Assembly (NCBI RefSeq): GCF_003334385.1
Contig: NZ_QOWN01000023.1
DNA: 64,000 nt
Reading direction: 5' to 3' (one strand)
DNA from: Escherichia coli
Lineage (GTDB): Bacteria > Pseudomonadota > Gammaproteobacteria > Enterobacterales > Enterobacteriaceae
In this document: in pieces, positions 1 through 64,000 of the stretch
Position numbering within the stretch: the first letter of the stretch is position 1
Layout of the letters: each line of letters opens with the position of its first letter
Translations under genes and position numbers: made by a program
The notes under the pieces: generated by a model
Database searches by the model: none
What the model was told of the DNA's origin: nothing
Seen by the model: the letters and a program-made list of their open reading frames with translations, nothing else

Positions 1-179
1 CGCAGGATCTCCCGTCCTGTTTCGCTGATATCAAGACTGGCAATATCATCATCCACACCATTAAGCTCGCTGAAGGTTGCCATGGTGGCGGTCAACCCCG
101 GCTGAAAGAGCGTCAGCAAGATCTGGCAGCGGCGCTGGGGAGCCGAAAGGACAGATGGTGGAGCAAGCGTAGGCATCAT
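1..179 (-). CDS. csiE: Stationary-phase inducible protein CsiE, N-terminal part only; gene continues beyond window start
   Basis: Reverse-strand translation from ATGATG at 179..174 gives MMPTLAPPSVLSAPQRRCQILLTLFQPGLTATMATFSELNGVDDDIAS..., running off the window edge; lies downstream of yfhR as in E. coli K-12. Confidence 0.7.
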   Translation of the reverse strand, partial: MMPTLAPPSVLSAPQRRCQILLTLFQPGLTATMATFSELNGVDDDIASLDISETGREIL

Positions 180-263
180 CTGTAGATCTCCCATAAGCAT
201 AATTGATAAGAATAGCTAAAGTTTGCTCAAGGAAATGGCGAAGGGAATGCTAATCATCAGAAA

Positions 264-281
264 TGTTGGCAAGCGTCACAG
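264..281 (-). promoter_or_regulatory. Putative CRP-like half-palindrome upstream of csiE (TGTGAC-N6-CAACA on the reverse strand)
   Basis: Motif read in sequence; csiE is known to be cAMP-CRP and sigma-S dependent; right half-site is a weak match. Confidence 0.25.
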
Positions 282-369
282 AATTTTTCTCATCTTAAAC
301 TGTTCTGACCAGTGGATTAGCATGTCTTAAGGTGGTTTTGTGAATGATTATCGTGCTAGCGATCATGGG

Positions 370-1224
370 TTAGTTCTGCGGATTCAACGCGCTAAGGATA
401 AAGTCCACCATCTGTTCGCGATAAACATCGCCGTGACGATCGGAAAAAGCATCAATGTGTTCGCCATCCGGGATTAGGATCAACCGTTTTGGCTCTTTTG
501 CCAGGCTATACAACTTTTCGCTGTGCTGCCATGGGATAACGTGATCAGCTTTACCGTGAATGAGTAAAAGCGGGATCGGGCTGACGCTGGCGATATAATT
601 TTCGCCGCTGTAACTCTCATCAAGTAAGTAGCCACTGCCGGGGATCATCTGGTTGGCGATGGTTGCATAAGAGGCAAATGTGGAGTCGAGGATCACCGCA
701 CGTATGCCTTTACGATCACCCCGACCAATAACATCCAGAATATTCGCCCCGCCAATACTCTGCCCGAACAGCACCAGACGTTGTGGGTTTACATCACTGC
801 GATGGCGCACCACATTGATGGCACTTTGCGTATCGTCCAGCAATCCGGCCTGGGACGGCGTGCCTTTTGATTTACCAAACCCGCGATAATCAAACATAAA
901 AACGTTGAAATTACGCTCGGGTAACCAACTGACCAGCGGCCAGTGGGCGGACATATTTCCGGCATTGCCGTGAGCATGAATGATGGTTGCGATGGCGTTG
1001 TCAGCAGGGCCCGTCGAAGAAGGGATAAACCAGCCTTGCAGACGAGTACCGTCCTTAGCCGTAAATTCGACGGATTCCGCCGACCAGGGATCGGGACCGT
1101 AAATTTTATCGTCGGGATAATAGAAGAAGTTGATGGCAACGCGCGGCACTAAATAAACGCAGAAGGCAACAACAAAGAGAATAAACAGAATTTTGGGAAC
1201 GCGTTTGTTCACTGGCAGTGCCAT
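370..1224 (-). CDS. yfhR: Alpha/beta-hydrolase family protein YfhR
   Basis: ORF 370..1251 on minus strand; GQSIGG (GxSxG) nucleophile elbow; start chosen at internal ATG (MALPVNKR...) to give 284 aa; upstream ATG at 1251 is the alternative. Confidence 0.85.
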   Translation of the reverse strand: MALPVNKRVPKILFILFVVAFCVYLVPRVAINFFYYPDDKIYGPDPWSAESVEFTAKDGTRLQGWFIPSSTGPADNAIATIIHAHGNAGNMSAHWPLVSWLPERNFNVFMFDYRGFGKSKGTPSQAGLLDDTQSAINVVRHRSDVNPQRLVLFGQSIGGANILDVIGRGDRKGIRAVILDSTFASYATIANQMIPGSGYLLDESYSGENYIASVSPIPLLLIHGKADHVIPWQHSEKLYSLAKEPKRLILIPDGEHIDAFSDRHGDVYREQMVDFILSALNPQN

Positions 1225-1368
1225 AACCTTTCCTTGCGACTTCTTTATCATCCATTAATCGGGGAAAGATGGTGGGAGAGTGACGAAAGAAAGTAAAGCA
1301 GTGAGGAAGTATTTCGGAATAGCGCCTGAAAGGCGAGGGCGGGTGAGTGATATCACCCGCCTGAGTCA

Positions 1369-2172
1369 TTAACGCTTCAGAGCGTCGCTTAACTCGTCAC
1401 GCATGTTCGCCAGCATGGCTTTAACAACGCGCGGGTTACCAGCAACGATGTTACCGGTCAGCATGTAGTTATGACCACCGGTGAAGTCGCTGACGATGCC
1501 GCCCGCTTCACGAACCAGCAGCTCGCCTGCGGCGAAGTCCCACGGGCGCAGACCGATTTCAAAGAAACCGTCAACACGACCCGCAGCGACGTAAGCCAGA
1601 TCCAGCGCCGCAGAACCGGTACGACGGAAGTCTGCACATTCGTTGAACAGTTTGCCGACGATGTTGATGTAGGTAGTGGCGTACTGTTTTGCTTTGAACG
1701 GGAAGCCGGTCGCCAGAATAGTACCGTCGAGATCGCGAGCGGTGCTGCCGCGCAGTCGGTAGCCGTTCAGCTGTGCGCCCTGACCGCGAGTGGCGGTGAA
1801 CAGTTCGTTACGCATAGGATCGTATACCACAGCAACTTCGGTGCGGCCTTTGATACGAACAGCGATAGATACCGCGAAGTGCGGCAGACGTTTGATAAAG
1901 TTGGTAGTGCCATCCAGTGGATCGATAACCCATTGAACATCCTGATCAGTACCTTCAAGTTCACCGCTTTCTTCGGTGATGATGGTGTGCTGTGGGTAAG
2001 ATTTACGAATCGTGTCGATAATCACCGCTTCGGCAGCTTTATCTACGTTGGTCACGAAATCGTTACTGCCTTTCTGGCTCGCTTCTACAGCGTCCGGGGT
2101 TTCATAGTTTTTGGCAATTAAATTACCCGCCTTGCGCGCTGCGCGCACGGCGATGTTCAGCATCGGATGCAT
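1369..2172 (-). CDS. suhB: Inositol monophosphatase SuhB
   Basis: 267-aa ORF with IMPase motifs (WVIDPLDGT, EESG); diverges from trmJ as in E. coli. Confidence 0.95.
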   Translation of the reverse strand: MHPMLNIAVRAARKAGNLIAKNYETPDAVEASQKGSNDFVTNVDKAAEAVIIDTIRKSYPQHTIITEESGELEGTDQDVQWVIDPLDGTTNFIKRLPHFAVSIAVRIKGRTEVAVVYDPMRNELFTATRGQGAQLNGYRLRGSTARDLDGTILATGFPFKAKQYATTYINIVGKLFNECADFRRTGSAALDLAYVAAGRVDGFFEIGLRPWDFAAGELLVREAGGIVSDFTGGHNYMLTGNIVAGNPRVVKAMLANMRDELSDALKR

Positions 2173-2290
2173 CGGTCTCTCTCACTGGATGTTAAAGAAC
2201 GGGAAAACGGCGCAGAGTATAGCAGCGAGATCGGCATCTGTCTTCGTTTTATGATAAGATGCGTGAATAATCTTTAGATGAAGAAAGACA

Positions 2291-3031
2291 ATGCTGCAAA
2301 ATATTCGAATTGTGCTGGTGGAGACGTCACACACCGGCAATATGGGTTCTGTTGCCCGTGCCATGAAAACAATGGGATTAACCAATCTGTGGCTGGTTAA
2401 TCCACTGGTGAAACCCGACTCCCAGGCGATTGCCCTGGCAGCAGGGGCCAGCGATGTGATTGGTAATGCTCACATCGTCGATACGCTCGACGAAGCGTTA
2501 GCCGGTTGTAGCCTGGTGGTGGGCACCAGCGCACGTTCCCGCACGCTGCCATGGCCGATGCTCGACCCGCGCGAATGCGGCCTGAAAAGCGTCGCTGAAG
2601 CGGCAAATACCCCGGTGGCGCTGGTGTTTGGTCGCGAGCGCGTCGGCTTGACCAATGAAGAGTTGCAGAAATGCCATTATCATGTCGCGATTGCGGCTAA
2701 CCCGGAATACAGCTCGCTGAACCTGGCGATGGCGGTTCAGGTTATTGCCTATGAAGTGCGCATGGCCTGGCTGGCAACTCAGGAAAACGGCGAGCAGGTC
2801 GAGCATGAAGAGACGCCGTATCCGCTGGTCGATGATCTGGAGCGTTTTTATGGTCATCTGGAACAAACGCTGCTGGCAACCGGTTTTATCCGTGAAAACC
2901 ATCCGGGGCAGGTGATGAATAAATTGCGCCGTCTGTTTACCCGTGCGCGCCCGGAAAGCCAGGAGTTGAATATCCTGCGCGGGATTCTGGCTTCTATTGA
3001 GCAGCAGAATAAAGGTAACAAGGCCGAATAA
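2291..3031 (+). CDS. trmJ: tRNA (cytidine/uridine-2'-O)-methyltransferase TrmJ (SpoU family)
   Basis: 246-aa ORF; SpoU/TrmH-type fold signature; position upstream of iscR. Confidence 0.92.
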
Positions 3032-3032
3032 C

Positions 3033-3396
<364 letters not shown>

Positions 3397-3463
3397 AACA
3401 GGTACAAACGCCACGATAAAAAAATGGCACTGAAGGTTAAATACCCGACTAAATCAGTCAAGT

Positions 3464-3535
3464 AAATAGTTGACCAATTTACTCGGGAATGTCAGACTTG
3501 ACCCTGCTATGCAATACCCCCACTTTTACAATAAA
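3464..3535 (+). promoter_or_regulatory. iscR promoter region with IscR type-1 operator-like sites
   Basis: ATAGTTGACCAATTTACTCGGGAAT followed by a second TTGACC-containing block and TACAAT (-10-like) just upstream of iscR; matches remembered IscR autoregulatory sites. Confidence 0.55.
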
Positions 3536-3573
3536 AAACCCCGGGCAGGGGCGAGTTTGAGGTGAAGTAAGAC

Positions 3574-4062
3574 ATGAGACTGACATCTAAAGGGCGCTAT
3601 GCCGTGACCGCAATGCTTGACGTTGCGCTCAACTCTGAAGCGGGCCCGGTACCGTTGGCTGATATTTCCGAACGTCAGGGAATTTCCCTTTCTTATCTGG
3701 AACAACTGTTTTCCCGTCTGCGTAAAAATGGTCTGGTTTCCAGCGTACGTGGACCAGGCGGTGGTTATCTGTTAGGCAAAGATGCCAGCAGCATCGCCGT
3801 TGGCGAAGTAATTAGCGCCGTTGACGAATCTGTAGATGCCACCCGTTGTCAGGGTAAAGGCGGCTGCCAGGGCGGCGATAAATGCCTGACCCACGCGCTG
3901 TGGCGTGATTTGAGCGACCGTCTCACCGGTTTTCTCAACAACATTACTTTAGGCGAACTGGTTAATAACCAGGAAGTGCTGGATGTGTCTGGTCGTCAGC
4001 ATACTCACGACGCGCCACGCACCCGCACACAAGACGCGATCGACGTTAAGTTACGCGCTTAA
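3574..4062 (+). CDS. iscR: Fe-S cluster regulator IscR (Rrf2 family)
   Basis: 162-aa ORF; N-terminal HTH; cluster-ligand cysteines in [13 protein letters not shown]. Confidence 0.97.
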
Positions 4063-4074
4063 TAAAAAGAATTC

Positions 4075-4136
4075 AGAATCAGGCCGGAGTGCTAAATACT
4101 CCGTAAACACGGTCGTACATCCAGCCGGTAGCCTGA
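4075..4136 (+). other. Structured iscR-iscS intergenic RNA element (long-range dyad AATCAGGCCGG ... CCGGTAGCCTGATT with nested hairpins)
   Basis: Dyad symmetry read directly; consistent with the intergenic structure reported to stabilise the iscR fragment after RyhB-dependent cleavage of the isc mRNA. Confidence 0.45.
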
Positions 4137-4173
4137 TTCCTTGCATTGAGTGATGTACGGAGTTTATAGAGCA

Positions 4174-5388
4174 ATGAAATTACCGATTTATCTCGACTAC
4201 TCCGCAACCACGCCGGTGGACCCGCGTGTTGCCGAGAAAATGATGCAGTTTATGACGATGGACGGAACCTTTGGTAACCCGGCCTCCCGTTCTCACCGTT
4301 TCGGCTGGCAGGCTGAAGAAGCGGTAGATATCGCCCGTAATCAGATTGCCGATCTGGTCGGCGCTGATCCGCGTGAAATCGTCTTTACCTCTGGTGCAAC
4401 CGAATCTGACAACCTGGCGATCAAAGGTGCAGCCAACTTTTATCAGAAAAAAGGCAAGCACATCATCACCAGCAAAACCGAACACAAAGCGGTACTGGAT
4501 ACCTGCCGTCAGCTGGAGCGCGAAGGTTTTGAAGTCACCTACCTGGCACCGCAGCGTAACGGCATTATCGACCTGAAAGAACTTGAAGCAGCGATGCGTG
4601 ACGACACCATCCTCGTGTCCATCATGCACGTAAATAACGAAATCGGCGTGGTGCAGGATATCGCGGCTATCGGCGAAATGTGCCGTGCTCGTGGCATTAT
4701 CTATCACGTTGATGCAACCCAGAGCGTGGGTAAACTGCCTATCGACCTGAGCCAGTTGAAAGTTGACCTGATGTCTTTCTCCGGTCACAAAATCTATGGC
4801 CCGAAAGGTATCGGTGCGCTGTATGTACGTCGTAAACCGCGCGTACGCATCGAAGCGCAAATGCACGGCGGCGGTCACGAGCGCGGTATGCGTTCCGGCA
4901 CTCTGCCTGTTCACCAGATCGTCGGAATGGGCGAGGCCTATCGCATCGCAAAAGAAGAGATGGCGACCGAGATGGAACGTCTGCGCGGCCTGCGTAACCG
5001 TCTGTGGAACGGCATCAAAGATATCGAAGAAGTTTACCTGAACGGTGACCTGGAACACGGTGCGCCGAACATTCTCAACGTCAGCTTCAACTACGTTGAA
5101 GGTGAGTCGCTGATTATGGCGCTGAAAGACCTCGCAGTTTCTTCAGGTTCCGCCTGTACGTCAGCAAGCCTCGAACCGTCCTACGTGCTGCGCGCGCTGG
5201 GGCTGAACGACGAGCTGGCACATAGCTCTATCCGTTTCTCTTTAGGTCGTTTTACTACTGAAGAAGAGATCGACTACACCATCGAGTTAGTTCGTAAATC
5301 CATCGGTCGTCTGCGTGACCTTTCTCCGCTGTGGGAAATGTACAAGCAGGGCGTGGATCTGAACAGCATCGAATGGGCTCATCATTAA
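4174..5388 (+). CDS. iscS: Cysteine desulfurase IscS (PLP-dependent)
   Basis: ORF 4150..5388; start at ATG 4174 ([13 protein letters not shown]) for 404 aa; PLP-lysine motif SFSGHK; active-site Cys in [10 protein letters not shown]. Confidence 0.97.
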
Positions 5389-5415
5389 TCGGTATCGGAA
5401 TCAGGAGAATTTATA

Positions 5416-5802
5416 ATGGCTTACAGCGAAAAAGTTATCGACCATTACGAGAATCCGCGTAACGTGGGTTCCTTTGACAACAACGACGAGAACGTCGGCA
5501 GCGGCATGGTGGGGGCACCGGCCTGTGGCGACGTGATGAAGTTGCAGATTAAAGTCAACGATGAAGGTATCATTGAAGACGCGCGTTTTAAAACTTACGG
5601 CTGCGGTTCCGCTATCGCTTCCAGCTCCCTGGTCACCGAATGGGTGAAAGGGAAGTCTCTCGACGAAGCGCAGGCGATCAAAAACACCGATATTGCTGAA
5701 GAACTTGAACTGCCGCCGGTGAAAATTCACTGTTCTATTCTGGCAGAAGACGCGATCAAAGCCGCCATTGCGGACTATAAAAGCAAACGTGAAGCAAAAT
5801 AA
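5416..5802 (+). CDS. iscU: Fe-S cluster scaffold IscU
   Basis: 128 aa; conserved Cys ligands (CGDVMKL, GCGSA) and LPPVK HscA-binding motif. Confidence 0.97.
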   Translation: MAYSEKVIDHYENPRNVGSFDNNDENVGSGMVGAPACGDVMKLQIKVNDEGIIEDARFKTYGCGSAIASSSLVTEWVKGKSLDEAQAIKNTDIAEELELPPVKIHCSILAEDAIKAAIADYKSKREAK

Positions 5803-5818
5803 GAGTTGAGGTTTGGTT

Positions 5819-6142
5819 ATGTCGATTACACTGAGCGACAGTGCAGCAGCGCGAGTAAATACCTTTCTGGCTAACCGCGGTAAAGGGTTTGGCCTGCGTC
5901 TGGGCGTGAGAACCTCCGGGTGTTCAGGTATGGCTTATGTACTGGAATTTGTTGACGAACCGACGCCGGAAGACATCGTGTTTGAAGACAAAGGCGTGAA
6001 AGTCGTGGTCGATGGCAAGAGCCTGCAATTTCTGGACGGTACGCAGCTGGACTTCGTAAAAGAAGGCCTGAACGAAGGGTTTAAATTCACCAACCCGAAC
6101 GTCAAAGATGAGTGTGGTTGCGGCGAAAGCTTCCACGTTTGA
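5819..6142 (+). CDS. iscA: Fe-S cluster insertion / A-type carrier protein IscA
   Basis: 107 aa from ATG 5819 ([10 protein letters not shown]); C-terminal CGCGESF motif. Confidence 0.95.
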
Positions 6143-6155
6143 TGCGCATACCGAT

Positions 6156-6193
6156 AACCCCACCGTGGTCGCCTGCGCGTGGGGTTTGTTTTA
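6156..6193 (+). terminator. Hairpin plus U-tract between iscA and hscB (possible intra-operon attenuator)
   Basis: CCCCAC ... GTGGGG stem followed by TTTGTTTT. Confidence 0.35.
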
Positions 6194-6237
6194 CCTGATT
6201 CGCCGTTATCGCGGCGGATCGCAGCCCTGAGAATGTT

Positions 6238-6753
6238 ATGGATTACTTCACCCTCTTTGGCTTGCCTGCCCGCTATCAACTCGATACCCAGGCGCTGAGC
6301 CTGCGTTTTCAGGATCTACAACGTCAGTATCATCCTGATAAATTCGCCAGCGGAAGCCAGGCGGAACAACTCGCCGCCGTACAGCAATCTGCAACCATTA
6401 ACCAGGCCTGGCAAACGCTGCGTCATCCGTTAATGCGCGCGGAATATTTGCTTTCTTTGCACGGCTTTGATCTCGCCAGCGAGCAGCATACTGTGCGCGA
6501 CACCGCGTTCCTGATGGAACAGTTGGAGCTGCGCGAAGAGCTGGACGAGATCGAACAGGCGAAAGATGAAGCGCGGCTGGAAAGCTTTATCAAACGTGTG
6601 AAAAAGATGTTTGATACCCGCCATCAGTTGATGGTTGAACAGTTAGACAACGAGACGTGGGACGCGGCGGCGGATACCGTGCGTAAGCTGCGTTTTCTCG
6701 ATAAACTGCGAAGCAGTGCCGAACAACTCGAAGAAAAACTGCTCGATTTTTAA
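6238..6753 (+). CDS. hscB: Co-chaperone HscB (J-domain protein, Hsc20)
   Basis: 171 aa; J-domain HPD motif (YHPDKF). Confidence 0.95.
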
Positions 6754-6769
6754 TTTCTGGAAGCTAAAC

Positions 6770-8620
6770 ATGGCCTTATTACAAATTAGTGAACCTGGTT
6801 TGAGTGCTGCGCCGCATCAGCGTCGTCTGGCGGCCGGTATTGACCTGGGCACAACCAACTCGCTGGTGGCGACAGTGCGCAGCGGTCAGGCCGAAACGTT
6901 AGCCGATCATGAAGGCCGTCACCTGCTGCCATCTGTTGTTCACTATCAACAGCAAGGGCATTCGGTGGGTTATGACGCGCGTACTAATGCAGCGCTCGAT
7001 ACCGCCAACACAATTAGTTCTGTTAAACGCCTGATGGGACGCTCGCTGGCTGATATCCAGCAACGCTATCCGCATCTGCCTTATCAATTCCAGGCCAGCG
7101 AAAACGGCCTGCCGATGATTGAAACGGCGGCGGGGCTGCTGAACCCGGTGCGCGTTTCTGCGGACATCCTCAAAGCACTGGCGGCGCGGGCAACTGAAGC
7201 CCTGGCAGGCGAGCTGGATGGTGTAGTTATCACCGTTCCGGCGTACTTTGACGATGCCCAGCGTCAGGGCACCAAAGACGCGGCGCGTCTGGCGGGCCTT
7301 CACGTCCTGCGCTTACTTAACGAACCGACCGCTGCGGCTATCGCCTACGGGCTGGATTCCGGTCAGGAAGGCGTGATCGCCGTTTATGACCTCGGTGGCG
7401 GGACGTTTGATATTTCCATTCTGCGCTTAAGTCGCGGCGTGTTTGAAGTGCTGGCAACCGGCGGTGATTCCGCGCTCGGCGGCGATGATTTCGACCATCT
7501 GCTGGCGGATTACATTCGCGAGCAGGCGGGCATTCCTGATCGTAGCGATAACCGCGTTCAGCGTGAACTGCTGGATGCCGCCATTGCAGCCAAAATCGCG
7601 CTGAGCGATGCGGACTCCGTGACCGTTAACGTTGCGGGCTGGCAGGGCGAAATCAGCCGTGAACAATTCAATGAACTGATCGCGCCACTGGTAAAACGAA
7701 CCTTACTGGCTTGTCGTCGCGCGCTGAAAGACGCGGGTGTAGAAGCTGATGAAGTGCTGGAAGTGGTGATGGTGGGCGGTTCTACTCGCGTGCCGCTGGT
7801 GCGTGAACGGGTAGGCGAATTTTTCGGTCGTCCACCGCTGACTTCCATCGACCCGGATAAAGTCGTCGCTATTGGCGCGGCGATTCAGGCGGATATTCTG
7901 GTGGGTAACAAGCCAGACAGCGAAATGCTGTTGCTTGATGTGATCCCACTGTCGCTGGGCCTCGAAACGATGGGCGGCCTGGTGGAGAAAGTGATTCCGC
8001 GTAATACCACTATTCCGGTGGCCCGCGCTCAGGATTTCACCACCTTTAAAGATGGTCAGACGGCGATGTCTATCCATGTAATGCAGGGTGAGCGCGAACT
8101 GGTGCAGGACTGCCGCTCACTGGCGCGTTTTGCGCTGCGTGGTATTCCGGCGCTACCGGCTGGCGGTGCGCATATTCGCGTGACGTTCCAGGTCGATGCC
8201 GACGGTCTTTTGAGCGTGACGGCGATGGAGAAATCCACCGGCGTTGAGGCGTCTATTCAGGTCAAACCGTCTTACGGTCTGACCGATAGCGAAATCGCTT
8301 CGATGATCAAAGACTCAATGAGCTATGCCGAGCAGGACGTAAAAGCCCGAATGCTGGCAGAACAAAAAGTAGAAGCGGCGCGTGTGCTGGAAAGTCTGCA
8401 CGGCGCGCTGGCTGCTGATGCCGCGCTGTTAAGCGCCGCAGAACGTCAGGTCATTGACGATGCTGCCGCTCACCTGAGTGAAGTGGCGCAGGGCGATGAT
8501 GTTGACGCCATCGAACAAGCGATTAAAAACGTAGACAAACAAACCCAGGATTTCGCCGCTCGCCGCATGGACCAGTCGGTTCGTCGTGCGCTGAAAGGCC
8601 ATTCCGTGGACGAGGTTTAA
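6770..8620 (+). CDS. hscA: Hsp70-type chaperone HscA (Hsc66)
   Basis: ORF 6716..8620; start at ATG 6770 ([10 protein letters not shown]) for 616 aa; Hsp70 signature IDLGTTNS. Confidence 0.95.
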
Positions 8621-8621
8621 T

Positions 8622-8957
8622 ATGCCAAAGATTGTTATTTTGCCTCATCAGGATCTCTGCCCTGATGGCGCTGTTCTGGAAGCTAATAGCGGTGAAACCA
8701 TTCTCGACGCAGCTCTGCGTAACGGTATCGAGATTGAACACGCCTGTGAAAAATCCTGTGCTTGCACCACCTGCCACTGCATCGTTCGTGAAGGTTTTGA
8801 CTCACTGCCGGAAAGCTCAGAGCAGGAAGACGACATGCTGGACAAAGCCTGGGGACTGGAGCCGGAAAGCCGTTTAAGCTGCCAGGCGCGCGTTACCGAC
8901 GAAGATTTAGTAGTCGAAATCCCGCGTTACACTATCAACCATGCGCGTGAGCATTAA
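8622..8957 (+). CDS. fdx: [2Fe-2S] ferredoxin Fdx
   Basis: 111 aa; cysteine cluster [12 protein letters not shown]. Confidence 0.95.
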
Positions 8958-8968
8958 CAGAGGTTAGT

Positions 8969-9169
8969 ATGGGACTTAAGTGGACCGATAGCCGCGAAAT
9001 TGGCGAAGCACTGTACGATGCGTATCCCGATCTTGATCCGAAAACGGTTCGATTCACCGATATGCATCAGTGGATTTGCGATCTGGAAGATTTCGACGAC
9101 GACCCGCAGGCATCCAACGAGAAAATCCTCGAAGCGATTTTGTTAGTCTGGCTGGACGAGGCCGAATAA
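8969..9169 (+). CDS. iscX: Fe-S assembly protein IscX (YfhJ)
   Basis: 66-aa acidic protein directly downstream of fdx. Confidence 0.92.
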
Positions 9170-9171
9170 TT

Positions 9172-9300
9172 TCCGCGTCATGCTTCACGCCGCAGATGCG
9201 TTGGCTGCGCTCGTTCACCCCAGTCACATAGTTATCTATGCTCCTGGGGCTTCACTCACTTGCCGCCTTCCTGCAACGCGAATCATTTAGCGGAAAAATC
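9172..9300. repeat. ERIC/IRU-like enterobacterial repetitive intergenic element
   Basis: Contains CTATGCTCCTGGGGCTTCACTCAC and, on the reverse strand, ATGTGACTGGGGTGAACGAGCGCAG, which match my memory of the ERIC1R/ERIC2 core consensus; boundaries approximate. Confidence 0.65.
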
Positions 9301-9346
9301 CTGGGGCTGCCAACTGGCGGCCCTTTTACAAAGAAGGATAACTAAA

Positions 9347-10630
9347 ATGACAGAAGCGATGAAGATTACCCTCTCTACCCAACCTGCCGACGCGCGCTGG
9401 GGAGAAAAAGCAACTTACAGCATTAATAATGACGGCATTACCCTGCATTTGAACGGGGCAGACGATCTGGGGCTGATCCAGCGTGCGGCGCGCAAGATTG
9501 ACGGTCTGGGCATCAAGCATGTTCAGTTAAGCGGTGAAGGCTGGGATGCGGATCGCTGCTGGGCATTCTGGCAAGGTTACAAAGCCCCGAAAGGCACGCG
9601 TAAAGTGGTGTGGCCGGATCTGGACGATGCCCAGCGCCAGGAACTGGATAACCGCCTGATGATCATCGACTGGGTGCGTGACACCATCAACGCACCGGCA
9701 GAAGAATTGGGACCATCGCAACTGGCACAGCGTGCTGTTGATCTGATCAGCAACGTCGCGGGCGATCGTGTGACTTATCGGATCACCAAAGGCGAAGATC
9801 TGCGTGAGCAAGGTTATATGGGGCTGCACACAGTCGGACGCGGTTCAGAACGTTCTCCGGTATTGCTGGCGCTGGATTACAACCCAACTGGCGATAAAGA
9901 AGCGCCAGTGTACGCGTGCCTGGTAGGTAAAGGTATCACTTTTGACTCCGGCGGCTACAGCATCAAACAGACTGCGTTTATGGACTCGATGAAGTCGGAC
10001 ATGGGCGGCGCGGCAACGGTTACCGGGGCGCTGGCATTTGCCATTACGCGCGGACTGAACAAGCGCGTGAAGCTGTTCCTCTGCTGTGCGGATAACCTGA
10101 TTAGCGGCAATGCGTTCAAGCTGGGCGATATCATCACCTATCGCAACGGTAAAAAAGTTGAAGTGATGAACACTGATGCCGAAGGGCGTCTGGTGCTTGC
10201 CGATGGTCTGATTGATGCCAGTGCGCAGAAACCGGAAATGATCATTGATGCGGCGACCCTCACCGGGGCGGCGAAAACTGCGCTGGGTAATGATTATCAC
10301 GCGCTGTTCAGTTTTGACGATGCGCTGGCCGGTCGCTTGCTGGCGAGTGCCGCGCAGGAGAACGAACCGTTCTGGCGTCTGCCGCTGGCGGAGTTCCACC
10401 GCAGCCAGCTGCCGTCTAACTTTGCCGAACTGAACAATACCGGAAGCGCGGCGTATCCGGCAGGCGCGAGCACGGCGGCGGGCTTCCTGTCGCACTTTGT
10501 TGAGAACTATCAGCAAGGCTGGCTGCATATCGACTGCTCGGCGACTTACCGTAAAGCGCCGGTTGAACAGTGGTCTGCGGGCGCTACGGGACTTGGTGTG
10601 CGCACGATAGCTAATCTGTTAACGGCGTAA
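9347..10630 (+). CDS. pepB: Peptidase B (M17 leucyl aminopeptidase family)
   Basis: ORF 9260..10630; start at ATG 9347 ([10 protein letters not shown]) for 427 aa; M17 motif NTDAEGRL. Confidence 0.93.
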
Positions 10631-10638
10631 ACTAATAT

Positions 10639-10736
<98 letters not shown>

Positions 10737-10771
10737 TTTGCGCCCCGAACGTTGAATGAATTGTGGTTCTT

Positions 10772-20840: not shown

Positions 20841-21272
20841 ATGGCTATTGAACGTACTTTTTCCATCATCAAACCGAACGCGGTAGCAAAAAACGTCATT
20901 GGTAATATCTTTGCGCGCTTTGAAGCTGCAGGGTTCAAAATTGTTGGCACCAAAATGCTGCACCTGACCGTTGAACAGGCACGTGGCTTTTATGCTGAAC
21001 ACGATGGAAAACCGTTCTTTGATGGTCTGGTTGAATTCATGACCTCTGGCCCGATCGTGGTTTCCGTGCTGGAAGGTGAAAACGCCGTTCAGCGTCACCG
21101 CGATCTGCTGGGCGCGACCAATCCGGCAAACGCACTGGCTGGTACTCTGCGCGCTGATTACGCTGACAGCCTGACCGAAAACGGTACCCACGGTTCTGAT
21201 TCCGTCGAATCTGCCGCTCGCGAAATCGCTTATTTCTTTGGCGAAGGCGAAGTGTGCCCGCGCACCCGTTAA
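20841..21272 (+). CDS. ndk: Nucleoside diphosphate kinase
   Basis: 143 aa; active-site His in NGTHGSDS. Confidence 0.97.
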
Positions 21273-21334
21273 TAATTTCGTAAATGCCGCGTGCAAACGT
21301 GGCATCCGTGCGCCAGAATTTGTACAATGCAGCG

Positions 21335-21376
21335 CCCCCGGACGAGCAGCCGCTCACCGGGGCGTTTCTTTTTTCA
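21335..21376 (+). terminator. Intrinsic terminator downstream of ndk
   Basis: CCCCCGG ... CCGGGG stem followed by CGTTTCTTTTTTC. Confidence 0.6.
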
Positions 21377-21421
21377 ACCCTCCAGGGGCCATAACGTGTA
21401 ATAACGAGGCCGGAATAGCAT

Positions 21422-22576
21422 ATGTCTGAACAATTAGTCACACCTGAAAACGTCACCACGAAAGATGGAAAAATCAACCTGCTGGATCTCAACCGTCAGC
21501 AGATGCGGGAGTTTTTTAAAGATTTAGGTGAAAAACCCTTCCGCGCCGATCAGGTGATGAAGTGGATGTATCACTATTGCTGCGACAACTTTGATGAGAT
21601 GACCGACATCAACAAAGTGTTGCGCGGCAAACTGAAAGAGGTGGCGGAAATCCGCGCACCGGAAGTGGTTGAAGAACAGCGTTCATCTGACGGCACCATT
21701 AAATGGGCGATCGCCGTTGGCGATCAGCGCGTCGAAACGGTGTATATCCCGGAAGACGACCGTGCCACGCTCTGCGTCTCTTCGCAGGTGGGGTGTGCGC
21801 TGGAGTGTAAATTCTGTTCCACCGCCCAGCAGGGCTTTAACCGCAACCTGCGGGTGTCGGAAATTATCGGCCAGGTGTGGCGTGCGGCGAAAATCGTCGG
21901 CGCAGCAAAAGTCACCGGTCAGCGTCCGATCACTAACGTAGTGATGATGGGCATGGGCGAGCCGCTGCTCAACCTGAACAACGTCGTTCCGGCGATGGAA
22001 ATCATGCTTGATGATTTCGGTTTTGGCCTGTCTAAACGTCGCGTCACGCTTTCCACTTCCGGTGTAGTTCCGGCGCTGGATAAACTGGGCGATATGATCG
22101 ACGTTGCACTGGCAATTTCCCTGCACGCGCCGAACGACGAAATTCGTGACGAAATTGTGCCGATCAACAAAAAGTACAATATCGAAACGTTCCTTGCTGC
22201 GGTGCGCCGTTATCTGGAGAAATCCAACGCCAATCAGGGCCGAGTCACTATTGAATACGTGATGCTTGACCACGTTAACGACGGCACTGAACACGCGCAC
22301 CAACTGGCGGAACTGCTGAAAGATACGCCGTGTAAGATCAACCTGATCCCGTGGAACCCGTTCCCGGGTGCGCCGTATGGACGCAGCTCGAACAGCCGTA
22401 TCGACCGTTTCTCAAAAGTGCTGATGAGCTACGGTTTCACCACTATTGTGCGTAAAACTCGTGGTGATGATATCGATGCTGCCTGTGGTCAGTTGGCGGG
22501 CGATGTTATCGACCGTACGAAACGTACCCTGCGTAAACGGATGCAGGGTGAAGCCATCGACATTAAAGCGGTCTGA
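21422..22576 (+). CDS. rlmN: Dual-specificity RNA methyltransferase RlmN (radical SAM)
   Basis: 384 aa; radical-SAM CxxxCxxC motif CALECKFC. Confidence 0.95.
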
Positions 22577-22580
22577 TAGC

Positions 22581-22624
22581 CATTACGCCACGGTTACTTT
22601 ATGTACCGTGGCGTAATGTTTTAT
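22581..22624 (+). terminator. Intrinsic terminator downstream of rlmN
   Basis: 13-bp stem CATTACGCCACGG / CCGTGGCGTAATG followed by TTTTAT. Confidence 0.6.
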
Positions 22625-22860
22625 GAATGAAGTATTAAGTTGCAATTGTCTGGTCAATATTAACGGTGCGTTTTTGCTGACTTTAAGGCAGTATGTAACG
22701 ATGCAACAGTAAGTTAGCCTTAGTGAATGTGGGCTTTGTCACGAGCACACAGACGGTCTTATACTGTATGATAACGGTTAACTTAACGGATGTTTCGCGG
22801 TGTGGGTGAGCATGATGGTTCACCGGCATCTCAATTCTCATTTAAACGTACCTGCAGCGA

Positions 22861-23874
22861 ATGAATACTGAAGCCACGCACGACCAAAATGAAGCACTTA
22901 CTACCGGCGCTCGCCTGCGTAATGCTCGCGAACAACTAGGACTTAGTCAGCAGGCCGTTGCCGAGCGACTTTGCCTGAAGGTTTCCACGGTACGCGACAT
23001 TGAAGAAGATAAGGCACCCGCCGATCTTGCTTCAACATTCCTGCGCGGATATATCCGCTCTTATGCGCGTCTGGTACATATTCCAGAAGAAGAACTGCTG
23101 CCAGGGCTGGAAAAGCAGGCTCCACTTCGGGCTGCAAAAGTTGCGCCGATGCAGAGTTTTTCCCTCGGTAAACGCCGCAAAAAACGCGACGGCTGGCTGA
23201 TGACCTTCACTTGGCTGGTGTTGTTTGTGGTTATCGGCCTGAGCGGTGCCTGGTGGTGGCAAGACCACAAAGCTCAGCAGGAAGAGATCACCACTATGGC
23301 CGATCAATCTTCGGCGGAACTGAGCAGTAATAGCGAGCAGGGGCAGAGTGTTCCATTAAATACGTCGACAACTACAGACCCGGCTACAACGTCCACGCCG
23401 CCAGCGTCTGTGGATACTACCGCAACCAACACGCAAACACCTGCCGTAACTGCGCCAGCACCAGCTGTTGATCCGCAACAGAATGCGGTTGTTTCGCCTT
23501 CGCAGGCAAATGTTGATACCGCCGCGACCCCGGCACCAACGGCAGCAACAACGCCAGATGGTGCTGCGCCGTTGCCAACCGATCAGGCTGGCGTGACCAC
23601 GCCGGTGGCTGATCCGAATGCGCTGGTGATGAACTTTACTGCCGATTGCTGGCTGGAGGTCACTGATGCTACCGGTAAAAAATTGTTTAGCGGTATGCAG
23701 CGTAAAGACGGTAATTTGAACTTAACCGGCCAGGCACCGTACAAACTGAAAATTGGTGCGCCAGCCGCAGTACAGATCCAGTATCAAGGGAAACCTGTCG
23801 ATCTGAGTCGTTTTATCAGAACTAACCAGGTTGCGCGTCTGACCCTCAATGCCGAACAATCACCGGCGCAGTAA
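22861..23874 (+). CDS. rodZ: Cytoskeleton protein RodZ (HTH, single TM, Pro/Thr/Ala-rich periplasmic linker)
   Basis: 337 aa; N-terminal HTH; TM segment [22 protein letters not shown]; low-complexity linker. Confidence 0.93.
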
Positions 23875-23900
23875 CAGACGGGTAACGCGGGAGATTTTTC

Positions 23901-25019
23901 ATGCATAACCAGGCTCCAATTCAACGTAGAAAATCAACACGTATTTACGTTGGGAATGTGCCGATTGGCGATGGTGCTCCCATCGCCGTACAGTCCATGA
24001 CCAATACGCGTACGACAGACGTCGAAGCAACGGTCAATCAAATCAAGGCGCTGGAACGCGTTGGCGCTGATATCGTCCGTGTATCCGTACCGACGATGGA
24101 CGCGGCAGAAGCGTTCAAACTCATCAAACAGCAGGTTAACGTGCCGCTGGTGGCTGACATCCACTTCGACTATCGCATTGCGCTGAAAGTAGCGGAATAC
24201 GGCGTCGATTGTCTGCGTATTAACCCTGGCAATATCGGTAATGAAGAGCGTATTCGCATGGTGGTTGACTGTGCGCGCGATAAAAACATTCCGATCCGTA
24301 TTGGCGTTAACGCCGGATCGCTGGAAAAAGATCTGCAAGAAAAGTATGGCGAACCGACGCCGCAGGCGTTGCTGGAATCTGCCATGCGTCATGTTGATCA
24401 TCTCGATCGCCTGAACTTCGATCAGTTCAAAGTCAGCGTGAAAGCGTCTGACGTCTTCCTCGCTGTTGAGTCTTATCGTTTGCTGGCAAAACAGATCGAT
24501 CAGCCGTTGCATCTGGGGATCACCGAAGCCGGTGGTGCGCGCAGCGGGGCAGTAAAATCCGCCATTGGTTTAGGTCTGCTGCTGTCTGAAGGCATCGGCG
24601 ACACGCTGCGCGTATCGCTGGCGGCCGATCCGGTCGAAGAGATCAAAGTCGGTTTCGATATTTTGAAATCGCTGCGTATCCGTTCGCGAGGGATCAACTT
24701 CATCGCCTGCCCGACCTGTTCGCGTCAGGAATTTGATGTTATCGGTACGGTTAACGCGCTGGAGCAACGCCTGGAAGATATCATCACTCCGATGGACGTT
24801 TCGATTATCGGCTGCGTGGTGAATGGCCCAGGTGAGGCGCTGGTTTCTACACTCGGCGTCACCGGCGGCAACAAGAAAAGCGGCCTCTATGAAGATGGCG
24901 TGCGCAAAGACCGTCTGGACAACAACGATATGATCGACCAGCTGGAAGCACGCATTCGTGCGAAAGCCAGTCAGCTGGACGAAGCGCGTCGAATTGACGT
25001 TCAGCAGGTTGAAAAATAA
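23901..25019 (+). CDS. ispG: 4-hydroxy-3-methylbut-2-en-1-yl diphosphate synthase IspG (GcpE)
   Basis: 372 aa; conserved position between rodZ and hisS; C-terminal Cys ligands ([16 protein letters not shown]). Confidence 0.95.
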
Positions 25020-25129
25020 TAACGTGATGGGAAGCGCCTCGCTTCCCGTGTATGATTGAACCCGCATGGCTCCCGAAACATTGAGGGAAGCGTTGAGGGT
25101 TCATTTTTATATTCAGAAAGAGAATAAAC

Positions 25130-26404
25130 GTGGCAAAAAACATTCAAGCCATTCGCGGCATGAACGATTACCTGCCTGGCGAAACGGCCATCTGGCAGCG
25201 CATTGAAGGCACACTGAAAAACGTGCTCGGCAGCTACGGTTACAGTGAAATCCGCTTGCCGATTGTAGAGCAGACCCCGCTATTCAAACGTGCGATTGGT
25301 GAAGTCACCGACGTGGTTGAAAAAGAGATGTACACCTTTGAGGATCGCAATGGCGACAGCCTGACTCTGCGCCCTGAAGGGACGGCGGGCTGTGTACGCG
25401 CCGGCATCGAGCATGGTCTTCTGTACAATCAGGAACAGCGTCTGTGGTATATCGGGCCGATGTTCCGTCACGAGCGTCCGCAGAAAGGGCGTTATCGTCA
25501 GTTCCATCAGTTGGGCTGCGAAGTTTTCGGTCTGCAAGGTCCGGATATCGACGCTGAACTGATTATGCTCACTGCCCGCTGGTGGCGCGCGCTGGGTATT
25601 TCCGAGCACGTAACTCTTGAGCTGAACTCTATCGGTTCGCTGGAAGCACGCGCCAATTACCGCGATGCGCTGGTGGCATTCCTTGAGCAGCATAAAGAAA
25701 AGCTGGACGAAGACTGCAAACGCCGCATGTACACTAACCCGCTGCGCGTGCTGGATTCAAAAAATCCGGAAGTGCAGGCGCTTCTCAACGACGCTCCGGC
25801 ATTAGGTGACTATCTGGACGAGGAATCTCGTGAGCATTTTGCCGGTCTGTGCAAACTGCTGGAGAGCGCGGGGATCGCTTACACCGTAAACCAGCGTCTG
25901 GTGCGTGGTCTGGATTACTACAACCGTACCGTTTTCGAGTGGGTGACTAACAGTCTCGGCTCCCAGGGCACCGTGTGTGCAGGCGGTCGTTATGACGGTC
26001 TTGTGGAACAACTGGGCGGTCGTGCAACACCGGCTGTCGGTTTTGCGATGGGCCTCGAACGTCTTGTATTGTTAGTACAGGCCGTTAATCCGGAATTTAA
26101 AGCCGATCCTGTTGTCGATATATACCTGGTGGCTTCAGGTGCTGATACACAATCTGCGGCTATGGCATTAGCTGAGCGTCTGCGTGATGAATTACCGGGC
26201 GTGAAATTGATGACCAACCACGGCGGCGGCAACTTTAAGAAACAGTTTGCCCGTGCTGATAAATGGGGTGCCCGCGTTGCTGTGGTGCTGGGTGAGTCTG
26301 AAGTGGCTAACGGCACAGCAGTAGTGAAGGATTTGCGCTCTGGTGAGCAAACGGCAGTTGCGCAGGATAGCGTAGCCGCGCATTTGCGCACGTTACTGGG
26401 TTAA
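25130..26404 (+). CDS. hisS: Histidine--tRNA ligase
   Basis: 424 aa; GTG start; class II aaRS motifs. Confidence 0.95.
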
Positions 26405-26421
26405 GGAAGGAGAAGGACAGC

Positions 26422-27042
26422 GTGGAAATTTACGAGAACGAAAACGACCAGGTAGAAGCGGTTAAACGCTTTTTTGCTGAAAATGGCAAAGCACTGGCTG
26501 TTGGGGTGATTTTGGGCGTTGGCGCACTGATTGGCTGGCGCTACTGGAACAGCCATCAGGTTGATTCTGCACGCTCCGCTTCTCTTGCCTATCAAAATGC
26601 GGTTACCGCAGTGAGCGAAGGCAAACCGGATAGCATCCCGGCGGCGGAAAAATTTGCTGCTGAAAATAAAAATACTTATGGTGCGCTGGCTTCTTTGGAA
26701 CTTGCGCAGCAATTTGTTGACAAAAATGAACTAGAGAAAGCTGCCGCCCAGTTACAACAGGGGCTGGCAGACACGAGCGATGAAAATCTCAAAGCCGTGA
26801 TAAATCTGCGTCTTGCTCGCGTTCAGGTACAGCTCAAGCAGGCTGATGCCGCGCTGAAAACCCTTGATACCATCAAAGGTGAAGGGTGGGCTGCCATTGT
26901 TGCCGACCTGCGTGGTGAAGCATTGCTGAGCAAAGGTGATAAGCAAGGTGCGCGTAGTGCATGGGAAGCAGGCGTGAAAAGCGATGTTACTCCGGCACTG
27001 AGCGAAATGATGCAGATGAAAATTAATAATTTGTCCATCTGA
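26422..27042 (+). CDS. yfgM: Membrane-anchored TPR protein YfgM (SecYEG/PpiD-associated)
   Basis: 206 aa; GTG start; N-terminal TM then TPR-like helices. Confidence 0.9.
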   Translation: MEIYENENDQVEAVKRFFAENGKALAVGVILGVGALIGWRYWNSHQVDSARSASLAYQNAVTAVSEGKPDSIPAAEKFAAENKNTYGALASLELAQQFVDKNELEKAAAQLQQGLADTSDENLKAVINLRLARVQVQLKQADAALKTLDTIKGEGWAAIVADLRGEALLSKGDKQGARSAWEAGVKSDVTPALSEMMQMKINNLSI

Positions 27043-27052
27043 GAGGGACCCG

Positions 27053-28231
27053 ATGCAATTGCGTAAATTACTGCTGCCAGGACTGCTTTCCGTTACCCTT
27101 TTAAGCGGCTGTTCGCTGTTTAACAGCGAAGAAGATGTGGTAAAGATGTCCCCATTGCCAACCGTTGAAAACCAGTTTACGCCGACCACGGCGTGGAGCA
27201 CTTCCGTTGGTAGCGGCATTGGCAACTTCTATTCCAATCTTCATCCGGCACTGGCGGACAACGTTGTCTATGCAGCGGACCGCGCTGGTTTAGTAAAAGC
27301 GCTGAATGCGGATGATGGCAAAGAAATCTGGTCTGTCAGCCTGGCCGAGAAAGATGGCTGGTTCTCTAAAGAGCCTGCATTACTTTCTGGCGGTGTGACC
27401 GTGTCTGGTGGGCATGTCTACATTGGCAGCGAAAAGGCGCAGGTTTACGCGCTGAATACCAGCGATGGTACTGTGGCATGGCAAACTAAAGTCGCGGGTG
27501 AAGCACTTTCGCGCCCGGTGGTCAGCGACGGTCTGGTGTTAATCCACACCAGTAACGGTCAGTTACAAGCGCTGAACGAAGCTGACGGCGCTGTCAAATG
27601 GACAGTTAACCTCGATATGCCTTCGCTCTCTTTGCGTGGCGAGTCTGCGCCGGCAACGGCTTTTGGTGCGGCCGTCGTGGGGGGCGATAATGGTCGCGTC
27701 AGCGCAGTGCTGATGGAACAGGGCCAGATGATTTGGCAGCAGCGTATTTCCCAGGCGACCGGTTCTACCGAAATTGACCGTCTGAGCGATGTTGACACGA
27801 CTCCCGTCGTTGTTAACGGCGTTGTTTTCGCGCTGGCCTATAATGGTAACCTGACGGCGCTTGATCTGCGCAGTGGTCAGATTATGTGGAAACGCGAACT
27901 GGGTTCGGTGAATGATTTCATCGTCGACGGCAATCGCATCTATCTGGTCGATCAAAATGACCGGGTGATGGCGTTGACCATTGATGGCGGCGTTACGCTG
28001 TGGACACAAAGCGATCTGCTGCATCGCCTGCTGACTTCTCCGGTGCTGTATAATGGCAACCTGGTGGTCGGTGACAGTGAAGGTTATCTGCACTGGATTA
28101 ACGTCGAAGATGGTCGTTTCGTTGCCCAGCAAAAAGTTGATAGTTCCGGTTTCCAGACTGAACCGGTTGCCGCTGACGGCAAACTGCTGATCCAGGCAAA
28201 AGACGGAACCGTGTACTCTATTACACGTTAA
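27053..28231 (+). CDS. bamB: Outer-membrane protein assembly factor BamB (PQQ-like beta-propeller lipoprotein)
   Basis: 392 aa; lipobox LSGC; repeated beta-propeller blades. Confidence 0.95.
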   Translation: MQLRKLLLPGLLSVTLLSGCSLFNSEEDVVKMSPLPTVENQFTPTTAWSTSVGSGIGNFYSNLHPALADNVVYAADRAGLVKALNADDGKEIWSVSLAEKDGWFSKEPALLSGGVTVSGGHVYIGSEKAQVYALNTSDGTVAWQTKVAGEALSRPVVSDGLVLIHTSNGQLQALNEADGAVKWTVNLDMPSLSLRGESAPATAFGAAVVGGDNGRVSAVLMEQGQMIWQQRISQATGSTEIDRLSDVDTTPVVVNGVVFALAYNGNLTALDLRSGQIMWKRELGSVNDFIVDGNRIYLVDQNDRVMALTIDGGVTLWTQSDLLHRLLTSPVLYNGNLVVGDSEGYLHWINVEDGRFVAQQKVDSSGFQTEPVAADGKLLIQAKDGTVYSITR

Positions 28232-28252
28232 TCGTCTCTGTCGTTCACTTTG

Positions 28253-28289
28253 AAAACGGCTCCTGGACAGGGGCCGTTTTCCTGTTTTT
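28253..28289 (+). terminator. Intrinsic terminator downstream of bamB
   Basis: AAAACGGCTCCTG ... CAGGGGCCGTTTT followed by CCTGTTTTT. Confidence 0.6.
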
Positions 28290-28348
28290 AACAACGACGC
28301 GAATATAGCGTGCGTTGTCTGATGATTTATAAAAATGAGGCTTTAAAC

Positions 28349-29821
28349 ATGGTACCTGTGGTCGCGCTTGTCGGGCGCCCTAACGTAGGAAAATCCACGT
28401 TATTTAACCGTCTAACTCGCACCCGAGATGCGCTGGTTGCGGATTTCCCGGGTCTGACTCGTGACCGTAAGTACGGTCGTGCGGAAATTGAAGGCCGTGA
28501 GTTTATCTGTATTGATACCGGCGGGATTGATGGCACAGAAGACGGTGTAGAAACCCGCATGGCGGAACAGTCGCTGCTGGCGATTGAAGAAGCGGACGTC
28601 GTACTGTTTATGGTGGATGCGCGCGCGGGCCTGATGCCGGCAGATGAAGCGATTGCCAAACATCTGCGCTCCCGTGAAAAACCGACCTTCCTGGTGGCAA
28701 ACAAAACTGACGGTCTGGATCCCGATCAGGCAGTGGTTGATTTCTACTCGCTTGGTTTAGGTGAAATCTACCCGATCGCCGCGTCTCACGGTCGTGGCGT
28801 ATTAAGTCTGCTGGAGCATGTGCTGCTGCCGTGGATGGAAGATCTCGCACCGCAAGAGGAAGTCGACGAAGACGCTGAATACTGGGCGCAATTTGAAGCG
28901 GAAGAGAACGGCGAAGAAGAAGAGGAAGACGACTTCGACCCGCAAAGTCTGCCGATCAAACTGGCGATTGTGGGTCGTCCGAACGTAGGTAAGTCTACAC
29001 TCACTAACCGTATTCTTGGTGAAGAGCGCGTTGTTGTTTACGACATGCCTGGCACGACGCGTGACAGCATCTACATCCCAATGGAACGCGATGGACGTGA
29101 GTATGTGCTCATTGACACCGCTGGCGTACGTAAACGCGGCAAAATCACCGATGCTGTAGAGAAATTCTCCGTAATCAAAACGTTGCAGGCCATTGAAGAC
29201 GCCAACGTGGTGATGTTAGTGATTGATGCGCGCGAAGGTATTTCCGATCAGGATCTCTCGCTGCTGGGCTTTATTCTCAATAGTGGGCGCTCACTTGTCA
29301 TTGTGGTGAATAAGTGGGATGGCCTGAGTCAGGAAGTGAAAGAGCAGGTGAAAGAAACGCTGGACTTCCGTCTGGGCTTTATCGATTTTGCTCGTGTGCA
29401 CTTTATCTCTGCCTTGCACGGCAGTGGTGTTGGTAACTTGTTTGAATCAGTACGTGAAGCGTATGACAGCTCCACCCGTCGTGTGGGGACCTCTATGCTG
29501 ACGCGCATCATGACGATGGCTGTTGAAGATCACCAACCGCCGCTGGTACGCGGTCGTCGTGTGAAGCTGAAATATGCCCACGCCGGTGGTTATAACCCGC
29601 CGATTGTGGTGATTCACGGTAATCAGGTGAAAGACCTGCCTGATTCCTACAAGCGCTACTTGATGAACTACTTCCGCAAATCGCTGGACGTAATGGGATC
29701 GCCGATTCGTATTCAGTTCAAAGAAGGGGAAAACCCGTATGCGAATAAGCGTAACACCCTGACGCCAACCCAGATGCGTAAACGTAAGCGTCTGATGAAG
29801 CACATCAAGAAAAATAAATAA
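28349..29821 (+). CDS. der: Ribosome-assembly GTPase Der (EngA), tandem G-domains
   Basis: ORF 28310..29821; start at ATG 28349 for 490 aa; two GRPNVGKS P-loops; acidic inter-domain linker. Confidence 0.95.
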
Positions 29822-29890
29822 TTATCCGTAAGTATTTTATCTGCCATTCCCTCTATGAATGTAGAGGGAATGGCTACCGGAGGAATTCAT

Positions 29891-31503
<1,613 letters not shown>

Positions 31504-31559
31504 TTATTCAGTCGATAGTAACCCGCCCTTCGGGGATAGCAAGCATTTTTTGCAAAAAG

Positions 31560-31600
31560 GGGTAGATGCAATCGGTTACGCTCTGTATAATGCCGCGGCA
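31560..31600 (+). promoter_or_regulatory. guaBA promoter core (perfect TATAAT at 31586..31591, GC-rich discriminator GCCGCGG)
   Basis: Sequence read; matches remembered growth-rate-regulated guaB promoter architecture; -35 is weak. Confidence 0.5.
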
Positions 31601-31634
31601 ATATTTATTAACCACTCTGGTCGAGATATTGCCC

Positions 31635-33101
31635 ATGCTACGTATCGCTAAAGAAGCTCTGACGTTTGACGACGTTCTCCTCGTTCCTGCTCACTCTACC
31701 GTTCTGCCGAATACTGCTGACCTCAGCACCCAGCTGACGAAAACTATTCGTCTGAATATCCCTATGCTTTCCGCAGCAATGGATACCGTAACGGAAGCGC
31801 GCCTGGCTATTGCTCTGGCTCAGGAAGGCGGTATCGGCTTTATCCACAAAAACATGTCCATTGAACGCCAGGCAGAAGAAGTTCGCCGTGTGAAAAAACA
31901 CGAATCTGGTGTGGTGACTGATCCGCAGACTGTTCTGCCAACCACGACGCTGCGCGAAGTGAAAGAACTGACCGAGCGTAACGGTTTTGCGGGCTATCCG
32001 GTCGTTACCGAAGAAAACGAACTGGTGGGTATTATCACCGGTCGTGACGTGCGTTTTGTTACCGACCTGAACCAGCCGGTTAGCGTTTACATGACGCCGA
32101 AAGAGCGTCTGGTCACCGTGCGTGAAGGTGAAGCCCGTGAAGTGGTGCTGGCAAAAATGCACGAAAAACGCGTTGAAAAAGCGCTGGTGGTTGATGACGA
32201 ATTCCACCTGATCGGCATGATCACCGTGAAAGACTTCCAGAAAGCGGAACGTAAACCGAACGCCTGTAAAGACGAGCAAGGCCGTCTGCGTGTTGGTGCA
32301 GCGGTTGGCGCAGGTGCGGGTAACGAAGAGCGTGTTGACGCGCTGGTTGCCGCAGGCGTTGACGTTCTGCTGATCGACTCCTCCCACGGTCACTCAGAAG
32401 GTGTACTGCAACGTATCCGTGAAACCCGTGCTAAATATCCGGATCTGCAAATTATCGGCGGCAACGTGGCAACAGCTGCAGGTGCACGCGCTCTGGCAGA
32501 AGCTGGTTGCAGTGCGGTTAAAGTCGGCATTGGCCCTGGCTCTATCTGTACAACTCGTATCGTGACTGGCGTCGGTGTTCCGCAGATTACCGCTGTTGCT
32601 GACGCAGTAGAAGCCCTGGAAGGCACCGGTATTCCGGTTATCGCTGATGGCGGTATTCGCTTCTCCGGCGACATCGCCAAAGCTATCGCCGCTGGCGCAA
32701 GCGCGGTGATGGTAGGTTCCATGCTGGCGGGTACTGAAGAATCTCCGGGTGAAATCGAACTCTACCAGGGCCGTTCTTACAAATCTTACCGTGGTATGGG
32801 TTCCCTGGGCGCGATGTCCAAAGGTTCCTCTGACCGTTATTTCCAGAGCGATAACGCTGCCGACAAACTGGTGCCGGAAGGTATCGAAGGTCGCGTAGCC
32901 TATAAAGGTCGCCTGAAAGAGATCATTCACCAGCAGATGGGCGGCCTGCGCTCCTGTATGGGTCTGACCGGCTGTGGTACTATCGACGAACTGCGTACTA
33001 AAGCGGAGTTTGTACGTATCAGCGGTGCGGGCATTCAGGAAAGCCACGTTCACGACGTGACCATTACTAAAGAGTCCCCGAACTACCGTCTGGGCTCCTG
33101 A
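31635..33101 (+). CDS. guaB: IMP dehydrogenase
   Basis: ORF 31566..33101; start at ATG 31635 ([14 protein letters not shown]) for 488 aa; catalytic loop [11 protein letters not shown]; CBS pair. Confidence 0.97.
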
Positions 33102-33169
33102 TTCTCTTCGCCCGACTTCATGTCGGGCGATTTATATTATCTGTTTCACTTGCCTCGGAATAAGCGTCA

Positions 33170-34747
33170 ATGACGGAAAACATTCATAAGCATCGCATCC
33201 TCATTCTGGACTTCGGTTCTCAGTACACTCAACTGGTTGCGCGCCGCGTGCGTGAGCTGGGTGTTTACTGCGAACTGTGGGCGTGGGATGTGACAGAAGC
33301 ACAAATTCGTGACTTCAATCCAAGCGGCATTATTCTTTCCGGCGGCCCGGAAAGTACTACTGAAGAAAACAGTCCGCGTGCGCCGCAGTATGTCTTTGAA
33401 GCAGGCGTACCGGTATTCGGCGTTTGCTATGGCATGCAGACCATGGCAATGCAGTTGGGCGGTCACGTTGAAGCCTCTAACGAACGTGAATTTGGCTACG
33501 CGCAGGTTGAAGTCGTAAACGACAGCGCACTGGTTCGCGGTATCGAAGATGCGCTGACCGCAGACGGTAAACCGCTGCTCGATGTCTGGATGAGCCACGG
33601 CGATAAAGTTACCGCTATTCCGTCCGACTTCATCACCGTAGCCAGCACCGAAAGCTGCCCGTTTGCCATTATGGCTAACGAAGAAAAACGCTTCTATGGC
33701 GTACAGTTCCACCCGGAAGTGACTCACACCCGCCAGGGTATGCGCATGCTGGAGCGTTTTGTGTGTGATATCTGCCAGTGTGAAGCCCTGTGGACGCCAG
33801 CGAAAATTATCGACGATGCTGTAGCTCGCATCCGCGAGCAGGTAGGCGACGATAAAGTCATCCTCGGCCTCTCTGGTGGTGTGGATTCCTCCGTAACCGC
33901 AATGCTGCTGCACCGCGCTATCGGTAAAAACCTGACTTGCGTATTCGTCGACAACGGCCTGCTGCGCCTCAACGAAGCAGAGCAGGTTCTGGATATGTTT
34001 GGCGATCACTTTGGTCTTAACATTGTTCACGTACCGGCAGAAGATCGCTTCCTGTCAGCGCTGGCTGGCGAAAACGATCCGGAAGCAAAACGTAAAATCA
34101 TCGGTCGCGTTTTCGTTGAAGTATTCGATGAAGAAGCGCTGAAACTGGAAGACGTGAAGTGGCTGGCGCAGGGCACCATCTACCCTGACGTTATCGAATC
34201 TGCGGCGTCTGCAACCGGTAAAGCACACGTCATCAAATCTCACCACAACGTGGGCGGCCTGCCGAAAGAGATGAAGATGGGCCTGGTTGAACCGCTGAAA
34301 GAGCTGTTCAAAGACGAAGTGCGTAAGATTGGTCTGGAGCTGGGCCTGCCGTACGACATGCTGTACCGTCACCCGTTCCCGGGACCAGGCCTTGGCGTTC
34401 GTGTTCTGGGTGAAGTGAAGAAAGAGTACTGTGACCTGCTGCGCCGTGCTGACGCCATCTTCATTGAAGAACTGCGTAAAGCGGACCTGTACGACAAAGT
34501 CAGCCAGGCGTTCACTGTGTTCCTGCCGGTACGTTCCGTTGGCGTAATGGGCGATGGTCGTAAGTATGACTGGGTTGTCTCTCTGCGTGCTGTCGAAACC
34601 ATCGACTTTATGACCGCACACTGGGCGCATCTGCCGTACGATTTCCTCGGTCGCGTTTCCAACCGCATTATCAATGAAGTGAACGGTATTTCCCGCGTGG
34701 TGTATGACATCAGCGGCAAGCCGCCAGCTACCATTGAGTGGGAATGA
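33170..34747 (+). CDS. guaA: GMP synthase (glutamine-hydrolysing)
   Basis: 525 aa; GATase Cys motif GVCYGMQ; PP-loop SGGVDSS. Confidence 0.97.
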
Positions 34748-34771
34748 TTTGACCCTGCACTATGAATGAAC

Positions 34772-34802
34772 AAAACCCTCTGTTACTACAGAGGGTTTTT
34801 TA
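34772..34802. terminator. Bidirectional intrinsic terminator between guaA and yfgI
   Basis: AAAACCCTCTG-TTACTA-CAGAGGGTTTTTT. Confidence 0.75.
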
Positions 34803-34839
34803 TCTTCAAGAATTATAGGATTGAAGTTACTAACATCGA

Positions 34840-49632: not shown

Positions 49633-49661
49633 GAGATAGTCATTTGACCGATACTGTGAAA
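49633..49661 (-). promoter_or_regulatory. Sigma-E-type promoter upstream of bepA
   Basis: Minus strand reads GGGAACG-N16-GTCAAA, close to the sigma-E consensus (GGAACTT-N16-TCAAA); bepA is a known sigma-E regulon member. Confidence 0.45.
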
Positions 49662-49823
49662 TATCGTTCCCACCGCGCCGCCTTTGAGTGTAACGGCGAA
49701 GATTAGCCCACTCAAATGACTTTTCAGTTTCCTGAATCCGTCATAAAAAGCGAAGTCTTTTTTGTGACATTTCGATACAATTGCGGATCGCAATCCCGCT
49801 CTTGAGGTTCAGGGAAGGTCTTT

Positions 49824-50885
49824 ATGCTCGAAATGTTGATGCAATGGTATCGCCGCCGTTTTAGCGACCCGGAAGCGATTGCCTTGCTGGTTATTTTAGT
49901 TGCCGGATTTGGCATTATCTTTTTCTTTAGTGGCCTGCTTGCTCCGTTGCTGGTGGCTATTGTGCTGGCCTATTTGCTGGAATGGCCAACCGTGCGTCTG
50001 CAATCTATTGGCTGCTCCCGCCGCTGGGCGACGTCGATTGTATTGGTGGTTTTCGTCGGTATATTGCTACTGATGGCGTTCGTGGTACTGCCTATCGCCT
50101 GGCAACAGGGCATCTACTTAATCCGCGATATGCCGGGGATGCTCAATAAGCTTTCTGACTTTGCCGCCACGTTGCCGCGCCGCTATCCGGCGTTAATGGA
50201 CGCGGGCATTATTGATGCAATGGCCGAAAATATGCGCAGTCGGATGCTGACCATGGGCGATTCGGTGGTGAAAATTTCCCTCGCCTCGCTGGTCGGTTTG
50301 CTGACCATAGCCGTCTATCTGGTGCTGGTGCCATTGATGGTCTTCTTCCTGCTGAAAGACAAAGAGCAGATGCTGAACGCCGTTCGCCGGGTGCTGCCGC
50401 GTAACCGTGGGCTGGCAGGACAGGTGTGGAAGGAGATGAATCAACAAATCACCAACTATATCCGCGGCAAAGTGCTGGAGATGATCGTGGTGGGGATCGC
50501 CACCTGGCTGGGGTTCTTGCTCTTCGGGCTGAACTATTCGCTGCTGCTGGCAGTGCTGGTCGGCTTCTCGGTTCTTATTCCGTACATTGGCGCATTTGTG
50601 GTGACCATTCCGGTGGTTGGCGTGGCGCTATTCCAGTTTGGCGCAGGTACTGAATTCTGGAGCTGCTTCGCGGTGTATCTGATTATTCAGGCGCTGGACG
50701 GCAACCTGTTAGTGCCGGTGTTGTTCTCCGAAGCGGTTAACCTGCATCCGCTGGTGATTATTTTATCGGTGGTGATCTTCGGTGGTTTGTGGGGATTCTG
50801 GGGCGTATTCTTCGCCATTCCGTTGGCGACGCTGATCAAAGCCGTGATTCATGCCTGGCCCGATGGGCAAATCGCGCAAGAATAA
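49824..50885 (+). CDS. perM: AI-2E family transporter PerM (YfgO)
   Basis: 353 aa; multi-TM AI-2E/PerM-family permease. Confidence 0.88.
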   Translation: MLEMLMQWYRRRFSDPEAIALLVILVAGFGIIFFFSGLLAPLLVAIVLAYLLEWPTVRLQSIGCSRRWATSIVLVVFVGILLLMAFVVLPIAWQQGIYLIRDMPGMLNKLSDFAATLPRRYPALMDAGIIDAMAENMRSRMLTMGDSVVKISLASLVGLLTIAVYLVLVPLMVFFLLKDKEQMLNAVRRVLPRNRGLAGQVWKEMNQQITNYIRGKVLEMIVVGIATWLGFLLFGLNYSLLLAVLVGFSVLIPYIGAFVVTIPVVGVALFQFGAGTEFWSCFAVYLIIQALDGNLLVPVLFSEAVNLHPLVIILSVVIFGGLWGFWGVFFAIPLATLIKAVIHAWPDGQIAQE

Positions 50886-50889
50886 TCTT

Positions 50890-50923
50890 CAGCCCGACGA
50901 ACTGTTTCGCCGGGCTGATTTTT
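50890..50923 (+). terminator. Hairpin plus U-tract after perM, overlapping the focB 3' end
   Basis: CAGCCCG ... CGGGCTG followed by ATTTTT. Confidence 0.45.
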
Positions 50924-51771
50924 CAGGGTTCCTGACGTAAATAAATAGCCCGATAACACATACTCACCAGCACCGCACCGCCGATAATATTACCCAGCAT
51001 CACCGGGAGCAGATTGGCGGTAATAAAATGGCTGACCGTCAGTGCCGGAAAATTGTCTGCGCTACTGTGCGCCAGCTGCCAGAAGGGGGGAGGGGCGAAA
51101 TGGCGAATGGCAATGGCGAACGGAATCACAAACAAATTGGCGATACAGTGCTCAAAGCCACTGGCGACAAACAGGGTGATGGGCAAAATCATGGCGACGA
51201 TTTTGTCGCATAACGAACGCCCGCAATAACTCATCCACAGCGCCAGGCAAACCATCAGATTGCACATAATGCCGAGGCTGACAGATTCAGTAAATGTATG
51301 ATGCATTTTGCCCTCGGCGCAGTGTAAAACCGCGACTCCCCACATCGCGTTTTCACTCATCACCAGCCCGGAAAACCAGATTAACAAACTGAAACAGGCA
51401 ATACCTGCCAGATTACCGCAGGCCACCAGAAGTGCGTTAATCAGCCAAGTTCGCCAACTAATAACGCCCCGACTTTTTGCCATCACCGTCATTACCGACG
51501 AGGTGAACAGGCTGGTGCCGCAAACCGCCAGCAAAATAAAGCCGAGTGTAAAGCAAAGGCCGCCCACCAGATGGGTTAATGCCTGTGAAGACGGGGCATC
51601 GGCGATAACGGAAAGGTAAAAAGTAAATCCGATCGCCATAAACACGCCAGCGGACATCGCCATTAAAAAGACCGACACTTTACTGCGGGCAATTTTATGG
51701 GCGGCAATCCGTTCAGCGATTGCCGCTTTTCTGGCGCTCAACTGCAAGTCGAAAGAGAGTTTGTTTCTCAT
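50923..51771 (-). CDS. focB: Formate channel FocB (FNT family)
   Basis: 282 aa; FNT-family membrane channel at the distal end of the hyf operon. Confidence 0.93.
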   Translation of the reverse strand: MRNKLSFDLQLSARKAAIAERIAAHKIARSKVSVFLMAMSAGVFMAIGFTFYLSVIADAPSSQALTHLVGGLCFTLGFILLAVCGTSLFTSSVMTVMAKSRGVISWRTWLINALLVACGNLAGIACFSLLIWFSGLVMSENAMWGVAVLHCAEGKMHHTFTESVSLGIMCNLMVCLALWMSYCGRSLCDKIVAMILPITLFVASGFEHCIANLFVIPFAIAIRHFAPPPFWQLAHSSADNFPALTVSHFITANLLPVMLGNIIGGAVLVSMCYRAIYLRQEP

Positions 51772-51792
51772 GCATACTCCTGCAAAAGCAGA

Positions 51793-53805
51793 TTACAACA
51801 CCTCGCGAACCGAGATCCCCAGCCGCTGCATTCGTGACAGCAGCGTGGTGCGCTTCATCCCTAATCGCGTCGCTGCGCCACGGGGCCCGGCAACAATGCC
51901 ATTGGTTTCTCGCAATACCTGAACAATGCGCTGACGTTCTTCTTCGTCATTCTCTGGCGTCGTCGGGTGCAGTAACTGCGCCATTGAACTGCGAAGCGCT
52001 GAATCTTCATTTAGCGTCGGCAGTAAACGGCTTTGTCGGACATTTAGATGTAAATTCAGACTGTTACCACGAGTCAACAGTACCGCCCGCTCAATCACGT
52101 TTTCCAGCTCGCGCACGTTGCCCGGCCAATCCCACGACATCAACTGGCGTAGTGCCTCGGTCGGGATGGCGTCAATTGCGCGATTCATATGGCGCGCCAT
52201 TTTTTGCGTGAAATGTTTTGCTAAAAGAGGGATATCTTCCGGACGGTCGCGTAGCGGCGGCAATTCCAGTGGGAAGACATTCAGGCGATAAAAGAGATCG
52301 CTGCGAAACTGGCGATCTTCAACCATTTGCCACAAATCACGGTTGGTGGCGGCAATGACTCTGACATTCACCGGGATCGTTCTACTCCCGCCGAGACGCT
52401 CAATCTCCCGCTCCTGCAATACGCGCAGCAGTTTAGGCTGAAGTTCTAACGGCAGATCGCCAATTTCATCGAGAAACAACGTGCCGCCATCGGCAATTTC
52501 AAAACGACCACGATGGGTATTAATCGCACCAGTAAACGCCCCTTTGTCATGACCGAATAACTCACTTTCCAGAAGACTGGCGGGGATGGCAGCGCAGTTG
52601 ATTTTGACCAGCGGCTTGTCGCGTCGCGGGCTAAGTTGATGGATCGCTCTGGCGATCACCTCTTTGCCAGTTCCGGTTTCACCACAAATCAACACCGTAC
52701 TGTCGCTCTTCGCCACAATATCTACCTGCTGGAGCAGGTCTTCCATTGCCTGGCTTTGATAGATAATGTCACCGATGCCCAGATTCGAAAGGAGCTGCTC
52801 GCTAAGCTGGTGGTTTTCTTGCTGCAAACTTTCCTGCAAATCGGTCATGCTACGCCAGGCATCGGCATTGCCAACGGCAATAGCGATGCGATCGGCTATG
52901 TGTTGTAGTAGCTGGCAGTTTTCCTCACTAAAGAGAGTGGAAGAGGTATGCGCCAGCAACAATGCACCCGGTGTATGGTTGCCAAAGGTAAGCGGTATAA
53001 GGAGCGCAGATTCGCAGCCGTTAGATGCAAGTAAGAGTAATAACGGGTCGCGTTGCCAGAGAAACAGATCATCTGCACGGTGCGTCAAGGTCGGTTGTCG
53101 GGTTTGTAGCGTTTGTGTCAGCAATACACTTTCGCCAGGCATACAGCGTGGCAGACACGCACAATGTGAGGCAGAAAGATCGCTGCACCACAGGCTGAAC
53201 TTCTCGTTCTTTCGATGATCGCCCAGTACCATACTGACTGAAGCCAGACCGAAAAAATGATGGATCTCACGAGCGACGTCAGCGATCAGATCGTCGAGAT
53301 CAAGATGTGACAGCACTGCATTAGTAATATCAACCAGTACCCGATGATGATCGCGATCTTTCTCCAGCAAACGCAGCGCCACCTGCTGTTCTTCATCATT
53401 GAGCCATGATTGCAGAACCGGGGTGATTATCCGCGCCAGCCAGTTAAACAGTGTGCAATCCTGGGAAGTAAAACGACTGCCGTGGGTGCGAATAAAGCGT
53501 AGCTCCGCCATTCCACTACTGCCGAGAAGGACGGCGTGACGCGAATAATCGACCATCTCGCCCTGATACTCTGTTGTTGCCGTCACATCGCTGCCATCAT
53601 CATGGTAGCGGTAATAGAAGTTGCTTTTGAGAACATGCAGTTCAATAAGTTGTACCGGGCTGAACGGCGGCGGCAGCGGGATGAAGGCGCGTAATAAAGA
53701 CGCCTTGCCGTGTTTCTGTGCTAACCGCTCCGCGAGCATTCCGTTTACCGCTTCAATTGTTATTCCTTGTGGCGGGGCAAACATCGCCTCGTCTGACATA
53801 GCCAT
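51793..53805 (-). CDS. hyfR: Sigma-54-dependent transcriptional activator HyfR (FhlA-like)
   Basis: ORF 51793..53808; start at second ATG for 670 aa; Walker A GETGTGKE; sigma-54 interaction motif GAFTGA; C-terminal HTH. Confidence 0.93.
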
Positions 53806-53834
53806 CAACAGTCCTTATTAATGAGAAATCCTTC

Positions 53835-54248
53835 TCACGCAATTTTTCTGGCCATCAGATAGATGGCCGGTTCCTGCACAATTTCATCCAACAGATGAAT
53901 GAATTGAATGCTACGCGCCTGCCACACAGACGTCGCGTCATCCGCCAGTGGCGCGAATGCCCGGGTCAACAGGGCGGTGTGGCTGGCGTCAATAACAATC
54001 TCACCAAAAGTCATCACCCCCAGCATCTTACGTCGGGCTTGCTCCTCTTCGACCAGTGCAAGCCAATCTTCGTATTCCGTCAGTGGGCAGCGGAAGGCGA
54101 CATTCAGACAATCAATCACGCCAACGTGATGGCCGATAGCTAGCGAGTAATACATTACCTGAGAGCTGTGTTCCGGCATCTCGTCGCTACTGGCGACAAA
54201 CTTTTTTCGCAGCGTCCAGAAAACAATTTCCCCGCACTCTTCAGTCAT
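53835..54248 (-). CDS. hyfJ: Hydrogenase-4 component HyfJ (HycH-like)
   Basis: ORF 53835..54311; start at ATG 54248 ([11 protein letters not shown]) for 137 aa. Confidence 0.85.
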
Positions 54249-54999
54249 GTAACCCCCGGAGTACGCGAAAGAGTTGCTGAACGATACTATTGAGACGTGG
54301 ATCGTCGGCATCGCGCAACCAGGTGTTAACCCGATTTCCTGTAGGATCGTCGCTTAAATGGCGCAGGAGCCGATCGCAAATTTCTCGCCCCTGACGATAG
54401 CCCGCCAGCCGCCGCGCTTCTCGCTCAATGGCGATACGCTGTGATGGCGGGATCTGCGGCCACAACGGTTGCATAGTCACCCCGGTGGGATCGCGATAAT
54501 CCACAGCGTGAATCTTCTGTTGCAGCAAACCGAGCGCCACGGCGAAACCGTGAATGGTGGCGGCCGGTGTTGGCGGGCAGCCGGGGATCCAAACATCAAT
54601 GGGGACAATGGTGTCGCTACCGCCCCAGACGCTGTAGAGATCGTGGAAAATACCGCCGCCGACACCGCACGCGCCGTAGGAAACACAAATTTTATGATCG
54701 GGGGCAGACTCATACGCCCGAAGTGCAGGCATACGCATCGCCCGGGTGACTGCGCCAGTAAATAACAAAATATCGGCGTGACGCGGTGATGAAACAACCT
54801 TAATGCCAAAACGTTCTGCGTCGAATACTGGTGTAATGGCAGCAAAAATTTCGATTTCACAGGCGTTGCAGCCGCCGCAATCGACGCGATAAACGTAAGC
54901 CGAGCGACGGATATCCTGTAGCAAATGCCGCTTCATCTTTTGCGTTTGCTCGTCCAGCGTGATGGGCTGGCTGACATGTTGTGTAAGCACTGGACTCAT
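54241..54999 (-). CDS. hyfI: Hydrogenase-4 small subunit HyfI (NuoB/HycG-like)
   Basis: 252 aa; NuoB-type Fe-S cysteines; 8-nt overlap with hyfJ. Confidence 0.93.
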
Positions 55000-55541
55000 A
55001 GCTGCTCCTTAGCCACCAGCAGTACATCTGTATCGTCGTTGATCAGCGTCGCGCGTTGTTTGCATTCCGGGCAGACGCTCGCTTGCGCCCACAACATTTC
55101 GCGGTTTTGTGGCGCATTTTGTTGCTGTGCTAACAATTCAGCAGCCAGTGCGATGGTTTTTTGCGGGGCAAACGGGCGTTCGCAACGGCTGCAACGTTGT
55201 AGATGGAACGTCGCGCGGGTATAGAGATCGGCTTTATTGGTGACGGTCAGTTCAAAGTTATTGGTAAGCTGGATGGCTCTGGTCGGGCACACTTCTTCAC
55301 AACGTCCGCAGTAAATACAACGCCCCAGATAGAGCTGCCAGGTGCGCGAATTTTGCTGGTCGTCGGTCTGGATAGTCAGCGCATTTGCCGGACAAGCACA
55401 GGCGCAGGCACCGCAGGCAATACATTGGCTGGGCATCAGGTCCGGTTTTCCGCGAAAGCCAGGGCTGACCTCCAGTGGCGCGAAGGGATATTTCACCGTC
55501 GCGGTTCCGGCGCGCATAATAGTTTTCAGTAACTTCAGCAT
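54996..55541 (-). CDS. hyfH: Hydrogenase-4 ferredoxin-like subunit HyfH (2x[4Fe-4S])
   Basis: 181 aa; [12 protein letters not shown] and [12 protein letters not shown] motifs. Confidence 0.93.
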
Positions 55542-55550
55542 CTTCTGTCC

Positions 55551-57218
55551 TTACTTCAGCGGCGAACGGTTACGATCAATGCCGTAGCGTTCGATCTCTT
55601 TATACGGCACGGTTTTTGACTGGCGCTTGCGCACATCTACCAGCGTCACACGGTCGGTACAGGAGTAGCAGGGATCAAGGCTACCGATAATCAGCGGTGC
55701 GTCAGAAACGGTATTGCCGCGCAGCATGTAACGCAACACCGGCCAGTTGGCGTAGGTGGCGGCACGGCAGCGCCAGCGGAACAATTTTTGGTTATCACCG
55801 AGCATGCTCCAGTGCACGTCTTCACCGCGTGGCGCTTCAACAAAGCCCAGCGCGAATGCGTGAGGTTTATAGCTAAAGCCTTCGGTCAGCAGTGGGGTAT
55901 CCGGCATGTTGTCGAGGGCAAATTCCAGCATTGCCAGCGAATCAAACGTCTCTTTGACACGGACCATCACGCGGGAGAAAACATCGCCGCCGGTAAAGGT
56001 AAACAGTGTTTTTGGAATATTGCCGTAGTCGGCGTAGGGGTGATCAAAGCGCAAATCACGGGCGATTTGTCGGTCGAGAATGCCAATGCCCTGAGTGCGT
56101 TGTTCCATATTCGGCGTAGCAAGCAGCATCTCTACCAGCTCCGACACGTCGGCGCGCATCTCGCGCACCAGTTTCAGCGTTTGCAGACGTTGCTCTTTGA
56201 GAATATCGCGGCGAACACCACCAATCAGATTCAGACCGTAGGTTTTACGCGACCCGATCAGCAATTCCGCCATCGTCATCGACTTTTCCCGCACGCGGAA
56301 AAATTGCATAAAGCCGGTATCAAAACCAACGAAATGGCAGGAGAGGCCAAGGTTAAGCAAATGACTGTGTAGCCGTTCGACTTCCAGCAGAATCGAGCGA
56401 ATAGTATGTGCTCGTTGCGGCACCTCAATCCCCAGTGCATTTTCAACCGAATTGGTATAGGCCACACTGTGGGCAAAACCGCAAATCCCACACACGCGGT
56501 CCGATAAGAAGGTCACTTCGTTGTAGCCCATCCGCGTTTCTGCCAGTTTCTCCATGCCGCGATGGACATAAAACAGGCGGTAATCAGCATCGACAATTTG
56601 CTCGCCATCCACAAACAAGCGGAAGTGACCCGGTTCATCGGAGGTGATATGCAGCGGGCCGACAGGGATCACCCGCGCATCGCTGTTGCCCTCATTGATA
56701 AACGGATACGTTTCGGAATCAGTCGTCGGTTCAGGGCGCAGTCGATAATCCATCGCATCTTTGCGCAGCGGATGCATATCTTCCGGCCAGTCATCGGGCA
56801 ACACCAGGCGACGCTGATCCGGCAGGCCAACCGGAATCAGCCCGTACATATCGCGAATTTCTCGCTCGCCCCAGACCGCGGCAGGGACGCGCGGTGTGAC
56901 TGACGGAAACTCCCGACTGTCGGCATCGACCAGCGCCTTCACCACAATCCAGCATTTTTCGGCCCCTTCCATTGAAAGGGCATAATAAACCGCGTAATGA
57001 CCGTTAAGTGTCCGCTCGTCGTTGCCAAACAGGACCGGAAGCCAGCCATCATGTTGATAATAAAGATACTGTACAACGTCAGGCAGCAGATTGATTTTCA
57101 CCGTAATGGTGACCTGTTCAGGCGTTTGTCGCTCTTCATCCAGCACCGCGCCGGGGAACTGCGTTTTCAGGGCGGCGAGAATCGCTTCGCCACGATTTGA
57201 CGATGAATTAACGTTCAC
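55551..57218 (-). CDS. hyfG: Hydrogenase-4 [NiFe] large subunit HyfG
   Basis: ORF 55551..57263; GTG start at 57218 gives 555 aa; NiFe ligand motifs [11 protein letters not shown] and DPCYSCTDR. Confidence 0.93.
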
Positions 57219-58788
57219 TGTGTTTCTCCGAAACAGATGCGGTGCCTGAAGGCAAAAAATCATGCCAGGTGCTACGTTGTGCAGGCAGATCGTGCGTCCC
57301 TGAGAGGACTATAGTGGAAGCGCCCGCCAGGATCCTGATGACAGGTTGTGGAATATGCGTTCCCATCGCCAGCATCATGACCAGCAGAATCACCATTGGC
57401 GAGGTGGTCAACCAGCCGAGATCACCCCGGTTAACGGCCTGCGGCGGTTTCGCCATTAACACCCGCGCAGCCATCCGTACCAGGCCCGCCAGCACCAGCG
57501 TTAACAGCAATAACAGCAGGACGATAATCAGCAGGTGATTACGTGCCAGTCCGGCGGTAATGGTCATAAATTCGCTAAGAAAAATGTTGAAGGGCGGCAT
57601 CCCTGCCAGCGCCAGCGCACCGCCGCCAAACAGCACGGCGGTAAATGGCATGATTTTGAGCATCCCACAGACGACGTTGAGATCGCGCGTGCCGTACTTG
57701 AGCAGTACATTGCCGGAACCGCAGAACAGCAGCGTTTTTGCCAGACTGTGGTTTAAGATGTGCAGCAGCGCGGCAAAAATTCCCAGCGGCCCGCCAATGC
57801 CTAGCTCCACCGCGACCAGCCCCATGTTCTCCACGCTGGAGTACGCCAGCAGACGCTTAATGTCCCGCTGTACCAGAATGAAAAATGCCGCCACGGCAAC
57901 CGACAACATGCCGAAGATGAGCAACAACCGGTTGGGGAAATCGCTGCCGATGGCTTGGCAAATAATGATGTAATAGCGAATCAGCACCAACAGCGCGCAG
58001 TTCAGCAATAGGGCGGAGAGCAGGGCGCTGACCGGACTCGGCGCTTCACTGTGAGCATCCGGCAGCCAGGCGTGCATGGGAAATAGCCCGGTTTTGGTAC
58101 CAAAGCCAATTAGCAAAAACACAAAGGCCAACAGCATTAATGTTGGGTCAAGCAAGGACGATTGCTTAAGAACCTCGCTCCAGAATATCGCCATTTCTGC
58201 CTGCGGCATAACGCTGGCGGCGTTGGCGTATACCAGCACGGTACCGAACAGACCAAAAGCGACACCAACAGTACAAATAATGATGTACTTCCATGCAGCT
58301 TCCAGCGATGAACGCTGACCGTAAATGCCTACCAGAAACGCCGAGCTTAAGGTGGTGGCTTCGATCGCCGCCCACATCACAATCAGGTTATTGCTGGTAA
58401 CAACCAGCAGCATGGTGAACAAAAACAGATGGAAGAAACCGTAGTAATCGCACAGCGTAACGGGTGAAAGCTCGCCGTGTGCCACTTCATGACGCATGTA
58501 GCCAATCGAGTAAATACCGGTGAGAAAGCCAATCACACCAAGAATGGCGAGGAACAAACCGCCCAGACCATCAATATGAAGCCACAGTCCCGCAGCGAAT
58601 ATTTCTCCTGCATCAGCGGCAGTTTGGACCACCCAGAGTGCCAGAATCAGCAGCAGTGTGATCCCTAAGCTATGTAATACGGTCACCGTGCGAGTCGCAG
58701 AAAGTCTCCGTTTCCGGCAGGCAAAACAGAGCAGCGAAAAAAGCAGCGGCGTGAGCAGGAGTAAAGCGAACATCACAGAATAACTCAT
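57208..58788 (-). CDS. hyfF: Hydrogenase-4 membrane subunit HyfF (NuoL/M/N antiporter-like)
   Basis: 526 aa polytopic membrane protein. Confidence 0.92.
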
Positions 58789-58792
58789 CTCA

Positions 58793-59443
58793 TTATCCCT
58801 TCAGCGTGGTCAAGTTGTTCACGTCCAGCGTGCCGTGGGTACGCCATATTTTTCTTGCCAGTAACACCATCACAATGACGGCGAAGATGGCGTCGGTAGC
58901 GATACCTATTTCCACCAGTTCCGGTGCTCGCCAGGCAAGAAGCGCCAGCACCAGATGGGAGCCGTTTTCCATCAGGCAGTAACCAAAAATTTGCCGCAGG
59001 ATATTGCGCTGGCTGACAATGCACAGCAGGCCAAGCAGAAAATGACCTAACGCTACCGCCAGCGCCGGTTTCAGCCCGGTAGCCATCGGTAGCTTCACGG
59101 GCTGAACGACAAATGCGCAAAGCAGGACAATTAACGCCGCGAGCAGTGCCATCATTGCCGGACCGAATAACGCTTTTTCCGGGATGTTCTGGGGAATATT
59201 TCGTGCAGCGTAAGTCATGATTAACGGTACCAGCAGCACTTTGGTGATAAAGGCGCTGGCGGACCAGATCAGCAGTTGCTCTGCGGCGAACAGGCACGAG
59301 AGAGTGGCGAAAATAGACACCAGCACCAGTGACTGGCAGGCGTAAAATCCGCATGACAGGCGATAGCTTTTGACGCTAATCACAAACAGCGATGTCAGCA
59401 TCATCAGTCCCGCCAGATTATTTACGATCATAGAACCGGTCAT
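58793..59443 (-). CDS. hyfE: Hydrogenase-4 membrane subunit HyfE
   Basis: 216 aa; multi-TM. Confidence 0.9.
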
Positions 59444-59454
59444 TCATCATCTCC

Positions 59455-60894
59455 TTACTGCAACCAGGTCGCGGCGATTACGCTGGAAATCAGCGACATC
59501 ACAATCAGTACAATCAACACCAGGCGCATTGATCCTGGCAGCGGTGCGGCATCGGCGACGGCCTCGCTCGGTTTGCCAGGCACAACGCGACCAAACCAGC
59601 GAATAAACCAGGCGAAACTGGCGACCGATTCAATCATCAGAAGAATCATGGCGGGCAGCAGGATCCAGTACTCCACTGACAACGCAAAACCGGCAGCAAA
59701 CAGCGGGAATTTACTGAAGAAGCCGTTGAACGGCGGCACGCCGGTAATCGCCAGCGCTGCCACGCAGAAACCCACGCCTGGCAACGGCAGGGTGTGCAAT
59801 ACGCCACGCAGACGCGGCAACAAGCGCGTGCCGCAGCTGTAACTCAGCGCACCTGCTACAAGGAAAAACAGGCTTTTAGCGAACGCGTGGTTGACGATGT
59901 AGGCGATGCTGCCCTCCAGCGCCAGCCGCGAGCCGAAGATGGAGAGCGACAAGCCGAAGAACATCCAGCCAAGTTGAGTGATGGTCGACCAGGCTAGCAA
60001 CCGCTTCATATCCTGCTGTGGCAAATACATCAGAAAGCCATAAAGAATGGTGACCAGTGCCATGACCATGCCAACGCCGCCAATCACATGCGGGATATTG
60101 CCGCCGTCGATAATAGCGCGGGCAAAAATGTAAACGCCCACTTTCACCATCGATGCGGCGTGGAGATAGGCGCTGATCGGTGTTGGCGCTTCCATTGCGT
60201 CCGGTAGCCACGCTTGCATCGGTAGCTGGGCCGATTTCCCCCACGCGGCAAACAGGATGCCGCCATAAACCAGATAACGTGCGTCGCCGTGTAACTCGCT
60301 CATCGCGCTAAGCGCAAACGTTCCGGTCTGCAAAAACAGCGTGGCGGCGGCAAGATACAACCCCAACGAGCCGATATGAGTGATAAGTAACGCTTTTAGT
60401 GCTGAACGCTGCGCTTTATCGCTCTGGTAATAACTGATCAACGCCCAGGAGCAGCCGCCTGTAATTTCAAAAAACAACAACTGACCGAGCAGCGTCGAGG
60501 AGAGTACCAGTCCCGCCATCGCGCCGATAAACACCAGTAAAAATGCGTAATAACGATTCGTGCCGTTATGCGGGTGTTCGCGATTTTTATCCGTCAGATA
60601 ACCCGTGGAGTAGATCGTGACCAGCAAACCGAGAAACACCACCACAAACAGAATCAGCGTACTCACGCGATCAATGACCAGGCCAAACAACGCCACATCC
60701 CCCACGTTGACCAACGTCAACGTGACGGCAACTTTATCGGCCTGATAAAACGCGGAGATCAGTGACAACATGCACAGCGTGGTCAGCGCGGCGAACAAAA
60801 CCCCCCATTCGGCGGCCCGACGTTGTGGCGAAAACGAAACGACCAGTGCGCCGATAAAAGGCAGCAATAACGTCGTCAGAGCAAGATTTTCCAT
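59455..60894 (-). CDS. hyfD: Hydrogenase-4 membrane subunit HyfD (NuoL/M/N antiporter-like)
   Basis: 479 aa polytopic membrane protein. Confidence 0.92.
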   Translation of the reverse strand: MENLALTTLLLPFIGALVVSFSPQRRAAEWGVLFAALTTLCMLSLISAFYQADKVAVTLTLVNVGDVALFGLVIDRVSTLILFVVVFLGLLVTIYSTGYLTDKNREHPHNGTNRYYAFLLVFIGAMAGLVLSSTLLGQLLFFEITGGCSWALISYYQSDKAQRSALKALLITHIGSLGLYLAAATLFLQTGTFALSAMSELHGDARYLVYGGILFAAWGKSAQLPMQAWLPDAMEAPTPISAYLHAASMVKVGVYIFARAIIDGGNIPHVIGGVGMVMALVTILYGFLMYLPQQDMKRLLAWSTITQLGWMFFGLSLSIFGSRLALEGSIAYIVNHAFAKSLFFLVAGALSYSCGTRLLPRLRGVLHTLPLPGVGFCVAALAITGVPPFNGFFSKFPLFAAGFALSVEYWILLPAMILLMIESVASFAWFIRWFGRVVPGKPSEAVADAAPLPGSMRLVLIVLIVMSLISSVIAATWLQ

Positions 60895-60910
60895 ATTCCG
60901 TCAGTGCTCC

Positions 60911-61858
60911 TTACAGACCGGTTAACCAGAAGACCCATGCAAGCGCAGCAAGGCTGAAGCCAAGCCAGGTCACATGGTGAATGAGTAAAAAACGCCCGCG
61001 TGCCAGCGTGTTTTCTGCGATTGAGGCCAGTACAAAAATCAGCAAAACCTTGAGCAGCGTAACGACAAGTGAAGTCAGCAGGCAGGCGAGAGAAAGTTCT
61101 TGCGCGCGCCCAAAGGGCAGAAACAGGGCCACAAACAGTGATGCCATCACGACCTGTTTCAGCCCCAGCCCCCATTTCGCTAGCGCCAGCCCGGCACCGG
61201 AATATTCGGTCAGCGGGCCTTCCTGTAATTCCTGTTCTGCTTCAGCAACATCAAAGGGAATTTTTCCCATCTCAATGAAGCAGGCAAAACCACAGGCCAG
61301 TAACGCCAGTACGGTGGTTAGCGGCGAGTTCCAGCCCATCGCCAGCGTATTGCTGATCATCTCGATATGCGTGGAACCTGCTATCAGCGCCAATACCAGC
61401 AGTGAGAGAATAAGCATTGGTTCGACCAGAATGCCGAGCGTCAACTCGCGACTGGCACCGACTCCCGCAAACGGACTTCCGGTATCCAGCCCGGAAAGAG
61501 CAAAGAAAAAACGAAACAGGGCAAGAAGATAGATAAGGGTGATCAGATCGCCGCCGCCCGCAAAAGGGGAAACGGTAATAAACAGTGGTAAGGCCATCGC
61601 CAGCACCAGCATGCTGCTGATTAATACCCACGGCATCAGGCGGAACATCAGACCTGAAGATGTCGGCGCAACTTCCTGGCGTTTAAACAGTTTGTGGATA
61701 TCGCGATAATCCTGCCAGATCCCCGGCCCGCGGCGGGAGTGCATACGCGCGCGTATCTGCCGGGAAATACCCGTAAAAAGTGGGGTTAGCATCAGCAGAA
61801 TCACGGCCTGTGCTAACGCAAAAATGACCAGATATCCGTCGCAAAGAGTTTGTCTCAT
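60911..61858 (-). CDS. hyfC: Hydrogenase-4 membrane subunit HyfC (NuoH/HycD-like)
   Basis: ORF 60911..61879; start at ATG 61858 for 315 aa. Confidence 0.9.
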   Translation of the reverse strand: MRQTLCDGYLVIFALAQAVILLMLTPLFTGISRQIRARMHSRRGPGIWQDYRDIHKLFKRQEVAPTSSGLMFRLMPWVLISSMLVLAMALPLFITVSPFAGGGDLITLIYLLALFRFFFALSGLDTGSPFAGVGASRELTLGILVEPMLILSLLVLALIAGSTHIEMISNTLAMGWNSPLTTVLALLACGFACFIEMGKIPFDVAEAEQELQEGPLTEYSGAGLALAKWGLGLKQVVMASLFVALFLPFGRAQELSLACLLTSLVVTLLKVLLIFVLASIAENTLARGRFLLIHHVTWLGFSLAALAWVFWLTGL

Positions 61859-61868
61859 GGTGATTTCC

Positions 61869-64000: not shown

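Follow-up and report, generated by a model that had tools for sequence, protein, structure and literature searches.

The operator and promoter region of iscR in Escherichia coli has been characterised in detail since 2001-2013. Type-1 motifs at the isc promoter are specific for the cluster-containing form of IscR, and holo-IscR represses the operon (PMC12594620); Type-1 motifs are likewise given as holo-IscR-specific in PMC6599224, and their published consensus is ATASYYGACTRWWWYAGTCRRSTAT, 25 bp in length (PMC6599224, PMC3899308). In E. coli K-12, sites A and B of PiscR are such Type-1 operators according to Schwartz 2001, Giel 2006 and 2013, Nesbit 2009 and Rajagopalan 2013, as far as these works are cited in PMC12594620 and PMC6599224. 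The two main sites are bound independently by E. coli IscR, and a “minor, nonconserved site C” is described for E. coli as well (PMC6599224). On the iscRB binding oligo of the Kiley laboratory, [2Fe-2S]1+-IscR showed an apparent Kd of 22 nM, and oxidation of the cluster raised the iscRB Kd to >1000 nM and made binding at least 50-fold weaker (PMC12594620). The Type-2 sites of IscR, such as those of hya and sufA, are recognised by the same protein but differ from these operators in having another motif and in being bound by apo-IscR too. When literal site sequences were looked for in the literature, the consensus string was the only one found, and nothing on PiscR was met in PMC8561392, PMC10845959 and PMC8262890.

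The closest described counterpart outside E. coli is the iscR promoter of Pseudomonas aeruginosa PAO1, which also carries two abutting Type-1 sites (PMC3899308, PMC6599224). DNase footprints in P. aeruginosa extend from −67 to −43 (site A) and from −42 to −18 (site B) (PMC6599224), and the −35 element was assigned, from primer extension, to a TTGACC inside site B (PMC3899308). As in E. coli, the −35 TTGACC of PAO1 falls within site B, and holo-IscR acts as the repressor (PMC3899308, PMC6599224); the PAO1 site B sequence, ATAGTTGACCTAATTACTCGGATAA, shares 20 of 25 positions with its E. coli counterpart when the two strings are compared by eye. Nevertheless, the two promoters differ in several respects, since PAO1 has a better −10 hexamer (CATAAT), an 18-bp spacer and a 29-nt leader, and its sites are reported to be bound sequentially or cooperatively, B and then A, whereas those of E. 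coli are bound independently; PAO1 also has no site C (PMC6599224).

Here, we analysed a 64-kb stretch of DNA (hereafter the window), for which a first-pass annotation made from the letters alone had proposed IscR autoregulatory operators overlapping the iscR promoter at 3464-3535. The placement upstream of iscR was borne out: in the ORF reading of the window, iscR opens with an ATG at 3574 and encodes 162 aa, and the plus-strand ORFs follow one another in the order trmJ, iscR, iscS, iscU, iscA, hscB, hscA, fdx, iscX and pepB, while the minus-strand ORFs near the site are yfhR and suhB. The segment 3380-3620 was found in 5426 of 5426 complete E. coli genomes, with at least 99% identity in 5402 of them, and the gene annotated there is iscR. 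Positions 3400-3576 correspond, with every base the same, to MG1655 2,662,305-2,662,129, where the iscR ATG lies at 2,662,131 on the minus strand. By these matches, the window is assigned to the E. coli chromosome and the region to the iscR regulatory region; compared with E. coli K-12 PiscR, it is the same locus, and neither operator nor promoter shows any difference. The coordinates of all features are collected in Table 1.

Table 1. Operator, promoter and leader features upstream of iscR (window coordinates; species counts refer to the 80 aligned iscR loci).
Feature	Position	Strand	Remarks
IscR Type-1 operator site A, ATACCCGACTAAATCAGTCAAGTAA	3441..3465	+ (nominal; palindromic)	24/25 to consensus; about −65 to −41 relative to the inferred start
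IscR Type-1 operator site B (“iscRB”), ATAGTTGACCAATTTACTCGGGAAT	3466..3490	+	22/25 to consensus; about −40 to −16
Predicted −35 hexamer TTGACC	3470..3475	+	Inside site B; TTGAC at site B positions 5-9 in 76/80 species; same TTGACC is the −35 in P. aeruginosa
Predicted extended −10 TG	3490..3491	+	T is the last base of site B; TG at positions 25-26 from the site B start in 77/80 species
Predicted −10 hexamer CAGACT	3493..3498	+	17-bp spacer after the −35; A2 and T6 of the hexamer (positions 28-33 from the site B start) kept in 76/80 species; conservation collapses directly downstream
Inferred transcription start	3506 (within ~2 nt)	+	MG1655 2,662,199; 68 nt before the ATG; from the −10 position
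iscR 5′ leader	3507..3573	+	Includes TACAAT 3527-3532, hairpin CCCCGGGCAGGGG 3539-3551 and Shine-Dalgarno GAGGTGA
Candidate minor site C	3513..3539		Half-site ATACCC; Type-1 PWM −8.3 bits; 4/16 mismatches to Type-2 core
Alternative candidate site C	3535-3560		8/24 mismatches to Type-2 consensus
iscR coding sequence	3574..4062	+	First gene of iscRSUA-hscBA-fdx-iscX

Several repeats and RNA elements were observed around this region. Four tandem 91-bp REP/BIME units, with 98% matches, occupy 3031-3397 between trmJ and the IscR operators, and within this array Rfam reports naRNA4 three times (3093-3164, 3184-3255 and 3275-3346). The array lies outside the operator and has one 91-bp unit more in this strain than in MG1655, and the unit number is therefore polymorphic among strains. 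Downstream of iscR, the iscR-iscS intergenic segment 4063-4172 matches the Rfam family RF01517 iscRS, “iscR stability element”, with 138 bits; this is the known structure behind the RyhB-dependent differential decay of iscRSUA mRNA. The known sRNA genes ryfA, IS128 and sroE were located through Rfam at 11547-11850, 11982-12190 and 25019-25110, respectively.

To place the operators, the 25-bp Type-1 consensus was scanned on both strands of the 64-kb window at a threshold of at most three mismatches, with 100 dinucleotide-preserving shuffles as the control. Only two matches were found, site A with one mismatch and site B with three, and none of the 100 shuffles contained any. They adjoin without a gap, A upstream of B, with their first bases 133 nt and 108 nt, respectively, before the iscR ATG. 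The window was also scored with a Type-1 PWM, a log-odds matrix trained on the A and B sites of 78 further species, none of them Escherichia. Site A, the best match in the window, reached 33.4 bits and site B 30.7 bits, while the next PWM match gave 11.5 bits and the highest score over 20 shuffled windows was 17.3 bits. The 25-mer quoted in the first-pass annotation, ATAGTTGACCAATTTACTCGGGAAT, thus proved to be a real Type-1 site, site B itself, and the matrix scan upheld the call. The annotated span 3464-3535 was only partly apt: it contains site B in full but misses site A except for 2 of its 25 bases.

Aligned with the published iscRB oligo, window positions 3464-3493 are identical at 29 of 30 bases, with a single spacer base differing. 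Because the oligo matches bar this one base, 3466-3490 is identified, by its sequence, as the published site B, and 3441-3465 as site A by its position. At the differing base, a degenerate W position of the motif, the oligo in PMC12594620 has CCATTTTAC and the genome, including MG1655, has CCAATTTAC; the base was either changed on purpose or misprinted in that paper.

To assess conservation, 80 iscR loci, one per species, from Enterobacterales, Vibrionales, Alteromonadales and Aeromonadales were aligned with site B as the anchor. Site B was present with at most five mismatches in all 80 species, and site A, with at most six mismatches, stood exactly 25 bp upstream of it, abutting and in the same register, in 72 of them. 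Conservation extends from the first base of site A through position 34, numbered from the start of site B; further downstream, the information content falls below about 0.4 bits per column. That the two sites are chance palindromes without a regulatory role is practically negligible as a reading: a Type-1-like 25-mer can indeed arise by chance, as an intrinsic terminator at 45475-45499 that reaches 21/25 to the consensus illustrates, but two abutting matches with one and three mismatches have no equivalent in the shuffles, the sites are conserved across four orders of Gammaproteobacteria, and binding to this very sequence has been published (PMC12594620).

The terminator just mentioned, AAAGCCGACTTTAAGAGTCGGCTTT, is the best consensus 25-mer of the window after sites A and B, with four mismatches, all others having at least seven; its PWM score of 11.5 bits is below the shuffle maximum of 17.3. 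It forms a perfect hairpin followed by a T-run and stands directly behind a plus-strand ORF whose end is at 45459. As an IscR site it was rejected, and it is regarded as an intrinsic terminator and a chance look-alike.

The relation between the operators and the core promoter was then examined. Site B overlaps the core promoter, in that it holds the −35 TTGACC together with the spacer and reaches the extended −10 TG. The sequence presents the features of a sigma-70 extended −10 promoter, namely TTGACC, a 17-bp spacer and TG-T-CAGACT, a hexamer that has both A2 and T6. A simple sigma-70 pattern scan of 3000-4200 found no canonical promoter, because CAGACT matches TATAAT at only 2/6 positions; the exact CAGACT occurs in 33 of the 80 species. 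We nevertheless assign 3470-3498 as the predicted, conserved extended −10 sigma-70 core promoter of iscR because of its conservation, its extended −10 TG and orthology. The proposal that IscR operators overlap the iscR promoter is therefore well founded, since the −35 hexamer and the spacer lie under site B, and for the same reason the accompanying picture of a site B that precedes the promoter does not hold.

From the position of the −10 hexamer, transcription is predicted to start about 7 nt further downstream, near 3506. A start at 3506 fits exactly the coordinates reported for E. coli, −65 to −41 for site A and −40 to −16 for site B. Primer extension in P. aeruginosa put the start 42 nt downstream of the first site B base (PMC6599224, PMC3899308), and transferring it via site B gives position 3508 of the window.

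The first-pass annotation had set a second TTGACC block, taken as a further IscR site, ahead of a TACAAT −10-like element. In the corresponding promoter, the second TTGACC would be the −35 and TACAAT the −10, the second block would itself be an operator, and the IscR sites would lie on or upstream of that −35. All three strings that it quoted are present, ATAGTTGACCAATTTACTCGGGAAT at 3466-3490, the second TTGACC at 3498-3503 and TACAAT at 3527-3532, and both hexamers are good ones, each matching its consensus at 5/6 positions. This architecture is, however, extremely unlikely. The spacer between the two hexamers would be 23 bp, outside the sigma-70 range of 16-18 bp, and the distance from TACAAT to the first TTGACC is 51 bp; the sigma-70 scan reported no such promoter. 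As an IscR site, the second TTGACC block has no covering 25-mer with 10 or fewer mismatches, and the highest PWM score of any 25-mer over it is −21.8 bits, a value equalled or beaten by 3.5% of window positions.

Neither hexamer is conserved. Their columns carry less than 0.4 bits across the 80 species, and in an alignment of 16 relatives with long leaders, 15 Enterobacteriaceae and one Dickeya, TTG alone is kept of the second TTGACC, and no part of the leader varies more than the TACAAT segment. The distance from site B to the ATG is 100-108 nt in Enterobacteriaceae versus 62-70 nt in most other families, corresponding to a leader about 40 nt longer; because of this shorter distance, the layout with TACAAT as the −10 does not fit most species outside Enterobacteriaceae, in which there is no room for it. 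By sequence and position, the real second operator is instead site A, upstream at 3441-3465, and TACAAT lies within the transcribed leader, at about +22 to +27.

Another reading is that the leader of Escherichia and Citrobacter holds a minor secondary promoter that works without a −35, uses TACAAT as its −10 and provides IscR-independent basal isc transcription. With 5/6 matches to the consensus, including A2 and T6, and with its retention in E. coli, E. albertii and Citrobacter werkmanii, the hexamer lends itself to such a reading, which we nonetheless consider very unlikely: it has neither a TG extension nor a −35 at 16-18 bp, it is not conserved in other Enterobacteriaceae with an equally long leader, and a match of this kind is not rare, a TATAAT-like hexamer being found somewhere in this A/T-rich stretch in 12 of the 80 species. 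No report of a secondary iscR promoter was found in the literature examined. The extended −10 promoter at 3470-3498 thus remains the preferred assignment.

For the minor site C of E. coli, two stretches of the leader were considered (Table 1). The best 25-mer covering TACAAT, 3515-3539, scores −8.3 bits with the Type-1 PWM and is in the top 0.28% of positions, and both candidate stretches score within background for the Type-1 PWM and the Type-2 motif. A Type-2 motif scan of 3420-3580 gave nothing above background, the best matches having 8/24 and 4/16 mismatches. On their sequence, 3513-3539 and, alternatively, 3535-3560 are weak candidates for the published site C.

With regard to RNA structure, the leader folds no better than shuffled sequence (z = +1.24), and no Rfam family was found within 3400-3573. 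A small GC hairpin with a conserved A-run before it, CCCCGGGCAGGGG, was observed at 3539-3551; it is conserved across Enterobacteriaceae, and in Superficieibacter one C-G pair is replaced by G-C in a compensatory flip. Its minus-strand reading, at 3533-3552, is that of an intrinsic terminator, GCCCCTGCCCGGGGT followed by TTTTTATTGT, and no minus-strand gene ends there. At the inferred start, 3504-3515 (CTGCTATGCAA) is conserved in Enterobacteriaceae, with GCTATG, at about +1 to +6, nearly invariant. A leader uORF from the ATG at 3509 was considered and rejected, as Cedecea and Enterobacter sp. Ag1 have the ATG followed at once by TGA. We regard it as unlikely that the leader extension of about 40 nt, restricted to Enterobacteriaceae, adds a further level of isc control to the one exerted through sites A and B; in that case it might act as the poorly defined “site C”, as an element for pausing or stability near the start, or as a terminator that keeps antisense transcription away from the promoter.

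Taken together, 3441-3498 very probably comprises the iscR promoter of E. coli and the pair of operators for its autoregulation, abutting Type-1 sites for repression of the operon. The identity, significance, register and conservation of the two sites and of the core promoter elements come from the present analysis. In the proposed mechanism, each of the abutting 25-bp palindromic sites would take one [2Fe-2S]-IscR dimer. A dimer on site B would sit on the −35 and the 17-bp spacer up to the extended −10 TG, and one on site A, at about −65 to −41, would take the usual place of an UP element and the RNA polymerase alpha C-terminal domain. The occupied sites would then exclude RNA polymerase, so that iscRSUA-hscBA-fdx would be repressed; steric occlusion of the promoter is thus the mechanism of repression that we infer, while cluster-dependent binding and repression are taken from the literature. 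Under greater demand for Fe-S clusters, or upon oxidation or loss of the cluster, IscR would no longer bind Type-1 sites and the operon would be derepressed, and the outcome would be a negative feedback loop on Fe-S supply.

The idea of operators lying over the promoter, as put forward in the first-pass annotation, is right and already textbook, and its details are partly right, so that as a whole it is partly supported. The operator architecture of iscR is ordinary, already known biology, and what the analysis adds in this respect is correction: both operators and the core promoter now have their right coordinates, and TACAAT and the second TTGACC are recognised as look-alikes. The IscR feedback loop sets the capacity for Fe-S cluster biogenesis in E. 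coli and many pathogens, which makes the element important biologically, and the analysis shows strong conservation of the architecture of tandem sites and an extended −10 across Gammaproteobacteria.

Follow-up and report, generated by a model that had tools for sequence, protein, structure and literature searches.

The iscR and iscS genes of Escherichia coli are the first and second cistrons of one operon, and the spacer between them raises the question of what structure it carries, on which molecule that structure acts and whether it belongs to a known family. The window analysed here was a single stretch of E. coli DNA of 64,000 nt. Within it the stop codon of iscR ended at 4062 and the ATG of iscS occupied 4174–4176, giving a spacer (4063–4173) of 111 nt, the length stated in an earlier note made from this DNA. 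Positions 4040–4200 were identical to E. coli K-12 MG1655, and K-12 is the organism in which the RyhB mechanism and the iscR fragment were studied, according to excerpts of PMC12533949, PMC11572966 and PMC7038943. The parts of the locus are listed below in window coordinates; the percentages of paired cells, and the numbers of pairs changed on both sides, refer to an alignment of 48 distinct enterobacterial sequences.

3574–4062, + strand: iscR coding sequence (162 aa), first cistron, the stabilised part of the mRNA in the mechanism discussed below (ORF list; MG1655 annotation of the identical sequence).
4063–4172, + strand: full match to Rfam RF01517 'iscR stability element', covering nearly the whole 111-nt spacer (138.1 bits, model positions 1–110 of 110).
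4070–4074, + strand: AAUUC, 5′ side of the outermost Rfam helix, pairing with GAGUU (4160–4164) and overlapping the Shine–Dalgarno sequence there; weakly supported (73.3 % of cells paired, no pair changed on both sides).
4076–4084, + strand: 5′ arm of the long-range dyad, GAAUCAGGC, complementary to 4131–4139 at 9/9 positions (99.3 % of cells paired, 3/9 pairs with compensatory changes on both sides).
4085–4103, + strand: hairpin 1, stem CGGAGU (4085–4090)/ACUCCG (4098–4103), loop 4091–4097 (82.5 % of cells paired, 5/6 pairs changed on both sides).
4107–4129, + strand: hairpin 2, with A4107, C4108 and CGG (4110–4112) paired with CCGGU (4125–4129) (79.6 % of cells paired, 5/5 pairs changed on both sides).
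4113–4124, + strand: 12-nt loop of hairpin 2, UCGUACAUCCAG, nearly invariant in 31/48 sequences.
4131–4139, + strand: 3′ arm of the long-range dyad, GCCUGAUUC; one-sided changes all give G·U on the + strand.
4142–4157, + strand: hairpin 3 of the Rfam model, a weak four-pair stem (90.6 % of cells paired, no pair changed on both sides; probability 0.17–0.90 depending on context).
4147–4177, + strand: iscS translation initiation region, with the Shine–Dalgarno sequence GGAG (4159–4162), the start codon (4174–4176) and the predicted RyhB site.
4174–5388, + strand: iscS coding sequence, second cistron, the degraded part of the mRNA in the same mechanism (ORF list; MG1655 annotation).

The spacer contained a perfect inverted repeat, GAATCAGGC at 4076–4084 and GCCTGATTC at 4131–4139, complementary over 9/9 bp with 46 nt between the arms; the 64-kb window held a single instance of the pattern GAATCAGGC-N20–50-GCCTGATTC, whereas 100 shuffles gave none. 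The 76-nt core was predicted to fold at −26.6 kcal/mol, compared with −15.2 ± 2.7 kcal/mol for dinucleotide shuffles (z = −4.21, 0/200 as good), and the whole spacer at −31.5 kcal/mol (z = −2.84). These values bear out the description of the spacer as strongly structured, and those for the core are the values of an extragenic palindrome with a stable RNA stem-loop. The earlier note had also described a long-range dyad with hairpins nested inside it; the repeat and two enclosed hairpins were recovered, although the end given for the dyad, 4136, falls 3 nt short of 4139. The motif CCGG...CCGG, which had been read as a continuation of the dyad, consists of bases that are present but are not mutual partners in the supported fold, in which C4084 closes the dyad, CGG (4085–4087) opens hairpin 1 and CCGG (4125–4128) closes hairpin 2. 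Partition-function folds were made for four mRNA contexts of 118 to 1000 nt. Base-pair probabilities for the dyad and both hairpins were 0.92–0.99 in the two shorter contexts and 0.4–0.7 in the two longest, with values of up to 0.99 for hairpin 1. The outermost Rfam helix had a probability of 0.39 when the spacer was folded by itself, falling to 0.00 in longer contexts.

The family to which the structure belongs was identified by comparison with Rfam. The + strand match to RF01517 (iscRS, iscR stability element) had an E value of 1.3e-37 and far exceeded the gathering score of 40, the consensus structure of the family was the same as the predicted minimum-energy fold, and the match lay in the iscR–iscS intercistronic spacer on the sense strand, which is the position of the family. 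The likeness therefore comprises a full-length match, the same helices, the same genomic place and a sequence identical to that of the family-defining K-12; no difference was found in the element itself, the outermost helix and hairpin 3 of the model being without covariation support here. The structured spacer is very probably the iscR stability element already known from the iscRSUA mRNA, acting in RyhB-triggered decay, and nothing in the sequence evidence contradicted this explanation. Both the element and its mechanism are already catalogued, and their confirmation here is no new biology.

Conservation of the pairing was followed in 80 iscR loci taken from GTDB species genomes and in a further 84 metagenome loci, the latter collected with a search pattern confined to the iscS ribosome-binding region, outside the structured part. 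In a MAFFT alignment of 14 GTDB genomes the Rfam structure was paired in 85.2 % of cells, compared with 35–48 % for slid controls, and the long-range dyad was paired in 100 % of cells. The corresponding values for alignment A3, which comprised the 48 distinct enterobacterial sequences, were 86.9 % and 33–49 %, with a covariation score of 0.202 (slid controls, 0.05–0.09); none of 500 shuffles reached the A3 values. Conservation of the ribosome-binding region in A3 is partly selected, since part of the alignment was collected by a pattern located there, whilst the structured core is unselected. Covariation across enterobacteria, which the earlier note had proposed as a check on the structure, was present in the dyad and in hairpins 1 and 2, so that these consensus helices of RF01517 are both formed and covarying; none was detected for the outermost Rfam helix or hairpin 3 in either the 14-genome or the 48-sequence alignment. 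The compensatory changes in the dyad were A–U to G–C at two pairs and G–C to A–U at one. When each of the 48 sequences was folded separately without constraint, 47 retained the outer stem and 42 the pair of nested hairpins. Every one of the 28 one-sided changes seen in the dyad produced G·U on the + strand; read from the opposite strand or as DNA they would be A·C mismatches, and it is therefore the sense RNA on which selection acts.

Hairpin 1 (4085–4103) was a hotspot of polymorphism within E. coli, with at least five alleles (loci L083–L087), exemplified by GGAGTGCTAAATACTCC in K-12 and GGGGCGTATCGCGCTCC in O145:H28, and the stem was kept in all of them. The 80-nt core was only 80–90 % identical to that of K-12 in 1893 of 5425 E. 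coli genomes, an unusually high divergence for a single-copy E. coli locus. Three small ORFs that overlap the region, at 3983–4153 (+ strand), 4051–4146 (− strand) and 4079–4207 (− strand), were rejected as coding because the length steps in hairpin 1 were not multiples of three and the substitutions tracked pairing rather than codons.

The strand on which the changes are tolerated bears directly on whether the palindrome might work at the DNA level, as a protein site or cruciform, or in an antisense transcript rather than in the sense mRNA. The reverse strand did fold well too (−28.5 kcal/mol, z = −3.0), but its predicted inner fold differed from the covarying hairpins, the 28 one-sided substitutions in the dyad would all be A·C on that strand or in DNA, and no promoter-like site was found on either strand; such a role is extremely improbable. 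It is also very unlikely that the structure serves as a transcription terminator or attenuator, or as an RNA thermometer controlling iscS in the manner of Yersinia IscS-1 (RF02783). The latter family has matches at the corresponding position in Yersinia, Serratia, Photorhabdus, Dickeya, Hafnia and Brenneria, and the iscS Shine–Dalgarno sequence was predicted to be mostly paired in all folded contexts (unpaired probability 0.01–0.30). RF02783 had no match in 3200–4400 at E ≤ 10, however, and was rejected for this window on that ground. The GC-rich hairpin with a following T run that defines an intrinsic terminator was not seen: the spacer held no terminator-like site, the stem was followed by CTTGCATTGAG with no T run, and full-length iscRSUA mRNA is visible on published northern blots (excerpts of PMC11572966). 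An internal promoter was likewise rejected, none being found in the scan.

A different origin is implied by the term REP secondary structure, which is applied to this structure in excerpts of PMC7038943 and which would make it an ordinary REP/BIME copy lying by chance between iscR and iscS. True REPs were indeed found only 650 nt upstream, at 3060–3430, and the dyad arms contain ATCAGGC and GCCTGAT, sequences that make up the two halves of the stem in Z-type REPs as well, but the order of the arms (ATCAGGC 5′, GCCTGAT 3′) is opposite to that of the REP stem. Moreover, a blastn search of 5426 complete E. coli genomes (word size 11, E ≤ 10) placed the 80-nt core at exactly one site in 5425 of them. 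The REP tail motif ATCAGGCCTAC (at most one mismatch) occurred seven times in the window and not once in the spacer, and naRNA4, an Rfam model derived from REPs, matched at 3200–3430 and had no match in the spacer at E ≤ 10. Membership of the REP family was rejected, the element being neither repetitive nor of REP consensus, and a chance REP copy is highly unlikely as an explanation. Given the single copy and the missing consensus, the label 'REP' describes a mode of action and not a family; the MG1655 RefSeq record lists no repeat features and is hence mute on REP status. In its mode of action the iscR element does resemble the REP/BIME 3′ stabilisers (e.g. malE–malF), which are extragenic GC-rich palindromic RNA structures downstream of a cistron and which protect the upstream mRNA segment, leading to discoordinate expression within an operon (excerpts of PMC7038943). 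It differs from them in its single copy, lack of REP consensus, reversed arms and three-helix architecture, a REP being a single imperfect hairpin.

The REPs upstream formed a cluster in the trmJ–iscR intergenic region (3060–3430), where ATCAGGCCTAC was found at 3066, 3157, 3248 and 3339, exactly 91 bp apart. A match to naRNA4 (RF02564) at 3275–3346 was above threshold, and there were weaker matches on both strands.

The mechanism by which the iscR stability element would act is attributed to Desnoyers et al. (2009; EMBO J 28:1551) in excerpts of PMC12533949, PMC11572966 and PMC7038943. According to the same excerpts, the iscR portion is stable owing to strong intergenic secondary structure, and dependence on RyhB and RNase E, together with a stable iscR fragment, is reported for K-12 (also in excerpts of PMC8300815). 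In the sequence studied here, the 9-bp long-range helix around two hairpins would form a compact, stable module of about −26 kcal/mol that ends approximately 20 nt upstream of the iscS Shine–Dalgarno sequence. Under iron scarcity RyhB would pair with the iscS ribosome-binding region, translation would be blocked and RNase E recruited, and the iscSUA part would then be degraded. The iscR fragment that survives would then have the folded module as its 3′ end, and the module would block further nuclease attack. IscR would thus still be produced while the Isc machinery is lowered, because the module shields the iscR fragment. By analogy with REP hairpins, we infer that this protection would operate through a block of 3′-to-5′ exonucleases. 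The proposal in the earlier note that the structure fits protection of the iscR mRNA when RyhB triggers cleavage at iscS is upheld by the RF01517 match, the identity to MG1655, the literature and the covariation.

The position of RyhB pairing was predicted with the RyhB sequence of MG1655. The best windowed duplex across 3540–5400 lay at 4147–4177 (−22.9 kcal/mol) and paired GAGCAAUG (4169–4176) with RyhB nt 40–47, plus two weaker blocks. The next-best site reached −22.5 kcal/mol, and with other sites within 0.4 kcal/mol the duplex energy alone does not prove the RyhB site. The prediction agrees, nevertheless, with excerpts of PMC11572966 and PMC8300815, which place RyhB base-pairing in the iscR–iscS interval, at the ribosome-binding region of iscS. 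A full-length RNAduplex comparison of RyhB with the region gave end-to-end pairing without meaning, which was no better than that of shuffles. GAUGUACGGAG was invariant in alignment A1, which had not been selected on GAUGUACGGAG.

Among the iscR loci compared, the length and stability of the spacer tracked taxonomy, as follows.

Vibrionaceae, Alteromonadales and most other non-Enterobacterales in the set: spacer 3–34 nt, unstructured.
Aeromonas, Zobellella and Ferrimonas: spacer 51–75 nt, modest folds of −13 to −21 kcal/mol.
Yersinia, Serratia, Hafnia, Dickeya, Proteus and relatives: spacer 48–86 nt, weak fold.
Escherichia, Citrobacter, Pluralibacter, Pseudocitrobacter, Superficieibacter, Cedecea, Shimwellia and related genera: spacer 105–242 nt, module present.

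When 40 loci were scanned with Rfam, 28 of which came from outside the genera concerned, matches to RF01517 were found only in the Escherichia/Citrobacter/Cedecea/Shimwellia-type group. The element was thus found only in genera of the Enterobacteriaceae in the strict sense, and seems to have been added in that family alone. The stretch GUGAUGUACGGAG...GAGCAAUG, which comprises the Shine–Dalgarno sequence, the start codon and the predicted RyhB site, was common to most of the Enterobacterales spacers examined, with or without the module, and for this reason the module would seem to have been added later, upstream of a ribosome-binding/RyhB region that is older.

The IscS-1 thermometer RF02783 of Yersinia occupies the same iscR–iscS junction and shares the downstream GUGAUGUACGGAG...GAGCAAUG, but it is another family, and the spacers there are 48–86 nt long, with weak folds of −5 to −17 kcal/mol and no dyad module. 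RF02783 matched the 3′ end of iscR and the spacer with 62–212 bits in loci L011, L015, L016, L017, L020, L022, L024 and L034, which belong to Yersinia, Serratia, Photorhabdus, Dickeya, Hafnia and Brenneria. Pantoea/Erwinia loci (L027, L029, L033, L036 and L037) carried unrelated GC-rich hairpins at the same position, with spacer minimum free energies of −29 to −42 kcal/mol; these Erwiniaceae hairpins suggest that stable structure at the iscR–iscS junction was acquired more than once.

In some E. coli strains and in members of other genera the spacer was lengthened to ~240 nt by an additional palindromic insertion, ~130 nt long, located after the iscR stop codon and ahead of the element; the loci were L085 (E. 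coli N96), L128, L139, L002 (Citrobacter werkmanii), L088, L122, L138 and L159. The core of this insertion, ATGTAAGCTCC..GG.GATTC, probably resembles the ERIC/IRU repeat, to judge from the ERIC1R and ERIC2 primer sequences. A different palindrome, of ~65 nt, lay between the iscR stop codon and the element in the L093-type sequences, which we take to be probably from Klebsiella.

The loop of hairpin 2 offers a possible connection between the iscR stability element and iscS. From its sequence, the loop UCGUACAUCCAG may pair as a pseudoknot with GAUGUACG (4152–4159), which lies 5′ of the iscS Shine–Dalgarno sequence, although we regard this interaction as rather doubtful. The complementarity was 8/8 in K-12 and extended over at least 7 nt in 31 of the 48 distinct sequences, the loop reading UCGUACAUCCAG in 18 sequences and UCGUACAUCAAG in nine. 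The loop was nearly invariant whilst hairpin 1 and the linker varied freely in the same sequences, a contrast that is partly circular as the subset was picked by a 7-mer in the loop. The complementarity grew to 9 nt with either of two different loop substitutions, C to A (L093-type sequences) or U to C (L035). The partner side never varies, which places the loop pairing beyond the reach of covariation. Among the 48 sequences, the loop complementarity was absent from Cedecea, Siccibacter, Mangrovibacter and the L021-type variants.

A second 8-mer in K-12, ACUCCGUA at 4098–4105, complements the adjacent UACGGAGU, and the element contains a split reverse complement of the 12-mer GAUGUACGGAGU. Seen from the iscS ribosome-binding region, the 12-mer GATGTACGGAGT (4152–4163) has the two halves of its complement at 4098–4105 (ACTCCGTA) and, in the loop of hairpin 2, at 4114–4121 (CGTACATC). 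Two separate 8-mers of this kind occurred in 3 of 20000 shuffles, in a post hoc test made after the pattern had been noticed. On the basis of this complementarity, the split complement could be a pseudoknot or a relic of an inverted duplication. The second 8-mer was confined to Escherichia, and the anti-Shine–Dalgarno complementarity of the 3′ arm of hairpin 1, not being conserved outside that genus, was set aside as probably incidental. Overall, the element showed modestly raised complementarity to the ribosome-binding region (median z = −1.4), an effect limited to one clade. Pairing between loop 2 and the Shine–Dalgarno side was not found in those papers citing Desnoyers et al. (2009) that were consulted. 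If true, the pairing would tie the stability module to the iscS ribosome-binding region and could tune iscS translation or RyhB access; it could instead fix where the protected 3′ end forms. This loop interaction is the sole lead here that might be new.

The additions made to the known picture of the element are modest, namely that neither its sequence nor its copy number is that of a REP, that it appears to be limited to the Enterobacteriaceae in the strict sense and that one of its loops is conserved and complementary to the ribosome-binding region. The iscR stability element shows in textbook fashion how a small RNA divides one operon mRNA into a stable and a degraded part. In its cluster-free form IscR activates the Suf system. 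By means of the split, the production of IscR would be kept up while the Isc machinery is shut down under iron starvation.

Follow-up and report, generated by a model that had tools for sequence, protein, structure and literature searches.

A conserved hairpin and U-rich tract between iscA and hscB as a candidate leaky terminator within the Escherichia coli isc operon

The ISC scaffold proteins (IscS, IscU and IscA) and chaperones (HscB, HscA and Fdx) are needed in different amounts, which raises the question of what happens to transcription at the junction between iscA and hscB. We addressed this in a 64,000-nt stretch of E. coli DNA (hereafter the window), in which the genes around the junction run suhB, trmJ, iscR, iscS, iscU, iscA, hscB, hscA, fdx, iscX and pepB. 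The coding sequence of iscA (5819..6142, plus strand; stop codon TGA at 6140–6142) was placed from the list of open reading frames and its translation and from the annotation of iscA in E. coli genomes. This gene closes the iscRSUA part of the operon. The downstream part (hscBA-fdx-iscX) opens with hscB (6238..6753, plus strand), whose ATG is at 6238, and the untranslated spacer between the two genes is 95 nt. RegulonDB lists two operons here, iscRSUA and hscBA-fdx-iscX, with this spacer as the boundary, so the boundary itself is already annotated. The original prediction for this spacer was that a hairpin within it partially terminates transcription, as an attenuator, and thereby lowers hscBA-fdx relative to iscSUA.

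That prediction described a CCCCAC...GTGGGG hairpin followed by a run of T's inside the isc operon after iscA, and both its coordinates and its description proved correct on analysis with an inverted-repeat finder and RNA folding. The inverted-repeat finder returned two arms of 8 nt, AACCCCAC (6156–6163) and GTGGGGTT (6179–6186), which are 100% complementary and 15 nt apart. RNA folding gave a full stem of 13 pairs with one bulged C (6178) and a 4-nt UCGC loop. The lower stem of this structure (hairpin 1; 6156..6186, plus strand; further supported by covariation, described below) is formed by AACCCCAC/GUGGGGUU and has 8 perfect pairs, 6 of them G-C, while the upper stem has 5 pairs, two of them G-U. 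Its folding energy is −18.9 kcal/mol, whereas dinucleotide shuffles average −10.95 ± 2.26 (z −3.52), with 1 in 200 of them folding equally well. Directly adjoining the hairpin is TTTGTTTT at 6185–6192, the first two T's of which double as the last two stem pairs. The corresponding U-rich tract, UUUGUUUU (6185..6192, plus strand), has 7 U in the 8 nt after GGGG. The whole element ends 45 nt before the hscB ATG. Hairpin 1 thus shows the anatomy of an intrinsic terminator, with a G+C-rich stem, a short loop and a U-rich tract directly 3' of it. Moreover, it is on the sense strand and untranslated, and its stem starts 14 nt past the iscA stop, clear of the terminating ribosome. If intrinsic termination happens here, an RNA 3' end would be expected at ~6190–6193.

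To ask how often such a site arises by chance, we searched the window, on both strands, for any single hairpin with at least 6 U among the 8 nt that directly follow it. Hairpin 1 ranked 7th of the 199 sites found. Seven sites in the window had ΔG ≤ −17.5 kcal/mol, versus 1.6 ± 1.1 per 128 kb in 12 dinucleotide shuffles, and the chance expectation for a site of this kind is ~0.001 per 95-nt spacer per strand. The pattern CCCCAC-N(4-30)-GTGGGG occurred once in the window (0.05 expected). With this single match and one copy per genome, a repeat element was rejected. A simple terminator scan with a loop limit of 3–8 did not list hairpin 1, likely because the bulge leaves an 8-bp perfect stem with a 15-nt 'loop'.

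The remainder of the spacer holds a second hairpin (hairpin 2; 6197..6220, plus strand), predicted by RNA folding as GAUUCGCCGU-UAUC-GCGGCGGAUC, with 10 bp, just before the weak hscB ribosome-binding site. No U's follow it, and a C-rich region lies just downstream. These are features of protective stem-loops of Rho-dependent transcripts, which hairpin 2 fits, whereas hairpin 1 has its U-tract. Hairpin 2 is a candidate for an exonuclease barrier or for a 5' structure of the hscB message. Outside E. coli it was seen in E. albertii and Citrobacter sp. R56 alone, the spacers of other Enterobacteriaceae being shorter. The E. albertii version has 5 differences (4 in the stem, 1 in the loop), with all stem pairs kept and one C-G pair changed to U-A, and pairing is also kept in strain LR-28 and in Citrobacter sp. 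R56. A 7-nt perfect inverted repeat, CGATAAC/GTTATCG (6152–6158 and 6205–6211), matches bases 5' of hairpin 1 to the loop of hairpin 2. The repeat has no conserved counterpart in E. albertii; we treated it as probably due to chance.

Reading on from the spacer, the hscB start consists of a weak Shine–Dalgarno element (GAGA) and the ATG (6229..6240, plus strand), and the motif CCCTGAGA(A/T)TGTT-ATG at this start is kept in Enterobacteriaceae spacers. The beginning of hscB is C-rich and G-poor (6200..6460, plus strand; C/G ratio 1.2–1.8 in 78-nt windows), making it a plausible Rho loading region. The ratio reaches its maximum for the operon, 1.8, at 6244, within the first 200 nt of hscB. Taxa that have no spacer show this skew in hscB too, so the bias reflects the protein sequence and not selection for a Rho site. 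Hence we rejected the C-richness of early hscB as a selected Rho site, although it may still serve as one. The only ORF overlapping the spacer (6108–6230, plus strand; 40 codons) has its ATG inside iscA and its end 8 nt short of the hscB start codon. Some RefSeq annotations of E. coli list it as hypothetical protein WP_000117579.1. Because a frameshift interrupts it in E. albertii and it is not conserved, we rejected it as a small protein; it is probably spurious.

Is hairpin 1 maintained by evolution? Within E. coli, the 601 bases around it matched 5,426 of 5,426 complete genomes, once each. The spacer is identical to that of K-12 MG1655, and it is 100% identical in ~92% of the same genomes. 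Both stems are preserved in the rare variants. Strain LR-28, for example, carries five spacer changes, three of which fall in loops; the remaining two convert stem pairs, G-C or C-G, to G-U or U-G. One substitution affects the first U of the tract: U6185G (T-to-G, changing GGGGTTTG to GGGGGTTG) occurs in the O157:H7 lineage (ATCC 43888) and also in strain SMN013SH2. This change should weaken any intrinsic termination.

For comparison across species, we fetched 80 loci through IscA and located each spacer. The structure test was applied to all spacers that reach 40 nt, 67 in number (66 from the fetched loci and that of the window). They showed much more structure than their shuffles did (mean z −2.15, 57% below −2), as compared to a mean z of 0.08, with 4.6% below −2, for hscB-internal controls of the same length. 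Among 22 aligned Enterobacteriaceae, the CCCCA...UGGGG core of hairpin 1 is invariant, and the outer and upper pairs vary with compensation, 7 pairs being altered on both sides. Paired cells made up 88% of this alignment versus 80% in shuffles (0 of 500 reached the observed value), and controls in which the alignment was slid gave 34–53%. There were 16 G-U cells and 5 A-C cells, which favors a structure formed by sense-strand RNA. The U-tract is conserved as well: in 21 of the 22, 5–7 of the 8 nt that follow GGGG are U, and the sequence just past it diverges while the U-rich tail stays. Spacer length is not conserved, ranging from 62 to 127 nt in related genera. The distance from stop to stem was 12–18 nt in those Enterobacteriaceae in which the CCCCAC stem is the best-scoring hairpin, with the proviso that the hairpin scan stretches the stem toward the stop in some loci, which affects these distances.

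Families differed in whether the hairpin is accompanied by U's. A hairpin with a U-rich tail was found in 23 of 26 Enterobacteriaceae and 5 of 6 Erwiniaceae. A stable hairpin without U's was seen in Yersiniaceae (7 of 8), Pectobacteriaceae (4 of 5), Hafniaceae (2 of 3) and Budviciaceae (2 of 2). Morganellaceae spacers have little structure, and those of Pasteurellaceae are under 30 nt. Judged from these sequences, a stable hairpin after iscA is a common trait of the families that carry it, and the U-tract is a trait of Enterobacteriaceae and Erwiniaceae. Because related families keep the hairpin without the U-tract, the feature shared across families may be the hairpin and not termination. Taken as a whole, the hairpin 1 element is a functional RNA.

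An attenuator in the regulated sense would switch between alternative structures. The six core pairs of hairpin 1 had probabilities of 0.978–0.997 in 28 folding contexts spanning 5980–6300, and no mutually exclusive terminator and antiterminator structures were found in those contexts. Two candidate antiterminators were rejected, as hairpin 1 dominates every fold. One involved GUGUGGUU at the end of iscA. The other was a downstream GGGG/CCCU pairing enclosing hairpin 2, which is also excluded because a downstream partner cannot act before termination. A search of 3000–11000 against Rfam at E ≤ 1 gave no match in the spacer, and the overlapping ORF is not conserved; we thus found no sensor in the form of a leader peptide, ligand-binding fold or protein site. 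With no competing structure, and a probability of ~0.98 or higher in all contexts, hairpin 1 is not a switchable attenuator, and the term does not apply here in its regulated sense.

Elsewhere in the window, the iscRS stability element (RF01517) gave a full-length match of 138 bits at 4063–4172, between iscR and iscS. The spacer between iscX and pepB (9118–9295, minus strand) had sub-threshold Rfam matches to V_AS5 and CssrA, and the region after pepB (10610–10714) had REP-like matches to naRNA4 and ES036. Between trmJ and iscR lies a tandem array (3031–3397) of a 91-bp REP/BIME-type unit, present in 4.0 copies versus 3.0 in K-12 MG1655, so the window comes from a different strain than MG1655. 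Three copies of this unit match naRNA4 (RF02564) above threshold.

To relate published transcript data to the window, K-12 coordinates were converted by w = 2659563 + 6142 − coordinate. This formula holds for w above ~3430, since the window has one extra 91-bp repeat unit upstream of iscR compared to MG1655. In SMRT-Cappable-seq, primary transcripts are sequenced end to end. One species in that data set covers iscS-iscU-iscA and starts at K-12 2661560 (window 4145), a position inside the RF01517 match. Another, trmJ-iscRSUA, starts at K-12 2663347, upstream of the repeat array, where the formula is invalid. Transcripts covering iscRSUA-hscB start at K-12 2662172, 2662199 and 2662200 (window 3533, 3506 and 3505, respectively), and iscA-hscB-hscA starts at K-12 2660232 (window 5473). 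Finally, hscA and hscA-fdx-iscX start at K-12 2658990 (minus strand; window 6715), inside the 3' end of hscB, where there is a weak –10-like TAAACT at 6702–6707. From these species it follows that some RNAs have their 3' ends in the interval from the iscA stop to the hscB stop, while others read through. From the iscR promoter, only read-through variants (iscRSUA-hscB) are called. All eight isc genes are induced together, 10–15 fold, under one stress (15.5-fold for hscB and 10.9-fold for iscA), as would be predicted were hscBA to rely on read-through from the iscR promoter. RyhB also represses hscBA, at the hscA ribosome-binding site, so more than one mechanism sets the iscSUA and hscBA blocks apart.

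The 1175, 882 and 1053 curated dominant Term-seq 3' ends of Adams et al. 2021 include none in the isc locus. This is a weak negative, since each condition is represented by only ~1,000 ends, of which just a quarter or so are gene-terminal, and the lists capture a fraction of terminators. The TERMITe tables have no isc entry, and a full-text literature search turned up no paper discussing a terminator or stem-loop between iscA and hscB.

The same data set does place a Rho-termination region near the junction, at 2659283(–) of NC_000913.3, corresponding to window 6422, 184 nt into hscB (Adams et al. 2021). Reads upstream and downstream of this site, counted in 800-nt windows, stood at 214 and 104 in the absence of bicyclomycin, and at 293 and 270 in its presence (Rho score 1.9, p = 1e-5). 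The downstream/upstream ratio thus rises from 0.49 to 0.92 when Rho is inhibited, bearing in mind that 800-nt windows do not separate hairpin 1 from hscB; 71% of the upstream one lies before the U-tract and 29% after. Rough arithmetic on these low read counts puts intrinsic termination at ~10% as a best estimate, with an upper bound of ~30%, assuming equal RNA stability and ignoring the internal start at 6715, which adds downstream RNA. Most of the ~2-fold drop appears to come from Rho in early hscB, not from hairpin 1. The two functional claims of the original prediction hence stand in part. Terminator anatomy and the conserved U-tract argue for partial termination at the hairpin, but read-through is frequent and no Term-seq end dominates. 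RNA for hscBA-fdx is indeed lowered relative to iscSUA, being ~2-fold less abundant downstream, but the drop is centered inside hscB and is mostly abolished by bicyclomycin.

A second Rho-termination region in the vicinity maps to NC_000913.3 2662135, minus strand, or window ~3570 (Adams et al. 2021). Its peak is 4 nt upstream of the iscR ATG, though with 800-nt windows the actual site could be at some distance from this peak. Its presumed targets are transcripts that come from trmJ and cross the repeat array.

One further published feature falls on hairpin 1. Prevost et al. 2025 number the hscBA RNA from an hscB promoter, and in their fragment '+486 to +685 from hscB promoter', positions 92–99 contain the hscA Shine–Dalgarno element. 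That element is at window 6758–6763, so the reported +1 would be at ~6180–6182, in the 3' arm of hairpin 1. We detected no promoter-like site in 6100–6237 on the plus strand, and no SMRT-Cappable-seq start is listed at 26594xx–26596xx. Given the back-calculated +1, the primer-extension signal for hscB may be a reverse-transcriptase stop or a processed end.

The explanation we favor, to which we assign a probability of about 50%, is that hairpin 1 and its U-tract form an intrinsic terminator that is constitutive and leaky, also protects the RNA 3' end, and acts alongside Rho polarity in early hscB. The element would mark the 3' edge of the iscRSUA part within one long isc transcript. A minority of RNA polymerases would stop and release RNA in the U-tract, at ~6190–6193, and hairpin 1 would act as a barrier to 3' exonucleases, giving the iscRSUA RNA species a stable end. 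The majority of polymerases would continue into hscB, with its weak ribosome-binding site and C-rich first 200 nt, and Rho would remove about half of the transcripts there. The Rho-terminated RNAs would presumably be trimmed back to hairpin 2 or hairpin 1, each route contributing some share. The net effect would be ~2-fold less hscBA-fdx-iscX RNA than iscSUA RNA, with hscBA still following the iscR promoter. What we observed in support of a leaky terminator is structure, position, covariation, a conserved U-tract and no competing fold; the operon boundary, the read-through transcripts and the bicyclomycin-sensitive drop are from published data. Several findings weigh against it: the ratio of 0.92 with Rho inhibited leaves little room for intrinsic termination, U6185G is tolerated in the O157:H7 lineage, the curated Term-seq ends include none in the locus, the variants called from the iscR promoter all read through, and related families have the hairpin without the U-tract.

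The main rival, which we consider possible though clearly less probable, is that hairpins 1 and 2 only stabilize RNA, without meaningful termination. RNA 3' ends would then arise from Rho action in early hscB, or from RNase E cleavage within the U-rich single-stranded segment that separates the hairpins. Exonucleases would trim back as far as the hairpins, which would shield the iscRSUA segment, and differential stability would set the ratio. The bicyclomycin sensitivity of the drop and its position in hscB are consistent with this, as is the fact that no dominant Term-seq end is reported in the U-tract. The arrangement also fits a pattern in which Rho loads just after a stable stem-loop (Dar & Sorek 2018), given that the C-rich region here comes directly after hairpin 2. 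Yersiniaceae, Pectobacteriaceae, Hafniaceae and Budviciaceae have hairpins after iscA without a U-tract, and a stabilizing hairpin is already used in the same operon, between iscR and iscS (RF01517, 4063–4172). Yet a pure exonuclease barrier needs no U's, and the U-rich tail is kept in 21 of the 22 aligned Enterobacteriaceae. By sequence, moreover, hairpin 1 is as good as other terminators in the window (7 of 199), and the universal, coding-driven C bias of early hscB provides no evidence for a selected Rho site.

Three other readings are less likely still. It is improbable that hairpin 1 efficiently ends iscRSUA and that a separate promoter within the spacer, the one described for hscB by Lelivelt & Kawula 1995, drives most expression of hscBA-fdx-iscX. 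RegulonDB's two operons, the numbering used by Prevost et al. 2025 and the strength of hairpin 1 by sequence would all suit such an arrangement. It is at odds with the lack of SMRT-Cappable-seq starts at the spacer and of a promoter-like site there, with read-through species that begin at the iscR promoter and within iscU, and with induction of hscB as strong as that of iscA. The +1 in the 3' arm of hairpin 1 is also just where a reverse-transcriptase stop or processed end would put it. Conditional antitermination is unlikely to a similar degree, if marginally easier to entertain; here a trans-acting factor, such as a CspA-family cold-shock protein melting the stem, would change terminator efficiency, which would explain cold induction of HscA. 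CspA-family proteins are reportedly antiterminators at intrinsic terminators, and the upper stem of hairpin 1 has two G-U pairs and a bulge. One published report describes cspD as an attenuator of termination, and Hsc66 (HscA) is cold-shock induced according to the title of Lelivelt & Kawula 1995. But no cis-encoded alternative structure exists in the folds, and a search of the cold-shock literature found no transcriptome in which hscBA rises without iscRSUA. Even full antitermination could not give a large induction, because the RNA drop at the junction is only ~2-fold. Least probable of all, to the point that we give it almost no weight, is that the inverted repeat is no RNA element but a DNA site, such as an IscR type 2 site, or a functionless chance palindrome. 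By eye, ATAACCCC and GGGGTTTG each resemble what we take to be the outer halves of the IscR type 2 consensus (AACCCC/GGGGTT), and this likeness is the point in its favor. The halves of an IscR type 2 site are 10 bp apart, however, and those here are 19 bp apart. Since spacing varies between genera while pairing is kept, an RNA stem is favored over a DNA site of fixed geometry, and an IscR type 2 site was rejected on these grounds. The G-U pairs point to sense RNA, and both the chance expectation of ~0.001 and conservation of the hairpin across many genera speak against a chance palindrome.

Parts of these readings can be combined into a bolder one, which we regard as rather unlikely. The spacer would be a composite control point, in which the classical 'hscB promoter' is not a promoter, its +1 being a reverse-transcriptase stop or processed end at hairpin 1. 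Expression of hscBA-fdx-iscX would be set by read-through of hairpin 1 together with Rho polarity, and read-through would be raised in the cold by CspA-type antitermination. If true, this would explain the cold induction of HscA.

Returning to the leaky terminator, knowing the mechanism at the junction would clarify how the scaffold:chaperone ratio is set and whether the long-cited hscB promoter exists. The gain is a refined map of an E. coli operon rather than a new principle: hairpin 1 is an ordinary, uncharacterized example of a very familiar signal at an operon boundary that is already annotated.

Among known systems, the textbook case of a partial intrinsic terminator inside an operon is the rplL-rpoB attenuator of the rplKAJL-rpoBC operon. 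Like hairpin 1, it is a stem-loop with a U-tract that occupies an untranslated spacer separating two gene blocks of a single transcript. There, partial stopping and partial read-through lower the downstream genes, behavior that the sequence predicts for hairpin 1. Unlike that attenuator, termination at the iscA-hscB hairpin is suggested by the data to be weak, with Rho doing most of the work. Selective RNA processing and stabilization by an intercistronic stem-loop is exemplified by the REP element between malE and malF. A related principle is put forward in PMC10667835, which reports that stem-loop strength at the 3' end of the upstream cistron sets operon stoichiometry. To that extent it resembles the proposal made here, in which an intercistronic stem-loop sets a ratio within an operon; its main text mentions no isc gene.

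Two further systems are close to the junction in other respects. In the class described by Dar & Sorek 2018 (PMC6061677), Rho-dependent transcripts end just after stable stem-loops, with a Rho loading site immediately downstream. The isc junction shares with this class a stable stem-loop just upstream of a C-rich region and bicyclomycin-sensitive read-through. The description suits hairpin 2, and also the hairpins without U's found in Yersiniaceae and Pectobacteriaceae, whereas the conserved U-tract of hairpin 1 is absent from the class. RF01517, the iscRS stability element, acts together with RyhB and Hfq and shields iscR once cleavage has occurred, whereas the iscA-hscB hairpin has no known small-RNA partner, matches no Rfam family and carries a U-tract. 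What the two have in common is that each is an intercistronic hairpin of the isc mRNA at which the adjoining segments meet different fates, as known for RF01517 and as proposed here for hairpin 1.

Follow-up and report, generated by a model that had tools for sequence, protein, structure and literature searches.

An old ERIC copy directly after the iscX stop codon of Escherichia coli and its possible part in isc-pepB transcript processing

Introduction

What does a long palindrome do when it lies exactly where the last isc gene ends and shortly before pepB begins? The ERIC repeats, on which ERIC-PCR typing is built, have been on record since 1990-91. The element studied here is like the ERIC, IRU or RU-1 of E. 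coli (Sharples & Lloyd 1990; Hulton et al. 1991; Wilson & Sharp 2006) in its length, its core, its intergenic position, its multi-copy nature and its variability among strains. We analysed it in the window (the whole stretch of Escherichia coli DNA under study, 64,000 nucleotides) and at the same site in other genomes. The best explanation of the data appears to be an old, no longer mobile ERIC copy whose hairpin may tune the processing or stability of the isc-pepB transcript, and to this reading we assign a probability of about 0.6.

Results

The iscX-pepB spacer is 177 bp long, and its first 127 nt form an imperfect palindrome that starts on the first base past the iscX stop codon. The features of the locus, with the evidence for them in brackets, are as follows.

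8622-8957, + strand: fdx
8969-9169, + strand: iscX (yfhJ)
9167-9169, + strand: iscX stop codon TAA
9170-9296, + strand: ERIC/IRU element, 127 nt (consensus match, nhmmer, K-12 identity, copy number)
9170-9195, + strand: left terminal inverted repeat (inverted repeat I1; helices 1-2 with compensatory changes between species)
9218-9249, + strand: central core hairpin CCCCAG...CTGGGG (inverted repeat I2, fold, primer matches)
9271-9296, + strand: right terminal inverted repeat, AU-rich, as RNA CUGCAACGCGAAUCAUUUAGCGGAAA (inverted repeat I1)
9303-9327, + strand: GC-rich hairpin GGGGCUGCC-AACU-GGCGGCCCU (9303-9324) followed by a short U run, outside the ERIC (fold, conservation)
9347, + strand: ATG of pepB

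An earlier note on this DNA had described a palindrome of about 127 bp at 9172-9300; the palindrome and its length stand, and its limits have to be moved to 9170-9296. The position that the note gave, after the last isc gene and before pepB, can be narrowed to the first base after the iscX stop, on the same strand as both genes. Both core motifs that it quoted are present on the minus strand, where CCCCAGGAGC is the reverse complement of 9240-9249 and GTGACTGGGGTGAACGAGCGCAG that of 9204-9226.

The note had also recognised the element as an ERIC, and had named an identity to the consensus under about 70% as the result that would speak against it. A gapless alignment to the published E. coli ERIC consensus (Wilson & Sharp 2006, taken from its reverse complement in Delihas 2007, PMC2759123, Table 1a) gave 105 identical bases over all 127 positions (82.7%). 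With this consensus, nhmmer returned one significant match from the whole 64-kb window, at 9170-9296 (E = 4e-23). The sites of the primers ERIC1R (9234-9255, + strand) and ERIC2 (9212-9233, - strand), whose sequences were checked against the literature, each match at 19 of 22 bases. The family is present in many copies, given that blastn of the 127 nt against 5,426 complete E. coli genomes found a median of 12 places per genome, mostly at 80-90% identity. Taken together, the consensus match, the nhmmer score and the copy number confirm that the imperfect palindrome at 9170-9296 is a true member of the ERIC (IRU) family, MITE-like and 127 bp long. Over all its 177 bp the spacer shows no difference from that of K-12 MG1655 (NC_000913.3, 2656359-2656535). 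The kind of element is already known, and since K-12 itself carries the same copy, there is no new kind of element here. Our search of the literature on iscX/yfhJ-pepB, which did not extend to the catalogue of Wilson & Sharp 2006, yielded no explicit mention of an ERIC at this place.

Rfam has no ERIC family, and a search at its gathering thresholds placed no family over the element. In a relaxed search the RF02818 V_AS5 model aligned over its positions 1-129 to 9171-9295 of the minus strand (E = 8e-9). The element is not a V_AS5 member, because its score of 44.9 bits is far under the gathering threshold of 96; the full-length alignment of the model to an ERIC suggests instead that the V_AS5 entry is probably ERIC-derived, and it appears to represent an ERIC-derived Vibrio transcript. 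Weak Rfam matches of CssrA and Ysr49 also overlap the ERIC region. The only other nhmmer match in the window, a possible second ERIC at 42211-42290 (E = 0.12), was rejected as a chance match to non-palindromic sequence.

The outer arms of the palindrome (9170-9195 and 9271-9296) are 26 nt long and 73% complementary. The inner arms (9218-9231 and 9236-9249) make up the core hairpin, which has an inner stem CATAG/CTATG and a loop at 9232-9235, and which overlaps both the ERIC2-like and the ERIC1R-like site. Folded as RNA, the 127 nt reach -42.7 kcal/mol (z -3.2) in the iscX sense (+ strand) and -64.8 kcal/mol (z -7.9) in antisense (- strand). The + strand corresponds to the orientation used by Delihas, and the - strand to the canonical orientation of Hulton and of Wilson and Sharp.

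The ends and the loop stem set this copy apart from the E. coli consensus. The element ends in TT...AA where the consensus has TA...TA: the terminal TATA...TATA has become TTTCC...GGAAA by complementary changes, so that a TA target duplication is no longer recognisable. The stem of the central loop has also changed in a complementary manner (positions 59/70 and 62/67). The copy is old, and among the other copies in E. coli, which are 80-90% identical to it, there is no near-identical paralogue.

That presence of the element would vary among strains, as the earlier note expected, is borne out by the 39% of complete E. coli genomes that lack it at iscX-pepB. The alleles were counted in the 5,426 complete genomes.

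Standard allele, 127-bp ERIC: 2,864 genomes (52.8%)
Long allele, 194-bp ERIC with a 67-bp internal insert: 425 genomes (7.8%)
Empty allele, 58-bp spacer: 2,137 genomes (39.4%)

Filled alleles of both lengths thus occur in 3,289 genomes. The long allele was confirmed at iscX-pepB in two loci (L001 and L007), where the insert sits in the right half of the ERIC (L001:846-912; same site in L007) and consists of four consecutive small hairpins, GGCC-TTTT-GGCC, CCCC-TTT-GGGG, CAGCGC-AA-GCGCTG and AAAACGC-AA-TGCGTTTT. The position of the insert is also occupied in E. whittamii and in Leclercia, which carry the 67-bp module together with the 425 E. coli genomes; the window has the standard form without it. 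The yjfN-bsmA ERIC of strain D8 (L008:280-480) contains related modules in its left half as well as in its right, and in S. arizonae (L085) the insert is another one and sits elsewhere in the element. Sharp and Leach reportedly described long ERICs with an internal insert of some 70 bp in 1996.

Filled and empty alleles are not a clean insertion/excision pair, and have to be regarded as distinct haplotypes. The empty allele differs from the filled one in the stop codon (TGA vs TAA), in the linker and in the stem and loop of the downstream hairpin, and its tail is 9 nt longer. When the empty strain a7 (L002) was compared with the filled allele, 0 of 754 positions differed in pepB and 7 of 748 upstream, three of these in the last 10 nt of iscX. 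Such different haplotypes on near-identical flanks therefore point to two old spacer haplotypes that are shuffled by recombination, and not to recent insertion or excision. In the empty E. coli haplotype the hairpin reads GGTAGCCC and the tail GTTTTGCTGTTAAACGAATAAGG (L002:749-806, L003, L009), and its spacer is closer to empty spacers of Citrobacter (L024, L028, L029) than to the filled E. coli haplotype. These comparisons hint that the empty haplotype may be old or imported, with very short recombination tracts.

A scan with the IscX protein in one genome per species gave 80 loci, whose spacers were measured and scored for ERIC. An ERIC at the same site, in the same orientation and placed between the iscX stop, which it directly follows, and the conserved hairpin, was found in eight genera, and the species with it include the following.

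Escherichia albertii
Escherichia whittamii (long form)
Citrobacter youngae ATCC 29220
Kluyvera genomosp. 3
Enterobacter asburiae
Enterobacter sp. ENT03
Leclercia adecarboxylata (long form)
Salmonella enterica subsp. arizonae (different insert)
Two Raoultella species (more diverged)

Internally deleted remnants were seen in S. diarizonae, Kluyvera genomosp. 1 and Klebsiella indica, and apparent remnants in Siccibacter and one further Enterobacteriaceae genome. Most other sampled genera have a spacer of 49-71 bp without ERIC. The comparison of this site across E. coli and Salmonella that the earlier note had proposed thus finds it filled, long or empty in E. coli, filled in S. arizonae and reduced to a remnant in S. 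diarizonae. Ten derived positions, at which the sequence departs from the E. coli consensus, are common to all eight non-Raoultella orthologues, among them four complementary pairs (13/115, 19/109, 59/70 and 62/67), which indicates a single origin without later homogenisation by other copies.

Serratia species also have ERICs in the iscX-pepB spacer. They lie downstream of the hairpin, in both orientations (+ in L014, L048 and L052; - in L072 and L084), and retain consensus-like ATAC...GGGTATA ends; they are independent insertions. Since these insertions are independent and occur in both orientations, the iscX-pepB spacer seems to be a recurrent ERIC target.

The ERIC copy evolves more slowly than the coding sequence on its flanks. 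Identities to E. coli were as follows.

ERIC in Citrobacter, Kluyvera, Enterobacter, Leclercia and S. arizonae: 86-90%
ERIC in Raoultella: 67%
Raoultella ERIC, paired columns: 83%
Raoultella ERIC, unpaired columns: 48%
Coding sequence on the flanks as a whole, non-Raoultella genera: 79-83%
Four-fold degenerate sites of fdx, iscX and pepB, non-Raoultella genera: 47-52%
Spacer 3' of the ERIC, with the conserved hairpin and the Shine-Dalgarno: 61-76% (66-76% in non-Raoultella genera, 61-76% in Raoultella)

When E. coli is compared with the seven non-Raoultella orthologues outside Escherichia, the unpaired columns of the ERIC are also conserved, at 79-91%. The paired columns show covariation in excess of chance. 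When the consensus row is included, 12 of 35 pairs are double-changed, against 4.1 +/- 1.4 in shuffles (0 of 500 reach 12) and 1-3 in slid controls. With the orthologues only, there are 17 double-changed cells (5.0 +/- 1.8 in shuffles, reached by 0 of 500) and seven double-changed pairs, a number reached by 6 of 500 shuffles, with 0-2 in slid controls. The compensatory changes in the stems indicate that the hairpin is maintained. Template-switch correction in a DNA palindrome can likewise produce double changes with no selection on the RNA, and both RNA selection and DNA-level correction from arm to arm fit the covariation data. A comparison of G.U with A.C intermediates between the strands by strict i-to-(128-i) pairing was uninformative, because the palindrome has offset bulges, and the asymmetry in minimum free energy was used instead. 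The orthology, the slow evolution, the compensatory changes and the allele frequencies appear to agree with published views of ERIC evolution.

The hairpin at 9303-9324 that follows the ERIC recurs at 78 out of 79 enterobacterial loci, and its stem variants are compensatory. A simple terminator scan missed the 9303-9327 structure, whose U run is too short for the scan. It is native to the end of the isc genes and is probably a leaky terminator or attenuator, or else a stabiliser of the isc transcript; read-through would fit its weak U tract. In the fold predicted for the filled Escherichia allele, the linker AUCCU (9298-9302) pairs with AGGAU (9335-9339), the Shine-Dalgarno of pepB, which would lengthen the downstream hairpin at its base; neither the empty allele nor other genera have this pairing, and, being of only 5 bp, it may be due to chance. 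An anti-terminator was considered from a complementarity of 9 nt between 9200-9208 (left arm of the ERIC) and 9306-9314 (5' arm and loop of the downstream hairpin), and was rejected, as about two such matches are expected by chance over a region of this size (an estimate) and the match is not conserved beyond Escherichia.

Discussion

An E. coli iscR mutant derepresses yfhJ(iscX)-pepB-sseB together with isc (Giel et al. 2006, as cited in PMC4055776). In a Yersinia iscR mutant, nearly equal fold changes were reported for fdx (10.9), iscX (10.8) and pepB (10.1) (PMC4055776). Given that iscX, pepB and sseB are co-expressed with isc, the ERIC is most probably transcribed in a polycistronic RNA, and would thus be part of the isc-pepB mRNA. 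According to reviews of De Gregorio et al. 2005, Yersinia ERICs at the 3' ends of genes are co-transcribed with them, and the ribosome opens the hairpin, so that an RNase E site in the 3' arm is exposed. The same reviews report that RNase E cleavage at stop-adjacent ERICs of Yersinia lowers the upstream transcript relative to the downstream one, in an orientation-dependent manner.

The iscX-pepB copy has the orientation of ERICs that are fused in frame to the 3' ends of genes. In the A/B scheme of ERIC orientations it may thus belong to class B. It is like the stop-adjacent 'B-oriented' ERICs of Yersinia enterocolitica (De Gregorio et al. 2005) in that it lies directly past a stop codon, within a unit that is probably co-transcribed, and has an AU-rich right arm. 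It differs from them in that a separate conserved hairpin follows the element. Other families of small intergenic palindromes, the REP/BIME elements and the Correia elements (NEMIS) of Neisseria, are also co-transcribed and affect the processing or stability of mRNA; their sequences are unrelated to ERIC. REP units are of about 35 nt, and Correia elements are RNase III substrates with IHF sites or promoters.

If the Yersinia model applies, the ERIC would be transcribed inside the polycistronic mRNA and fold into a long hairpin. A ribosome terminating at the iscX stop could open the terminal stem, because the base of the hairpin starts 1 nt after the stop. The opened stem would expose the AU-rich right arm and the linker (about 9280-9302) between the two hairpins, and the right arm (9271-9296) would be a candidate RNase E entry site. 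The likely outcome would be a modest, non-essential tuning of the ratio of isc to pepB-sseB mRNA, or of their stability. The adjacency to the stop, the orientation and the AU-rich right arm and linker between the hairpins lead us to hold this mechanism the most likely one. The influence on 3' processing of the isc transcript or on pepB expression that the earlier note suggested is a reasonable idea, in line with the published model for Yersinia.

Two observations speak against a role as RNA. The hairpin of the iscX sense is the weaker of the two, by the folding energies given above. In addition, 39% of E. coli genomes and most sampled genera are without the element, and it is internally deleted in several others; it is therefore dispensable.

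A rival reading is a functionless relic of a selfish MITE, whose palindrome is kept by DNA-level template-switch correction between the arms and which is slowly being lost by deletion. In its favour are the empty spacers of 2,137 of the 5,426 E. coli genomes and of most genera, the internally deleted remnants of S. diarizonae, Kluyvera genomosp. 1, Klebsiella indica and other genomes, and the lack of conservation of the internal ORF; nor do G.U intermediates clearly outnumber those of the A.C type on the transcribed strand. Against it, the unpaired columns too are conserved, at 79-91% in the seven non-Raoultella orthologues, as compared with about 50% identity at neighbouring four-fold sites, and correction from arm to arm is insufficient as an explanation for this. 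In Raoultella, moreover, the contrast between paired (83%) and unpaired (48%) columns looks like selection on structure. We consider the relic a possible but doubtful account of this copy.

The likeness of the copies across genera might also come from recent horizontal spread, or from repeated insertion of one ERIC subfamily at a hot spot past the iscX stop. The site does attract ERICs, as the independent insertions of Serratia in the same spacer and in both orientations suggest, and the copies of Kluyvera and Salmonella are alike. The filled and empty haplotypes of E. coli are sharply bounded on near-identical flanks (0 of 754 differences in the pepB of strain a7), and therefore short-patch recombination does happen at iscX-pepB. 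However, the adjoining spacer is only 66-76% identical to E. coli in the non-Raoultella genera and has genus-specific linkers and hairpin loops, which makes the transfer of whole spacers unlikely. The copies cluster roughly by taxonomy (Escherichia; Enterobacter with Leclercia; Raoultella), and a near-identical paralogue of the E. coli copy is lacking, the others being 80-90% identical. Common descent of the copies is thus preferred, and spread or repeated insertion appears improbable.

A role at the level of DNA or translation, whether in starting pepB transcription as a promoter, in ending transcription as a terminator, in encoding a small protein or in masking the ribosome-binding site of pepB, is very hard to credit, for although there is a 36-codon ORF at 9180-9290 and the predicted AUCCU-AGGAU pairing with the Shine-Dalgarno, a consensus scan of 8900-9500 found no promoter-like or terminator-like site, the ERIC hairpin has no U run behind it, the ORF, rejected as protein-coding, is broken by a frameshift or a stop in four of the 10 orthologues (those of Kluyvera and Leclercia and the two of Raoultella), and the 5-bp pairing lies outside the ERIC, is Escherichia-specific and is at chance level for its length.

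An old ERIC copy that tunes the isc-pepB transcript is accordingly the reading that we prefer. A stronger form of it is that the element has been exapted as a structured RNA, under purifying selection since before the split of Escherichia, Salmonella, Citrobacter, Enterobacter and Raoultella, and sets the balance of isc against pepB-sseB; this we put forward only tentatively. If it were true, the 127-bp, 194-bp and empty alleles would be heritable expression variants of an Fe-S assembly operon, and the three E. coli alleles would amount to a natural experiment on the long-unsettled function of ERICs. The value of the locus lies in the combination of orthology across genera, slow evolution, compensatory stems and three common alleles in E. 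coli, and the iscX-pepB spacer offers a convenient site at which to test the effect of an ERIC hairpin on mRNA processing in E. coli.

Other repeats and RNAs in the window

A REP/BIME-like palindromic repeat lies at 10637-10739, directly 3' of pepB, and a spurious ORF (10644-10988) runs through it. The repeat matches 'RU-3' of O157:H7 EDL933, which was described at the same place (Delihas 2007, PMC2759123). Elsewhere in the window, Rfam assigned three tandem copies of the REP-derived naRNA4 (3093-3346), the iscRS stability element (4063-4172), ryfA with IS128 (11547-12190) and sroE (25019-25110).

Follow-up and report, generated by a model that had tools for sequence, protein, structure and literature searches.

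The low-complexity stretch of rodZ recorded in the initial annotation is very probably the Pro/Thr/Ala-rich disordered periplasmic region of RodZ, a bitopic inner-membrane morphogenetic protein. The gene lies in the window, the whole 64-kb stretch of Escherichia coli DNA that was analyzed. The architecture of RodZ, including a disordered PT-rich region, has already been published, and the finding as first stated matters little because the region is both published and dispensable for laboratory rod shape. Mildly new are trimmed boundaries for the linker (residues 156 to 250), three conserved islands within it, and a survey of the mosaic alleles carried by E. coli genomes. Islands, trimmed boundaries, and allele mosaicism were not found in the RodZ literature that was searched.

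The gene is certainly rodZ, as the initial annotation had it. The coding sequence (337 codons plus stop; positions 22861 to 23874, + strand, as are all features given below) lies between rlmN (21422 to 22576) and ispG (23901 to 25019). Its product matched the NCBIfam equivalog NF008109 (PRK10856) with 609.8 bits, against a cutoff of 208, over residues 1 to 333 of 337. Two Pfam domains were found, HTH_25 (residues 18 to 79; E = 4e-14) and RodZ_C (PF13464; residues 256 to 328; E = 5e-24), with none between them. In a megablast search rodZ was single-copy, chromosomal, and annotated as rodZ by RefSeq in every one of the 5426 complete genomes of E. coli. The gene order rlmN-rodZ-ispG-hisS is conserved in E. 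coli, and rodZ behaves as a single-copy core gene. The identification follows from the NCBIfam match, the Pfam domains, the synteny, and the single copy in all genomes. A disrupted rodZ in strain P276M was set aside as a probable assembly artifact because the adjoining rlmN is also frameshifted. The linker DNA of the window is 100% identical to that of K-12 MG1655, and the residue numbering of the window protein agrees with that in the literature (Q140/E141; truncations at 142 and 155).

The domain layout of the window protein corresponds to the published order of helix-turn-helix (HTH), juxtamembrane (JM), transmembrane (TM), PT-rich, and beta domains (preprint 10.64898/2026.01.05.697639). 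The cytoplasmic HTH domain (residues 18 to 79; 22912 to 23097), which has a structural relative in PDB entry 3fym, is described in the literature as the part of RodZ that binds MreB. The translation contains a basic juxtamembrane cluster, KRRKKR (residues 104 to 109; 23170 to 23187), on the cytoplasmic side of the TM helix, which has been called the JM/KRRKKR region (PMC6946637, PMC7018016). The TM helix itself spans residues 112 to 133 approximately (23194 to 23259), as indicated by an AlphaFold2 (AF2) model built from a 63-sequence alignment (pLDDT of 77 to 85 over residues 111 to 130) and by PDB entry 6s0k, in which chain k is RodZ 106-138. The basic cluster stands on the N-terminal side of this single helix; therefore, the positive-inside rule, together with the literature, points to an N-in/C-out orientation with the linker in the periplasm. 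Beyond the TM helix there are a conserved periplasmic juxtamembrane helix (residues 138 to 155; 23272 to 23325), recognized from alignment, the AF2 model, and preprint 10.64898/2026.01.05.697639; the PT-rich disordered region proper (residues 156 to 250; 23326 to 23610), delimited by composition, the AF2 model, and the lack of a Pfam or PDB match; and the C-terminal beta domain RodZ_C (residues 256 to 328; 23626 to 23844), for which AF2 gave beta strands over residues 255 to 329 with a pLDDT of about 78 to 87.

The linker had been placed at 23300 to 23625 and described as a tether of about 110 residues between the TM helix and the C-terminal domain. The end of this interval is exact, and its start falls on the second base of codon 147, 1 nucleotide late, so that the codon-exact segment is 23299 to 23625, or 109 amino acids (residues 147 to 255). 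The description as a tether holds for residues 156 to 250 and not for residues 147 to 155, which are part of the conserved MreC-binding helix and stand outside the linker. When the window protein was aligned with 82 further RodZ sequences, drawn from alleles of E. coli and from other members of Enterobacteriaceae (83 sequences in all), residues 131 to 154 were nearly invariant. Residues 147 to 155, largely within that block, had 87% identity to the window protein without indels and were predicted to be helical, and AF2 modeled a single long helix from residue 111 to residue 156. RodZ residues 138 to 155 have been reported to be needed for MreC binding, on the evidence of two-hybrid assays, coimmunoprecipitation, and mutagenesis (Q140K, E141K), and have been named the MreC activating domain (preprint 10.64898/2026.01.05.697639). 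The conserved helical stretch of residues 131 to 156, reached independently here, fits that domain.

The compositional bias that first drew attention to the segment was confirmed. Residues 147 to 255 consist of 19% A, 19% T, 15% P, and 10% S, and these four residues together account for 63% of the segment versus 26% of the remaining RodZ; within residues 156 to 250 their share reaches 57 to 80% in 30-residue sliding windows. K, R, H, F, W, Y, C, I, and M are absent from the segment, and only 4 of its 109 residues, all Leu, belong to the class FWYILMC. Shannon entropy was 3.16 bits in the segment and 4.10 bits elsewhere in RodZ. When the 44 long open reading frames of the 64-kb stretch were cut into all 13,655 windows of 109 amino acids, the segment ranked top for T+P+A+S (z of about 7), with a maximum of 0.64 in rodZ versus 0.385 in the next open reading frame and a mean of 0.25 (standard deviation, 0.055). 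A search for a DNA repeat behind the bias with TRF returned only a 2.1-copy match of 9 nucleotides (score, 31), and there were no notable families of direct repeats. The bias is compositional, without a repeat unit of DNA or peptide.

The initial annotation had also called the linker intrinsically disordered, and prediction bears this out. The AF2 model of residues 162 to 249 was all coil, with a pLDDT of 32 to 42 (below 50), the segment had no Pfam family, and no PDB chain covers the linker, the available entries being confined to the TM segment (6s0k) and to relatives of the HTH domain. The mean TOP-IDP value was 0.236 in the linker versus 0.08 to 0.13 in the folded domains. Only the Uversky charge-hydropathy criterion failed to class the segment as disordered (mean hydropathy of 0.456 versus a boundary of 0.446 at a net charge of 0.092), a result explained by the lack of charge in the segment and its abundance of A, V, and T. 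The charge-hydropathy plot is known to miss uncharged Pro-rich linkers, and this result slightly weakens the case for disorder. When the AF2 model was compared with the PDB by Foldseek, nothing matched at E ≤ 0.001 (best, 0.023), and the search was uninformative on both the linker and the beta domain. In the periplasmic part of E. coli RodZ, a disordered domain, the "periplasmic disordered domain," has been described ahead of a folded beta domain (PMC6946637, citing Ikebe 2018 for the disordered domain). Part of the B. subtilis RodZ ectodomain is disordered according to the nuclear magnetic resonance study of Pereira 2015, as cited in PMC6946637. Prediction together with this cited work suggests that E. 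coli RodZ 156-250 is intrinsically disordered.

RodZ is an MreB-binding protein required for rod shape (PMC6946637, PMC6052060), and periplasmic truncations of RodZ lower the number of MreB polymers (PMC6052060). In the mechanism that we propose, the single TM helix (residues 112 to 133 approximately) would anchor RodZ N-in and run on into the periplasm as the conserved helix of residues 138 to 155, which would contact MreC. The following 95 or so residues (156 to 250), with many prolines and without charge clusters or aromatics, would be unable to fold, and we infer that they serve as a flexible, proline-stiffened, probably rather extended leash or spacer that keeps the beta domain (residues 256 to 328) off the membrane. 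By a general polymer-scaling law, a chain of 93 residues would have a radius of gyration of about 2.7 nm and would span about 6.6 nm from end to end on average, its contour length being about 35 nm. The disordered residues 156 to 250 may also contribute to self-association of RodZ, which, as PMC6946637 cites from Ikebe 2018, dimerizes or self-cross-links via the disordered domain. Selection would act on the presence of the spacer, its approximate length, and its composition rather than on its sequence; the linker sequence turns over fast while its length is roughly preserved. RodZ 1-142 and 1-155 give rod shape (PMC6946637), and RodZ 1-155 restores growth and shape in a rodZ deletion strain (PMC6946637; preprint 10.64898/2026.01.05.697639). 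Because RodZ 1-155 complements the deletion, the role of the linker is not needed for laboratory rod shape, and its function as a leash is therefore putative.

Comparison across Enterobacteriaceae shows that the linker is not a uniform, featureless tether and that it contains three conserved islands. Identity of the 82 other RodZ sequences to the window protein was 91% in the N-terminal part and 93% in the C-terminal part versus 47% in the linker, which turns over faster than the flanking domains, with frequent indels, and has a length of 94 to 116 amino acids (standard deviation, 4.8) in the 83 sequences. A first variable spacer (residues 156 to 207; 30% identity; 44 to 61 amino acids) includes the QSVPL island (residues 162 to 166; 23344 to 23358). 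It is followed by the NAVVxPSQANVD island (residues 208 to 219; 23482 to 23517; 89% mean identity), a second variable spacer (residues 220 to 236; 27% identity; 5 to 24 amino acids), the PLPTDQA island (residues 237 to 243; 23569 to 23589; 84% mean identity), and a lead-in to RodZ_C (residues 244 to 255; 65% identity; 11 to 15 amino acids). The second and third islands had essentially no indels. In QSVPL, Q162 is invariant and P165 and L166 are 99% conserved while every synonymous codon is used; in NAVVxPSQANVD, V210, P213, Q215, and A216 do not vary in an alignment of 63 sequences while third codon positions are saturated; and in PLPTDQA, L238, P239, and A243 are invariant. The pN value was 0.089 in the islands versus 0.48 in the spacers, with pS values of 0.76 and 0.72, respectively. 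Because amino acids are fixed while synonymous sites are saturated, the islands are conserved at the protein level, by purifying selection. The spacers evolve close to neutrally apart from their composition.

A low-complexity disordered spacer is a trait of the RodZ family, with sequence and motifs that are lineage-specific. A search of 1.84 billion representatives gave 12,409 matches, and among the best 150 of these, 126 were full-length and RodZ-like. All 126 had a low-complexity spacer between the end of the TM helix and RodZ_C, with a length of 81 to 190 amino acids (median, 120) and a T+P+A+S fraction of 0.22 to 0.65. VVxPSQ-like motifs were present in 5 of the 126 versus 0.9 expected, and [STQ][VI]PL in 11 versus 1.8 expected; the pattern LP[TVAS][DE] was not above chance in this set. 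In this set the islands are confined to nearer relatives and are gone beyond close Enterobacterales.

It is possible, and we suggest it tentatively, that the linker mainly carries short linear binding motifs and that the islands dock periplasmic partners, for example, PBP2, MreC/D, RodA, a second RodZ molecule, or the RodZ beta domain, the PT-rich stretches serving only to separate them. The low pN at saturated synonymous sites, the lack of indels in islands between spacers that vary widely in length, and the eight invariant residues listed above would all be expected of such motifs, and self-interaction via the disordered domain has been reported (PMC6946637). However, AF2 gave the three islands no confident structure or intramolecular docking, the motifs vanish beyond close Enterobacterales relatives, and RodZ 1-155 restores growth and shape with none of the three islands present. 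Binding motifs in the linker would refine the leash explanation and would not exclude it.

The length of the linker had been said to vary often between strains, which is weakly true: lengths of 107 to 109 amino acids were found in the E. coli alleles sampled, and variation is larger between species, at the 94 to 116 amino acids given above. In an evenly spaced sample down the ranking of 5426 genomes, which yielded 59 intact linker matches, the linker measured 327 nucleotides in 45, 321 in 12, and 324 in 2. Only three lengths (109, 108, and 107 amino acids) thus occurred among the sampled matches, and about 24% of genomes have a linker 1 to 2 codons shorter.

Sequence varies more than length. 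Identity of linker DNA to the window was bimodal in the 5426 genomes (at least 95% in 4109, 90 to 95% in 22, and 80 to 90% in 1295), whereas for the 5' 438 nucleotides of rodZ 5425 genomes had an identity of 95% or more, and no intact allele in the sample fell below 98.6%. With the allele of strain 536 as the query, identity was at least 99% in 1094 genomes and 95 to 99% in 167. The differences among E. coli alleles are concentrated in two hypervariable blocks, block A (codons 152 to 186 approximately; 23313 to 23418; with a 6-nucleotide indel) and block B (codons 189 to 205 approximately; 23427 to 23475; with a 3-nucleotide indel), with about 22 to 23 differences per 100 nucleotides versus 0 to 5 around them. 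Block A of the K-12 type and that of the 536 type have 76.9% nucleotide identity (dS, 0.48; dN, 0.17). In block B the window is the same as strain 536, and strains GN03551 and SX48 differ from both (dS, 0.96; dN, 0.14), while sharing their block A with strain 536. Over the whole linker, dN among E. coli alleles was 0.08 to 0.11 versus about 0 in the flanks, where dS was 0.03 to 0.10. Because blocks A and B assort independently and have a dS far above that of the flanks, the alleles are recombinant mosaics. For comparison, the flank dS between E. coli and E. albertii was 0.44, and the divergence of the mosaic segments equals that between these two species. No clear donor of the divergent blocks was found among 80 species representatives, of which only Escherichia sp. 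MOD1-EC7003 shares the K-12-type block A, at 92.6%.

Relaxed constraint alone was considered as the source of this strain diversity and rejected because dS is raised along with dN. Between species, the linker dS was about twice the flank value, a modest effect that may stem from noise in the alignment, from looser constraint on synonymous sites, or from a raised mutation rate. An HKA-like contrast of 4-fold differences within and between species was marginal (P = 0.05 and 0.02), and balancing selection is therefore not claimed.

Islands and mosaicism might be joined in a single account in which the PT-rich region is an array of three Enterobacteriaceae-specific motifs whose spacers are repeatedly swapped by short recombination tracts anchored in the islands. 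We consider this account unlikely. If it were true, the motifs would dock elongasome partners or mediate oligomerization, and recombination would yield old mosaic allele families.

Diversifying selection on the linker, as might result from binding by a periplasm-acting toxin or phage protein, could be suspected from the bimodal identity of the linker beside the near-invariant 5' end, from a dN that is raised in the linker and about 0 in the flanks, and from mosaic alleles with a block dS of 0.5 to 1.0. However, dN/dS was 0.15 to 0.4 in every block and pair and never greater than 1; thus, there is no sign of positive selection. The raised dS is what old or imported segments would leave, not rapid adaptive change. 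The segment lies in the periplasm and can be dispensed with in the laboratory, and nothing relevant on polymorphism of rodZ or its positive selection in E. coli was found in the literature. We therefore regard diversifying selection as very improbable.

It is harder still to credit that the linker is O-glycosylated, with glycans that would stiffen or protect it. The proposal draws on S. pneumoniae RodZ, in which the Ser/Thr-rich linker shifts gel mobility upon deletion of the GtrB glucosyltransferase (PMC11092751), and the E. coli segment is itself 29% S+T. However, the wide range of T+P+A+S in the distant linkers, from 0.22 to 0.65, indicates that richness in S and T is not a conserved requirement. 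Furthermore, we know of no general O-glycosylation of periplasmic proteins in K-12-type strains of E. coli.

A nucleic acid-level origin of the bias (overlapping gene, structured RNA, internal promoter, or terminator) is effectively refuted, since the one terminator-like hairpin in its favor from a promoter/terminator scan (23473 to 23488) is below the chance expectation of 2.8 and has a stem that is broken in related Escherichia, an Rfam gathering scan found no family in rodZ, there is no overlapping alternative open reading frame of more than 53 amino acids, the segment has no DNA repeat, and third codon positions are free where amino acids are conserved.

With a disordered periplasmic leash as the preferred reading, the islands inside a region considered "dispensable" are candidate interaction motifs for work on the elongasome. 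The rodZ linker is also a small, clear case of a core gene whose disordered spacer gathers deeply diverged mosaic alleles while the flanking domains stay nearly invariant. The mosaic alleles are relevant to typing schemes and selection scans that include rodZ.

The closest known system is the published disordered domain, or PT-rich region, of E. coli RodZ (YfgA), which is the same protein and the same residues, with nothing essential different. RodZ of S. pneumoniae and B. subtilis has a similar extracytoplasmic, low-complexity, Ser/Thr-rich stretch between the TM helix and the C-terminal beta domain, but its sequence cannot be aligned with that of the E. coli linker. The S. pneumoniae linker is O-glucosylated via a GtrB pathway (PMC11092751). 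E. coli is not known to modify RodZ in this way. The NCBIfam model of streptococcal RodZ gave the window protein only 34 bits.

Disordered spacers are also found in other envelope proteins of Gram-negative bacteria, for example, the Pro-rich spacer of TonB, the linkers of LpoB and FtsN, and the Ala-Pro hinge of OmpA. Like these, RodZ is a membrane-anchored protein with an unstructured Pro-rich or low-complexity stretch that would let a distal domain or motif reach a partner across part of the periplasm. The spacers of TonB and OmpA are tandem dipeptide repeats (EP/KP and AP, respectively), whereas the RodZ linker has no repeat unit and almost no charge. A disordered domain combined with a short conserved motif, as in RodZ, is described for ExbD (bioRxiv 10.1101/797811). 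TonB, ExbD, LpoB, FtsN, and OmpA are unrelated to RodZ, and a requirement for reach would be hypothetical for RodZ. The PT boxes of bacterial glycoside hydrolases belong to secreted enzymes, are usually 20 to 50 amino acids long, and have more regular (PT)n runs. Although the two have no evolutionary relationship, the RodZ linker and these PT boxes have the same palette of P, T, S, and A, are uncharged, and join two independently folding modules.

Two short blocks of rodZ, at 23313-23418 (block A) and 23427-23475 (block B) of the window, have diverged to a between-species level among the E. coli alleles compared (the window and three other strains). Synonymous divergence in these blocks was 0.5-1.0, with a dN/dS of 0.15-0.35, and dS was only 0.03-0.10 in the remainder of rodZ, in rlmN, and in ispG. 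On sequence comparison, the rodZ alleles of E. coli have a mosaic structure built from blocks A and B. Block A was not of the K-12 type in approximately 24% of the 5426 complete E. coli genomes searched. No donor lineage for the divergent blocks was found among 80 species representatives.

RodZ residues 138-155 (23272-23325), a periplasmic juxtamembrane stretch, are near-invariant across Enterobacteriaceae and are predicted to continue the transmembrane helix. The MreC-activating domain of RodZ described in a 2026 preprint (10.64898/2026.01.05.697639) coincides with this conserved stretch. The initial annotation, which placed the disordered linker at 23300-23625, wrongly included the last 9 residues of the stretch.

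Strain P276M (NZ_CP044293.1) was the sole genome of the 5426 without an intact rodZ match. Two pseudogene fragments stand in place of rodZ, and the adjoining rlmN is also a frameshifted pseudogene. Because rodZ is split and its neighbor is frameshifted too, these disruptions suggest that the assembly is rich in errors and that the gene has not truly been lost.

The 284-nt spacer between rlmN and rodZ holds a sigma-70-like site (TTGTCA-18 nt-TATACT, 22736-22765, plus strand), a candidate rodZ promoter by its consensus match (10/12) alone. Such sites were no commoner than in shuffled sequences.

In strain SX48, the counterpart of 25100-25550 is a divergent block of approximately 450 nt spanning the spacer upstream of hisS and the 5' end of that gene. 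It carries approximately 110 differences from the window (approximately 25%), compared with 0-5 per 100 nt in its surroundings, and looks like a separate recombination import adjoining rodZ-ispG. The hisS annotation in SX48 is 15 nt longer.

The ispG-hisS spacer, directly 3' of the rodZ-ispG pair, contains a full-length Rfam match to the sroE sRNA (25019-25110, plus strand, 116.6 bits), a known E. coli feature. Elsewhere in the window, Rfam matched naRNA4, a nucleoid-associated (REP-type) noncoding RNA, three times with identical scores and 91-nt spacing (3093-3346, plus strand), as well as iscRS (4063-4172, plus strand), ryfA (11547-11850, minus strand), and IS128 (11982-12190, minus strand), all of which are known families.

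Follow-up and report, generated by a model that had tools for sequence, protein, structure and literature searches.

Misfolded outer-membrane proteins activate DegS and RseP, with the consequence that RseA is degraded and that sigma-E (RpoE, sigma-24) is released. The promoters that sigma-E recognises were defined in E. coli from a set of 28 mapped promoters (Rhodius et al. 2006, PLoS Biol 4:e2, PMC1312014): the consensus is GGAACTTTT for the -35 element and (T/C)GGTCAAAA for the -10 element, the spacer between GGAACTT and TCAAA measures 15-19 nt with 16 nt being strongly preferred, the discriminator is 5 or 6 nt long, transcription starts at a purine and the distance from the -35 element to +1 is 25-28 nt, mostly 26 or 27 nt. 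Later work described promoters that have no T-tract as a weaker class, whose activity is mostly seen when holoenzyme levels are high, and stated that UP elements are not required at sigma-E promoters (Rhodius et al. 2012, PMC3326320).

The bepA gene, also named yfgC, is already known as a member of the sigma-E regulon and has been included in regulon lists since 2006. Overexpression of rpoE was shown to induce yfgC 2.4-fold and yfgD 1.5-fold, and both genes were marked in that study as earlier reported to be sigma-E regulated by Rhodius 2006 (Bury-Moné et al. 2009, PMC2731931). The pair bepA-yfgD has been called a 'sigma-E-dependent bicistronic operon' in the literature, and further papers state the same regulation. 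Here, we analysed a stretch of 64,000 nucleotides of E. coli DNA (hereafter the window) that carries this operon and for which a first-pass annotation had proposed a sigma-E-like promoter in front of bepA, and we describe how this site compares with the described sigma-E promoters, how it is conserved and which other transcription starts surround it.

A match to the sigma-E promoter definition upstream of bepA

An open reading frame of 487 aa on the minus strand of the window (48148-49611) corresponds to BepA, with a score of 742.6 bits against the NCBIfam equivalog NF052400 (cut-off of 570). The gene is annotated in all E. coli genomes, its ATG is at 49611 and the region found upstream of it is 212 nt long. 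The 501 bases of the window around the motif are 100% identical to E. coli K-12 MG1655, in which bepA occupies positions 2616094-2617557 of NC_000913.3, so that a window position w corresponds to NC_000913.3 position 2616094 + 49611 - w. The region is present in 5426 of the 5426 complete E. coli genomes. The genes at this locus are the following.

48148-49611, minus strand: bepA (yfgC) coding sequence, from the open reading frame and NF052400; periplasmic M48 protease/TPR protein
47768-48127, minus strand: yfgD (arsC-like oxidoreductase), second gene of the operon, starting 20 nt past the bepA stop
49824-50885, plus strand: yfgO/perM, divergent neighbour upstream of bepA

At the other end of the operon, sub-threshold matches to the Rfam family naRNA4 are found on both strands at 47638-47772 (28-31 bits for a gathering score of 59.5); these fall in the convergent yfgD-hda intergenic region and are typical of REP-type palindromic repeats at the 3' end of an operon.

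When the minus strand is read directly, it gives G-GGAACG-ATATTTCACAGTATCG-GTCAAA, that is GGGAACG, 16 nt and GTCAAA, which is exactly the string that the first-pass annotation had reported. Its true span is 49643-49671: the interval that had been attached to it, 49633-49661, is of the right length and is shifted by 10 nt toward bepA, so that it misses the -35 element. Similarly, the distance of 25-50 nt from the bepA start that had been given was slightly off, since the motif is found 32-60 nt upstream of the ATG at 49611. It lies on the bepA strand and thus in the right orientation, at a short distance upstream of the gene. The minus strand through the site reads ...GCGCGGTG GGAACGATAT TTCACAGTAT CGGTCAAATG ACTATCTCCA GAAATACAGG ATAGAGGTTA TG, and its elements are as follows.

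49664-49670, minus strand: sigma-E -35 element GGAACGA, from direct reading and pattern match
49648-49663, minus strand: spacer TATTTCACAGTATCGG, 16 nt, measured from GGAACTT to TCAAA as in Rhodius 2006
49643-49650, minus strand: sigma-E -10 element CGGTCAAA, with GTCAAA at 49643-49648
49637, minus strand: predicted sigma-E start, an A, from the spacing rules; position 2616068 of NC_000913.3
49612-49636, minus strand: predicted 5' leader of the sigma-E transcript, including the ribosome-binding region ACAGGATAGAGG (GAGG at 49614-49617)

The consensus match that the first-pass annotation had claimed agrees with the published definition of sigma-E promoters (PMC1312014). The -35 sequence GGAACGATA (49662-49670) has 6 of 9 bases identical to the consensus with its core GGAAC (49666-49670) intact, the heptamer GGGAACG that had been reported being located at 49665-49671, and the -10 sequence CGGTCAAAT (49642-49650) has 8 of 9 bases identical to (T/C)GGTCAAAA. 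The spacer has the length that is the published optimum (16 nt), and the CGG at its 3' end is part of an extended -10 element. The A at 49637 follows a 5-nt discriminator (TGACT) and is found 26 nt past the end of GGAACGA, which leads us to predict that sigma-E-dependent transcription starts at this base with a leader of 26 nt.

Two features that are found at other sigma-E promoters are absent here. The -35 element is followed by GATA, such that there is no T-tract after GGAAC, and an A/T-rich UP element was not found upstream of the -35 element, as the stretch 49673-49702 contains about 37% A+T and no A or T tracts. Since the site has neither a T-tract after GGAAC nor an A/T-rich UP element, the bepA sigma-E promoter is probably of modest strength. 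The 2.4-fold induction of yfgC by rpoE overexpression (PMC2731931) is modest as well. In a scan of the bepA-perM intergenic region for TTGACA-N16-18-TATAAT-like sites (at least 9 of 12 bases), a sigma-70 promoter at the motif was also looked for and no site was obtained. A structured RNA at the site was likewise considered and dropped, the intergenic region having no Rfam match.

Because no other consensus match is present in the intergenic region, we infer that the site is the same as the published yfgC sigma-E promoter. The running text of Rhodius et al. 2006 (PMC1312014) gives no mapped sigma-E start or promoter sequence for yfgC, Rhodius et al. 2012 (PMC3326320) do not mention yfgC, and full-text literature searches with the promoter string and with the genome coordinate returned nothing relevant. 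The list obtained by genomic SELEX with the RpoE holoenzyme does not include bepA either; this says little, because degP is absent from the same list.

Chance expectation of the match

The pattern GGAAC-N18-TCAAA has a single exact match in the 64-kb window (49643-49670, minus strand) for an expectation of 0.10, and at least one match to this core pattern was found in 10 of 100 dinucleotide shuffles of the window. An extended pattern with at most one mismatch was reached by 19 of 100 shuffles. An ad hoc weighted consensus score, for which the bepA site ties for the best in the window, was equalled in 5 of 30 shuffles; since it did not separate shuffled sequence from the site, this score was dropped as support. 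Taken alone, the motif match is not beyond chance at the scale of 64 kb. Once position and orientation are given, the expectation within the 212-nt region upstream of bepA comes, by our own arithmetic, to about 2e-4, and we consider that it is through its position and orientation in this region, together with its conservation, that the match is compelling.

A different reading of these numbers would be that the consensus match is fortuitous and unused, and that sigma-E induces bepA indirectly or via another promoter, such as the one that gives a transcript starting at 49718 (see below). Indeed, 10-19% of the shuffled windows reach the motif match, and certain genes that are induced by sigma-E have no consensus site and may be regulated indirectly (PMC2731931). 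The conservation of the site and the mapped transcription starts both bear on this reading and are described in the two following sections.

Elsewhere in the window, a second sigma-E-like site (GGAACTT-N16-ACAAA) is found at 26697-26725 on the plus strand, inside yfgM (26422-27042) and 356 nt upstream of bamB (27053-28231). Its -10 element lacks the T of TCAAA. The genes yfgM-bamB-der have been reported to be induced by sigma-E (PMC2731931).

Conservation of the bepA promoter motif in Enterobacteriaceae

The region was compared across 80 Enterobacteriaceae loci collected by one BepA scan of species-representative genomes, with BepA identities of 84-99% and with genera including Escherichia, Citrobacter, Enterobacter, Klebsiella, Raoultella, Kluyvera, Kosakonia, Buttiauxella and Cedecea. 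Without any anchor, MAFFT was used to align the 130 nt that precede the ATG (79 distinct upstream sequences). Few columns of this alignment reach 90% conservation: GAAC, GTC..A, the ribosome-binding region together with the ATG, a lone T and the TA.A.T belonging to another hexamer. An unanchored alignment of the whole intergenic region gave the same picture: apart from GAAC, GGTCAAA and a part of this hexamer, almost nothing between the perM-proximal block and the ribosome site is conserved to 90% or more. At the ribosome-binding region of bepA, ACAGGA..G..GTTATG is conserved to at least 90% in the unanchored alignments.

Of the 81 sequences compared, 77 (the window and 76 of the 80 loci) have GAAC-N17-GTC at this same place, and one more has N18 instead of N17. 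Since the analysis anchored on these elements forces GAAC and GTC to align, we base the claim of conservation on the MAFFT alignments made without an anchor, and on the positions that anchoring leaves free. Among the 71 distinct sequences, the G before GTC is kept in 63 and the next three A in 63, 67 and 69, respectively, the position three bases upstream is a pyrimidine in all 71 (GTC-anchored), and an A is found at the predicted +1 offset in 60. In the anchored analysis, the spacer has a mean information of 0.53 bits per position, compared to 1.77 for the -10 element: across the 80 loci, the spacer and the flanks have diverged while both elements were kept. Furthermore, 65 of the 80 loci (4.4 kb each) contain a single GAAC-N17-GTCAAA, which is in every case located on the bepA strand, 31-61 nt ahead of the ATG, when about 0.7 matches would be expected by chance over all 80 loci together (own arithmetic). 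Altogether, these comparisons indicate a genuine sigma-E promoter motif that enteric bacteria have strongly conserved. A fortuitous match would not be expected to have kept its position in 77 of 81 sequences that have diverged in the 16-nt spacer and in both flanks, nor to occur a single time per locus in 65 of 80 loci.

The motif is not identical everywhere. Kosakonia loci read GGTCATA; one of these (L052) has neither GAAC nor GTC, and another (L029) reads GTCAAT; the Franconibacter -10 element is GGTCTTA. In two Pseudescherichia-like loci, those of 'Escherichia sp. ESNIH1' (L056) and of Enterobacteriaceae UBA7338 (L041), the intergenic region is only about 150 nt long and the promoter is absent, which is an apparent lineage-specific loss of the sigma-E control of bepA.

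The other conserved hexamer is TACACT (49687-49692, minus strand), which lies 20-29 nt upstream of the sigma-E -35 element and is strongly conserved: of the 78 loci that have retained the sigma-E motif, 74 read TA[CA]A[CG]T. A GC usually stands in front of the hexamer, and the resulting GCTACACT is similar to a sigma-70/sigma-S -10 element. In most genera, a T(T/G)TTC(A/T) block is found 17 nt upstream of TACACT; in Escherichia, TTGAGT is found at the 17-nt spacing instead, after an interval that is about 10 nt shorter. In L041 and L056, the TACACT block and the sigma-E promoter are both missing and unrelated sequence is in their place.

Other transcription starts in the bepA-perM intergenic region

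Primary 5' ends mapped in unstressed mid-exponential MG1655 cells growing in M9 glucose (Kim et al. 2012, PMC3415461, supplementary file 2) were placed on the window by exact match of their start sequences, which gave three starts in this region.

49718, minus strand: measured bepA start in unstressed cells (PMC3415461), with a 107-nt leader and 16 reads
49789, plus strand: perM start (PMC3415461), with a 35-nt leader, behind a TACAAT -10 element
49632, plus strand: second plus-strand start, assigned to yfgO/perM (PMC3415461), with a 192-nt leader and 17 reads

The start at 49718 shows that the same operon has a separate upstream housekeeping promoter, which looks independent of sigma-E, and that basal expression of bepA comes from this upstream promoter, the sigma-E promoter being a second promoter used under stress. 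A sigma-E-like motif was not found upstream of this -107 start, whose -10 region (GAAACT) is poorly conserved across genera. The unstressed data set of Kim et al. (PMC3415461) contains no start at 49637 (-26), which is what one would expect of a sigma-E promoter that is weak in unstressed cells; direct 5'-end evidence is thus not positive in these conditions. The first-pass annotation had named a transcription start located elsewhere as a finding that would speak against the promoter: there is indeed another start, at -107, in unstressed cells, and it leaves room for a sigma-E promoter closer to the gene.

The same data would also fit with a fortuitous match that is never used, as they place the start at -107 and not at -26 (PMC3415461). 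Nevertheless, the cells were unstressed and the -107 start that would then have to respond to sigma-E has no sigma-E-like motif upstream of it. Considering this together with the conservation described above, we regard it as very improbable that bepA is induced only indirectly or from another promoter, and we retain the site at 49643-49671 as the sigma-E promoter of bepA.

The plus-strand transcript from 49632 would cover the entire bepA promoter region in antisense; its first base falls 5 nt within the predicted sigma-E transcript. A candidate -10 element for it, TATCCT (49618-49623), overlaps the ribosome-binding region of bepA. As for the conserved TACACT hexamer, no measured start in the unstressed data set (PMC3415461) matches it. 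Within the intergenic region, conservation is highest at 49743-49782 (AATTGTATCGAAATGTCACAAAAAAGACTTCGCTTTTTAT on the minus strand), a stretch that is found between the divergent perM start and the -107 start of bepA and that contains the perM -10 element (TACAAT on the plus strand, for the start at 49789) and an A6/T5 inverted tract.

Since several elements are found in this short region, the conserved islands could in principle have another meaning than a sigma-E promoter, and correspond to the site of another factor, for example transcription factor half-sites that are about 21 nt apart or a promoter for another sigma factor, or to a part of the 5' leader of perM starting at 49632. The antisense 192-nt leader that passes through the whole region (PMC3415461) and the conservation of TACACT, which shows that more than one element of the region is constrained, would both be compatible with this. 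However, the conserved letters coincide exactly with the sigma-E logo, and this extends to the G that precedes GTC, to the AAA that follows it and to the A at the predicted +1. The islands form neither an inverted nor a direct repeat, and no Rfam family or structure signal is found there. Nor do the conserved islands match the known consensus sequences of sigma-32, sigma-28, sigma-54 or FecI. In addition, the operon is induced by sigma-E experimentally (PMC2731931). We therefore judge such another factor or leader element to be exceedingly improbable, and keep the sigma-E promoter as our reading of the two islands.

It is conceivable, if rather doubtful, that TACACT, the -107 start and the antisense start at 49632 together make up an undescribed multi-promoter or transcriptional-interference arrangement at the bepA control region. 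If this was the case, it would set how bepA and perM respond to stress.

Variation within E. coli

A 60-nt query covering the promoter has at least 95% identity in 5426 of 5426 E. coli genomes, about half of which have at least one difference. Five variant genomes were sampled, four with point changes and one with a deletion. The point changes are a C to T in the leader (49633), a C to A in the spacer (49658) and, upstream, either a G to T or an additional A; among the four sampled point-variant genomes, none has a change in the -35 or the -10 element. The C to T change at 49633 (minus strand, +5 of the predicted sigma-E transcript) was found in 4 of these 4 genomes and is a common E. coli polymorphism.

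The deletion was found in one of the 5426 genomes, that of E. coli strain A24 (locus L083, NZ_CP028751.1 3648959-3649161). About 185 bp are missing, corresponding to window positions 49663-49847, between two CGAT(A) repeats, and the deletion takes the start codon and the promoter of perM, the upstream promoter of bepA and the sigma-E -35 element, with GGTCAAA being left.

Discussion

We conclude, with a probability of roughly 0.92, that the site described here is the sigma-E-dependent promoter of the E. coli bepA-yfgD operon. The proposal of the first-pass annotation that bepA has a sigma-E promoter at this place is thus borne out by the match to the published definition, the footprint in 80 Enterobacteriaceae loci and the papers on the regulon. 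The motif, its position and its conservation are direct observations on the DNA, and the dependence of the operon on sigma-E is taken from published experiments.

In the model that we propose, free sigma-E would associate with core RNA polymerase and the holoenzyme would then engage the -35 element GGAAC (49666-49670) and the -10 element GGTCAAA (49643-49649). Transcription would most likely start from the A at 49637, the product being a bicistronic mRNA whose leader measures 26 nt, and the synthesis of the BepA protease/chaperone would rise with envelope stress. At least one housekeeping promoter located further upstream (start at 49718) may take care of basal expression, in what would be a division of labour between promoters. 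The strength of the sigma-E promoter, like its exact start, is a prediction made from its elements and their spacing.

BepA is a quality-control factor for the assembly of outer-membrane proteins and of LptD. Through this promoter, bepA would answer directly to the envelope-stress sigma factor, a connection that appears to be maintained across Enterobacteriaceae. The analysis also illustrates that a real regulatory site can be recovered from sequence alone. Because bepA/yfgC has been in sigma-E regulon lists since 2006, the current understanding of its regulation is unchanged, and what is added here is small: a base-level map of the elements, a predicted start, the positions of the other measured starts and natural variants that are devoid of the promoter.

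The closest described system is the published yfgC promoter of E. coli K-12 (Rhodius 2006), for which the organism, the gene and the regulator are the same, and nothing is known to differ. With canonical sigma-E promoters, the bepA site shares the GGAAC core, GGTCAAA, the 16-nt spacer, the 5-nt discriminator, a purine start and the 26 nt to +1. These canonical promoters have a T-tract and often an UP element, whereas the bepA site has GATA and no UP element, which makes it look like the weaker 'Cluster 2' class of sigma-E promoters (PMC3326320), a class to which we would assign it from these features. Tandem arrangements of housekeeping and sigma-E promoters have also been described, rpoD with its sigma-70, sigma-32 and sigma-24 promoters being the example cited in the literature. 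Like these, bepA has a stress promoter near the gene and a separate start (49718) that is used in unstressed growth; it differs in that the GAAACT at the -10 position of the 49718 start is poorly conserved across genera.
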